A stretch of DNA of 64,000 nt from Hyaloraphidium curvatum SAG 235-1 (lineage: Eukaryota > Fungi > Monoblepharomycota): positions 992,001 to 1,056,000 of the forward strand of contig JAIVFI010000003.1 in assembly GCA_025558095.1 (NCBI GenBank). Reading direction: 5' to 3'. Shown here piece by piece: positions 1 through 64,000 of the stretch. The number at the start of each line of letters is the position of its first letter. Position 1 is the stretch's first letter. The notes under the pieces are model-generated. The model did not search any database, was not told where the DNA came from, and saw only the letters and a program-made list of their open reading frames with translations. The translations under genes and the position numbers were made by a program.

Positions 1-118
1 TCCGGACCTCTGTCCACAGAACCCCGGGATCGGACCCTCCCGCGCCACCGTCGCCTCCATCGGCGGGGGCCCCGCGCCCCGCCATCTACCGTGCCCCTTA
101 AGAAACCCCCGCTACACG

Positions 119-1632
119 TCACCTCTTCCTCTTTGCCCCCGCCTTCTCCCCGCCCCCACCCCTTTCCTTGTCCCCCTTTTCCTGCCCTTGCCCTCCCGGT
201 CCCGCACCCGCCGCCGCCGGTGGAGGCATCGGAAGATCCCCGAACCCCGGCACCACGATCCCCCAGAACCGCTCCAGCGCCACGGCGACGTCCCGCTCCT
301 CCAGCACGTGCGACCCGCGGTGCGCGGCGAGGCGGAGGGCGGTGTGCAGGAGGGAGGAGAGGAAAGCGTCGGTGAGCGCGTACAGGACCTGCGGGTGGGA
401 AACGGGGGGTCAGCTACCGGGACGGGGAGGAAGTGGGGAGAGGAGCACACCTCCGCGACGTCGGGGTCCACGCGTTCCCCCGTGCCCACGCGCGCAACCA
501 GCTCCCTCAACCGTTCGCCGTCGCCGGCGGGCTCCGCGATCGCGGGGGGCATCCCCGGCCCCGCCGGGGTGGTCCCGCTCCGAGCGCCGGTCTGTGGGCG
601 GGGCACGGCGAGGCCGTGCAGCGGCATCCCGAAGACGCGGGCGTCCTGCGTGGGAGTGGGGTAGAATAGGGGCGGTTGCGGGGGGGCGGGGGCCGGGGCG
701 GGCCGGGAGGGGAGGCGCGCGAGGGGCTGCGGTTGCGGTTGTTGCGGCGGTTGGGGTTGGGGGGGATGCGGTTGGAGCTGGGGCTGCGGTTGCAGTTGCT
801 GCTGCGGGGGTTTTTCGGAGGGGGCGGAGGCGGCGGCGAGGTTGCGGAGGAGGTCCTGGCGCTGCTGCACCTGGGCCTGCGCCGAGGCGGCGGCCGCCTG
901 CTGGGCGGCCTGGCCCCCCTGGGCTGCCTGCGCCTGCGCCTGCGCCTGCGCGCGCGCTTTTTCCAGGGTGATTTTGGCCACGTGCATCATGTGCGCGGCC
1001 TGGTTCGTGGTCATCTCGCCGCGCTGCACGCGCTGGTCCAGGATGCCCTGCAGCGCGCCGGTGTGATGCAGCTGCGCCAGCCGCACGTGCTGGGCGTTCT
1101 GCTGCGAGACCTGCTCGGGCGTCGGCCGTTGCTGGGGCTGCCCGGGCTGCACGTGGATCCCCTGCCCCTGCTGCACCGCGTGTTGCGGCACCGGCTGCGC
1201 GTTTGGAGGCGGCCGCGCCTTTGCCCGCTGCTGCGCGGCCAGCGCGGCCTGCACGCCGGCCAGCGACGCCGGCAGCGCGGCGGCCTGCAGCAGCCCGTTT
1301 GGCGCGGCGGTGCGCGGCGCGCCGTTGATGGCCGGCATCGCGCCGGCGAGGTTCATGGCGGCGGGCGCCAGCGGGGCCATCCCGCCGCCCAGCGCCGCCG
1401 CGGTCAGCCCCGCCGCCGACAGCGCGTTCAGCGCGCCCAAGTTCGCCGGCGACGCCATGGCGCTGGCCGACAGCGAGGCGCTTAAGGCGCTGGCGAGGGA
1501 GCCCGGCGTCGGCGGCGTGGCCGGGTTGCTCGTCCGCGGGGGCCGCCGCGCGGGGGCCGCGGCCGGGCGCACCGACGGCAGCGTCGTCGGGGGCAGCTCA
1601 AGATCATCGTCGCCCGGTCCAAGCCCCGACAT
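119..1632 (-). CDS. TAF12: TFIID/SAGA subunit TAF12 (Q/A/P-rich N-terminus, C-terminal histone fold); 1 intron (389-450)
   Basis: The spliced C-terminus RLRELVARVGTGERVDPDVAE|VLYALTDAFLSSLLHTALRLAAHRGSHVLEERDVAVALERFWGIVVPGF matches the TAF12 histone fold. The GT..CAG intron has a CTGAC branch point. Confidence 0.88.
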
Positions 1633-1806
1633 CGCGGGCGCCGGGTGGGCGACGCGTCCCGCTCTCAACGAGAGTGGAGTTAGCGCGTGATGGTTTCCCA
1701 GGACTTCCCGCCTCGACCAAAATCGCGCTGATACTATTTCGGACCAAGCCCTTTCAAACACCCAACACCTCGACCGTCGATCAGGCGCCTTCTTTCCCCG
1801 CCCGCC

Positions 1807-3667
1807 ATGGTGCCTCCGCTCCGCTTCGCCGCGCGCGCGGCGTTCCGCACCGCGTTTGCGCGCGCGCCGGCCGCCCCGCCCGCGGTGCTCGCCGCGCGCC
1901 CGTCGCTCTTCCGCCTCAACGTCGGCGACCGCGCCGCCGCCCGCGCCGTCTCCTCGGCGCCGATCGCAAAGGCCGCCGCGACGCCCGCCGCACGCGCCGC
2001 GCTGGCCACCGAGCCCGCGGCGACGGAGGCCCCGCCCGCCCCCCCGAAGAAGTCGAAAGATGTGATGCTCACCCCCGACCGCTTCCCGGAACTCAACCTC
2101 AAGCGGGACCCCAAGTTTGCCCGCCTGACCGACGCCGACGTCGCGTACTTCAAATCGCTGCTCGGCCCCGCGGGCGTGCTCACGGACCCCGAGGAGCTCC
2201 CGCGGTACAACGTCGACTGGATGAAAAAGTACCGCGGCTCCTCCTCCCTCGTGCTCCGCCCAAAGACGGCCGCCGAGGTCTCGCAGATCGCCAAGTACTG
2301 CAACGACCGCAAGCTGGCGATCGTGCCGCAGGGCGGCAACACCGGCCTCGTGGGCGGCTCCGTCCCCGTGTTCGACGAGGTCGTCGTCTCCCTGGAGCGC
2401 ATGAACTCGATCCGCTCCTTCGACCCCGTCTCGGGCATCCTCGTCTGCGACGCGGGCGTGGTGCTGGAAAACGCCGACAAGTACCTCGAGGAGCGCGGGC
2501 ACATTTTCCCCCTGGACCTCGGCGCCAAGGGCTCCTGCCACGTCGGCGGCAACGTGGCCACCAACGCCGGCGGGCTGCGCCTGCTGCGGTACGGCAGCCT
2601 GCACGGCAGCGTGCTGGGGATCGAGGCGGTGCTCGCCGACGGGACGGTGCTGGACAACCTGTCGACGCTGAGGAAGGACAACACGGGGTACGACCTGAAG
2701 CAGCTCTTCATCGGCTCCGAGGGAACCCTGGGGATCATCACGGGGGTGTCGATAAGCACCCCGCGCCGGCCCGCGGCGGTCAACGTCTGCATGGTCTGCG
2801 TGAAGTCGTTCGAGGACGTGCGGAGGGTGTTTTCGGCGGCCAAGGAAGCCTTGGGGGAGATCCTGTCCGCGTTCGAGTTCTGGGACGCCGCGGCGACGGG
2901 GATGGTGGGGCGGTACCTGGACCACGTGAGCAACCCGCTCGTGGACCGCGTCGGTGGGTCGCTCCTCGGAACGAGGGCACGGCTCGCCGCGAAGCTGACC
3001 TCCTCCCCGTCCCCAGCCACGGCGCCGTTCACCGTCCTCATCGAGACCTCGGGCTCCAACAAATCCCACGACGACGAGAAGCTCGCCTCCCTCCTCGACA
3101 GCCTCATGTCCTCCGGGCTGGTCGAGGACGGCGTGCTCTCCGAGAGCGAGAGCCAGAAGGCGCAGTTCTGGCACGTCCGCGAGGGCATCCCCGTCGCGTG
3201 CGGGATGGCCGGCGGGGTGTACAAGTACGACGTTTCGGTGCCGCTGGAGGTGCTCTACGAGCTCGTGGGCGACGTGGAGCGGCGGCTCGTGGAGAAGGGG
3301 CTGTACGTCCCGGGGGATGAGGGGAGCGGGAAGGTGTCGGCGGTCGTGGGGTACGGCCACGTCGGGGACGGCAACCTGCACCTGAACGTTTCCTGCCCCG
3401 CGTACGACGCCGAGCTTTCGGCGGCGCTGGAGCCGTTCGTGTACGAGTGGGTGTCCGCGCGCGGGGGGTCGATATCGGCGGAGCACGGGCTGGGGTTGAT
3501 GAAGGGGGGGATGATCGGGTACTCCAAGCCGGTGGAGATGGTGAGGTTGATGAAGGGGGTGAAGGGGATGATGGATCCGAACGGTGGGTGGTGCGCAGTC
3601 GAGGCGATGGAGCGGGGGCTGACTGGTTGCAGGGATAATGAACCCGTACAAGTTCCTGCCGGCGTGA
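1807..3667 (+). CDS. DLD2: Mitochondrial D-2-hydroxyglutarate/D-lactate dehydrogenase (FAD-linked oxidase); 2 introns (~2954-3016, ~3583-3632)
   Basis: Motifs PQGGNTGLVGGSVP, LDLGAKGSCHVGGNVATNAGG, LRKDNTGYDLKQLFIGSEGTLG, GHVGDGNLH and GSISAEHGLG. Spliced end DPNGIMNPYKFLPA*. Arg/Ala-rich presequence. Confidence 0.93.
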
Positions 3668-3889
3668 AGCGTGCAGGTTGGAGGGCGTCCTGCAGACGAC
3701 GAGCGTAGGCACGGAACATGCTCTATGGGTCCCCCCCCCCCGCAGTCGGGGACAACTGGACAAGGCAGAACGGCAGCAGAAAGAGTGTCGTCTATGTCGA
3801 ATAAAGAGTGGTACAGCATCGCCAAGATTGCAGTCCCAAACGGCTCCAAACGAGGTCGAATCGCCCTAAATTTCCCGCTCCTTCTGCAC

Positions 3890-5135
3890 TCAATCCGCCT
3901 GCTCCTTCTCCGGCCCCTTCTCAAACATCCCGTGCACAATGTCCGCCGGAATCAGGCTCGCCAGCGGTGCACCCGGCGTCGGCTGCTCGTCCTGCGCCGC
4001 GCCAATTAGTCTGCTTCCGTGCACCACCACCGCCATACCCAGGAAGAAGCCACCGAAGAACCTCAGCACGGCCGCGACGCCGGCGCCACGGAGCTCGCCG
4101 AACAGGACGATCGAGGTGACCACCGAGAGGGAGTTGAAGGTGGCGTAGTGCACGGGCTGGAACCGCGTGAGCGGGAAGCGCGACAGGAGCTGCTGCTTGA
4201 AGAACTCCTGCCCGAGGAGCGAGAGCACGAGGAAGATGAGCGTGGAAGATATGCTCTCGGAGGAGGAGGGCTGGCTCGGCGCGTGCGCGTGCGGCGCCGA
4301 CGAGGGGAGCAGCGTGCCGTTCTCGGCCAGGGAGAGGGCCGAGTGGAGCAGGTTTCCGGCTGCGGCACCAGCAACTGGCGGGGCGCCGGCCGTTCCGGCC
4401 AGGTCCGGCGAGGTGACGCCGATCCGCGCCAGCGTACCGAGGCTCTTGCTCGAGACCACCGAGATGGCCCCAAACACCGAGACGATGAGCACGAGCAGCT
4501 CCACGCTGTCGTGGCCGCGCACGTAGGCCCAATAGATGAGGAAGATGAGGAAGAGCATGGCCAGGGCCACGAAGGTGGAGAAGGCGCCCGTGTAGAGCAC
4601 CGAGACGGTCCGCAGGAGGCCGGCGGTGTCCTCGTCGCTGTTGCGCGGCGCGGAGAGGATGATGAGTAGCACGCCAAGCTGGAGTAGTGGGAATCAATAA
4701 GTGCGTTTTCGCGAAGGAGACCGGGACAAGGCAGCTTACCATGATGCTGTAGTATCCCCGCCGCTGCACGGGCCCAATGACCTCGCCGAGGAACTTCTGC
4801 GCCAGCACGGCGTTCACCACCACCGAAGTGATCCCCAGCGGCGTGACCACGGCCGCCGACGTCAACGACAGGGCTAGCCAGTTGCCGCAGATTTCGCCCA
4901 GGTAGTTGAGCATTATGCCGGCAAGCCACGTCTGGTCCGTGTAGCGCGGGCGGCCGGTACGCTGCTCATAGTCCTTTGCACGGCGCGGCAGCAAGCGACG
5001 AGCGGTCGACGCGGGCGTGCGCGGGGGTCGGCCGTCCCCGCGCGAGAGGCGGTTCAGCGCGTACTTCTGCAGCGTCTGCCCGGCGCCGATGAAGACGTTG
5101 CCGCACAGCGCGGCAATGAGCCCCGCTATGAGCAT
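3890..5135 (-). CDS. NIPA-family magnesium transporter; intron ~4678-4739
   Basis: IGAGQTLQK, WLAGIMLNYLGEICGNW and AAVVTPLGITSVVVNAVLAQKFLGE, followed by further TM helices (F.PVHYATF...SIVLFGEL). Confidence 0.82.
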
Positions 5136-5270
5136 TGCAGGGCGCGATAGGGCCGCAAATGGGCCGGAGGACGCGTCGGAATGGGCGGATTTGAAGTCGG
5201 AATTGGCTGGCCGTGCGGAACTCCCAGAATCGAGTCGTCAAACAGTGCCCGAACCGGGCCCTAGCCGGCC

Positions 5271-6667
5271 ATGGAGGGCCTCAAGACAGAGTTTGAAAAG
5301 CTGGCAAAGAAGCAGGTTGGTCGCCCCGCCGGCGGACGCACGCACGCCCTGACGGATCCCGCCGCCGCGTCGCCCGTCACGTGGACATCTCCCGCCCGGC
5401 AACGCGCCCGGAACCGCGAATTGCCCCTTCCCCTCTCGTGCAGAAAACAACCGCGGATGACACGCTTGAGACACTGTCCGAGATCATTTCCCTGCTCAAG
5501 GACGCGCAGGGACGCCTGGCCTCCTCCTCCCAGCAACCCACGCCTCCCGCCGTCGTGCTCCCGCCCCTGGCCTCCAAAATCCTCACCCTGACGAACCAGA
5601 CCCAGACGGCACACAAGGACTTTGCCTCGACGCTATCCAAATATGGGTCCAAGGTGCTCGAGAAGCGGTTCAAGCCCGTGCCGCAGCAGCCGGGCGGCTC
5701 GCCGTTCCAGGGGCACAAAGAGGTGCTGGACCGCGTGATTACGGAGCACCTCGTGCGCGAGGGGCGGTTTGCGGCCGCACGGGTGTTCGAATCCGAGGGC
5801 GGGGGCCGCGTCGAGGGCGGCGAGGACTTTGCGGAGATGTACGCCGTGCTTGGCTCGCTCCGTGGGCAGCCGGGCGAGCTGCCCGGCGACGCCGGCGAGC
5901 GCATGGACACGGACGAGGGGCAGCCAGGCGCGCCGGATCTCGGGCCGGCGCTGGCGTGGGCGAGGCGGAACGCGGCCGAGCTGTACGCCGTGTCGTCGCA
6001 CCTCGAGTTTGAACTGCACAAGTGCCGGTTCGTGCAGATGAGGGAGGAGGGGAGGACGCGGGAGGAGCTCGTGGCCTACGCCAGGGCCGAGATCGGGCCG
6101 TGGAGCACCAAGGGCTTCGAGAAGGGTGGGTTCTGCTTATGGCTAAGCAGAACGTCGCTCACTCCCTTTCCCATTTCAGAGATTGCCCACCTTCTCACCT
6201 CACTCCTTTTCCCCGCTGGTCACCCGCTCTTCTCGAGCCTCGCGTTCCACCCGCTCCTGCAATCCGCCACCGCCCTCTTCATCCGAACCTTCTGCACGCT
6301 GCACCGCCTCCCCCCGCATCCTCCCCTCCTCGTCTCCACCTCGGTCGGCCACGCCGCCCTCCCTGCGCTCGGCAAGATCGCCCAGCTCATGCAGTCCACC
6401 TCTGGCCTCTCCTGGTCCCTCACGTCGGAGCTCCCCATCGACATCCCCCTGCCGGCGCAGCACCGGTACCACTCGATCTTCGTGTGCCCCGTCACCCGCG
6501 AGGCGTACGACGGGGGCGAAGCGAACCCGCCGGCGATGCTGCCGTGCGGGCATGTGGTTAGCAGGGAGGCGGTGGGAAGGCTGGTCAAGGGGAGGGAGGG
6601 GAGGGTGAAGTGCCCGTACTGCCCGAGGGAGGGCGCGGCGAGTGAGTGCGTGAGGGTGCACTTCTAG
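5271..6667 (+). CDS. RMND5: GID/CTLH complex E3 ligase subunit Gid2/RMND5; 2 introns
   Basis: LisH-like ITEHLVREGRF, CTLH ALAWAR..SHLEFELH, and a degenerate RING (ELPIDIPLP..RYHSIFVCPV..NPPAMLPCGHV..VKCPYCP). Confidence 0.9.
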
Positions 6668-7156
6668 GCGCTGCAGAGAGTAGGTGCGGTCACCAGCGGG
6701 CTCTGTCAAAGTGGACTAAGAATCGAATGACTGCTTTTGAGCCAATGCCAAATTGTCCCCATGCACTCCAAGATCCAATTTAAAGCGGCACGGAACCCAT
6801 ATTCCGACGCTGGGTCAATCTTTGCGTTCGCGGCAACGGCGGCGGCTCTGCTGGAGGTTCTTCGGACGGCCAGGCTTCAGGATCCAGGATCGGGGTCGCT
6901 GCAGGGGGCGTCCACGGCGGCTGGGAGGGCGGCCGGTGAGGCAAGTCGTCGGGTGGAGCGCACGGCTCAGTGGCTCTACGAGATGGAAGGGTAAATTTCG
7001 GGGGGCAGGGCTTCGCTTTTCGTGTATAAAGAATTCAAAGGGTCGGCAAAGGAGCCTGTCGACTTGGACGCCGACAAGTTAGCGACATGTCGCAGCTGCA
7101 TAACGCGCACCAAGATACAAGAGGCAAAGTCTCTCAACTACCCGAGCGGATCTCAT

Positions 7157-8366
7157 CTACGCGGCATCCCTGCCCGTGCCCAGCCTCATGTGCACCGCAT
7201 GCGCAGCCGTCGCCCCGTGCCCCATCGCCACCGCGCACTGGACCAGCCCCTGCGCCACCCCGCCCGCTGCGTAGATGCCCGGCACCGACGTCTCGCACCT
7301 CGGCCCCTTCAGGATTACGCAGCCGCCCTCGGCCAGCTCGACACCCGAGGAGGCGAGGTACCCGCTCCGGGGCACGATCCCGAGGGCTGAGAACAGGCCG
7401 CCGTCGAAGCTCTCGGGGGGGCGGGTGGCGAAGACTGCAGTGCAGCGGTGGGGGATGCGTTCGCCGCCCGGTGCGGATTCTTGGGAGAGGTCGATTCGCA
7501 TGACGGGGTCGGGGATGGCGAGGATGCCCTGCTGTGAGAGCTTCTCGCGGATGCGTTCCTCTTCGTCCGGGGGACCGAAGCCGAACATGGGCTTGCCGAA
7601 GATCAGGAGGACGACTTCCCGGGCTTTTGTGGAGAGCGGGGACCGGAGGCGCGCATGTCAGGTCGCGGCGATCACGGCCTACGGAACACGACCCACCGAT
7701 TCGCGAAAGGAACATCGCCTCGCCCACCCCACCCGTCCCAATGCCGAGGATGCCGACCCGTCTTCCCCTGACCTCGAACGCCTCGCAAACGGGGCACACG
7801 TGGATCGCACCCGATGCGATCGTCTCGAGCAGCAGCGGATGGTCCGGCTGCACGTCCACCGCGCCGCTTGCGGTGATCACCGTCCGCACATGCACGGGGG
7901 GGAAGCAGTCCGAATGCACCATGAAGGTGCCGTCATCCCCGCGCGATTCCACGGAGGTGACTCGGGCAAGAAGAACCACCGCGCCGTGCTCGTCCGCCTG
8001 TGTGCGCAGCGCCGCCAGCAGGTCTGGCCCCGAAATGCCGTCGGGCCAGCCGGGGATGTTGTGCGCCAGGGGAATGTTCCACGCGCGAGGCTCGCCGGAA
8101 TCGAAGACGACGAAGGAGCGGAGCGAGCGGGCGAGGTAGACGGCCGCGGTGAGGCCGGCGACGCCGCCGCCGATGACGGCGCAGTCGAGGGGCTGGGAGT
8201 CAAGGAGGGCTTTTGCACGTTGCGAGTTCATGGCCACGTGTGGGCAGAGTGAGCGCTGGTTGCGGCCCGACCCGAAAGTGCAGGCGCAAGTCGGACTCGG
8301 CGGCACGGCGTCCCCGTTAGCGTCCTCGCCGGGAGAGACGTCGGGCTGCGCGAAATCAGGAGGCAT
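7157..8366 (-). CDS. Thioredoxin-reductase-like NAD(P)/FAD oxidoreductase; 1 intron (~7623-7696); alternative start 8231
   Basis: VIGGGVAGLTAAVYLAR, HNIPGWPDGISG, CPVC, ETSVPGIYAAG and AMGHGATAA. Confidence 0.8.
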
Positions 8367-8655
8367 CGTGCTGGTTGGGATGAATGCCTCGTGGCCAAGG
8401 TGGAAGCGGTGCCACGTCAGCCGTGGCAAAGCAGAACAGAAAGATCAACGAATTGGGCCTGCTTGCTTGACAGGTAGCTCTTCGAGGCTGGAAAAGCAGA
8501 CAAAAAGGTGGTTCACGATCCCGGAGAAGCTAGGCTCGGTCGTCGCCTCCCGTTTGAGGGAGACAGCTGCGGCTCCTTGGCGAAGATTCGAAGGAGCAGC
8601 CAGGTTCGGCAACTGTCACCAGCGGCCTTCCTCAACGACACGCTGGCCCTCCCAA

Positions 8656-10318
8656 ATGAAGCCCGTCGAGCTGAATCCGCGAGAGCTCCTCGCTGCGTTC
8701 CCCGGCGGCCAGCGCAAGCCTCCTTTCCGGCCGCGCGTGCCGCGAGGGGCGGCTCCTTCGGACGACCCCGCCGACGCGCATTCGACTGCGAACCAACCGT
8801 CTCCCGCCGTCGCCGCGCTCGATGCGGCACGGGCCGCCGATCCACTATCGCCGCCGGTGATGTTTGCCGCGCTGGACTCTTGGCCGGGCTCCCGCGGCCT
8901 CGCGGCGCTGCTGCGGGTGCAGCTCGCGCTCGGTCGGTTCGGCGCGCGCCCCATGCTCCGATTCGCCTGCGCCTACTGGCCGGGCTGCCTGTTGTCGGTC
9001 GCCGTGTGGGACTTTGGGGGAGACCGATTTTCGCAGCGGAACCTCGCCGTCGGGACCGCCGCGTCGCTCGTCTTTGCCATTCTCGGGCTCCTGCCCTTCC
9101 TTACACCGATCGTACTGTCATATGGCATGCGTGGGCTTGGTGCAATGGCGACCGGACGAGCTGCTGCCCCGCCAAAGCCGGACTTCAACCTGCACGCCAT
9201 GGCGGGTATCGTTCGCTGGATCCAGCTCGTAGGATCGCCGGAGCAACAGCAAGATACACCGCATCTCGCTTCCAAGGACTTCGATATCGAGACATCTGCT
9301 CCCCCGCAACATTCTCTTGTCCTCCTCGCGCATGAGGACGGCGACTCGGCCTGCCCTTGCCCAAGGCCAACCTGCGCTGGCTCCCTGCTGGGCGCCTCTT
9401 CCACGTTCGCCTTCCTGGACCTATCGATCAAGATGCTTTTCGCCATCTGGCTCACCCTTCTCTTCTCTTGGACGCCTCTGGTCACCCTTGGGTCCCAAAC
9501 CTGGAGAGTCTGGTGGGGGGCCGTGCTCGGCGTCGCCGCGCTGCTGGGCATGTTCGTCTTCATCGTCCTCAACAACCTCGTCCGCCGCATCACCAACATC
9601 CGGCTTCTCGCCCTCCAGGGCCGCATCCACCGGCGCCTACTGGCGATTGCGCTGGAGGACCTCGTGGAGCGCTCCGCCCTGGCCCTCTCAAACGGGAACC
9701 CGACGGAGTCCTATTTGCCTCCCGAACCTGAGCCCTACGAGGTACTGCATGGCCTTCTGGCCACGGCATGGCGCACGGGTTTGGAGTTTTTGGCCTTTGG
9801 CCGCCTGGGATACGTCATTTTCCTCGTCGTGTTCATCATCTCCGCCGCGATCGACGCCATCGGGGCCGGCTGCATCCCGCTGTGGTGCGTCGTCCTCACG
9901 ACCGCCTCGTACCTGCGTTCACCTCATTCCCATCTCCAGGACCATCACCGGCTTCGCCTACATCTCCACCCTCTTCGCCGCCGACATCGTCAACGTTGCC
10001 GCCTCCAATGACCAGATCGCCGTCGCCACGCAGCTCATGGACCGCGCGCGGACCGACCTGCAGTCCCTCCTCGTCCGATCGGCGCTTCGCGGAAGGGGCG
10101 GCTCGCCCGCGGACGCGGCGGCGTCGCGGCACGCCGATCTGCTGGCATCGCTGGCGGGGAGCTCCGAGGCGCACATGGGCACGCTGCTGGGGTTCAAGGT
10201 GACCTTTGGCGTCGTGAGGCGGATGCTGGTGACCATCGTCACGGTGGCCGTGGCGCTCTACACCGTGCTGAGGGGTTCGGGGCAGTACCTAACAGTTGAG
10301 ACCATGTGCCCGGGCTGA
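8656..10318 (+). CDS. 7-TM membrane protein, 7TMIC/GRL-like family copy A (intact); intron ~9885-9940
   Basis: Seven hydrophobic segments, H-x6-CPC-x4-C loop motif and C-terminal LLGFKVTFGVVRRMLVTIVTVAVALYTVLRGSG..TVETMCPG. Paralogous to 28234, 50030 and 59799. Confidence 0.8.
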
Positions 10319-10668
10319 ATGGCCTAGGCTAGAAGCAAGGGACGAAGAACTGGTTGCGTCGAGCATGTTTCCGTTGGACGAGTCGGAGAGGGACGCAAAG
10401 ACATGGAGGGGAAGAATGCGTAGATCGCAAAACTATGCCCACGGATGGACAGCAACCCACTTCGCTCCGGCCGGGTCTCAACGAGAATGGAACAACAACG
10501 ATCACCACTGCTTCCGTTGGAAAGCTTCATCCTGCCACATCGACTGGATGCCGGGCAGACGCGCGGCTTTGGCCGGCTCCACTAGACTCCGCAATCAAGG
10601 ACCTACAGACAATAGCATAACATCCTTCATCGGTCCCGCCTCCCCTACACGTGCCGTCCAAGACCGAC

Positions 10669-12857
10669 TCAATCATCGAATAAGCCTGGAACGTCTCCAC
10701 CATCGCCGGCGTCCCCCCCGTCCCCGCCATCACCTGCATCCTGTCCGCCATCGTCGTTGCTGCCGTCCGGGTCGTCACCGCCAGTCCCGTCGTCCTGATC
10801 GGAGTTGCTGCTGTCGTCGTTATCGCCAGAGCTGCTGTCGTCGAGATTTTCCCCCTTGGTCACGTCGTCGTGTTTGCTTTTCTCGAGCTTCAGACCGCTG
10901 TTGGCCTTTTGAATCACCTCCTGGGCGTCAGGATCGACGGCGAGCAGGTTGAGGTCCTCGCCCCTCGTGTCGTCTAGCCCGCCCTTGTCGTCATCGTCGA
11001 ACGACAGCGAGTTGATGGCGTTCTGCACTTCATCGTCGCCCTGCGTCGGCGCTCCCCGCTCCCGGCCCGCGTCCCCAATATTGCCCGCCCGCAGCCTGGC
11101 CGTCCCGAACGCCTGCCGAGCATGGTCGTCAGTGCTAGCACGGCTCGATGCGACCTACGGACCCACCGGCGGGATGGCATCGTTGTCCGCAATCGCCGCC
11201 GCGATGCCGAGCTGCAGCAGCTGCGCCGTGTCCACGCCCGCGGTCGCGAAGAAGGGGTGTGCGAGCACGGTGCCGACGTCCTGTAGCCTCGTCACCGGGT
11301 TCGGGTCCAGCAGCTTGGTCAGCAGGTCCTTCAGATCCGCCAGAATAGTTGCATCCGTTACGGTTTGGTCGAGGGGCGTGAGGTCGATCGGGACTGTGAC
11401 GTCGGGGCGGCGGTATTGGCCCGACATGCCCGTCTCGCCCGCGGGGTACGGCATCACGGCGGGGTTCTGAATGGAACCGTATCCGGTGTACAGGTCCCAC
11501 AGGGAGATGCCGAGGGCCCAATAGTCCATGGGCTTGCCGTACAAGTTCTTCTTCAGCTTCCTCATCGCGGGCTCAAGATCCTTGAGCGCCTTCTTGATCT
11601 TGGGCGCCACCTGCTCGCGAAGTTGCTTTGCCTGCTTAAACGTAGGTCTGGTGCCCGAATTTGCGATAACCCATCGCGCGTATGCCGCTTCACCGTAGTA
11701 GTCGACGAGGTTTTGACGCAGGTCCTGGATTTCGAACTGAGTAACGGAGGTTGGTCAGCGAGGCATTCGGCAAGAAGCTCCGGCCAGGTCACCCACAAAC
11801 TTCATTGACTCGGGGCTGCGGTACGCCTGATTCTCGAACACAGGGAGCCCCGCCTTCGTTCCCGGCGTCGCTATCTCCGCCGTCTTTTTGTCGGCAATTG
11901 TTGTGCCGATCTGGTTCAGCGTGTCCTGCCAGATAACCTTGGGGTCGTTCTTGATGGCCGTGCCGAAGTCGGCCAACCTCACGGTTCGCTCGCCGTTCGC
12001 GCCGTTGACGATCAGAAACTGCGCAGGCTTAAGGTCGCTGATAGCCCGTGTAAGCCACAGGGAGCACCAGAAGGCGGGCGAAGCCATAGCATACCGGTGG
12101 ATGTAGCCCTTCCAGTGCATGACGCCGACGGCAATAAACATCTGCGCAATCAATTTCCTGGTGGCCTGGTCCGTGCTCGCGGGTTGGCCGGCATCAAACA
12201 AGCTGTCCATCGAGGCGTCCGCTGGAATGTCGCGCGGGTGAGCGTCTAGCAGGCACATGAGCAGAGTAACTACCCTTGTTCATGAACAGTGCGGCCCTAA
12301 ACTTCTTATTCCCGTTCTCTTGCGGCTCGGGAGCGGCGTCGTTGCCGAGGTACCTGCGGCAGTACGAGTAAGGCCATAAACTCCAGGTGAAGTCAACAGC
12401 CCGTGTGCTCGGGGATGCTACAATACCTCGCGATGAAGGGCAGGCCGTTCAGCTTGCTGCCCACAGCGATCTCGTTCCGCGCGTCCTCGAACATGTCATG
12501 GGCTTTTTTCCAGTCTTTTGATCCCATTTTTGCCGTCGGAAGCACAAATTCTTTGATGACGATCACGGGAGACTTGACGTTCATCGGCTTGGCCGAGTAC
12601 ACCCGGACATCGACGCTGCTGCCGAAGGACTGCAGCTTCTTCCACTTCTTGGTCGAAAGGAATTCCTTCTTCAGCACGTTGACGTTCTTGCTCGACAGGA
12701 GCTTGGCCTTCTTGAGCAGGGGCTCGAGCTTGGTGACCTTGGCACCGCCGGCGACCTTCTTCTTCTTCCTCTTGAATAGCGCGTCCGCGGGCGCCACCAG
12801 CGCGGCGAGGAGCACAATTGCCAGCAGCGCGACTAGCAGCGCGCGGAGGCGCGCCAT
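10669..12857 (-). CDS. Ser/Thr protein kinase-like protein with N-terminal signal peptide and acidic C-terminal tail; ~5 introns
   Basis: Signal peptide MARLRALLVALLAIVLLAALVAPADA. Kinase motifs VIKE, alphaC NEI, spliced HR|DLKPAQFL, LADFG, YRSPE, DYWALG and LLDPNPVTRL..HPFF. Confidence 0.8.
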
Positions 12858-13443
12858 GGCGGCTCTAGTGCCGTGAGCTGGGGAGGACCGACGGTGGAGG
12901 GGGTTTGGGTCCTTAAAGCGGAGCTCTCACGGGTCCAATGACTCAAGATGGAATCACCCCCTACGATAAGATCACCAGGATCCCTTTCGTGAATCCCGCA
13001 GAAATAGCTATTCAATCTTCCAGAAATGGATGCATATTGCTGCAGGCACTAGACGTGCCAATACACCGCCTTTCGAACTCTTCGAACAACGGCACCACCT
13101 TCTTGTCCGCGAACGGCAGGATCTGCTTGCAGATCGCCCCGCACACGTCCTTCTCGGGATGGGCAAAGAAGTAGCTTTGATCCAGCTGTTTCAACGCCCC
13201 GGATGCGCGCGGCCCGCGGGACCAACCTGTTGAGCTGCCCCGCCCACGCCATCGACCCCTTGCTCCGCGTACCCGGCACCGCCTCGCCGCCCACCGCGCA
13301 CGCCAATCGAGTGCCCGGCGTCCTTGTCCGGGATGAACGATCGCGCGTCGACGTAGGCAGATGCACGCGGCTTCGGCCAGTTCTACCAATCTATCAGACT
13401 CCGAATCCAGCATAGAATAGTAACGTCATCCACCCCGCCTCCT

Positions 13444-14692
13444 TCACACGTGCTTCCCAGTTACGATGAACTCGACCATATCCCCCCCGACGGTCCCCCC
13501 CTCCCCGTCCGGCTTGCCGAAATCGTTCATGGCCCAGTTGTGCACCCTCCCCTTCCCGACCACCAGCACGTGCTTCCCCGGCGCCGCCTTTTCCGCGCTG
13601 CCGGTGAACTTCTCGGCGTCGGAGAGGAGCACCTCGCGTTCGCCGATGTAGCTGCGCGTGGGGGGCAACGCGGCGAGGGATTCGGGGGTGGCGAGGGCGG
13701 GGGAGACGAGCGGGTTGGAGAGGAGCTCCGCGTATTTCGCCCGCGTTTCGGGGTCCAAAGTGCGGTAATCCACGTCGCCGAGGACGTAGTGCGAGCCGAC
13801 GTAGTCCAGCAAGGGCTTGTCGAGCTGGTCGATCACGTTCAGCGGGTCCGCGAAGGAAGGGGAGGTGTGGCTGAGGTCAAGCCAAGGGGAAATGGGGACG
13901 ACGCGGGAGGGGAGGGGCAGCGAGCGCGCAAGGAGGTCCAGGCAAGTGGCCAGGACGAGGTTGCCGCCGGCCGAGTCGCCGGCTTGCGGGAAAGGGGCGC
14001 TTAGTCGGCAAAACGGGCACCGGGCGAAGAGTGGGACCAACCGAGGACGACCTTGCCGGGGTCTACGCCGCATTCGTCAAAGAGGTAGCTCCAGGCGCGG
14101 CGGACCTGCCCGAGCTGGTAGGGGAAGTGCTGTTCCGGCGCCAGCGCGTAGTCCACGCTGAGGATCTTGAACTTCGGGACGCGCTTGGTGATCTCGCCCA
14201 TGAGCTGGAGGTAGAAGGGAAGGTAAAGCATCGAGTCGTCGATCATGGCGAAGCCGCCTGTGGGTCGAACGCGATACAAAAGAGCTCGTCAGCGACGGAC
14301 GCGCTCCTTGCCGGCCCGGACCCACCTCCGTGAATGAACACGAGCACCAGATCGCAGTCCTTGGGCTGCAGCGCCTTGTCCCCGACCCACTGCACCCTCA
14401 CCCCCGCGTCCTCCCTCTTGCCCTCCAGCACCACCTTCTCCACCCCCTTCATCGCCGGGTCCCCGTCCCCGGGGGGCGGCGGCATGACCCACCGCAATTG
14501 GCGCACGGACAAGTTTCTGTTGCAGTAGCCCACGAAGCGGTTGAAGAAGTCCGAGCCGAAGGAGGAGCCGGGGGTCATGGGGCCGTATGCGAGGCGGGCA
14601 AGCAGCGTGCGCCAGGGGAGCACGAGCAGGATGTACGAGATGTGGCCGGCGACTTGGAGGCGCTCGAGCCACAGCGGCGCGCGGGCAAACAT
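13444..14692 (-). CDS. Alpha/beta hydrolase, HSL family (Say1-like); 2 introns
   Basis: Spliced IHGGGF, SVDYALAPE, GDSAGGNL, ISPWLDL, GEREVLLSD and catalytic His region. Confidence 0.85.
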
Positions 14693-15128
14693 CGCGGCGG
14701 GCTTCGGCAGGAACGGCGACGCGCCGCGGGGGAACGGGGCCGGTCGCGTCCACTAGAGAGCGCGGGCTCCTCGCGCGACGATGAGACGCGCCCGATGAGG
14801 CGCGCGGTCGTCGGCGCGGCGAGGGAGGCAACGGCGACGAAAACCACCGGGGGCTTGGGTGGCGTATCTGGCGCGTGGCCCCAAGCGGCCGGTCGCCCGG
14901 CCGTCCGTCCAAACCAAAAGCCCGGATGGCCGGATGGCTAGTGCCAAAGCTGCATGCTGATGGTTCAAGATGTGCAGCTGGAGAATTGGGAGCTTAAGAA
15001 CCGAAAGAGGCGAAGGTCGGGGACACGGACAGGAGGTCAGACCGATCGAGTTCACATGGCTTCTCCCGCCGCGTTCCCTCCGCGGCACTCTACATCGCAT
15101 CAAGACCGTCCCGGCGCACCACCGCCGC

Positions 15129-15735
15129 CTACTCGTCCACCGTCTCGGGCCCGAACCCCTTGTGCTTGGGCAGCCCGTCCTTGATCGGCACCACCGTCTC
15201 CTCGTAGCAGAAGTGGCACTCGGGCTTGAACTCGAGGGCGGGGATGGTGGCCGCGTAGACGTCGTAGAGTCCCATACCTTTCGCAGAAACCGCGGAGACG
15301 GGGAGAATGCCGCGCCACGGCCCCGAAAGAAGAGAATCAGCGCGCTTGCCCCGCCCATCGCACGGCATCCGCCCACCGGGATGCTCCGTCATCACGTGCC
15401 CACCGCACTTGGTGCACCACATCCGCCCGCTGCCCTCGGTCTTGTTGAATTTCCCCAGGAGCTCCTCCCCCTGCGTCACCTTAACCTTGTCCTTGGGCCA
15501 CAGGGTGAACGCGTTGACCGGGCCGGCGGACCAGGAGCGGCACGACTGCGCGCGCGCGATGGGGCGCCGGCGGGGCAGGAAACGGACGGGCGGCGCGGGA
15601 AGGCGCGTCAGCGTCGCCGGGGGACACCTCCGCCGCGCGCCCTGCCTCGCAGTGGCAGTAGCCCATCTTGACCGGCGCGCCCGCGGTCTCCAGCTTCACG
15701 GCGCCGCAGAAGCACTTGCCCTCGTAGGTCGACAT
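15129..15735 (-). CDS. GFA / CENP-V (Mss4-like) zinc-binding protein; introns 15546-15645 (GC-AG) and ~15279-15377
   Basis: YEGKCFCGAV, YCHCE|SCRSWS, RMWCTKCGGH, FKPECHFCYEE and DGLPK. Confidence 0.85.
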
Positions 15736-16151
15736 GGCGTCGGTGTGTGTGCGCGGGTTGCAAGGTGCGGCGGGGACGCGGGATGCTTGGTCAGCGCCGA
15801 TCGGCCAAACTGAACACGATCCGCGCGTCTCCCGAGGATTTATGGAAGCGGAGGCGCAGCGGCTGCGCATGATTCGGAGAGCATCCGCATTTCGGGATCA
15901 CGGGGCGGTCATTTGCCGCTGCGGGGCCACAGCGCGGAAGCCCCGGAGGTTCAGGAGAGCCTGCTGATCCATCCGCCGCCGCATCATGCATCACGCAGTC
16001 GCGCCCCCCGCGCGCCTCGACTCTATCCTGCTCTGCCACGTGCAATGTACAAGATCGTCGCGGTATGCCGGTATCCCGGCTATCTTACATCCGTCTTTTT
16101 CACCGTCCTCGGCCAACCATTATCGTCTCCAACTCCATTTCGACCGTCCAG

Positions 16152-17960
16152 TCACGCCTTGCCCGCGGCCCCCCACATCCCCCTCCCCACCTTGGGCGGC
16201 GGCGGAAACGTGTACGTATGCCTCTGCACCGCGGGGGGCTGCCACCCGCCCAGCGCCACCGACAGCGGCGGCAGCTTCTCCCTCCCGAGCTCGCCCGACG
16301 CCCCCGAGGGCGGGGTGTACGACCGCTCGGTGGCGGTGGTCCCGCAGTCCGGCGGCGTCGCGCTGCCCGTCCGCGCCGGTCCCGTCGGCGCGAACTCGTC
16401 AAAGGTCATCGGCCCCGTCCACCGCTTGGGCACCGGCGGCGGGCCGGGCAGCATGAACGTCGCCTTGTCGTAGGGTTTCGCCAGCCGCGCGGGGGCGGAC
16501 CGGACCGACGCGTCGTCGCGCGGCGCGGACCCTGTCGAGCCGGGGCGCTTGTGCCGCCCCCTGTGCGCAGCCACGCGCTGCGCCCATGCGTTGCGCTGCT
16601 CCGCGGCGCGGACCAGCGCGGCGCCCGGTCCCGCGGCGGAGGCGGACGGCCTGCGCGAGGGGGAGGGCGGGGCGGATGGGGAGCGCAGGCCCGGTGGTGG
16701 GGGGTCCGATGCGAGGGGGGCGAAGTAGGGCTTGGTGCCCGGTGAGGGGCGCATCGGGCGCGGGGAGGTGATTTTGGGGGGTTCGGCGCTGCCCGCCTGG
16801 GATTTGAAGGGGGAGGTGGGCGAGTTGAGGAGGCGGGAGAGGGAGGTGAGGGCGGCGTCGTTCATGCGGGGGGGAGGGGTGCGTTCCCGCTGCGCCGTGG
16901 CGAGGGGGGTCGGGTATGCGGCGGAGGGGGCCGAAGGGGGGGAGGTGACGCCGGGGGAGTCGACCCAGGCGGCGGTGCGGCTGTACCAAGGGAAAGATTG
17001 CTCGTTCCCGGACGGGGGCGTGCCGGCCGCCGAAGGTGGCGCATGCAAGTACGTCGGCGCGGCCGGGGGCGTGTACACCGCTGCCGGAGGGGTGAACACC
17101 GGCAGGGGCGTCACGGCGGGCACGCTCTGCGACCGCTGGTGGTACCATTCTGCCGCGGGGATGATGGCGTACCCCGACCGGGGCGGGTGGTGCGCGTAGG
17201 CGATGGGCGGCGGCGGCGGCGCAAAGTGCGGCTCGTACGCATGCAGCGATGCGTACGAGGTCGACGTCGGGGTGCCGTACCCGGCGCTGCCGTGCGTGCT
17301 GCCGTACGCCTCGGGCGGCGTGCCGAACCCGTAGTCCGCGTCCGCGTGCGGCGCGTATCCGTACGACCCGTAGCGCGAATGCGCATCGGCGTGCGCGCGG
17401 TCGGCGCTGTCCGTCTGCACCTGCTCCGATTTCATCTCGTCGCCCACCTGCTGCACCAGCGCGGCGGTGACGTCCCTGGGCCCCGCGACGCGGTCGAGCA
17501 CGCGCGACCAAAGCCTGCGCATCGTCGAGGGGTCCGCGCGGGCGGCGGTGCGCACGGCATAGCACAACCGTTCCGTTGAGGGGAAGTGCGGAAAGTCCTC
17601 GAGCGCGGCAATCACCGGAGCGCAGTCGACGAAGCGGTAGGCCTGGGCGCGCGAGCAGCCCCACGTCTTGAAGTAGTGCTCGACCTTGAACGCGGCGGTG
17701 CCCTCGGCGTCGGGGTCGTGGCCGTCCGCGAACTTGTACAGCTTGTTCTTGACGATGTGTGCCAGCGCGACGACGGTGTCGCGGAACTCGTCGCGGCGGC
17801 GCGCGTCGTCGTCGGCCGTACGGCGCAGGGCGTCCTTGTCCTTGCCGCCGCGCAGCACGGCGGCCGACACGCGGCGCTCCCAATAGCGCAGCTCATCCGA
17901 GGGAGATGCAAAGGAGGAGGAGGCCGGCCCGTCGACGGGCGGCGCGGGCGGCCGGCCCAT
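16152..17960 (-). CDS. Putative DNA-binding regulator: N-terminal helical domain plus long P/S/Y/A-rich disordered tail; intronless
   Basis: 602-aa ORF. The ordered segment FRDTVVALAHIVKNKLYK..EHYFKTWGCSRAQAYRFVDCAPVIAAL..PSTERLC..LWSRVL is followed by a low-complexity region. Confidence 0.7.
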   Translation of the reverse strand: MGRPPAPPVDGPASSSFASPSDELRYWERRVSAAVLRGGKDKDALRRTADDDARRRDEFRDTVVALAHIVKNKLYKFADGHDPDAEGTAAFKVEHYFKTWGCSRAQAYRFVDCAPVIAALEDFPHFPSTERLCYAVRTAARADPSTMRRLWSRVLDRVAGPRDVTAALVQQVGDEMKSEQVQTDSADRAHADAHSRYGSYGYAPHADADYGFGTPPEAYGSTHGSAGYGTPTSTSYASLHAYEPHFAPPPPPIAYAHHPPRSGYAIIPAAEWYHQRSQSVPAVTPLPVFTPPAAVYTPPAAPTYLHAPPSAAGTPPSGNEQSFPWYSRTAAWVDSPGVTSPPSAPSAAYPTPLATAQRERTPPPRMNDAALTSLSRLLNSPTSPFKSQAGSAEPPKITSPRPMRPSPGTKPYFAPLASDPPPPGLRSPSAPPSPSRRPSASAAGPGAALVRAAEQRNAWAQRVAAHRGRHKRPGSTGSAPRDDASVRSAPARLAKPYDKATFMLPGPPPVPKRWTGPMTFDEFAPTGPARTGSATPPDCGTTATERSYTPPSGASGELGREKLPPLSVALGGWQPPAVQRHTYTFPPPPKVGRGMWGAAGKA

Positions 17961-19142
17961 GCCCCTTTGGAGGTGGAAAAATCCCTGGAGACGTTGCGGA
18001 GACGCGGTGAGCTCGGCTCGGCGGCGCAGACCCGCGCGCCCCCGGCGCAGATGGCACTAAAATGGCCGCCATTTAAATGCCGGGCGAGATCCGGGCCAGA
18101 CAGAGGGCAGGGCCCCCGCCCCGGGAGGCCACCCGCCCGGGGTCCGCCACCCGCCCCGGCCCCCCCGGCCGTCGGACCGTCCGATCCTCACCTAATTCGC
18201 CGTTTTAAGGCGTCCACTTAAACGTCCATCGCCCGCCGGGCCCGATTCGCCCGCGCGGCCACGGCACCGCTCCCGCTTATCGGGGTCCTCCGCGCCCGCC
18301 CTCTCCCGGGTATCCGCGCGCCGCCGCCGCCACGCCGCCCGGCCGGTATCGCGGGTATCGCCGCTAGCAGCGCCGCCGCATGCCAGGGGCGCACGCGGCG
18401 ACGCGTCGGGCAGCGTGAATCGGTATAGAGGCTCGATAGAGTTCGTCCAGCCGCCGACCGCTGCCGTCGCGTCTCCGTATCCCTGGTCTCACTATAGACG
18501 CAAACTCTAAATCCGTAATCTCCCGCCGGTCACCAGGTCACCGGTAGCTCCCCGGGCATCGCCCGCCGCCCTCCCCAGGCCGGTAGCCCCTCCCCACGTC
18601 CCCGGGGGACCGTCCGAAGCCCCATCACGTGGGGTCCCGCCTTGCCGCCTTTCGGCGCGTCCCACGTCATGTTGGCCCATCTCACTGTGGCGAGGGCCGC
18701 AGAGCTGTCGGTCGCTTCCTGCAGCGATAAAGAAGGTGCCATCCGCCGTCCGCATGCGGCCCACCGCGCCCTGTGTTGCTCTTCGGTACAAGCGGCGTCG
18801 GGTCGGGCGGCGGGCAATGTCCGACCGAGCCGCCGCGGTCCCGAATCCCCGCCCGAACCGACCAAAACGGTCGAGCCGGAAACCAGGCCTTATTATCGGG
18901 CGGGATCGGGTATCCTGCGGGTGAGCGGAGGCCGCCGGCCGTGGGGAACTTTATGGAGGCGCAACACCGCGGACGTTCTCGACCGCGGTCCAGATCTGCG
19001 CGATCGTCGCGGGTCGGAGCCCCGGCGAAAGCTTCCAGTCCGACCGTTGCTTCCGATGCCTTATTCAGATGGTTTCTCTGCCAATATATACGCTCTCTCG
19101 GGGCCGGTACAGCCGTCCCCTGACTCGCGCTGCCCCCCCATA

Positions 19143-20369
19143 TCAGATACCCAGCTTCGCCCTCGCCCAGTTGCACTGGTACGACAGCGCATCGTCCGCC
19201 TCGCTCATCCACCCGAAGAAACAGTTGTACGTGTGTTCCATGCAGTCCTGCTCGATGTACTTGACGTCCTTGACCCCCGCTCCGTTGAGCTTCTTGACGA
19301 ACGCCCGCGAGTCCCCCGCCAGGACCTCGTGCGACCCGGTCATCACCAACACCGAAGGCCACTCGCCCTCCCTCGCCACCGGCTTCATGCACGGCAGGTC
19401 CATCGGCCCGTAGCTCCGCCCCGCGAAGCACAGCCCGCCCACGGTGCGCGCGTCGTCCGGGAGGATAATGCCGTCGATGTCGCCGTTGGCGTCGATGGTG
19501 TCGTAGGAGAAGGTGAGGTCGATGTAGGGGGAGAGGAGGACGGCGGCGCGGGGGAAGGGGAGCGAGGGGTCGTGCGAGATGGTGAGGAGGAGGTTGGCGG
19601 TCATCCCTCCACCTGGCCGCGACGGACGAACGCGAGGCAGAGGCATCAGCATAATGAAAGCCGCCGATCGATGCGCCCACGCACCGGCAGAGTCCCCGCC
19701 GATCACAAGCTTCTCCGCGCCGTACTTGTCCACGCAGTACCTGTAGGCATCCAGGCAATCCGCGATCGTCTCCTCCCTCAGATCGGCCTCGGGCACCCTC
19801 CTGTAATCCGGCACCACCACCTCGACGCCGCCCATCCGCGCGCTCATCTCCGCCGCGAACCCCCGCCACGCGTGCCCGCGCCCGCCGATGTACCCGCCGC
19901 CGTGGATCCACAGGATCGCGCCGGGCGCGGTGCACTGCGCGACAACGTTGGCGCGGACGGTCTCGATGGGGACGCCGGCGGGGGTGGTGCCCTGGGAGAC
20001 GGAGTAGTCGGGCCTGAAGGGGATCAAGAGCGCGGCCAGGCCGTCGGTCTTGGCCCGCGTGTCCTGCGAACCACCGCGTCAGCCACGATCGTCCGCGGTG
20101 GGTGCGCGCGGGAGGCCCACCTCGACGCTCTTGATCGGCCTCTTCCCGGCGTTCAGCATCGCCGAGAAGGCCCTCGCGTCCCACGACAGCTTCGCGGCCT
20201 CCCAGCTCTTGGCCACCCTCTGGTTCCACGGCCTGAGCACGCCCCATTTCAGGAGCAGCTTGATGGTGCCGTGCACGAGGAGCGCGGTGCGGAGGGAGAA
20301 CCAGTCGCCCAGGCGCTGGAGGAAGGAGGGGGACAGGGGGGCGGGGGGGTAGTAGGCGGTGGCGGGCAT
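19143..20369 (-). CDS. Alpha/beta hydrolase (HSL/esterase family); 2 introns
   Basis: WIHGGGY, PDYRRVPE, spliced GDSAG|GG, LLSPYIDLT, GSHEVLAGD and MEH. Confidence 0.88.
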
Positions 20370-21023
20370 GGCGGATAAGGGCGTTGAACGCGCGCGGAAA
20401 ATGCGGCGGCGGAGGCGCGGCGCGGCGGGGGACGGGGGACAATGTCGGGCGGGGTGGTGCGCAAGGGCGGGGCGGATAATCCGCGGCGCTGTCGCCCAGC
20501 GCCCGCATCCATGGCGCACCCAGCAAACTCCGCGATGCTTCCGGGAAACGAGCTTGGGTACGTCGAGTCAGCACGCATGATGGGGGTGAGGCCTTGGGGG
20601 GCTAGCAGCGCTTGGGAGACATGTGTATTGGATTCCTGGAATCACATTCGGAGCGGAGAGAGGAAAGGATGAATCCATCCAGGCAATTCGAATCGTGGGA
20701 GGCGGTCTCTGCAAAGCATCGCATCCGAAAGCGGGGAGATACCCGTTTGTGCGAGGAGCCGGCGGCGTCCCGAGAAGCTTTCCGGGACGGGTCGGCGATC
20801 CAGAATGGAAGGGCGGAGCTGAATGCCACGAACCTGGGATACCCTCCTCCATGCTGCCACAGGGCCGCGATGATCGGGATGGCAATGCAGATCGGATTCC
20901 TGGCCCGTTCATGGTCCGGCTCGGGCCACGAACCTGAAGCGAACTGCGACACGCATTTGGTCACGTCTGGAACGAAGGCCATCAGCTACGAGACTCACGT
21001 AGCTGCAAATGCCGGCCCGTCCA

Positions 21024-21775
21024 TCAGAAATTGAGGCCTCCCGGCCGCCCCGAACCGACGAGCTCGGAGGTGCTCGTGCCGAGCAGCGAAGCGAGCACGC
21101 GGAACCTCGACCTGAGCCTCGTCAGATGCTCCGAGGGATCGCGGTCGGCGTCGTGATCCGGATGTTCTTCGCTAGGAGCTGGCGCTGCCGTGTCGGCTCC
21201 GGATCCAGCATTGTGCCCGTGGTCGTGCCCCTCGTGCCCCGTCGGGGGATGCACGTTCTTGAGGGGGAACGAAGCCGCGAGCTCTGCAACCTGAGCTACC
21301 GCCCTCGCGGTCCTGACAGGGCAGTAAGCATCAGCCTTGTTCCGAAGCCCGACATTACCGAACACACCTCTCCCCGCCCGCGACGCCCCGCTCCTTCCAA
21401 ACCGCCGCGCAACCCCCGTAGATCCCCGCCTCTACGCCCATGTTGAAGCCCCGACGGGTGCCGAGAGCGCGGCCTTCGAGGTAGCCGGCGCGGTGGCCGT
21501 CCCGGAGGCCGTCGAGGCGGCCGAAGGATTCGAACCTTGCGAGGGGCGCCGCGAGCCCGGTGAGCAACGGGAGGACAGACAAATGAAGCCGGAGAAAAGC
21601 TCACATGGATTCCAGATGGATCAGGGACTCGATGTCGGGGGGAGGTGCATCTTCGGGTTCTGCAACGGCTACAGCCGCGTCGCGGCGTGTCAGGGACAGA
21701 ACAGACGGCGCCAGGACGGCGTGACGCACTCTGGCCCTCTGGAGACGCGCTGTCGACCGTGTGCGGGTTTCCCAT
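21024..21775 (-). CDS. LTO1: LTO1/ORAOV1 (Yae1_N domain) Fe-S adaptor; 3 introns
   Basis: DIESLIHLESM|FESFGRLDGLRDGHRAGYLEGRALGTRRGFNMGVEAGIYGGCAAVW (GxxxG repeats) and C-terminal LTRLRSRFRVLASLLG. Confidence 0.8.
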
Positions 21776-22096
21776 ACTCGCTTCCATGGGCCCGACACCG
21801 GACGCCAATGTTGACTTGTTGATGTGGCGAAATCTCGCCGGCTGCTGTTGCACGCGCGGATCTCTGATCCGGTCGGCTGCTGCTCTGGACAGCTATGACG
21901 TGGTGTTGCTGACGGGCACTTCCAGCAACACCAGAAATGGAGCCGTAGTTGATGTTCTCTTTCAAAGTTTCGTCCACGTCGATGGGCTTCCATGGCAGCG
22001 CGACGAGCACCGCTCCAGAGAGTGACCATAACAACATAGTCCCTTCGCCTCAGATTACCCCTGCTAATGGCATGTGACGGCGGCCCTGCCGACCGA

Positions 22097-22817
22097 TCAG
22101 AAGAAGTTGGCTGGGAGGATGAGGCGGATCAGCAACTTGATGCGGGGACAAAGGCCTGTCCGAAACCCACGCTTCTCGTACTGGACGACGATGGGGTCCT
22201 GCCCCGCCTGGAGAATGCAGAGCTGCATCAGGTTGAACTCCTTGAGGTTGTACAGGAACACGAGCGGGTTGGTGCCCGACGGGGCATCCTTGACCGCGAT
22301 CGCGATGTTGTTGGCCGCATCGACCACGGCCTGATGCCGAACCATCGCGGGGAAATCCGATGAGCCCCGACGGCGAGGAAAGCCGGCGCGGATGTCCCAC
22401 CTCGTAGCTGACCTGCCTGCCGGCGCAGTCGGTGGTTCCCGAAGAGTTCAGGGTGAAGTTGGCAATCTTCTGGGTTTGGCACATTCCGCAGATGCCGCCC
22501 TCCTTGTCCGTGTTGATCTGGAACTTGTTGCCCTCGACGAGGATGTTGTACTTGAGGCCGTAGAGGAGGGCGGCGTTCGAGTTCAAGGTCTTCATACGGG
22601 CCTGCTCCTTCGCGTTGGGCTGCATGTAGAAGTGGCCGTTGAAGTCCTTCGGCACGTGCTTGAGCGCCGTTGCCGGGGTGATGTACACGTCGCTGAGGCC
22701 CTTCAGCGTGGCCTGCGGCGCGCGCGGGCGTCAGAAGCGGGGGAGACAGTCGGGGCGACAGGGGACCCCCACGGCATCGATGGTCTTCAGGTTGCTCAGC
22801 GGGATGTCGGCCGACAT
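22097..22817 (-). CDS. Hypothetical protein (~180 aa); 3 introns
   Basis: Coding-like codon usage and clean GT-AG introns join MSADIPLSNLKTIDA..YITPATALKH..GGICGMCQTQ..MVRHQAVV..YEKPNFF*. No family recognised. Confidence 0.65.
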
Positions 22818-23310
22818 TTCGAACTGGTCAAGGAGCGGGAAAGGAGGGGTGATGGGGGGGTAGAGCGACTTTCAGAGCGTCGGGCAACGGGAAAACAGAG
22901 AGCAGGTTCGGGAAGCGATGCGGTCGCGCGGATCGAAAAGTAAGGGACCCTAAGCCCGTGAAAAGGCAAAAAACGCTAAGGGTGCTAGGGCACGCTAGCA
23001 CTGTCCTGCCATCGAAGAGAACGTTGGAGAACCTTCAAGGGTAGCTGCTCATTGCATTTGAAGCTTATTCTGGAGATTCTACTCAGAATTTGGACCGATC
23101 GGGGAGCTCCCTCGAGCTGACTCCACAGAGCCGATCGTGGCATCCATCCAGTGCCCGCATCCGATACCATTGTCGCAATAGCTGCCTTTGATGGCTTGTT
23201 GATTCAGTCGATGAACGAGATCATCTTCAGACCGGGGGATCGCTCGATCGAACTCGATCCATATCCCGGGGTCCTCCGGGTTGCGACGCCACGAAAACAA
23301 CACCCCAGAC

Positions 23311-24563
23311 ATGGCCACTCCGAGCCCCGCAGAACCGCCTGCGCCCGAGCACGAGCCTCCGCGCTCGCGCTGCCTGACATTCGATCCGGCCCTCGTCGCT
23401 GCCCCCTTTCGGACCGAGATCCAGGCCGCAGTCGCTCGGCTCAAGAGCGCCTCGGGCCGGGAGCCCCTGCTCGTCGGATTCCTGGCCAACGACGACGCGT
23501 CGGCGCGCAAGTACGCGAAATGGACGGCCAGGACGTGTGCAGACCTCGGGATAAAGTACGAGCTGAGGGAGGTGGCCAGGACGGAGGTGGAGGATGCGAT
23601 TATCGCCGCGAACAACGAGGAAGAGGTCGCGGGGATCCTGGTTTACTACCCGATCTTTGGCGTCATGGAGGACGCCTATCTGCAGAACGTCGTGAGCCCG
23701 AAGAAGGATGTTGAAGGTGGGCCGCATCGGCAGCTTCATCCGTGGCAAACTGACCCACAACCGCGGCTCGCCGCCAGGGCTCTGCCATATGTATCGCTAC
23801 AACCTCTACCACAACATCCGATTTCTGGACCCGCCAGCAAACCAGCAAAAGTGCCTACTTCCCTGCACGCCGCTGGCCATAATCAAGATTTTGGAGTACC
23901 TCAACGGTTAGGCGCCTCGCTGTCCCATCTACCCCCGGCAACTCACGGCCCTTCCGCACCCAGTCTATAACCGCATCCTCCCTTACGGCGACCGCCTCCA
24001 TGGCCGGGTGATCACCATCGTCAACCGCTCCGAGGTCGTCGGCCGCCCCCTCGCGGCCCTGCTCGCCAACGACGGCGCCAAGGTCAACAGCGTGGACGTG
24101 ACGGGCTGCCTCGAGTTCACCCGCGGGGAGGGGCTCAAGCTGCGGAGCCACCAGGTCATCGAGACGGACGCGACGCTGGCCGAGGTGCTGCCGCTCTCGG
24201 ACGTCGTGATCACGGGGGTGCCGTCGCCGAGCTACAAGGTGCCCACCAAATACCTGCGGCCGGGCGTGATTGCCATGTAGGTTGCGCTACGGGATGAGAA
24301 GTCGACTGTGTTGACGGTGCCGATCTAGCAACTTCTCTTTCTTCCAAAACTTCGAGGAATCCGAAGTCGCGGAAAAGGCGAGCATCTTTGTTCCCATGAT
24401 CGGCAAGGTCACCGTCAACATGCTGGCGCGCAAGTGGGTACCTCCACGGGCTGCTTCCGCGCCTGTTGTGACCTTGTCAGCCTCCAGCCTCGTCCGCTTG
24501 TACGACTACCAAATCCAGGACCGCCACAAGGAATCCGGCTCGTCGAACGGAACTGCAAGTTGA
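23311..24563 (+). CDS. MTD1: NAD-dependent methylenetetrahydrofolate dehydrogenase; ~4 introns
   Basis: LLVGFLAN, YAKWT, GILVYYPIFG, KDVEG|LCH..YNLYHNIRFLD, LPCTPLA, NRSEVVGRPLAALLANDGA and IGKVT. Confidence 0.92.
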
Positions 24564-24610
24564 AGCAATCTCTGATCATTGGACAAATAGAGCTTTCGCA
24601 TGGCACAGAG

Positions 24611-25797
24611 CTAGATGAGAGGCCCCGGATCTCCCTTCCACAGCCGAAGCCGCATCTTCCACCTCCCGAGCTCCTTCTCCGCCCCCTCCAGCTGCGCTGC
24701 AAGCTCGTCTTTGCGCTTTCGTGCTGCAGGCTTCTGGAGCTGGGATTCAAGAACCGTCTGATGCGGTGCGGTCAGAAACCGTGCCGGATGGACGAACAGG
24801 CGACGCACCTTCTCGCGGGCGTACCGATCCACCCGCTCCTCGATCTCCTTCTTCGTCATGTTATCCGGATTCACTTCCGCTCCCGGCTCGTGTGCCGTGA
24901 TCGGAGTGTCCGCCAGCGTGCTCGAGGAATCAAAGATGCGGCTCCGGCTGTCCTTGATCCGCCGCAACCGCGTCCGGTTGAGGGGCGAGTCGCCCTCGGC
25001 CGCGGCAGGGGAGGAAGGAAAAGGAGCCCCGGTGATCGGGTTCTCGCCGCGGGAGGGAGATCCGCGCTGCGGAGAGGAAAGCGACAGGGCACGTAGGGAA
25101 GGCAAGGGTGGCTGTTCCGAGGACGGGGTATCCCGGCCCGAAGGGGGTCTGGGCGTGTCCGCACGGGACGTGTCGTCGACCAGAGGGTCCCGCGGAATGC
25201 GCGGCGAGTGCCGCGGGCTCAGCCTGTCCCGCGTCGCGTCCGTCAGGCCGTGCATGTGCAGCCTAGCCTCGCGTTCGTGCAGAAGGCGGTTCTCCCGCTC
25301 GAACCGGGCGTTGCTCTCCCTTAACCGCGCGGCGGTGCGGTCCAGGTGGGCGACGGAGGCAAAAAGGCGAGCCGAGCGTTCTCTAGAAGGGGACAGCAGT
25401 CGACGACGAGAGTCGGTGACAAGAATTGCAACGAAGGGAGCAGAGGAGCCCACCTTTCGACGTCAAGCTCCCGCTGCAGCTCGTCCCGCTCCAGCTCGGC
25501 CATCTCCAGCGCTTCGCGCAGGATCGCATTGTCCGCCTCCGCGGCCTCCGCCCGCGTCCGCCAGCCCGCGTCCTTCCCGGCGTCCTCTGCCCGCGCGCGC
25601 CACTCCTCGGCAGCCCGCTGCCAGTGCGCGGCCTCCTGCAGCAACAGCTCGTGCTGCTCGGTCGCCGTGTCGCGGTACCGCGCAAAGTCGGCGAGCAGCG
25701 CGTTGACCTCCGAGCGAAGAAACACCGCGTCCCCGGTCGAAGACACCGAACCCGACGCCGACTGCAGCGACGGCGCGCGCCGCCGGTGGTCCGCCAT
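24611..25797 (-). CDS. Hypothetical coiled-coil protein; introns likely
   Basis: Heptad-rich exons (LREALEMAELERDELQRELD; LRESNARFERENRLL; RKDELAAQLEGAEKEL) separated by GT-AG introns. Confidence 0.6.
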
Positions 25798-25988
25798 AGT
25801 CGCAAGGAGGCAGACGAGACGCGGCTGCTCTACTCGTTGTTGAGGAGGACCGGGGGTTGAATTCGCAGCGAATCAACTGAGAACCGCAAACTCGTCGTTC
25901 TTCTTCACGAGGCCGCCGGACTGAAGGCCCGGCCCTCCATTCGATTCACTCCTCTATTTCTATTGCTCTTGAGCACTCCTGGACGGCC

Positions 25989-27354
25989 ATGGCGGATCTC
26001 CTGTCTCCGCTGGCCAAGGACATTCTGAACCGCGCTTCGTTGCCAGCCGTGTTCGTTGCCGCGGCCACGGGGGGTTCCAAAGCCCTGCTCGACATCCTCA
26101 TCGCGGCCGAAAATGTTGAGGAAAAGTGCGCAGAGCTCCGAGCTGTGACGAGGCAACGGACCGATCCCGAGGAGGACGACGCGCTCCACGGTCCAGACGA
26201 GAACGTCATCGGCCACTCGCCCGCTGAAGTGGCAGCGTCTGCCAACCACGTGGAGTTCCTCAACACGTGGAATGAGAAAGTTGGCCGCTTGCACCTCGGC
26301 GCCTGTTTTCAAGCGGCTCTGGAAGGCTTCGCCGACCGCACATTTGAGTTCATGTTGCTCCACCGCGACGGATTGATTTCGTCCAATCCAGCCGACCGAT
26401 GGGGCGAAAAGGTGCGCTCGCGGAAGGGTGCCCGCGACTTCCTTCTCGATTTGCTCGCCTCGGAGCAGGTAATGGGCGCCCAGCAGTCGTTTCTCTATTC
26501 TGGTCGCATCGAAAACTCGTATCGCGTGCTGTACGAGCACGTCTTTTCCAAGTTCACTAGCTACCCTAACTTGGATGATCAACGGTTTTCCTACAACTCT
26601 GGGAGTCCCATCGTTTTGTATTACGACGCGCTACGAACCCGCGGTGCGCGAGTCCTGCTCGACAAAACGGGCTACAACCACGGGCCGACGCCGCAGACCT
26701 ACCGGTACTTCATGCACCACCTCTTCGCGCACCCCCGTGTGACAGAAGAACTCCGTTTAGTATTCGAGCGATTCCCCCCCCGACGAGAACGACGGGTGGG
26801 CGGCGGTGGCAGATTGCCTGCCTCTAATCGTGAAGAACGCACGCGATCCCTGGCTGTTCCACGTGCTGTTCAAGAACGGTTTGCTCACGGCGGACTCCAA
26901 CCTCCTCGCCCGGCTCCTGTCGGACTTCCCTCCAAGTGACAGTTTCGATGCGAGCTACCTCCGAAACCTCTATTGGACCGTGCGATTGGTGCTCGGCCGC
27001 ATCGAAAACCCCACGGGCAGCGGTTGCAGCTCGCATGATCTTGCGGCGGTGTTGGACCTGGTCAGGCCGAAACCTCAGCGTGCTTGGGAAGGCACCGAAT
27101 CCGGTGCGCTCGCCGGGTTCAGCGGCCTGGTGCGGCTGCTGCTCTTCTATGGGGCCCAGCCGAACCATTCTGCGGTTCGGCGCGCGATGATCTCCGACAA
27201 AGGGCGTCGGTACAAGGGACTCGCAGAGGACGTAAGGAGCGTCGCCGTGTGGAAGCGCTGGATAGATCGGCAGTGCATCGGGAACCTACCGCCGGAGGTC
27301 TCGAAGGAGATACCAATGCTGCTTTGGAGCGATATGCTCCCCGCAGACGTGTAG
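25989..27354 (+). pseudogene. Intronless hypothetical helical protein split by a +1 frameshift in a C8 run (26774-26781)
   Basis: Removing one C gives RFPPDENDGWAAVADCLPL and joins ORFs 25989-26939 and 26806-27354. Contains ankyrin-like LLLFYGAQPN and C-terminal LPPEVSKEI. Confidence 0.6.
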
Positions 27355-27443
27355 GCAATCAGGGGAGTTGTGTTTCGCAAATCGATTTTTGTTGGAGCTG
27401 CATTGCGAACAACAGGCGCGCTTGCCGACCCTCATCCCTGCCG

Positions 27444-28102
27444 TCACTTCCTCCCAAAAGCCCCGGCCTCGATCCCCTTCTTCGCCAGCCCGTAGCAAAT
27501 GATGCCCCACGCGACGAGGTCTCCGAGAGTGCACGCCATCAGCATTGCCCCCATCCTCGACGCGTGCTTGGCGTTCTCGGCCGGCTCCGGGGCCCCCAGA
27601 TTGCCCGCCGACTGCCCCTCCCCGAGCTTGACGACGGCCCCGGTGCGCGCGCCGTAGAGCCACGGCAGCACGTTGAACCACGCGCCGACGTTGGAGGCGA
27701 CCTGGGCGTTCCGGCGCGCGGTGGAGATCGAGAGCGGCCGCCCCGTAGAGAACCGGCAGGAGAGAAACAAAGTCAGGCGGTGCAAGTTCGGGAGGCACGG
27801 TTTGCCCCACCTCGAGCACCTGCGTCGTCCTCGGCCCCAGCCCCAACCACGGCTCAAAGAGCGCAATGAGGCCCAGCATCATGCCGTTTTGGGTCGCCTC
27901 GAGGTGCAGCGTGAGCATGTGCCTAGTGCCAGGGAAAGCTTTCTTGTTGTACATGACGTCGGGGATGGAGGGGACGAGGCCGAAGGCCAGGAACATGGCT
28001 GCGGGACGGCGGCGTTGGCGCGGGAGACGGCGGGCGGGGAGCGGGCCCACCTGCGCCGCTGAGGCCCATGCGCAGCTGGAACGGCGAAGGCAGGGCCGAC
28101 AT
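27444..28102 (-). CDS. Small 4-TM membrane protein, styrene-oxide isomerase (StyC)-like; 2 introns
   Basis: Spliced MSALPSPFQLRMGLSGA|AMFLAFGLVP..TRHMLTLHLEATQNGMMLGLIALFEPWLGL..|VASNVGAWFNVLPWLYG. H-x5-NGMM and W-x-N motifs as recalled for StyC. Confidence 0.65.
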
Positions 28103-28233
28103 TTTGTGGGAACTTTTGCGGGTAGTGGGGCGTAGTGGGGTCCTGGTGAGTCGGGGCTTGGACGGTCCCCGCCGCGGAATGCCTCCCAGGCTATTCCGTC
28201 CACACCATTCCGCGCGGAAAGCACCGCATAACG

Positions 28234-29853
28234 ATGGAATCCGAGTCAACCGCAATGGAATCCTTCGGCGGGACCGTCCAGCAGCCCCTGCCGCGGCTCT
28301 CGGAAAAGGAGCTGCTTGCCCTTCTCCCCGCGCCCACGCCGCACGGAATTCCACCGCCCTGGGTTGCAGCCGGCGGTGCAATTGACTCAGAAGAAGAAGA
28401 AGACGATGATCTGGCGGCATCTGCTCGTCGCGTGTCGCCGCTAACGCCAAAAGCGATGCTGGACTCTTTGGCCACTCACCCAGGCCTCAGGGCCATCGCG
28501 TGGGTCGCAATCAAGTTGGAGCCTTACGGGAAGTATGTCTTCTTGCATTGGATCGCGTGGTGTCTCGTGTTTTTCCCGGTTCTCGCTGTCTGTTGGGTCT
28601 ACGGCGGGGATCTCTTTGGGACGCGGCAACTGGCCTTCGCAACAGCGGCAAGGACGCTCGAGGTCTTCCTCATTGGTCTTGTGTTCATTGGCTCCGGGTT
28701 TCAGCTCCAAAATCTGGAAACGACTAACGGGGGCATGAAACGGCGGCGCGACGAGGAGAAGGGCATATCCGGCAACGACGTCGAACCGCCTGTCATGGAC
28801 GACGACCTCTTGGCTCCTGTGGCGCGATGGCTTCAGCTGGTTGCCGCTTCGGATGCTGCCGGTGCTCAAAATGGTGATGATGTGCCTCCCCTAATTGCTC
28901 ACGTCGACCGCGATCCGTACTGCCCTTGTTCCCGACCTTCGTGCCTTGGCCCTTTGCCTCGTCGGTTCAGCATCGCCTTCGTCGCCTTTTTCTCACTATT
29001 TTCGCTTCCTGCCGCCATTACCATGTACACGATCCTCGGAGCCTACTCTGCGTTGTTTACATTGGCAGCCGATACATGGACGCACGCCTGGAGTGCCATC
29101 GTTTGCGTCATCTTCATCTTGGTGCAGAGTTCCTACTACTGTGTCGCCCAACTGATCCTCCTCCGAAACAACTCTATCGTGCGCCTTGTGAGCCTGGATA
29201 CGCGTGTTCAAATCCGAGCCTTTCGCATCGCGTTGGGCTCCCTTATGGCTCGTTTCCGCGCCGCCGAAAAAAGGGGCGTAGACATTCCCCCGGAATCTCT
29301 GCCGAGCCCCGCCGACACGGAGCTGTACATCACTGTTTATCGCAGCCTTTCACCAACCTGGCGCCATCAAAAGGGCCATGACGGCGTGACACAAGCCATC
29401 ACAATCGGCCTTCTGTTTGCGCACTGCATTGTGCCTTTCGTCTACGTTGCCGGGGGCTCCTGTCTGCCAGCTTACAACATCGTGTGCATCGGTTACTTCG
29501 TGTGCCAAACGCTGTTCCAGCTCGTTGGCCTGGCACGGAGCAACGCGAAGCAGGACGCCGTGGCGGGCCTGTTCCGGCAAGCGCGCGACGAGCTGCGGAT
29601 GCTGGCGCTGCGGCTCGGCCCCGAGGGTTGTCCGCCGCTCAAGGCGCGCGCGAACGATACCGTCGCCGTGCTGACGACGATGCTCGAGGGTGCCGAAGGT
29701 TCGCGCGCGACCTTTCTCCGCGCGCCCGTGTCGATGGCGCTCATTCGGACGCTCGCGGCGACGATGCTGACGGTGACGTTTGCGGCGTTCGGGCTGCTTA
29801 GGGCCGCGGGTGTATACGTGACGGTGCAGAGTGTGTGCTGGCCGACGGCGTGA
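28234..29853 (+). CDS. 7-TM membrane protein, 7TMIC/GRL-like family copy B (intact, intronless, 539 aa)
   Basis: Seven TM segments, HVDRDPYCPCSRPSC, GGSCLP and C-terminal FLRAPVSMALIRTLAATMLTVTFAAFGLLRAAGVYVTVQSVCWP. Confidence 0.82.
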   Translation: MESESTAMESFGGTVQQPLPRLSEKELLALLPAPTPHGIPPPWVAAGGAIDSEEEEDDDLAASARRVSPLTPKAMLDSLATHPGLRAIAWVAIKLEPYGKYVFLHWIAWCLVFFPVLAVCWVYGGDLFGTRQLAFATAARTLEVFLIGLVFIGSGFQLQNLETTNGGMKRRRDEEKGISGNDVEPPVMDDDLLAPVARWLQLVAASDAAGAQNGDDVPPLIAHVDRDPYCPCSRPSCLGPLPRRFSIAFVAFFSLFSLPAAITMYTILGAYSALFTLAADTWTHAWSAIVCVIFILVQSSYYCVAQLILLRNNSIVRLVSLDTRVQIRAFRIALGSLMARFRAAEKRGVDIPPESLPSPADTELYITVYRSLSPTWRHQKGHDGVTQAITIGLLFAHCIVPFVYVAGGSCLPAYNIVCIGYFVCQTLFQLVGLARSNAKQDAVAGLFRQARDELRMLALRLGPEGCPPLKARANDTVAVLTTMLEGAEGSRATFLRAPVSMALIRTLAATMLTVTFAAFGLLRAAGVYVTVQSVCWPTA

Positions 29854-30052
29854 GGTAAATATTGACGCGATCGGCAACGCAAACCGTGACACGCAGGCGC
29901 GATCAATGTCGCTGGACTGAATGCATTGACTCAAGTATCGCCGGGTCCGCTACAAAGTTAAGTGCGGAATTGCCGGTCCATGACGTGGGTTGATGATGTG
30001 AAGGGAAGTCCGTTCAAGTAACTCAATCTATGATCGCGCTGCACTGCGAACA

Positions 30053-33000
30053 TCAGGCCAGCTTCCCGTCGATGTCCATCTCCACGATCGAGCACATGAC
30101 CTCGATCGTCTCGTTCTCGGCCGACGTGAAAGACGGGGACGGGTTCTTGATCCTGCGGCCGAGGATCTGGTCCTGTCCGATGAAGGTGTGTCAAACGAAG
30201 TGGGTAATGCAGCTCGATCACCATGTACCCACCAGCTCCTGCCGCAACCTCGTAAAGACGAAACCGGTCTTGGGCGCGCACTTGAGCATGATGTTGCCGT
30301 CGATCGAAAGGACCTTCTTTGCCGGCAGGACTTCGAGTGCGCCGCCAAAGAGCCCCACGACGGTGCTCGTGCCCACGAGATTGACATCCCAGGCGTAGAC
30401 GCGCGAGGACTTGACCTTGGAGTGCGAGGCAAACCACCAGCGGCCCGGCGGCAGCTTGTCGAACGAGAAAACGCAGGAGGGATGAACAAAGACGGCTTGC
30501 TGGCCTTTGGAGCCCGCCTCGACCAGGTTGTCCTTGTTTGCCCTGTCCCGCACCATCACGTTCGGGTACAGTCCGGAGACGATAGCCGCGTTGACGACGG
30601 CGACAGAGGATGAGCGTCGGTCCAAGGGCGCGGGGAGCAGGCAGAACGCTCCCTCCCCGCGCCGACCTCCGCTCCGCCCTGCACCGGCTTCGAGCGCACG
30701 TAGCTCCGCGGCGTCCGCAAATCCGACCCCGGCAATGTAGCGGTACAGTTGCCATCGCGTCTCCTCGATCAGCTGCATGTTCTGCTCCGACACATAGTTG
30801 CGCATGCACCATTGGCGCAGTGCCGACTGCTTCGTCCCGGGCTGCAGAGCCAGCTCACGCCACCGGCGGTGCACGTTGGCGAGCGTCAGGAGGTCCGAGT
30901 GCCCGACCTTGAAAGGCAAGCGCGCGCGGTCGGCCTCGGCCTCCTTCCCAAAGGGCCGAAGGAAAGGGCTCTTGCCCAGGGAAAGGCTCGCGCAGATCGT
31001 GAGAACGGGGTCCAAGCACTGCAGCAGTGCCCCCGTGATGAGCATCCGGCCCAGATGCACGTCCACAGGTAGGTGGGCGAGGTGGTAGCCCAGCGGCGTC
31101 AGGCTGCCGGCGGTGTCGAGCGCCTGGCACAGGCGCAGCTTGTCCACGGTGCGCTGCACGACGGCCGGCTGGGGCGGGTCCAGCATCTCCGAGAGGAACA
31201 AGGCGACGTCAACGACGCCGGCGAGCTTGCATCGCAGGATGATCTCGTCGAGCGTGGAACGGAGCAGTTCGGGAACAGGGAACTCGTGCATCTGAAGGAG
31301 ACGCTTGTAAGTGAGGTCCGAAAACGGCCTCCAAGGCACTCACCATGCCGTATCGGGCCTTGGTGAATAGTCGCCAGCACGTCCCCTCCCTCACGCGACC
31401 CGCGCGGCCTTTCCTCTGCTCCGCGCTCGCCCTCGAAATCCACACCTCCTTGAGCTGCGTGAGCTGCCGGCGGTCGTCGTACCTGACCTCCTTGACCTTG
31501 CCCGAATCGATCACGTGCGAGCAGTCCGGGATGGTGATGCCCGTCTCGGCGATGTTGGTCGCGATGACGATCTTGCGGACGCCGCGGGGGGGTATCCTGA
31601 ACGCGAGCTCCTGGTCCTGCGACGAGCCCGTCAGGGCCGAGTGCAGGGGTATCAGCCAAAATGCGTCCGGGTCGCGGGCGAGCATGGGGAGCGTCGAGAG
31701 CCGGGAATGGCACCGCCGGATCTCCTGCAGGCCGGGGAGGAAGATGACGACGGCGCCGCCGCCGTCGCGCCCGCCGCATTCGGGCTCGGTCTCGCAGATG
31801 TGCGCGACGAGGTTCTCGATCAGGTCGTAGTTGATGAGCTCCTTGTCGAGCCTGCGGATGATGGCGCGGGTGTCGCGCGAGTAGAGCGCGGGATCGGGCT
31901 CCTCTTCGTCGTCATCCTGCTCCTCGTCCTCTTCCCATTCGAGCTTGACGGTCTTGGAACTGCCCCCCTTGCCCTTGACCTCGACCTTGCCCATGTCCCG
32001 GCGCACGCGGTCCCGCCGCTTGGCGAACTCGGACTCGGGATCCAGCACGTACCCCGTCCTCTGCACCACTTCCTCCAGGAACCGCACCTCGACCGGGAAC
32101 GTCCTCCCCGAGACCGAAACCACGGGCGCGAGCGGGAAGTAGGCCGACAGCTTGGCCAGGTTGATGGTGGCGCTCATGAGCACCACCCGCATCCCCGGCC
32201 GCCGGGGGAGCAGGTCCTTGAGCAGCCGCACGAGGTAGTCCCCGTCCGCCGTGCGCTCGTGCACCTCGTCCACCACGACGCAGGTGACGCCCTTGAGCTC
32301 GGGATCCTGCTCCAGCCGGCGCAGCAGGATGCCGGTCGTGGCAAAGGTGACCATCGTGTCCCTCCCCGTCCTGTCCTCCAAGCGCACCGAGTAGCCGATC
32401 CACGATCCGGGCGAGCCGGGGCCGCTTGGGTCCGCGATCTCCTTGGAAACGCGCTGCGAAAGCGAAGAGGCGGAGATCCGCCGGGGTTGGGTGACGACGA
32501 TGCTCGGCACCTCGGCGTTGGGATCTCCCGGGCCCTCGCCGGGGAACATGATGAGGTCCTCGAGCAGGAACGAAGGCACCTGCGTGCTCTTGCCGCTCCC
32601 GGTCTCCCCCGAAATGATCGTCACGGCGTTGTCACGGATCGTGCGCACGATGTGGTCCCGCATGGCAAAGACGGGCAGCTGCGCCCGCTGCTCCAGGAAG
32701 GCGAGGTAGTCCCGCGACTGCCGCCGCCGCTCGAGCGTGCCGCGCAGCTGCGCCAGGCGGGCCGCGGCGTCCCCACGTTCCGAAATCCCCGCACCGGGTG
32801 CCTCTGCCGCCTTCCCTTCCGCCGCCTCGGCGTCCCCCGCCCGCGCCTTCCCGTCGCCCTTGCTCCCGCCCACCTCCTTCCGCCTGTCCAGCAGCTTCTG
32901 TATCCACCGCGCCCTCTCCTCCTCCCTCTTCCTCTTCTCGTCCTCCCCCTTGCCCTTCTTCTCCTCCTCCCACTGCCCGATCAGGTCCCTGTGCGCCGGC

Positions 33001-34706
33001 GGCAGCAGCCTGTGCAGGTTCAGCTGCGGCACCAGCACGAACAGCGCCAGCGTCGCGAGGTAATCCTGGTTCCCCCTGCCCCCGCCCTCGACCGTCACCC
33101 CGCGCGGCATCTCGAGCACCTTGCCGTCCCACGCGCCCCCGGCGAACCGCACGTCCCGGGAACCCCAGTGCGCGCGGGACTTGGATTTGGCCGCGTACTG
33201 GTTGATCAGCTGCAGGGGGGTCTTGCCGGTCCACGAGGGGGGGATGGGGAGGGAGAGGGTGACCTTGGGCGCGTGGGGCTGCTGCGGAGGCTTGGGGGCG
33301 CGGGTCGGCGAGGAGGGGGCCGGTTCGGAGAAGAGGGCGTCGAGGGAGGGCGCGTCGTCCTCGGCCGCGGCGGGCTGTGCGGGGTCGGGCTGGGCCGGCG
33401 CGCGCTTCCTGCGCCGGAGCCGGCCGAGCACGCCCTTGTCCAGGTCCCAGCCTTCGCCCTTGGGCACCTCTACGCCCATCTCGCCCATGATCTTCCTGGC
33501 CTTGGCGACGCGGCGGAATACCTTCTTGAGCGTCTCCCTGTCCTCGGGCGAGAACTCGTCGAAGAAGGCAAAGGAGTTGAAGAGCTGCACCAGGTTGGCC
33601 AGCGAGCCCTCCAGGGCCTTTGGCGTCGAGGTGTCGATCTCCAAGTACTCCTCGCCGCCGTCGCCGTCCGAGCCCGGGTCGTCGGAATCCGGGTCGGGGA
33701 CCGCGGCCAGGATGCGGGATTTGAGCTCGGCATCGATGTTGCTGCGCGCCGGCGTGCCTTCAGCATCCGTGCCCGTGCCGTCCGGTGTGCCATCCGACCC
33801 CTCCGGCTCGCCGTCGGCTCCCTCTTCGTCCCAGGCCGACGTCGCCTGGTCGGGCGGCGCCGCAGCTTCCGCCTTGACCTCCTCCGGCGCCGGCGTCCCG
33901 CGTCCGGCCTGGCTCGCGGGCGTCGTGCTGCGGACGACCACCCCCGTGATGGCGCTCTTTGCCCCCTGCTCGCGCACGTTCTCGTAGAACTTGTCCGCAA
34001 ACTCCTTGGGCAGCCTGTCGTCCGGCAACGTCATGCACAGGTGCTCGATGAGCCGGCCCAGGTCGTCGTCCGCGGTGCGCTCCATCGCCGCTCGCACGTC
34101 GGCCTCCTCGAATCCGAGGCGCGTCAGGAAGATCGACGACGCGTTGAACCGCCGGATCAGCGCGTCCACCGCGGCCTCCCGCTCCGGAAACGGCCCGACC
34201 TGCGTCCGCGAAAAGTCCCACGTCTTTTTCAGGTGCGCGAGCGCGAGGAACTCGGCCTTGGGCTCGAGCCGCAGCTCCCCGTCGAGCTCGTCCGGCGGCA
34301 CGGGCGCCGTGAGCCGCGCGTACTCGCCGTCCACGCGCTGCGCCTCGACCGGCGTGAGGAGCGACACGATCCGCTGCAGCTCGGGCGGCAGTGGCCGGGG
34401 GGGCGGCGGTGCGGCCTTGATGGGCTTGCCGGCGGCGGCCTTGGCGTCCGCGGGCTTGGGCGCGCCGTTAGGCACCTTCCCGGCTGCGCTGGCCGCCGAG
34501 GCGTCGTCCGCGGGCTTTTCCTCCTCGCCGGTCTTCTTGCGAGGCGCGGAGGTCGTCGCGTAGCCGAGCTTGGCGAGCACCTCCGCCTGGCTCTTCGGGC
34601 CGCCCTTGGCCGGCGCCGCCGCGGATTTCCCCTTTCCGCCGCGGCCGCCTTTGCCCGCCGGGGCCGCCGCCTCGGCCGCGGGCGCCGGAGCCTTCTTCGG
34701 CGCCAT
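30053..34706 (-). CDS. DEAH-box RNA helicase, DHX29/DHX57/DHX36 group; 2 introns
   Basis: GETGSGKST, TQPRRISA, DEVHER, MSAT, IFLPG, ATNIAETGITI, QRKGRAGRV, HA2 and OB-fold. N-terminal UBA-like LGFEEADV and WTGKTP motif. Confidence 0.92.
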
Positions 34707-34760
34707 TGTTTTCGACGCGTCGTTCAGGCAAGGGAATTGCATGCATGCTGAAATCCCAGC

Positions 34761-35998
34761 TTGGACGCCGCGTGCGGCCACGCCCACGTGCCGCCGTCTC
34801 GCAACCCGGGCCTCGCCCCGCTGGACCTCACGCCGCCCGCGGGCTCAGCATGGGAGCGGTTCGACGCCGCCAGCTTCGTCGACTACGTCTGCAAGACGGT
34901 CGAGGAGGTCGCGCCGCTGCACGACGCCTACTTTGCCGAGTCACCGCCGGACAGCTGGGACGTCATGGAGCGGCTGCAAGCGCGTACTACTGTCCGCTCA
35001 ACCACGCTGCGTTTGCGGTCATCCTCATGGAAGGCGAGAGGTCGTGGAATGAGGCCGTGGCGGAGCCGCAGATGCGGAGCACTTTGGAGGTCTTCTTCGA
35101 CGGCGGACAGCTCCCCGAGGGCCCAATGCCCGAGAAGATGTGGATGGCACTGGCCGTCGCCCTGCACCGCCGGATCTACCACCACCTGCGCAGGTGCCTA
35201 GTCGAACCCGGCAACCTGGAGCGTCGCGCGGCATGGGGCGTCTTTTCGCTCCTCGAGACGGACGACTTCCGCGACCCCGTCATGAGGCACAACACCGTGC
35301 TCTGGGACAGCTGCTACTGCTGCACCTTTTCCGAGGTCCTCCCGCTCATGACCACGCTGGCGCAGGCCCGCCCCGTCCGGAGACGAATCGCAGAAGACGT
35401 CGAGTTCCTGGACGTCTGGCCCTCGCGACCGTGCTGCAGCCCGTCTTCCTGTTGACCTGCCGGATGTACCAGGGCGCCGTCCCCGCCTCGGCCTTGGTCA
35501 ACAACGACCCCGCCAGGCCCATGCTTGCCGAAGCCGTCGCCGAGCTGGACCTCGCCACCTCGCTCCTGGACATGGCCGCGACGGAGCACCCCGGCCCGTG
35601 GCGGCGGCACACCCGCGCGCTCGCCGCCGCGGGCCGGTTCGCCCCCGGCGCGGCGCTCTGCGCGGCCCTGGGCGGGTTCCTGGACCGGAACGGCACGGAC
35701 CGGGGGCATCCGCAGCACGAGGCGCTGCACGAGCTGCGGCACCGGCTTGCACAGCTCCGCGAGGCGCTGGGTCTCCGCAGGGGCGGTCTGTCCGACCACG
35801 ACAGGGAGTGGAAGGCCACGCTCAGGACCACGGGCGACATCACCGACACGTGCGACAAGTGCGGCAGGGTGCCGGAGGATGGACACAGGTTCAAAAAAGT
35901 GCGCGAGGTGCAAGGCGGCCTGGTACTGCGGCGCCGAGTGCCAGCGCGAGGCGTGGAAGGCGTGGCACAGGGAGGTCTGCGTCGAGGTGGATGCTTGA
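34761..35998 (+). pseudogene. MYND-finger family copy 1 (3 frameshifts, no in-frame ATG)
   Basis: HVPPSRNPGLAPLDLTPPAGSAW..., LHRRIYHHLR..RRAAWG, HPGPWRRH..AGRFAPG and CDKCG..CARCKAAWYCGAECQREAWKAWHREVC. Frame breaks at ~34978, ~35413 and A6 35893-35898. Confidence 0.82.
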
Positions 35999-36283
35999 GG
36001 CGGCTGGATGGTGCTGCACCTGTGGGCCCGAGGTTGATTATCTTTGCCCGGTAGCTTCTTTGTCCATTATGATATTCGATGTTGTGCGAAGTCCTGCAAC
36101 CCTTCAATGTTTCTCGATCGCGTCGTCAGCCTACGCTTCAGGCTTCAGGCGGCGCCGGCGAGTATTACTCCGTCCCGTCTCCCACTCGATTTCGGTCACT
36201 CGCAAACAGCTGCGCCCGCTCTCGCGCGAAGAAACAACGCTCCTCGAACGAAGAGACGTCGATCGCTGAAGTCTGCGGCGGAG

Positions 36284-37129
36284 ATGGCCGCCGAACCGGT
36301 CCTGGTCATCAGCTACCCGCTCCCGCACGTCGTGCACCTGGAGATGAACCGGCCCTCGCAGCACAACGCGGTCGACGCGGATCTCCACCTGGCCATGTGG
36401 GAGGCATTCGACGCGTACATCGCGGACCCGAACCTCTGGGTGCTCGTGCTCTCGGGCCGCGGCCCGTCGTTCAGTGCCGGCAACGACCTCAAGGAGACCA
36501 ACCGCGAGCGCGAGCGGATGAAGGCCGGCGGGCCCGCTCCCGCCCCCGCGATGGGCCCGGGGCGCAACAAGGATCCCAGCCGCGGCTTCGCGGGCTGGAC
36601 GCACCACCCCGGGCTCACGAAGCCCGTCGTCGCCGCGGTGCACGGCCACGCGCTCGGCGGAGGCCTGGAGCTCGCGATGGCCGCGGACGTCGTGGTGGCT
36701 TCCGCGGATGCCGGCTTCGGGATGCCCGAGACGCGCGTGGGGATGGTCGCGCAGACGGGGTCGGCGCAGAACCTGTGGCGCTACATCGGCATCCAGAGGG
36801 CCATGGATCTGCTGCTCACCGGGCGGCGGATCTCGGCCCAGACGGCGCTCGAGTGGGGCCTCGTGAGCTACACCACCCCGGCGGGGCGGGAGAACGCGGT
36901 CAAGAAGGCGCTCGAGATCGCGGCCCTCATGACCGAGGCGTCGCCCGATGCCCAGCGCGCGACCAAGGCGCTGGCCATGTTTGGTGCCGAGACGGGGAGG
37001 CTGCACGCCCAGCAGAACTCGCAGCTCCCCGAGGTCAAGGCGTGGCTCCGCGGGGACAATGTGCGCGAGGGAACCGCTGCATTCAAGGACAAGAGGAAGC
37101 CCAACTGGCTGCCGATGGAGAAGCTCTAG
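36284..37129 (+). CDS. Enoyl-CoA hydratase/isomerase (crotonase family), intronless
   Basis: MNRPSQHNAV, FSAGNDLK, KPVVAAVHGHALGGGLELAMAAD, GMPETRVG and EGTAAFKDKRKPNW. Confidence 0.9.
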   Translation: MAAEPVLVISYPLPHVVHLEMNRPSQHNAVDADLHLAMWEAFDAYIADPNLWVLVLSGRGPSFSAGNDLKETNRERERMKAGGPAPAPAMGPGRNKDPSRGFAGWTHHPGLTKPVVAAVHGHALGGGLELAMAADVVVASADAGFGMPETRVGMVAQTGSAQNLWRYIGIQRAMDLLLTGRRISAQTALEWGLVSYTTPAGRENAVKKALEIAALMTEASPDAQRATKALAMFGAETGRLHAQQNSQLPEVKAWLRGDNVREGTAAFKDKRKPNWLPMEKL

Positions 37130-37177
37130 TGTATCCGGCCTTCGCCGCGGAATCTATCATCAGTTCATCCATGCCAT

Positions 37178-39772
37178 CTAGATCCTCTCGTAGAAGAGCA
37201 GGTACGCCTCGGCGCGCAGCGCCTCCTCCAGCGACGCCTCCCGCACGTGCGTGTCGCTGGCGTAGACCCACGCCTCCCCCGGCGCCTCCTCCCCCTCCTT
37301 GGGCGGCACCGGCACGCGGACGTACGCGATGTAGTGCCCCGAATGCAGCCCGCCCATGTGCACGACCACGCCCCTCAGCCGGAACCGGGTGGAGCTCGCC
37401 ACGGCTGCGGCAGTCTCGGTCGCGCCCTCCTCCTTGAGGTCCCCCGGCGCGATGCACAGGCCGCCGACGTCCAGGATCTCGGGGAACGAGACGTGCGTGG
37501 AGATCTTCTGGCTTCGCCAACCGACCTGCTGGAACCGCTTGAGGTGCAACACCAGCACGGGGGGGAGAGGGTGCAGGATCAGGTAGCGCTTCTTGGCCGT
37601 GCGCATCACCGGCCCGGGCTTGGTCGGGCCCTTGGGAACGGCCTTGACCGGCGGCGGCGGGGCGGGCCTAGGCCGCTCGGGCGTGCTCTGCGGGAAGAAG
37701 AAGGTGCCCGAGTCGATCATGTGCCGCATCTGATCGTCCTCGCGCGGTTCGTCCATTGTTTCGGGCTCGGGACCATCCGCCGCGGGGGCGGCCTCGGCGG
37801 CCTCGGGCTCGTGGGCCGCGCCCTCCGCCGCGTCAGCGGCCGCTTGCTGCGCCTCGGCCTCCTGCGCAGCCTTGGCCTTTTCCTCCCAGTCCGAATGCAG
37901 GTGCTTCCAGCAGCTCTCGCAGCGGATCTTTTCGCTCCCCTCGAGCTCCTCGACCGCCATGAACGCCTCGAGTGACCGCTCCAGCGTCGGCCCCACCCCT
38001 TCACCCTCCTCGGCCGGCGCCGCGCCGATCGAAACCGTGCGCAGTAGGAACTCGACGTAGGCGAGGTGCTTCTCGTCCTGCGAGAGCGGGTGCGGCGCCG
38101 CGTCTTCCGGCTCCTTGCCCTCCTCATTCTCCTCTTCCTTCTCCTCGTAGTCCCCGCCGCCGAGCCGGAAACGGGAGAATATGCTCGACCCCATGGCGAA
38201 AGCCCCCAGCGCCTTCCCGCCGCCCTCCTTCTCCTTGGCCCCCCCGATCGACAGCGACAGGTCGTAGTACGGTTCCCTCACCCACGACACGTTCCTGCAC
38301 ACGTCGCAGACCACCACCGACGCCAGGTAACCCCCGAACACCTCGTCCACGAACGTCCGCACGAACCTCTTCCTCTCCTCGTCCGTCTGCCCCTCGCGGA
38401 TCCGCGCGACCTGCTCCTCCCGCATCTGGTCCACGCTGCGGCGCAGCATCTCGTGCGCGTCCTGCTGCTCCAGCGCGCGGTAGCCGCGGTACTTTGCCGA
38501 GAGCGCGGAGAAGAAGGGGCGGGGGTCGCAGGAGCCGTCGTTGTATTTCGAGGCGGAGCGCGAGGAGGTCGGCGAGGGTGGGGGGTCGGCGACGGGGAGG
38601 CCGCGCGCGCGGTCGTTTATGGAGAGGAGGAGGGTGGCGAGGGAGGAGGTGAGGGAGGCGGGGTAGATGGTGGGTGGGGAGGAGGCGTCGGCTCCGTCGG
38701 GCTGGGCGTCTTCCGCCGGTGCAAGCGCCAGCGGGCGCATGGCATCGATGAGCGGCTGGCTGTAGGCGAGGTTCTGCAGCGTCGAGTTGAAGAAGCACGT
38801 GCTGTGGGCGCAGCGGCAGACGAGACGACCACGATCCATCAGCAACGGCCAAGGATCCAGGCCACGCCGCCACCCACTTGCCCAAATTCCTCAGTCCCGG
38901 CGCTGCCACCCCCTTGGGCTTCTCCACCTTGACGGGCCCCGGCGGCAGCTGCACGCTCGACGCGCGTATCACCACCCCCTTGCCCGACTTGCCCTTGTCC
39001 AGCATCGCCAGCGTCTCCCTGACCATCGCCCGCGCCTCGAGCACGGACTGATTGATCCCCGGCGCGGCGTCCACCTCCTCGTCGCATTGATAGCACCATA
39101 CGACGCCGGAAGGGTTCAGCGCGGCGACGACGGGGTGCTTCAGCACGGTGTTGTGGGCCAGGGCGTGCGACCGCGAGTCGCGGCCGCAGTTGATGGCGCC
39201 GCACGAGAGGCACACGTTGAGCGTGCTGGGCGGCTCCGTGTGGCCTTCCTTCTTGCAGCCCTGCGGAGATGAAGGGCGGATCGGGCGAGGCGGGGTGGAT
39301 TTGGGGCGAGAGCGGGGCAGATCCGGGGAAGGGAGGGATAGAATCAGCACGGAAGACAAATCGCGTCCCTCCCGCGGGCGCCCACGTTGCACTCGATCCC
39401 CTTGTCACCCTTCTTGAGTTTGGCGCCCAGCAGCCGCTTGACGCGCGGGATCTTGACCGCTGCCTTGAGGTGCGGGCACTTGCGCTTCTTGGGCAGCTGC
39501 AGCGGCGCCGCGGCCTCCTCCTCCCCGGCCGCTTCCTCGCTGCTGCTCTCCGCCTCCGCATCGCCGTCGTCTGCTGCTTCCGCGCCGCTCTCCTCGCCGG
39601 CTTCGCCGTCGGGGGCGTCGTCCTCACCGTCCGCGGCCGCGCCCTCCGAGGCGTCATCCGCGTCCGCGGGGTCGTCCGACGCCGGCAGCGCGTCGTACGC
39701 GGGAGGTTGCTCGTCGGATGGGGCCGGCGAGGGCGGCCCGGAGGGCTCGACCGGGTCGGGCGCGTCGGACAT
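37178..39772 (-). CDS. Ubiquitin-specific protease with zf-UBP (USP16/USP45-like); 2 introns
   Basis: CPH..CLSCGAINCGR..HALAH..WCYQCD zinc finger, Cys box GLRNLG|NTCFFNS, QQDAHE, LHLKRF and His box VVHMGGLHSGHYIAYV. Confidence 0.9.
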
Positions 39773-39975
39773 TTTCGTCGTTGGTTTGAGGGGGTAGTCC
39801 CTTGACCGCGGCCTTTTGCGAAGGAGGCGTTGATAATGTACCCAGCTGGACGGCGCAAGGAGGAGACCCGGAGCAAAAGATGTTCCGAAATGCAAGAAGG
39901 ATGGCATTAGATACATAGCAGTGTGTCTGGGGTTAGTCACAGAGGCAGGCAAGCAGCCCCGAGAGAAGCGCGAGA

Positions 39976-41141
39976 TCACGGCACCATCCCCGCCCCATCC
40001 ACCTCCATCCGCCCGTCCCCGAGCTCGATCTCCACCGTGCGATCGACCTCCATGTCGAAGATGTCCGAGTTGACCCTCGCCGCCTGCATCGGCGCCGCCT
40101 GCGCCGGCAACGGCGGAACCGCCGCCGAGGGTGCCGCCGCATCGTCGGTGCGGATGGAGTTGTAGTGGTTGCTCCGCTGGTAGCTTATCCGCAGCGGCTC
40201 GTGGTCCTCCCCCGGCTCCAGCGGGGGCTCGGGCTGGTACGTCAGGAAGGGGATGGGGGAGTAGCGGTACAGCTCGATCTTGCGCCTCAGCGCCGAGGCG
40301 GCGGCGCCGATCTCGAGGTCGTTGGCAAAGGTGAACGGGCGGCGCTTGCGCGCGAGGTAGTGGTCGAAGGGCTCCGAATCGAGGACAAAGGGGGCGTAGC
40401 GGTCGCGATACTGGTCCATGTGGGCGACAACCTTTTCGCGGAGGGCAAGGTGGTTGTCCTGCGTCGTATGGAGCTGGTCTGAGAGGGCCCGGAAGAAGCA
40501 GTTTCCGTCTGGCGATAGCGAACCGTCAGCCGGATGGTCAACGAGATCCACGATGTCCGATAACCACCTTCCGCCATCCGCTCTATCCGCCAGCCCATCT
40601 GCTCCTTCAGGTCAATCTCCAGCTGCGCGTCCAGCGCGTCAAAGTTCTCGAAAGCGGAAATGTCGAACGACCCCGTCGGCACCTCCTCCCACGAGTTCTG
40701 CATCGTCGGCGTCGACGGCGGGCTCTGCTTCAGCGACGCCAGGCGCCCCTTTGCGAACCGCGAGAAGGGGATCGGGTGCGAGGTGGCGCTCGTGTCGCCC
40801 TCTGCGGGCGACCGCGACACGGCCGAGTCGGGGGTCCACGCGCGGCGCACCTCGCCGTCCTCGGGCGACATGGCCCCCGAGATCATGAAGGTGGACGGAG
40901 CCTCGTCCATTTCGCGGCCGGGGGCGTCGATCGGCGGCGTTGCATTTGCCGCGATCGCGCTTTCCGGGTTGGAGCCGGGCAGCGAGCCCGGCGCGCCCGA
41001 CGAGCCCTCGCTGGGGTCCGCGGACGGCGGGCCGTCGTCGGCGCGCGACGACTGCCTCAACGGCGACGGGCCGTGCGCGTGCCCGCTGTGCTGCCTCGAG
41101 AAAGCGACGGAGAGGCCCGCGGGCGGGTGCGCGGCCGCCAT
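39976..41141 (-). CDS. OTU-domain deubiquitinase (OTUD5-like); 1 intron
   Basis: Spliced MAE|DGNCFFRALSDQL, and RISYQRSNHYNSI. Confidence 0.85.
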
Positions 41142-41489
41142 CGCGGATCTCGCCGAGAGCACGCGCGGGAGGCCGCCGGAAACCGCGTCGACGGACGGAG
41201 CGGGAGTGAATGCGCGGGATTGCCGGCGGAGAGGGCCGGCGCGGGGGCAGAGCCCGCGTGGCGCCGCGGGGGACGTGTCACGTGACGGGTGGAAGTCAGG
41301 CCCTGGATTGGAGAGCCGACCGCGCCGTGACGCTCCCGAATCCAATCCAAGCCATCCGACTCCCACAGCAGTGGGCCTCAATCAGACAGCAAAATGGAAT
41401 CAAGAAGTTGCGTTGATAATGGAACTCGCTCGAATCATGGAACAGAACTGCTCAAGTCCGAGCCTCATCATCTCGACGGCATCAACATC

Positions 41490-42770
41490 CCCGATCTCGA
41501 CGCAGACCTCCTTGTGCTACGCTTTCCACGCCTCGCGCTGGCAGACAGCACCGCAGTACCAGGCCGACTTGCACCGCGCGCACCGCTTGAACTTCTGCCC
41601 CTCCTCGGGCACCTTGCCGCACTTGTCGCACGTGTCCGCGATGTCGCCGGTCCGCAGCGTCGCCTTGGTCTCCCGGTCGTAGGCCGTCAACGCCGCGCTC
41701 TTGGAGCCCAGGGCTTCTTCCAGCAGCTTGAGCTCGTGCCCGAGGTTGTGCACGGTGTAGAAGAGGGGTGGGTCCCGACCCACATCGTGGCGCTCCAGGA
41801 AGTGGCCCACGGCATACTGCAGCGCGAAGCCCGGCGCGAAGCGGCCCGCCCGTCCGAGGGCAGTATTGTGCCGGCGCCACGGGGTCGGGTGGTCCGCGAC
41901 GATGTTCGTCAGGATGGGCAAGGAATCCGCCATCCGGTTCACGGCCCTCTCAAGGATCGGCGGTCCCTCATCGACAACCCTGTCGTCCGGAATCGGGCCG
42001 GCCTGCAACGACATGATCTTGCACGCAGCAAAGAAGTCCGGTTGGAGAAAGATGCCGAGCGCGAGCCTGTCCAGAAGCTCCACATCTTCGGCAACGCGAC
42101 GCCGTGCGGGACGGGCTTCCGTCATCACTCTCAATAGAGACTCCGTCGTATAAAAGGTGAAGAAGTACGTGAAGTCCCACCAAAGCGTGTTCTGGGCCAT
42201 TTCTTGGTGGCCAAAGTTGTCGGTGGCGAGGAGCGAGAACGCTCCCCAGGCCGCTCTCCGTTCGAGGTTTGCAAACTCGAGCAGCGGTCTCCGGACGAGA
42301 TGATAAGCCCGTCGATGGAATGCCACGGCCAATCCGAGGACCATGCCCTCGGGCATGGCGTGCTCAGGCAGGTCTCCGCCGTTGAAGAACGGCTTCAGGA
42401 CGCTGCGAAGCTCCTGGTTCCCCAGAGCTTCTTTCCAGAGGTCGTCGGTCCGCACGCTGTTTAGCGTCCTTGCGCAGCGGACCATGTGCTCGTTCAGAGC
42501 CTCGCCAGCGCGCACAATGCTGGATCGAACTTCGCCCCAGTCGTCCGGGCGTTCCTCGGCAAACAGAACAGGGTACAAATGCACTGTCTCTCTCCGCACC
42601 GCATCGAGTAGAGGTGGTCCACGAAGCCGGCGGCGTCGAACGCGGCCCAGGGAGAGCCCGGCGGAGCGGTCAGGTCGATGGGCGCGAGGCCCGGGTTCCG
42701 CGCCGGCGGGCCGTGATCGTGGCTGTGGCCCCCGTGGTCGTGTCCGCCATGGTCGTGGTCGTGTCCGGCT
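41490..42770 (-). pseudogene. MYND-finger family copy 2 (frameshift ~42610, premature TAG 41517-41519, 5' stop)
   Basis: HGGHDHGGHSHDHGPPARNPGLAPIDL..FVDHL shifts frame into LLDAVRRE... The MYND finger ends AWKA*HKEVC (TGG>TAG). Confidence 0.82.
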
Positions 42771-42818
42771 TAGCCCGGTTCGCTTGACTCTGCTTGCCGG
42801 CTCCCACCCGTTCCTGCC

Positions 42819-43364
42819 ATGTCTCCTACCCCGCGCATCGTCGACTACGTCCCCTCGGACCTCGCCGAACCGGCCGACGTCGTGGACGCGGTCCGCGCGC
42901 GCCGCGGGGGCCGGCTCCTCAACCTGGACCGGATGCTGCTCCACTCCCCGCCCCTGGCCGCCGGGTGGAACGCATACATGGGCGCCGTGAGGACGCAGCT
43001 CGATGTGCCCGCGCTGCTGAGGGAGCTGGCCATGTGCGTCGTTGCGGTGGTCAATTCCGCGGACTACGAGTTCGGGCACCATGCTCCGCTCTATGTGAAG
43101 GAGGGGGCCACGCAGGAGAAGGTGGAAGCGCTCAAGAAGGCCGCGGAGGGCGTGCCCGAAGGGCTGTTTAGCGAGCTCGAGGAGCTGGCCATCGATCTTT
43201 CCGTGCAGATGACGCGCGACGTCAAGGTGGACAGGGAGCTGATGCGGAAGCTCAAGGACCGGCTGGGAGACAGGCAGCTGACGGAGCTCGTCGCGGTCAT
43301 CGCGAGCTACAACATGGTCTCGCGGTTCCTGGTCGCGATGGAAGTCACGCCGGAGGATCACTGA
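42819..43364 (+). CDS. Carboxymuconolactone decarboxylase / AhpD-like protein, intronless
   Basis: RARRGGRLLNLDRMLLHSP, RELAMCVVAVVNSADYEFGHH and ELVAVIASYNMVSRFLVA. Confidence 0.88.
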   Translation: MSPTPRIVDYVPSDLAEPADVVDAVRARRGGRLLNLDRMLLHSPPLAAGWNAYMGAVRTQLDVPALLRELAMCVVAVVNSADYEFGHHAPLYVKEGATQEKVEALKKAAEGVPEGLFSELEELAIDLSVQMTRDVKVDRELMRKLKDRLGDRQLTELVAVIASYNMVSRFLVAMEVTPEDH

Positions 43365-43413
43365 GCAGACCGCGCAGCCGCAGAAGAGAGAATGTATTGC
43401 CTTTCCGAGACCC

Positions 43414-45303
<1,890 letters not shown>

Positions 45304-45690
45304 TCACTTCCACGGGGATGGAGAATGCTGATGCGGTCGGCGACGCGTGAATTGGGCGATCCCGCGGGCGATCCGGGCGGCAACGGCGGCGGGTCCGCGG
45401 CGGAGTGTCGGATCCGCGGACGGCGACGGCGCGCGATTCGGCGTCCGGGAGGGGCGGGCACACCGTCAGCCACGAGATCTTCCGCGAAACGAGGCCGGAG
45501 CGACGGCGGCAGGACGCACCTCGTGCCCGGCACGCGGTGTTTGTGCGGGGTGGCGCGCGGACCCTGTAGACGATCCGTGGATCTGCCGGGGTCCTCCCGA
45601 ATCTCCAAACCGCGGACTGCGAGCTCGCCCCGTCGGTGCGACACAGACAACGTGTTCAACGCAAATCCAACAACGAGCATGACGACACAG

Positions 45691-48600
45691 CTACAACAAC
45701 GTGCGCGGCCTCTTGCCGCCCCCCTCGTCGTCCCCCTGCCCGGTCCGCCCCCGCTTCTTCGGGCTGGGAAAGCCCTGGCTCCCGGCCCCGGCCTGCGAGT
45801 TCGAGTCCACGTTCTCGGCGTCGGAGGCGGAGCCGGGGTCGGGGCGGGCGACGGGGCGGGAGGGGGAGGAGGCGGGCGGGCGAGATGGGGAGGCCGCGGG
45901 CGTCCGCGAAGTAGGGGACGAGCCGAGGTCGACGCGGGCGAGGCCGCGGGGAGGCGAGGCGGCAGGCGCGCGCGAAGGGGAGGAGCCGAGCTCGGAGCGC
46001 ACAGGCAGGCGAAGCGGCGACGGAGCGGGGTCGAGGCGCGCGGCGGGCCGCGGGGGCGAGGAGGCGGCCGGCGTGGCCTGACCGGACGGCACCTCCAGGT
46101 TCCACAGCCGCCGGAACACCCTCCTCGCGTGTTCGAGGAACCTCCCCGCCCTGCGCGACGGGATCATCGACATGTCCGCGTGGCCCCTGCACCACAAGCG
46201 ACGGGTCAGTCCGGATCGCCGGCCGAGCAACACGCGGGGTACGCACTCGTTGCGGTTCCAGTCCTCCGCCGCCGCCTCGATCGCCCCGCCGTACTGCCGC
46301 AGCTTCCTCCTCGCGAGAGCGAGCATCTCCGGCCGGCCGGCGTAGTGCGCCGCGAGGTCCCGCCCGAGGATCTCCTCCGGCCCGCGGAGGGGGGCGGAGC
46401 GGCGGGTGCGGGTGCGCGGCAAGGTGGGGGTGCGGGGGGTGGCGGGGGCCGGAGGTACCGGGGCGGGGTCCTCGGGCTTGGGCGTCGGGGGTGCGGGTTC
46501 GTCGTCCGCCGCAGGCAGCTCCTCCGCGGCGGGCGCAGGCGCCGGGCTCTCGGGAACCAGCGTGGCCGCGCTCCCCGTCCGCTCGCGCACAGAGCGCCAC
46601 AGCGCCCCGTCGATCCTCAGCACCATCCTGGGCTTCTCCGCCGCGGGGCCCGGGGCAGGATCGGGCGCAGCAGGCACCACCGGCTCCGGATCCTGCACGC
46701 CGGCCGGGCCCACCACCTCCTCCTCCGCGCGCACCCTCTCCGCGAGCCCGGCGGGCAGCGGCACCGCCTCCGGCCTCGGCCTCCGCAGCAGCGCCTCCGC
46801 CTCCGCGAGCACGGCATCCAGCTCGGGATCGGCGCCGGACCCGGGCCGCGCGACCGCGGCGGGGATCGGCGGGTGCACCGCGGTAGGGAGCAGCGCGGGG
46901 ATGGGAGGCCGAACGGAGGCGGGAGGCTTCACGGGGGGAGGCGGGCGAACCAGCACGGGCTCCACCGGCTGCTCCTGCGCGTGCGGGCGCGGCGGGGGCC
47001 TCGGCATCCCCGTCCGCACGCAAACAGCCCCGTTGGCGGGTGCAAACACCGGCACCGGTGTCTTCCCCGCCGTCCACCTTCTCTGCGCCTCCGCTGGCCC
47101 GGGGGGCCGCGGCGCGGGCGGGGTGCCGATCTCGTGGTACCACCACCGCACGGGCGGGCGCTGGGAGCCGGGGGAGCGGAGGAACGGGGAGGGGCCGGGC
47201 GGGAGGGGAGGCGGAGGGGGAGGGGGGAGGGAGAGCAGGAGGGAGGGGGGGATGTAGCGGGTGCCGCGCGGGGAGGGGGAGGGGGGGTCGAAGGGGGGGG
47301 AGACGGGGAGAGGCCGAAGCGCGGGCGTCGCGGAACCGGGGGTGGAGGAACTGGGGCGGGCGGAGTTGTCGGCGGCGGGAGCGGGTGGGAACGAGGCGCG
47401 AGGGTTGGGGATGGCGATCGGCGGGGGCCGCGGGGGCCGCTGGGCTGCAGAGGCGGTGGTGGCTTGCATCGCGGCATGCACGGCGTGCGCCGATCCCGGG
47501 GTGCCGAGCCCGGGAGAGAAAGGCGGAAAGGCGGGGGTGCCCCGGGGCGAGATGGCCGATCCCGGTCCGCGCTGCTCCGCTCCAGCAGGAGGCGGGACGG
47601 AGATCGGCGGCGGCCGCGGGATGCGCGGGGCGCCGTGCTGCGCCGCGTCGCGGGCCTGGGAGGCCTGCAGGACGAGGTGCGCGGGGGATGGCCGCGCGAG
47701 CCGTGCGACGGGGCGGGGGAGCTGCTGCGCGGGGAGGCCGGGCCGCGTCGCGACGGGGCGGGGGGCCTGCGTCGCAGCGGGCCGGGGCGGGGGCGTTGCC
47801 ACGGGCCGCTGGGGCTGGGCGGCAGTGGGCCGGGGGGGCTGCACAGGGGGCCAGAAGCCAAGCTGCGTAAAAGAGGGGGGCTGCGGCCGCCCCGCAGCCT
47901 GCAAGGCGGCGAGCTGTTGCGGGAGCTGCTGCAGCATGGGCGAAGAGTTCGAAGGCCGCGCGGCCTGCATGTCCTGATGCGGCGCCGGCGCGGGCCGGAA
48001 GCCGGGCTGCGTGGCCGTGGCGTGGCCCCCGGTGCGGAAGGCGGCGATTTGCTGCGACATCTCGCGCTCCCTTTCGAGCGCCGCCCTGGCCGCCGCGAGC
48101 ATGTGGTCCGCCTGGCCCTGCGTCATATCCCCAGCCTGCACCCTCCGCTCCAGGATGCCCTCGAGGTGGCCTGCCTGGTGCAGCTGCGCCAGCCTGTGGT
48201 TGGGGGCGGGCGGCTGGGGCGACTGCTGGACGGGTGCGCGCGGTTGCAGGGCCGCGGACCGCTGCGCCGCCATCGCGGCGTGGAAGTCCGCGCGGCTGTC
48301 CGTGTGCGCCGCTGCGGGCGGCACGGAGATCTGCGCGACGGCCGAGGGGCCGAGCGCGACGAGGGCGAGCATGTCGAGGCCCGACTGCTCCAGCGTGACG
48401 ACCCTCTGCCCCGCGACCGGGGGCCCGGGGGCGGCAGGGGCAATGCGGTCCACGGGTGGTGCGGGGGGAGGGGCGTAAGGGGCGGTCGGGGCCGCCGCGG
48501 GCGGGGCAGGTGCGGATGCCTGCGCGGAGGCGTCAGCCCGGCCAGCTCGGCCAGCAACCCCGGAACCCACCTCCCCGGGACCGCCATCGGCGCACGCCCT

Positions 48601-48897
48601 GCCGACCCAGCACGCCAGGCACGTCGGCGCGGCCCCGCCCGCCGAGCAGTACGCGCTGGCCGGCGCCACGCCGCACAGCGACCAGAGGGGCGGCCGTGCC
48701 CCGCTGCCGCCTTCCGGGGCGCCCGCTGCCGGGGCGGCGGGGGTTTCGGACGCCGCCGACGCCGCTGCCGGCCGCGGCGGGGCCCCAATGGGGCGTCCGG
48801 CCGAGGACGCCGGGGTCGCTCTCCGCACTTGCCCGCCGCCCTCGGCCTCCCTTCCCCTCCCTTCGCCCGTCCCCTCGCGGCCCCCGCCGTGAGTCAT
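45691..48897 (-). CDS. Large Pro-rich hypothetical protein with Cys cluster and TAF12-like helical motif; start and introns uncertain
   Basis: Long ORF with coding-like low complexity. Contains LC..YC..CLACW..C and RLAQLHQAGHLEGILERRVQAGDMT, plus a C-terminal helical segment. Confidence 0.6.
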   Translation of the reverse strand: MTHGGGREGTGEGRGREAEGGGQVRRATPASSAGRPIGAPPRPAAASAASETPAAPAAGAPEGGSGARPPLWSLCGVAPASAYCSAGGAAPTCLACWVGRACADGGPGEVGSGVAGRAGRADASAQASAPAPPAAAPTAPYAPPPAPPVDRIAPAAPGPPVAGQRVVTLEQSGLDMLALVALGPSAVAQISVPPAAAHTDSRADFHAAMAAQRSAALQPRAPVQQSPQPPAPNHRLAQLHQAGHLEGILERRVQAGDMTQGQADHMLAAARAALEREREMSQQIAAFRTGGHATATQPGFRPAPAPHQDMQAARPSNSSPMLQQLPQQLAALQAAGRPQPPSFTQLGFWPPVQPPRPTAAQPQRPVATPPPRPAATQAPRPVATRPGLPAQQLPRPVARLARPSPAHLVLQASQARDAAQHGAPRIPRPPPISVPPPAGAEQRGPGSAISPRGTPAFPPFSPGLGTPGSAHAVHAAMQATTASAAQRPPRPPPIAIPNPRASFPPAPAADNSARPSSSTPGSATPALRPLPVSPPFDPPSPSPRGTRYIPPSLLLSLPPPPPPPLPPGPSPFLRSPGSQRPPVRWWYHEIGTPPAPRPPGPAEAQRRWTAGKTPVPVFAPANGAVCVRTGMPRPPPRPHAQEQPVEPVLVRPPPPVKPPASVRPPIPALLPTAVHPPIPAAVARPGSGADPELDAVLAEAEALLRRPRPEAVPLPAGLAERVRAEEEVVGPAGVQDPEPVVPAAPDPAPGPAAEKPRMVLRIDGALWRSVRERTGSAATLVPESPAPAPAAEELPAADDEPAPPTPKPEDPAPVPPAPATPRTPTLPRTRTRRSAPLRGPEEILGRDLAAHYAGRPEMLALARRKLRQYGGAIEAAAEDWNRNECVPRVLLGRRSGLTRRLWCRGHADMSMIPSRRAGRFLEHARRVFRRLWNLEVPSGQATPAASSPPRPAARLDPAPSPLRLPVRSELGSSPSRAPAASPPRGLARVDLGSSPTSRTPAASPSRPPASSPSRPVARPDPGSASDAENVDSNSQAGAGSQGFPSPKKRGRTGQGDDEGGGKRPRTLL

Positions 48898-49259
48898 CGC
48901 AGCGATGATGCGGCGCAGCGGGTTGCCGCCCGGGTGGAGCGGGTCCGACGGGGTGGAGTGGGGGAGAGAGGTAGTATCAATTTGGGGACAGGAGTCCCGC
49001 TGAGTGTGGGCTGGCGGAGAAGCACCTTGACTCCGAACCGCGAAACCAATCCCGCCCAAAACTCGGGATTGCGGGTCACACAGTTGCAGATAACTGCTCA
49101 TGAAAGGCAGATCGAAGTGGGTCATGGCCATCGACGGGCTTTCAATCGCGGGCCGGCTTCCGCGGGGTCCAGGATCTCTGCGGATCAGGCCAGCCCGGGA
49201 ACGACGGCATCCACGCCGCCCTCGATCGCAGGAACTCGCTGCCGAGCACAATCTCCGCC

Positions 49260-49690
49260 ATTGAGGGGTATCCTCCAGGGCCTGGCGGCTCCCGACCGTC
49301 CCCCCGCCCCGCTCCCATCACTCCGGGCGCGCGGCACGCTCGTCAGCACAGCGACGGCTCGCCCGACCGCATTCAAGGCATTATTTGCGCATTATCTGTC
49401 GGTTGAAGGTGCGGGACTTGCCGTCGCTGAACTGCTTTGCTCCCGACGGACCCCCCGGCGCCCCATTGACGCGGACGGCCGTCAGCACAGCGTCGGTTCC
49501 CCCGAGCGCATTTGGGGCATTTATGGCATGTTCTCTGCAGGTAGGAGGTGCGGGGTTTGCCGTCGCTGTGCTACTTTGCTCCCGATGGACCCCCCGCGCG
49601 CCGCGGACGCGGGCGGAACGGCCATCAGCAAAGCGTCGGTTGCCCCAGGCGCATCCGGGGCACTTTAGGCATATTCTCTGTGCCAGCTCT
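49260..49690 (+). repeat. Diverged tandem triplication, ~140-bp unit
   Basis: GTGCGGGACTTGCCGTCGCTGAACTGCTTTGCTCCCGACGGACCCCCC (~49409) vs GTGCGGGGTTTGCCGTCGCTGTGCTACTTTGCTCCCGATGGACCCCCC (~49548). TCAGCA[C/A]AGCG[A/T]CGG recurs at ~49343, ~49482 and ~49625. Confidence 0.85.
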
Positions 49691-50029
49691 GGCTTTGTTG
49701 TCCTAGTTGCCCTCGGCTATGCGATCGGCGGGCGGATGACGCCGGCGTTCACGAAGACTGCATCTCTTTCCGCCCCCGCGTCTCATCAGTCGTCCGCACA
49801 TCACCCCAGCTACATCGACTCCTCCTGGAACTAGCGCTCAATCCCGCCCGCGAATGACGCGGGCGGGATTGAACGGGATGGCATTCTCTGCTCTACTTTC
49901 AATCCTCGCTGATGAGCACGAGCCTCGCCAAGTCGTCGACCTTGTTCGACTCTTCCCTCCCTCGGCCCGAACACATATGATGTGCTCCGGCCCACAGACC
50001 TGCGGGACACGCAGCAGCCAGGGCATGAC

Positions 50030-50560
50030 TCACAACCCTGCCGGACAGTACGAATCCAGCACGACCCGGATCCCGATCCCGTTCAGCAGGCCCCAGAGCG
50101 CAAACAGCACCGTGAGCAACGAGACGACCAGCGCCCTGGCGACGCCGTACGAGACCTCTATCCCCGCGAACCGCGCCGGTTCGGCGGATGCGGCGAAGGC
50201 ATCGAGGCGGCGGGAGAGGGAGGAGAGGCCGTGCTGCAGCGCTTGCAGATCGGGCGCCCGGTCCGGCGGGGGGCGGACCGGGGCGGCGAGGGAAAGCAGC
50301 GAGAGGGCCTCGGAGGAGCCGGCGCGGACGACGGCGCAGACGGCCCCGATCCGGGCGTTGGCAGCCGCGAGGTCGAGGAGGAACAAAACGATCATGATCA
50401 GCCACCAGGCCAGGAAAGCCACCTCGATCCGGAGCTCTGAATCGCCAAGGCGATGGCGGAGTGGATTTGACGGAAAGAAATTGACGGCGGACACAGCGCT
50501 TTGGCGCGAGAACCTAGTGGCATCGATCTACCTCGTGTATTACGACGCCGACGGAAATAC
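50030..50560 (-). pseudogene. 7TMIC/GRL-like family copy C: 3' remnant (TM5-TM7 only)
   Basis: IEVAFLAWWLIMIVLFLLDLAAANARI..RFAGIEVSYGVARALVVSLLTVLFALWGLLNGIGIRVVLDSYCP. Frameshift near 50432; 5' two-thirds absent. Confidence 0.75.
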
Positions 50561-50581
50561 CAGACCAGACCAGACCAGACC
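50560..50581 (+). repeat. (CCAGA)4 microsatellite at the junction of two gene remnants
   Basis: ccagaccagaccagaccagacc seen directly. Confidence 0.9.
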
Positions 50582-50746
50582 TCCCAGGAGGAGGGGCACA
50601 AGTTCAAGAAGTGCGGCAAGTGCAAGTCGGCCTGGTACTGCTCGGCAGAATGCCAGCACGAGGCGTGGAAGGCGTGGCACAGGGACGTGTGCACCGAGGT
50701 TGCGACCGTTGCGGACGAAGGCGCGGCGGGTCCTTCGCCAGGATGA
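50582..50746 (+). pseudogene. MYND-finger family copy 3: 3' remnant (second half of MYND finger)
   Basis: EEGHKFKKCGKCKSAWYCSAECQHEAWKAWHRDVCTEV is nearly identical to the end of the intact copy at 56382, but the first CxxC is missing. Confidence 0.82.
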
Positions 50747-50836
50747 CCGTGCTTTGTGCGACAGACTTCTATGTGCAGAGACAAAGGGATGCATCCACCG
50801 TGACCACCAGAGTCCTTTTTGTCCCTCGCGCGGCGG

Positions 50837-53800
50837 CTACACGCCCCACTTGGACGGCCACTCGGGGGCCACCTTTCCATTGGCCCCGTCCACAAGCTCC
50901 TTGTACCCTCCCTGGGCGCGTCGGTCCCTGCCCCTGCGCATCGACGCGCACGCCAGGATTCCCGCGCACAGTGAGGCCAGCAGCGCCGCCGAGCACACCC
51001 CGACCGCGGCGATGAGCAGCACGTTCTGCCCACCGACCGCCGATGCGGGCGCGTTCGTCGGCTCTGCCGCGATCACCTCCTCTGCCCCGGGAGCCGAAGC
51101 GTTGCGGGGGATCCGCATCCCTGAGATGGCCCCGGCGTCGGCGGTGCCGGACTGCCTGACCGCCGAGGCCGGGAAGCTCGTGTCGCGGGTGTACAGCCTC
51201 CTCCTCCTCTGCCCGGCGGCCGACGCGGCGTCGAAGTACACCCGGAAGGTGGCGCGGAAGGTGTACTCGCTCACGCTGTCGAAGTCGTCCGTGGTGAGGA
51301 AGGCGAGGGAGGAGTAGTCGGCGCCGGGGTCGTCGCGCGGGAGCATGTTGGGCACCAGGGTCATCACCACCTCGGTCGAACCGGGGTAGTAGGTGAAGTT
51401 GGTGTTGAGCGCCAACTGGCTCAGCGCGCCGGGTGCGTTGGGGCCGCCCGGGGAGTTGACAAGGCCCGAGGTGACGAAGCGGCGGATGAACTTGCCGTTT
51501 CCGGCCGGGGAGGGGTCGCGGAGGACGACGTTGCGGCCGACGGTCATCTTGATGAGGCGCGACTCGTAGATGGGGAGCTCGGGGGAGAAGAGGGTGGCGG
51601 TGAGGGTCACGGTGTCGCCGAAGAAGTAGCCGCCGGCGGCCTGGCGGGCGCGGAGGCGCCTCGCTGCACCCGGCAGTTTCGTCTGCGGATGCGCACGGAT
51701 CGTCAGCCTTTGCCATGCACAGGCACGGAGCGGCACTGCTCACCACGTAGACCTTGAGCTGGTCAAAGACGTAGAGCTCCCGAACAACGATGTCGAACCC
51801 ATCGAAAGCGGGGGCAAAGGTGATGCTCGCGGCCGCGCCTCCCGTTGGCGGAGCGTCCATGTCAAAGGCCGAGTCCGAAACGTAGAGATTGGTCTTGCCG
51901 GCCCCGTAATCGATCTCGACCAGCACGAACTTCTGGTTGTTGAAGGCGATGGTCGTCAGGTACATCTTTCCGCCGCCAAAGATGCCCCAGTTGTACGCCC
52001 CCGGGTTTCCGTTGCCGACGACGAGGGAGTTCTCGGCGCCGTTGGTGAACCGGATGCCCGGGGTGCCTTCCCCCGTCTGCTGGCCGAACTGCGCCACGAA
52101 CGTGACCCAAGCCTTCTTGGCGTTGGTCCCGTCGATGGTGCTCGCAAGCCGCCTCGCGCCCGCGCGGACCAGGGTGCCGCCCCCGCCGGGGTAGACGAGC
52201 CGGCCGGCGCTGACGTCGAACGTGTCGGGCAGGAGGGGGTTGAACTGGAACCATCCCGAGCCGGCGAGCCACCCCGTGCCGCCCTTGAGGTTCCCGACCG
52301 GGCCGTCGGGGTAGTCAAAGTTTTCCTGCGCGACGAGGACCGGGGGAGGGTCGACGTTGCTGATGCGGGCCGTCTGTCGGGAAGCGGGGTCAGGTCGGTC
52401 CCAAGCGGCGCGACGCAATGCGGCGGCTCACCAGCGTGGCGACGTTGATGCCGTTATAGGGTGCGACGTTCCTTTTTTTGAAGAGCGACACGACCTCGGC
52501 CCCGGAAAGCTCGCCGTTGTTCTTGACCCCCGCCGGCGTCGACACGTACCCCTGCCCGGTCTGGTACACCTCGGCCTTGCCCGCCGACAACCGCACGCGC
52601 ACCGATACCAGGTTGGTGTAGGGCTCCGCGGGCTCCACGTGCGCGAGGATGTAGCCGACCTCCCCCGCGGGATGCGGGTTGGTGTCCGGGAAGGCGCGCA
52701 TGGGGTCGCCCACGGGCACCCATCCGCCGCCGACGGTCGCCGAGACGATCTCGACCTCGGACAGGGTGTTTGCCGCGCCGAGGGAGAAGCCGGGCAGGGT
52801 CTCGGGCAGCGCGCCCGTGGTCACGGTGCGGGTCTGCACCGGCGCGCCAGCCGCGTCCTCCTGGGGTGCTTCGTACCAACACGATTTGAGCACGTTGGGC
52901 GCGGGGTCGAAGGATCCGAAGCCCAGCGCGGCGCCGGTGCAGGCCGCGGGGCCGGTCTGGGTCACGTAGCCGTACCGGCCCGTCGAGGCGTCGCCGTAGC
53001 GGATGCGCTTGGTGCCGGCGAAGATGCACGTCTGGGCCTCGGATGCGCAGGGGATCCAAGGCTCCACCGGCGTTCCGGGCTTGTCCGCCACCATGGACGC
53101 CTGGATCGATGCCACGGTCTTGAAGAGTGTGTTGCAGAGGTTGAGCTTGAGGCTGCCCGTGTCATCCGGAGTGCCGACGGAGGCGTTGGCGGAGAGCAGC
53201 TTGCCCGTGCAGTCCTGGGTGTTGGCAGCACCGGGGAAGCAGTGGGTGTCGAAGTTGAAGGTGTAGATCCCGCCGACTTCGCACGTGGTCTGCAGGAAAC
53301 TTGTGAGCGAATGGCAAACGTACGTGCCGCGAGAACGACTGACCCCGATGTTAATCCTGATCTGCCCGAACTGCCAGCAGAAATCCTCCGTGTCGAAGCG
53401 CGACGAGCTGCTGCCGTCTGTCTTGACGCAGGTCGGGAGCTGGTAGGAAGAGACGGCCGCCGAGCCCTGGTAGCCCGGCAGGGTGACCAAGTTGGTCGGC
53501 GACAACGTCAGGTTGTTGGGCCACCTGGAGTACATCTGAAAGTCGGCGACGAGGAAGCGCTGCCCGTCGGACTGGTCGAAGGTGACGCCTGTGAGGTTGA
53601 AGTTCTTGATGCCCGATTCTGGAACGGAGGGACCGGTTAGGTCGGGCGAGACTGCGGCGCCCCGGGATGTCCCCACCCTCGAGGACCTTGACGTCCGTCT
53701 GCACGTTGACGGTGGTGGGCAGGGCGATCGACACCGGGTAGACGAGCCGCGAGGCCCGCTTGCCGGTGGAAAACTCGTCCTGCCACTCGACGTAGATCGT

Positions 53801-54184
53801 GTTGTTCCTGACCTCGTATCCCGGCCTCCGCAGCGTGTCCGGGGCCGACCAGCCGCAGGTCCGCAGCTGGCGCCAGGATCCGGCGAGGTTGAACTCGTGC
53901 CTGCACTCGTCGGGGTTCGGGGAGGCCGCAGCGGTGCACTCCGGCCGCGTGGCGTTGCCCAGCCGCACCTCGACCCGCCGGCCGGAGACGGGCCGCGACC
54001 ACGCCGCGACGGCGATCGCGTCGTGGGTCATGTTGGTCCGCGCGGCATCGAGCTGCGGGGGCGCGGTGCCCGCCAAAGCGGAGGTGCAGTTGTCCAGCGC
54101 GGGCAGCGGCGCCACGGCGGAAAAGTCGGCCGCCGACGCGAATCCCGCCAGCGCGAGCAGCGCCGCGGCAAGCAGCGGCGCCAT
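50837..54184 (-). CDS. Type-I membrane / cell-surface mosaic protein (signal peptide, Cys-rich extracellular modules, C-terminal TM); ~4 introns
   Basis: Signal peptide MAPLLAAALLALAGFASA, several N-glycosylation sequons, RRRR cleavage-like site, TM VLLIAAVGVCSAALLASLCAGILACA followed by RRGR. Confidence 0.78.
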
Positions 54185-54551
54185 CGCGGGGCAGGGCCGG
54201 ACGGGTTAGCGGGGAGCGGTGTGTCCCATTTGGGGGATGGAGGAGGACTTCAGGTCCCTTCAAAAGAGTCTGGATCCAGGCGGCCCGCACGGTCCGAACC
54301 GTCCCTGCGATAGAGCAATCCTGTCTCCTGGCATCAGACATGCTAGTCGGCTGCTTCCGCAGCTGCGGTGCATCCCGCTCGCCAAGCGGGATCGGAGTCT
54401 CTGGCCCGACGGCTCACAGAGGCAGGGCGGTGCCGCGAGCCGTCTTGCGGCATTGCGCCGGGCCCCGCATTGCCGACGCGAACCCGCCCGTCCCCTTCCA
54501 CCTCCGCATTGTCGCCTCCGATCGCCGCCCGTCCCTAGGTGCAGCGCACGA

Positions 54552-56236
54552 TCACCAGAACCGCAGCCTCAGCCCCCTCTTGTCCAGCGCCACGGCCGCG
54601 CCCGAGACGACGAGCATGTACGCGGCGACGATCGCGAACGACAGCGGCACGGAGCACGCGAGGGTGTCGATCGAGAGGTTGACGAGCCCGGTGAGGACGT
54701 TGGCCTGCGTGCAAAACGAGTGAGGTGCGGATGGGCGGAAGCACGAAGGATGCGCCCACGAAGAGGAACACGCCGAGCTGGTTCCGGCTCACGGCGCCCA
54801 GGAGGTGCGACTCTGGGAACGCCTCGGCATCCTTGACGGCTCCCTTCCGCCGCATCAGCCGGCCGGCGATCACCAGGTCGACGGAATAGTAGACCGCCAG
54901 GAAGGTGACGTTGTACGCGGCGACCCAGAGTACGTAGCTCGAGTTGGCCTGGCGATGGAGCATCCCTGAGTCCGCGGCCGGAATCAGCGTGCAACCGTCG
55001 AAGCACCCACAAGCTTCCGCGACACCTCGATCCCCGCCGCCCCGTTTGCCACATAAAACAGCGCCCACAGCCCCGCCGCCCACCCTCCCATCCCTCGCAC
55101 CGTGCCCCACCAACCCCCCTTCCCCGGCGGCGCCAGGGCGAAGCGTCCGGCATCCAGCGCGCAAAAGTAGAGCGCGAGGTAGCCCGGCACGGAGGCCAAC
55201 CCTTCCTTGTTGGCGGAGAGGAGGGTGGCCCGGGGAGCGGTAGTGACCCAGTGCTGCAGGCCGAGGTGGGTGAGAGCCAGCTGGTGCGCTGCAAGAAGGG
55301 GTGCATGTGAGCCACGGGCGCAAGGCGGAGAGGATGGGATGGTGCCCACCGAGGGTGATGGCGAGCCCAACAGCCGTCCACGTCCCAACCGGCATCCCGC
55401 TCCGCCCCGACCGGCCGACCAAGCCCGCCTCCCAGTCCTTTGCCAGCCCCGCGCCGATCGCCACCATTCCCAACGTGGCGAAAAAGTTCCAGTGCGTGCC
55501 GTACTCCGAGCTGTGCGTCTGGTAGTTGACGCCCCGCGTCGACAGCGCGCGGAGCACGCCGAGGCCAAAGACGGGGAGGGAGGAGCGCCACGACCCCGCC
55601 CTGCGTGGCCGTCCTTCCGCGGAGCGCGGGCGGCCGGCCACGAGCCCGTTGGAAAAGACGAAGCTCCCCACGCCCATGTCCATCAGGCTCGTCCCCGCGT
55701 CCTCGCACTTTGCGAACCGCCGCGGGAACGACGGGAAGTCCACCGCGAGGATCGAGGCGCAGGTGAGGAGCATCATCGTGGAGCGGTACGCGAGCACCGG
55801 GGGGAGGGCGGGCGAGGCGGAGAAGGGGTGCGGGGGGGCGGTGCGGGCCGCGTTTGGGGGTGCGGGAGACGAGTAGAGGAGGACAAGGGCGAGAATGAAT
55901 AGGAAGGCGACGATGGAAGAGGCCAGGGACGCGAAACTGGTCGCGACCACCGAGGGAAGGACGAGGAGGAAGTACTCCGCGGCCAGCTGGAGCCGCAGAT
56001 CCCGCCCGAACGCGGAATCCCACGTCCGCGTCAGCCGCAGCGATTGGTATGCGAAATGGCCGGCCTGGAGGGCGCGCGAGGGGCGGGGCAGGACGCGTCA
56101 GGGGGCCTCGGAGCGACGCGTCGGCGGAGGCGAAACGCACGACGGAGACGGCCGAGACGACGGCAACCTCGAGCATGGAACCACCGGAGTGACCAGTGAC
56201 CCATGCTTCCTTGGCCGCGCGGCGCGAGTCGTCCAT
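54552..56236 (-). CDS. GWT1: GPI inositol acyltransferase GWT1/PIG-W; several introns
   Basis: [75 protein letters not shown]|ANSSYVLWV and NQLGVFL|[10 protein letters not shown]. Confidence 0.93.
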
Positions 56237-56381
56237 TTTGACCCAACCGTTGGAGAGTGTTGCTCGACACAAACGGGCGATCGTCCTGCCGGGCGGCCCG
56301 GGTAGATCCCACTCTGTGCTCACCGCTTTCGTCGTCTGTTCTGACCTTGCAAACAGAAGTACAAATCTCCTTCGCAGACGA

Positions 56382-57830
56382 TCAAACCGACGGCCCCGCG
56401 CCTTGGTCCGCAGCAGTAACTTCCGTGCACACATCCCTGTGCCACGCCTTCCACGCGTCCCGCTGGCACTCGGCCGAGCAGTACCAGGCCGACTTGCACT
56501 TGCCGCACTTCTTGAACTTCTGGCCCTCCTCCGGCACCCGGCCGCACTTGTCGCACGTGTCCGAGATCCTGTCGAGCTTCTTCGCGTTCGCCTTGGCCAT
56601 CTTGTCCCAATCCGTCAGCTCCCTCGTTCCGATCCTCAGGGCGTCCTTGAGCATCGCCAGCCTGTGGTTAAGCTGGTGGCGCTCGTGGTGCAGGTCCGGC
56701 CGCGCCTCGAGCTCCTCCCACCGGGCGAACCGCCCGATCAGCGCGCACAGCGAGATGCAGGGGGCGAAGCGGCCGGCGCGGAGCAGCGCAAGCGTGTGCC
56801 TTCGCCAGGGGGCGGGGTGGTTCCCGACGATGTTGTGCAGGGAGGCGAGGAAGTTCATGAGCTCCCGCAGGGCGCCCTCGGCGATGCTCGAGTAGAAGCC
56901 GACGCCCTCGGCGGGGAACTCGACCGGCGGGGGATGGTCGATGAGCCGCACGGCGATGTAGAAGTCCGGCATGAGCATGAGGCCGACTGCCATCCTGTCG
57001 AGCAGTTCGACGTCCTGGGCCATGCGGCGCCGCACGGGGCCTGAGTAGCTCATCCTGCTTATGATCTGCGCGACCAGCTGGAAGCTGCGCTGGTAAGTAT
57101 TGTTCCATAGCTCGAAGCGGGCCTGCGCGTGCTCGTCCCACGCGCGCATGCCGTCGCCGTCGATCCCCGCGAGGCCCCACGCCGCGCGGCGGTCCGTGTT
57201 GGCGTACTCCCAAACGACGAGCCGAAGATGGTGGTATATCCGGCGGTGGAGCGCCAGCGCCAGGCGCTGGAACATGTCCTGCGGCATTGGTTCGTCGGGC
57301 ATCGGCCTCCCGTCCTCGAAGAAGGCGGACGAGTTGTTCCGAATGCGCTCCCAGTCCTCGCGCGCAAATTCTCTCCACCTCGCCTTCTCGTTGTCGTCCA
57401 TGTAGAGGATCGTGATGTAGCTGCGGACGTGGTCGACGGGGCACCAGTAGCTCCTCTCCAGGTGAACCAGCTCCTCGCCGTCGTCCGGCGGGTACTCGGC
57501 GCAGAAGAACGCGTCCTGCAACGGCACGTTGCCCTGCAGCAACGTGCAGACGTGGTCGACGAACGAGGCGCCGTCGAACGCGGCCCAGGGCGAGCCCCTG
57601 GGCGGGGCGAGGTCGATGGGCGCCAGGCCCGGGTTCCGGGCGGGCGGGACGTGGTCGTGCCCGTGCTCCCCGTGGCCGTGCCCACCATGGTCGTGGTCGT
57701 GGCCATCATGGTCGTGGTCGTGGCCGTCATGACCGAATCCGCCGTGGCCGTGGTCATGTCCGCCGTGGTCGTGCCCGCCGTGGCCGTGCTCGCCGTGGTC
57801 ATGCCCACAGTGGTCGTGGGAGTGGGACAT
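56382..57830 (-). CDS. MYND-finger family copy 4 (intact, intronless, 482 aa; His-rich N-terminus)
   Basis: ~55-aa H/D/G repeat, family motifs PPARNPGLAPIDL, LHRRIYHHLR and HPAPWRRH, and C-terminal CDKC..CGKC..YCSAECQ..W..H..C. Confidence 0.88.
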   Translation of the reverse strand: MSHSHDHCGHDHGEHGHGGHDHGGHDHGHGGFGHDGHDHDHDGHDHDHGGHGHGEHGHDHVPPARNPGLAPIDLAPPRGSPWAAFDGASFVDHVCTLLQGNVPLQDAFFCAEYPPDDGEELVHLERSYWCPVDHVRSYITILYMDDNEKARWREFAREDWERIRNNSSAFFEDGRPMPDEPMPQDMFQRLALALHRRIYHHLRLVVWEYANTDRRAAWGLAGIDGDGMRAWDEHAQARFELWNNTYQRSFQLVAQIISRMSYSGPVRRRMAQDVELLDRMAVGLMLMPDFYIAVRLIDHPPPVEFPAEGVGFYSSIAEGALRELMNFLASLHNIVGNHPAPWRRHTLALLRAGRFAPCISLCALIGRFARWEELEARPDLHHERHQLNHRLAMLKDALRIGTRELTDWDKMAKANAKKLDRISDTCDKCGRVPEEGQKFKKCGKCKSAWYCSAECQRDAWKAWHRDVCTEVTAADQGAGPSV

Positions 57831-58145
57831 CGTTGGAAAGACACCAGAAAAGAGGCCGATGGCGCTGGAGCTGCTTCTAGGCGGGCAGGGGAGGCGATGG
57901 GCGTTGCGGGTCCGCCCTCAACTTGTTGAACAAGGCAAGGGGACGGCTGTCACGAGGATGCCATCTAACCTGAGCAACGGTTTCAGACATCGATGGCGTT
58001 TCTCATCTACCTCGTCTAGTCAGCTGGTGCCCCTGGACTTGGGCCTCTGGTCGCCGGTATTCGACCCGACGGCACCCTTCGCCGTCATGGACTTCGAAGT
58101 CCATCGCACCTTCGACATCAATCTATCTATACCCTCGCTCTATAC

Positions 58146-59340
58146 CTACAGCTTCGGGGCCTCGGCAAAGTCCCTGGCCTCGTCCACGGTCAGCACGGCC
58201 CGGAACCGGATCGTGTTGTTGCGCACGACCTCGATCGCCTTGTTGCAGTCGCGCAGGGGGAAGAGCTCCACCCAGGGCACGATCTGCTTGGCGGCGCAGA
58301 GCTCGAGCATCTCCTGGACGACCTTGACGGGACCGATGGCCGATCCGACAATCTGCAGAACGGCGTCAGAGGCAGGTCAACGACGCGGGCGAGAGCCCAA
58401 CGCACCTGCTTCTCGCCCCCGATCAGCAAACCCGCGCCCAGCTCGATCGGCTTCTCCGGCGCCCCGACGACAATGGCCGTCCCGCGGGCCTTGAGCAGCG
58501 ACATGTACTTGCTGTACGACACGATGTCGTTGGCATTGGCCGTGATGCAGAGCAGGTCCATCTTTCGCTGCCACTTGAGGAAGTCCTTGGACCCCTTGCC
58601 CGTCGAGATGTACTCGTCCGCGCCGAGCTTGAGCGCGTCCTCGCGCTTGGCCGCCGACGACGAGATGGCGACCGTCGTCGCGCCCAGCGCCTTGGCGAAG
58701 AGCACGCCCAGGTGGCCCAGGCCGCCGATGCCGACCACCCCGACGACCTTGCCGGGGCCGGCGCCCCACCGGACCAGGGGGGAGTAGACGGTGGCGCCGC
58801 CGCAAAGGAGGGGGGCGGCGTGCTCGGGCGCGAGGTTGGGGGGGATGCGGAAGACATGCCGGGCGTCGGTGCGCACGCGGTTGGCGTAGCCGCCCTGGCT
58901 AACGAAGCCGTCCCTGCGATGCCATTGTGTCAGCGATCGACAGGAGAGAGTCGCGCGCAAAGAACCCACTCGAACGTGCTCTGGTACGTCCCGACCTGCC
59001 TCGGGCAGTTGTTGTCCATCCCGTTGGAGCATTCGTAGCAGTCGGCCCTCCAGCACGCCCTGCTCTGCGCGCCTACGCCGACGCACGCGCCCAGCTGGTG
59101 CTGCGTGACGGAGAAGCCCTTGGCGACGACGGTGCCCACAATCTCGTGGCCGACCGTGCAGGGGTACTTGGTCGGGCCCCACCCCGAGTCGATGGTGTGG
59201 ATGTCGCTGCCGCACACGCCGCAGTGGGTGATCTTGATCTCGACGTCCATGTCGCCGAGCGGGCGCGGCTTGTAGGCGTGCCGCTTCAGCGGGGTGTCCT
59301 TGGAGAAGGCCGACCACGTCTGGAACAGTTCCTCGGCCAT
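58146..59340 (-). CDS. NADP-dependent Zn alcohol dehydrogenase (ADH6/cinnamyl-AD type); 2 introns
   Basis: CGVCGSDIH, GHEIVG, four-Cys structural Zn site, QGGYA, APLLCGGATVYSPL, GIGGLGH and RFRAVL. Ends PKL. Confidence 0.92.
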
Positions 59341-59798
59341 CTTTCCCGTGCTCGGCGGGGCGAACGTTCGCGTGCCGTGCAGATGTGAGGAACGACCGAT
59401 TGGAGGTCGGGAGCGGCCTGTGGCACCCGGCAACGGGGGATTGGAGACAATCTGACGGGGGAGATTTTGCGGGCGGCTGAATGCCTTGCCGAGGATTACA
59501 TCGCGCCGATCGCGCCTTATGGCGCCGGAAACGCCAGAAAGCAGGTTCTCCGAGCGACGCTGGTGCGGATGGATTGATTCTCGAAAGCAGGCCGTCCAAC
59601 GCCGTTGCTCACTTGGCCGGTGACGACCCGACTTGCCGAGTGACGTTGACTTGACATCCCGCAATCGTCAGCAACTTCCATAGACAGGGCCTCACATTCT
59701 GTGCGAGCACGTCACCTTCAGGCTCTAGAGGTAGAGTTACACCACAAGCACCGTCCAGATGTTTGAGTTCGCGAGCGTCCCCCGCCGGCGCCCCCGCC

Positions 59799-60815
59799 TC
59801 ACCCCGGACACACCGTCTCGGGCGTGAACCCCACCCCCGCCCCCCTCAGCAGCGACCACAGCGCAACCGCCACCGTAACGACCGTCACCAGCATCCCCCG
59901 CACGACGGCATACGACACCCTGAACCCCAGCCACGCGCCGCGGACCTCCTCCGCGGGCTCGAAGGCCGCCAGCATCCCCGCGTGGTCCTCGAGCGCGCGG
60001 CGCACGGCGTCGGGGACGCCGCGCCGCCCGGCGGCGACGAGGAAGGAGGTGCGGTGGGAGCGGTACAGCGCCGCGATGCGGTCGTTCTCGGCGTTGGCCG
60101 CGGCGACGCTGAGCATCTCCTGGGTAAACACGAGCAGGAACAGCACGGCGAGATCGAGGATCCAGAAGGGCACGCAGGATGAGGAGGCGGCGGTGATGAC
60201 GGCGCAGACGGGGATGAAGCAGGCGAGGGCGGCGAGGGAGGCGCGGCCGGAGGAGATGTGGGCGAGCTCGGTGGGCCAGGTGCGGACAAGGGAGAAGTGA
60301 TAGGAAACGTAGGGTTTATCCGCGGGGGGCGGCGGGGCGGAGCCGCGCGCGGCGCAATCTCGGAGGCGGGCAAAGGTGTCAAGGAGCATCAAGTCCGAGG
60401 CACGTTGCCGCAGCCGGCCCTGCAGCCGCGAAAGGGGGGTACTGGGGTTATTCCAAGCAAAGAGTAGCGACGCCGTTGAGCACCCACGTGGCCGGGATCG
60501 TCAGCACGGAGCCGCATACGGCGGCGAGCAGGCGGTACGCCGTCCACCGCGCCGACCCCGCGAGGGCGAGGTGCACGCGCGTGAGGCCGCGCAGAAAGGG
60601 GTCGTTGGAGAGGCCGTCGAGCAGCGCAGCGGCGTCCATCAGCGGGTCGGGCAGAGCGGCGCTCGCCGGATCGGCCCGTGCTCGACGTCCCTCTCGCCTC
60701 CTTTGGAAGACGCGTCCACGCCGTCCGCGCCCGCCGGAAAAAGGGCACGCTCTTCGGCCCGCGACAGGCGGAAGGGCGGCGGGCCGTCCATTGCGCCGGC
60801 ATTCCCGCCCTCCAT
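59799..60815 (-). pseudogene. 7TMIC/GRL-like family copy D: frameshifts plus internal deletion
   Basis: N-motif FRLSRAEERALFP, then a frameshift to DPLMDAAALLDGLSNDPFLRGL. TM1 joins out of frame to WNNPSTPLSRLQGRLRQR. C-terminus WLGFRVSYAVVRGMLVTVVTVAVALWSLLRGAG..ETVCPG is intact. Confidence 0.75.
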
Positions 60816-60935
60816 GGAACCGCCGATATCGCGGGAGGCAGGAGGCGCGTCGAGTAGTCGCGCTACTGGGAGCCGCGACCCAACAAACAAACGACAACTA
60901 CCCCTCTCTGGCCTCTTTCCCGCCCCCGGTCGGCA

Positions 60936-62558
60936 ATGGAGGTCGCTCCGGGCACGAACCCGGCGCTCCTGTCGGCACTCCCGCCCGACACGCCGCTGCC
61001 GCTGGCGGCCGACCGCTCCCCGGCCTTCCGGATCGTCGTCGGCAGCTACGAACGATTCCTCTACGGCATCGACGCTGCCTGGGCCGAGGACGGCGATAAA
61101 GGGGAGGACGGCGCGGAGGGAGCTTCGAACGATGACGACGGCGGCGCCGAGGGCGCCAAGCACCGGGCACTTTCCCCCTCGGGCCTGCCCCGGCTCACCC
61201 TCCACCCCCTCTTCATCCACCCGGCCCACACCTCCTGCATCAAGGCCCTCGCCCTGCACCCTTCGGGCCTCCTCGCCTCGGGCTCCACGGACGAAACCAT
61301 CCGGCTGCACTCGCTCCCCCGCAAGAAGGAGCTCGGCACGCTGCTCGCCCAGCGCGGCACCATCACCGCGCTGCGGTTCCACGGGAACCACCTGGTGTCG
61401 GCGGCCGAGGACGGGAGCGTGGCGGTGTACAGGAGGAAGGACTGGGAGTGCGTCAAGGAGCTGGACAGCGGGAAGAAGAAGGAGGGGGCGGGGGTGCGCG
61501 ATTTGGCGGTGCACCCGAGCGGGAGGCTGGCTCTGGGGATCGGCGCGGACCACGCCCTGAGGTGGGTTTCTTCCTTCCAGGATTCCTCTTTCTTTGTTTG
61601 CTGACGAACATTCGGTTCAAGATTGTGGGACCTGACTTCGGGCCGGCTCACCCTCACCCTGCCGCTGCCGAAACCGCACACCCCCCTGAACCTCCCCGAC
61701 CGCGTCCTCTTCTCCGCCTCGGGCGACCGCTACCTCCTCCTCTACCAGAACCGCATGGAGGTACACGACCTCTTCCCCTCCGCCGAGGGCTCCGGCAAGA
61801 CCCTGATCGACGCCCCGCCCCGTGTCAAGCTCACCTGCGCCGCGTTCCTCCCCCGCGGGCCGGGCATCGAGCCGCCCGCGGACCTCGTGGTCGGGACCGA
61901 ATCCGGACACCTGCTGTTCTACGACCTGGCCAGCCCCGGGGCGCCCAAGGCCGAGTTCAGGGACCATCCCGGCCGCGTGAAGCTCGTCGAGCCGCTGGCG
62001 GTGCCGCACCCCTCCGAGCCCGGGGGGGTGCTGCAGCTGCTGATCACCGCGGCGTCGACGGGCATCGTGCACGTGCGCGCGCTGCCCGTGGAGGGCGGCG
62101 AGCCGGCCCCGCTGGCCGCGTATCCGACCCGGTTCAGGCCGACGTGCATGGTTGCGGGCGTCGCGGGGGCGAAGCCGATCGAGGTGCCCGTGGTGGGCGC
62201 GGAGGAGAAGAAGAGCAAGAGGGAGGAGAAGAGGGAGATGTGGGAGCGCAAGATGAAGGAGAGGGGGGCGGGGGGGAAGAGGAAGGCCGAAGAGGGGGCG
62301 GAGGCGCCGGCCAATAAGCGGGCCGCGGGGGAGAAGCAGGGCCCGAAGGCTGCTCCGGCGGCACCGCAGGCCAAAGGGAAACCGACAAGCAAGCCGGCAA
62401 AGGGCTCGGAAAAGGACTCGGTGCCACTTGCCGGCAAGAAGGAGGCGGGGAAGAAGCAGGCAAAGGGGCCGGGATCGGGCGCCTCCGGAGCCGCGAAAGC
62501 CGGGCTGGCGGCGCCGCAGAAGCCCAAGCCCAAGGCAAAGATGTCGATCAGGTCATAG
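60936..62558 (+). CDS. MAK11: WD40 ribosome-biogenesis factor MAK11/PAK1IP1; intron 61562-61621
   Basis: IVVGSYERFLYG, FIHPAHTSCIKALA, LASGSTDETIRL..KKELGTL, LAVHPSGRLALGIG and Lys-rich tail. Confidence 0.9.
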
Positions 62559-62726
62559 TGATCGATTTCCAATACAATGAGGAGCCTTCAAGCTAGCTAG
62601 CAAGACGAGTCGTGATTGATCCGCTGCGTGACATCGTCCCTGCCGGCCTGCTCCGCGCCTTGCTCCTGAACTCGCGTTCCGTTCCCCGCGCCCACCCCTC
62701 CCGGCATCCGCCCGGCGCGCGCGGCG

Positions 62727-64000
62727 ATGGTCAACTCGCCGGCATCGCCCGCGACGCCGCCCGACTCGGCGGTGGCGGCGTCGCCCCAGCTGGGCGCCAT
62801 CGCGGCCGACGCGGGCGGCGGCGACTCGCCGCAGATCAACGGCCGCCGCTTCTCCGTCTTCTCCAAGGAGACGCTGCTGCCCGCGCTGGTGCGAAGCGTG
62901 CCGCCGCCGCGGAGGGCGGTTCTGACGTGTTCCGTCGCGGTGCCTGTCCCCCGCCACCGCACCCGGACTGCCACGCGTTGCAGCGCGGACGGATAAAGGG
63001 CGCTGTGCTGCCGCCGCATACGAAGGGGTACGCTGCGATCGTTCATCGCCCCTGGAAAATTGCCCTGACCGTCGCTGGCTCAGCTACGAGGAGTCCCTGC
63101 TCATCTACAACGGCGCCGTCACCGCCAAGCCGGCCGTCGTGATCCGCCCCTACGACTCGAACGATGTGGCCAGGTGCGTCTCGGCGCCCTACTTTCAACA
63201 CACACGGGCATGTTGCTCATCCTGCTTGCCCCTCAGCGCCGTCCGCGTGGCCAAGGACTTCGGCCTCACCATCTCCGTCCGCTCCGGCGGCCACTCCGCC
63301 ACCGGCAAATCCATCCAGGGCCAGATCGTCCTCGACCTCTCCCGCACCATGAACGCCGTGTGGGTCCTCGAGCCCGACCCGACCCACCCGGACCCGTACG
63401 TGCGCTTCGACGGCGGCGCGCGCGTGGCAGACATCGACGAGATCATCGCGCGGAGGGGTTACGTGACCCCGCTGGGGACGTACCAGGGCATCGGCGTGGG
63501 GAGCGTGTTGGGCGGCGGGGTGGGGTACCTGAGCAGGCAGCTCGGGCTGAGCATCGACCAGGTGGTCGAGGCCGAGGTGGTCACCTCCGAGGGGCAGATC
63601 ATCGTGTGCAGCGCAAAGGACAACCCAGGTGGGTTGGGCGTTGCCGCCTGCTGGAATGCTCGGTGTGCCAACCCCCATTTCCTCGGGCAGACCTGTTCTG
63701 GGGGATCCGCGGGGCCGGATCCAACTTCGGCATCGTCACCTCGGTCGTCATGAAGCTCCGCAAGCTGCGCTCCGTCTACTCGGGCATGGTCATCTACCCC
63801 ATGCAGACGGTGGAGAGCGCCAAGGACTCGCTGGCCAAGTGGGCGAGGTTCATGGGGCCCAGCACGCCGGACCAATTCACGACGAGCGCCAAGCTGGGCT
63901 GCGACGCGCACGGGGCGCCGGTGATCCTGTTCAGCTTCTGCTACGCGGGAAGCGAGGTGCGTGGCCGCGCTGGGGCCGCTTTTCTTGAGCTGATCCGTCT
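62727..64000 (+). CDS. FAD-linked oxidoreductase (BBE/6-hydroxy-D-nicotine oxidase family), truncated by window end; >=4 introns
   Basis: YNGAVTAKPAVVIRP..DVA, VRSGGHS (covalent FAD His), LGGGVGYLSRQLGLSID and DLFWGIRGAGSNFGIVT. Confidence 0.88.

Follow-up and report, generated by a model that had tools for sequence, protein, structure and literature searches.

The window analyzed here is a 64-kb stretch of the genome of Hyaloraphidium curvatum (G000:C3:992001-1056000), an aquatic monoblepharid fungus of a zoosporic lineage, whose assembly comprises 31.9 Mb in 55 contigs at ∼67% G+C. Positions are those of the window unless preceded by C3, the contig. A family HMM, in which copy B was combined with 39 full-length paralogues of the same genome, detected exactly four loci in the 64-kb window, copies A to D, with E values of 6e-157 to 2e-26, and BLASTP comparison of B with each of the other three copies returned E values of 5e-24 to 4e-8. 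These results bear out the four dispersed paralogues proposed in the initial annotation of this DNA. Identity among the four copies is 27-31% (pairwise BLASTP). A closer relative of each sits elsewhere in the genome, at 51-67% identity, and the copies are therefore not recent local duplicates. In database searches, the encoded proteins had their best relatives exclusively among entries of the form “hypothetical protein DFJ74DRAFT_...” from H. curvatum.

Copy B (28234..29853, plus strand) is an intact intronless ORF of 539 aa, of which the segment 28282-29847 is matched by the family HMM at E 6e-157. A motif of His, Asp, and three Cys residues, His223 to Cys237, is encoded at 28900..28944 on the same strand (pattern match C3:1020900) and occupies invariant columns of the family alignment. 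An AF2 model of copy B had a pLDDT of 90.3 and a pTM of 0.88, and a model of a second family member, 25% identical to B, had a pLDDT of 88.0 and a pTM of 0.88; both models were built on paralogue-only alignments.

Copy A, also on the plus strand, consists of two exons. Exon 1 (8656..9884) encodes the N-terminal motif, TM1 to TM5, and the start of TM6, and exon 2 (9940..10318) encodes the rest of TM6, its extension with a conserved Asn, TM7a, TM7b, the C-terminal Cys, and the stop. The corresponding HMM matches were 8656-9897 (profile positions 5-384, E 2e-83) and 9941-10315 (profile positions 381-501, E 3e-32). Exon 1 is 58% identical to paralogue P0046, and exon 2 matched copy B with a BLASTP E value of 2e-12. 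The family motif, present as H-x3-D-x2-C-P-C-x4-C, lies at 9331..9375 (plus strand) in the TM2-TM3 loop (pattern match C3:1001331). The exons are separated by a phase 2 intron of 55 nt with GT..AG ends (9885..9939, plus strand) that falls inside TM6, exon 1 ending within a Trp codon. A 1,428-nt contig of the public run X1 covers 8614-9883 with zero differences from copy A and resumes at 9939/40-10096, skipping these 55 nt; further X1 contig coverage of exon 2 extends over 10101-10500. The type of this one run is a guess (“RNA?”), and that its contig is without the intron suggests RNA. Copy A is thus very probably transcribed and spliced, as judged from a single run of guessed type. The X1 contig begins 42 nt 5′ of the ATG (8614-8655), which sets a minimum length for a 5′-UTR.

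Decay or a frameshift was also considered as the cause of the frame change in copy A and was ruled out, the frame change being due to the 55-nt intron, removal of which restores the spacing of 28 residues between the conserved Cys and the conserved Asn that is found in 118 of 137 members. In copy A, the exons of which were searched, aligned, and counted separately, the spacing summed across exons comprises 4 residues after the conserved Cys, the split Trp codon, and 23 residues to the conserved Asn. A shorter GT-AG intron of 31 nt (9909-9939) was likewise rejected because the gap in the X1 contig starts at 9885 and only the 55-nt version fits the spacing.

Copies C and D are pseudogene remnants, C because it keeps only the C-terminal part of the protein and D because it carries a deletion and frame changes. 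Copy C (50030..50425, minus strand) consists of ∼130 codons for TM6, TM7a, TM7b, and the C terminus, with ∼400 N-terminal codons absent; the HMM match (50422-50039, minus strand, E 2e-26) is confined to profile positions 382-501, and the nearest paralogue, P0143 (530 aa), aligns over residues 401-528 with 50% identity. Copy D, also on the minus strand, lies in three pieces. The start (60720..60791) encodes the N-terminal motif as L-S-R-A-E-E-R-A-L-F-P and corresponds to residues 1-24 of paralogue P0085 (62% identity); its translation is in a frame unlike that of the next piece and is ended by a stop. The N-terminal part (60469..60693) is in another frame from the C-terminal part, matches profile positions 31-104 (60693-60472, E 7e-9), and corresponds to P0085 residues 40-99. 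The C-terminal part (59799..60467), from the TM4 extension to the stop, matches profile positions 280-501 (60455-59802, E 2e-57) and P0085 residues 250-469 with 59% identity. Two frame changes and in-frame stops are thus seen in the translation, and P0085 residues 100-249 have no counterpart. As the latter two pieces abut, ∼150 codons must have been deleted, from the end of TM1 through TM3 and including the His/Cys motif. The earlier statement that half of the copies are decayed accordingly holds for C and D, on the evidence of partial HMM coverage, stops, and paralogue matches. Remnant D still contains an open frame of 197 codons (59799-60392, minus strand) for TM5, TM6, TM7a, and TM7b, listed from a TTG with an ATG right after it.

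The window also contains a second multicopy family, of His-rich proteins with a terminal MYND zinc finger, with three full or split copies (56385-57830 and 41481-42733 on the minus strand, 34776-35995 on the plus strand) that are 38-58% identical. A 3′ remnant of a MYND-domain gene, 50 codons long and 86% identical to the intact copy, lies upstream of copy C on the opposite strand (50588-50737, plus strand); the two remnants are arranged tail-to-tail with a short GGTCT-type pentanucleotide run between them. In the region 44524-49668, where G+C reaches 78%, two frames without stops, of 1,714 and 1,186 codons, overlap on opposite strands; the minus strand frame is Pro/Ala-rich, and at most one of the two can be a real gene. 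Long ORFs alone therefore mean little in the H. curvatum genome.

The size of the family was estimated in three ways. As a DNA pattern, the motif H-x3-D-x2-C-x-C had 435 matches in the genome compared with 40 in a reversed control. The 40-member profile, searched against 1.84 billion cluster representatives, retrieved 467 proteins at E ≤1e-3, of which 417 remained at E ≤1e-10; among the 150 matches listed, those sampled from the top, middle, and bottom were all H. curvatum entries named “hypothetical protein” (10 of 10). A genome search with a single protein yielded 691 first-look candidates, of which 80 were scored, and at least 83 matches at E ≤0.001, nearly all of them stop-free frames of 490-800 codons. 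Taken together, the genome search, the profile count, and the motif pattern count indicate ∼400 copies in H. curvatum. The large repertoire guessed at initially from four copies is in this respect confirmed.

Family genes are mostly intronless and encode proteins of 480-550 aa, with 25-35% identity among the ∼400 paralogues. Their density is ∼1 gene per 80 kb of the 32-Mb genome, some members being clustered (4-6 within ∼33 kb) and others dispersed. A further exact match to the family pattern occurs at C3:988624 (minus strand), 3.4 kb before the window start, so the local density exceeds four per 64 kb. No member outside H. curvatum was seen among the 10 of 467 profile matches for which the source was checked. 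Word-index homologue searches each recovered only the query plus a single H. curvatum paralogue and were uninformative on other species, and when metagenome relatives were sought with an alignment of six sequences, none of the 159 pattern matches was confirmed.

Inspection of the family alignment reveals that the motifs named in the initial annotation are family-wide. The N-terminal motif L-x3-E-x2-A-x-[FL]-P is present in the translations of A, B, and D, as had been described, and its Pro is 96% conserved (n = 137). The A-x-x-N reported after TM6 was found as A-A-A-N, with the Asn 98% conserved, and the terminal segment contains G-x2-V-[ST]-x3-x-R in all four copies. Seven hydrophobic segments, the number expected at the outset, are evident in the family-mean hydropathy profile, and seven membrane helices are present in both AF2 models.

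The distribution of charge favors a predicted N-in/C-out topology by the positive-inside rule, Lys plus Arg per residue being 0.115 for the flanks that lie inside in the N-in model and 0.050 for those that lie outside, a bias present in 133 of 137 members. The Cys pattern is consistent with the same orientation, which would place a His and three Cys residues inside and two Cys residues outside. With this topology, the inner loops are long (median 77 aa for TM2-3, 75 aa for TM4-5, and 67 aa for TM6-7) and the outer segments are short (8 aa for TM1-2, 12 aa for TM3-4, 4 aa for TM5-6, and 14 aa for the C-terminal tail). Membership of a known transporter or GPCR family as a divergent branch would be permitted by seven TM helices by themselves, but a charge bias that indicates N-in is the opposite of that in GPCRs, and no match to a transporter or other known family was found in Pfam, NCBI names, or PDB sequences; this explanation is highly improbable.

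In both AF2 models, TM1 and TM2 are long, TM3 is preceded by a loop of 77-90 aa, a second cytoplasmic helix comes after TM4, and TM5 and TM6, at 45-49 residues each, reach far past the membrane. TM7a is followed by a short structured linker and by TM7b as the last membrane helix. In the model of B, the helices in this part of the protein comprise residues 285-312 and 319-347, 364-408, 413-461, 467-489 (TM7a), and, after a loop, 501-524 (TM7b). Both models were assigned two small β-bridges, one at the TM5-6 loop and one in the C-terminal tail. The secondary structure of the models and the extent of the fold alignments indicate the layout of an anchor domain, with predicted cytoplasmic extensions of TM4-6 and a separate TM7a.

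The helix TM7b is by far the most conserved, with an entropy of 1.64 bits compared with 2.8-3.2 bits for TM1-6. Its conserved face comprises Arg505, Thr510, Thr513, and Gly517 in the numbering of B, which itself has Ala at 517, and its consensus is R-T-x3-T-x2-T-x3-G-L-W-x2-L-R, with no Tyr and no Q-F. A Gly in the TM7a-7b linker is 95% conserved and is Arg in B. Near-invariant residues elsewhere are Arg324 and Arg328 in the TM4 extension, Asn437 and Ala450 in the TM6 extension, and Leu480 in TM7a. Before TM3, on the predicted cytoplasmic side, His223, Asp227, Cys230, Cys232, and Cys237 are 93-100% conserved in a loop with a pLDDT of ∼96; the His and the three Cys of this H-x3-D-x2-C-x-C-x4-C motif are 99-100% conserved (n = 137) and probably form a putative zinc site. 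No mention of such a His/Cys motif was found in the 7TMIC literature searched, and neither “zinc” nor “cysteine” occurs in Himmel et al. 2023. Two further conserved residues, Cys410 in the TM5-6 loop and Cys535 in the C-terminal tail, are both predicted to lie on the outer side, where they probably form a putative disulfide.

Structural searches were performed with the AF2 models. The best five matches of copy B in the PDB, according to Foldseek, were Gr64a, BmGr9, AgamOR28, BmGr9, and Gr43a, with probabilities of up to 1.00, E values of 0.025-0.3 (none ≤0.001), and TM-scores of 0.23-0.48. Comparison by shape with the ESM Atlas returned a cnidarian cluster (TM 0.53/0.69), DUF3537 (TM 0.52/0.62, 363 residues aligned), Gr64f (TM 0.47/0.50), and a 7tm_7 cluster, and in a comparison of language-model features DUF3537 clusters made up 4 of the 30 nearest. 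At the level of sequence, no link to a 7TMIC family emerged. None of the models 7tm_6, 7tm_7, Trehalose_recp, DUF3537, or PHTF in Pfam matched the four copies or any of 40 members at E values up to 10; a single protein and the family profile retrieved nothing relevant from PDB sequences; PF12056 and PF08395 had no match in the six-frame genome in a search run without a positive control; and the Gr/GRL TM7 motif T-Y-h5-Q-F is absent from the family.

The Or/Gr match could in principle reflect something other than homology, either a chance or convergent resemblance of long helices or a bias of AlphaFold2, in which case the proteins would constitute a new and unrelated seven-TM family. Identities of 6-14% to Or/Gr chains in the structural alignments, the absence of a profile match to Or/Gr, and Foldseek TM-scores below 0.5 are in keeping with such an explanation. 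However, Or/Gr representatives ranked first in three fold searches made with two members that are only 25% identical, and their matches align ∼300-345 residues over all seven helices compared with at most 256 for unrelated matches. The separate library, moreover, gave DUF3537 and Gr clusters at TM-scores of 0.5-0.69, and the traits held in common (N-in orientation, the TM7a/7b split, extended TM4-6, and conservation of TM7) are unusual for seven-TM proteins. We accordingly regard a non-homologous resemblance as improbable. Under the structural criteria of Benton et al. 2023 (PMC9998090), the family is likely to have the 7TMIC fold, that of insect Or/Gr/Orco, animal GRLs, and plant DUF3537, as the models suggest and as the initial annotation had proposed. 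Seven TM segments, the N-in charge bias, Or/Gr at the top of the Foldseek results, and the lack of a transporter match support this reading, and the outcomes named beforehand as speaking against it (a mismatched fold, an N-out or non-seven-TM topology, or a place in a known transporter family) were not observed.

In common with insect Or, Gr, and Orco proteins, family members have seven TM segments, an N-in charge bias, short outer and long inner loops, long extensions of TM4-6, a split TM7a/7b, and TM7 as the most conserved segment, and, like the Or/Gr genes, they belong to a very large and very divergent gene family with pseudogenes. Solved structures of the insect proteins (Class-A; e.g. 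6C70, 7LIC, 8VC1, and 8JM9) show tetrameric ligand-gated cation channels, with TM7b as the pore and the anchor domain making the intersubunit contacts (PMC9998090). By contrast with insect Or/Gr, the family is fungal and mostly intronless, shows no detectable sequence similarity to them, and lacks T-Y-h5-Q-F. Its proteins exceed the insect ones in length by ∼100 residues; they are extended at the N terminus by ∼85 aa, and their cytoplasmic TM2-TM3 loop, of 77-90 aa, contains the invariant H-x3-D-x2-C-x-C-x4-C.

Similar comparisons can be made with 7TMICs from other lineages. In fungi, the published record comprises two Spizellomyces species with a single candidate GRL apiece, and these proteins keep only one of four TM7-motif positions (PMC7746228). 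SpunGRL1 and SpalGRL1 are, like the present family, candidate 7TMICs of zoosporic fungi that were recognized by topology and predicted structure and not through marked resemblance in sequence (PMC7746228), but each species has a single gene as opposed to the ∼400 found here. Thecamonas has six GRLs, and plants have 4-12 DUF3537 copies (PMC7746228). Plant DUF3537 (PF12056) is a structural and language-model neighbor of the family although its Pfam model matches 0 of 40 members. PHTF-like Class-B 7TMICs combine a standard 7TMIC with a long intracellular TM2-TM3 loop (Himmel et al. 2023, bioRxiv 10.1101/2023.08.30.555482). The present family resembles them in having a long TM2-TM3 loop (median 77 aa) and differs in that there was no PHTF Pfam match and no PHTF cluster among the ESM Atlas matches listed. 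“Fungi” in the summary figure of that study stands for Chytridiomycota and Blastocladiomycota (bioRxiv 10.1101/2023.08.30.555482).

The evidence supports a lineage-specific, sequence-orphan, and hugely expanded variant of the 7TMIC fold, and from the solved Or/Gr structures we infer a channel or receptor function by analogy. By the same analogy, subunits would assemble into tetramers via the conserved cytoplasmic helices, the cation pore at the center would be lined by TM7b, for which the marked conservation of this helix is indirect support, and what opens the pore would be set by the divergent bundle of TM1-6; the genes may constitute a large sensory repertoire that evolves by birth and death. 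We consider the chances that the family forms a channel to be about even, and its identification as a chemoreceptor repertoire is more tentative.

In insect receptors, the ligand-binding region is formed by the outer membrane halves. Hypervariable outer halves of TM1-6, as an outer ligand pocket would produce, were expected in the N-in model, but the opposite was seen, the outer halves being more conserved (2.75 bits) than the inner halves (3.27 bits, p = 5e-7). In TM2, TM4, and TM5, outer halves have 2.4-2.6 bits and inner halves 3.4-3.5 bits. This pattern lends weight to an alternative in which the proteins have the 7TMIC fold but are not chemoreceptors, acting instead as constitutive or otherwise gated channels, as scaffolds, or as a family for recognition (cell-cell or self/non-self) or defense, and in which copy number reflects something besides ligand diversity. 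H. curvatum is a non-motile planktonic cell, and there is thus no obvious chemotaxis for such receptors to serve. A partner or cofactor in the cytoplasm is suggested by the length of the TM2-TM3 loop and the invariant His/Cys motif within it, and a long IL1 is a trait of PHTF-like Class-B proteins (Himmel et al.). Most 7TMICs outside the insects (DUF3537, PHTF, and unicellular GRLs) are without known function, and several are not chemosensory (PMC7746228 and PMC9998090). On the other hand, ∼400 paralogues in which a conserved pore-like helix is combined with a divergent bundle represent the pattern of a receptor repertoire, and the nearest solved structures are all ligand-gated channels. A role unrelated to chemoreception is for these reasons judged rather unlikely.

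The best overall explanation, which we favor by a modest degree, is an H. curvatum family of ∼400 genes with the 7TMIC fold that would encode tetrameric channels and serve as a sensory repertoire. A more far-reaching version, put forward tentatively, is that a non-flagellated planktonic fungus independently built ∼400 ligand-gated 7TMIC channels, a sequence-orphan branch with a cytoplasmic His/Cys3 (zinc?) module; on this same tentative reading, the repertoire would be as large as or larger than most insect Or plus Gr sets.

In the literature searched, no work linking Hyaloraphidium with GRLs, odorant receptors, or 7TMICs was found, nor was any description of a non-animal repertoire of this fold of comparable size. 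Known non-animal 7TMICs are single genes or small families without known function (PMC7746228). With ∼400 genes, the present family would be the largest of the 7TMIC fold outside animals in the literature searched. If the sensory interpretation is true, massive chemoreceptor-type expansion of an ancient channel fold is not peculiar to animals, and channel tuning could be studied in a unicellular and genetically simple system. The question is thereby raised of what a non-motile fungus senses or does with so many variants, and the family provides a microbial system in which the gating, assembly, and ligand tuning of the 7TMIC fold can be examined.
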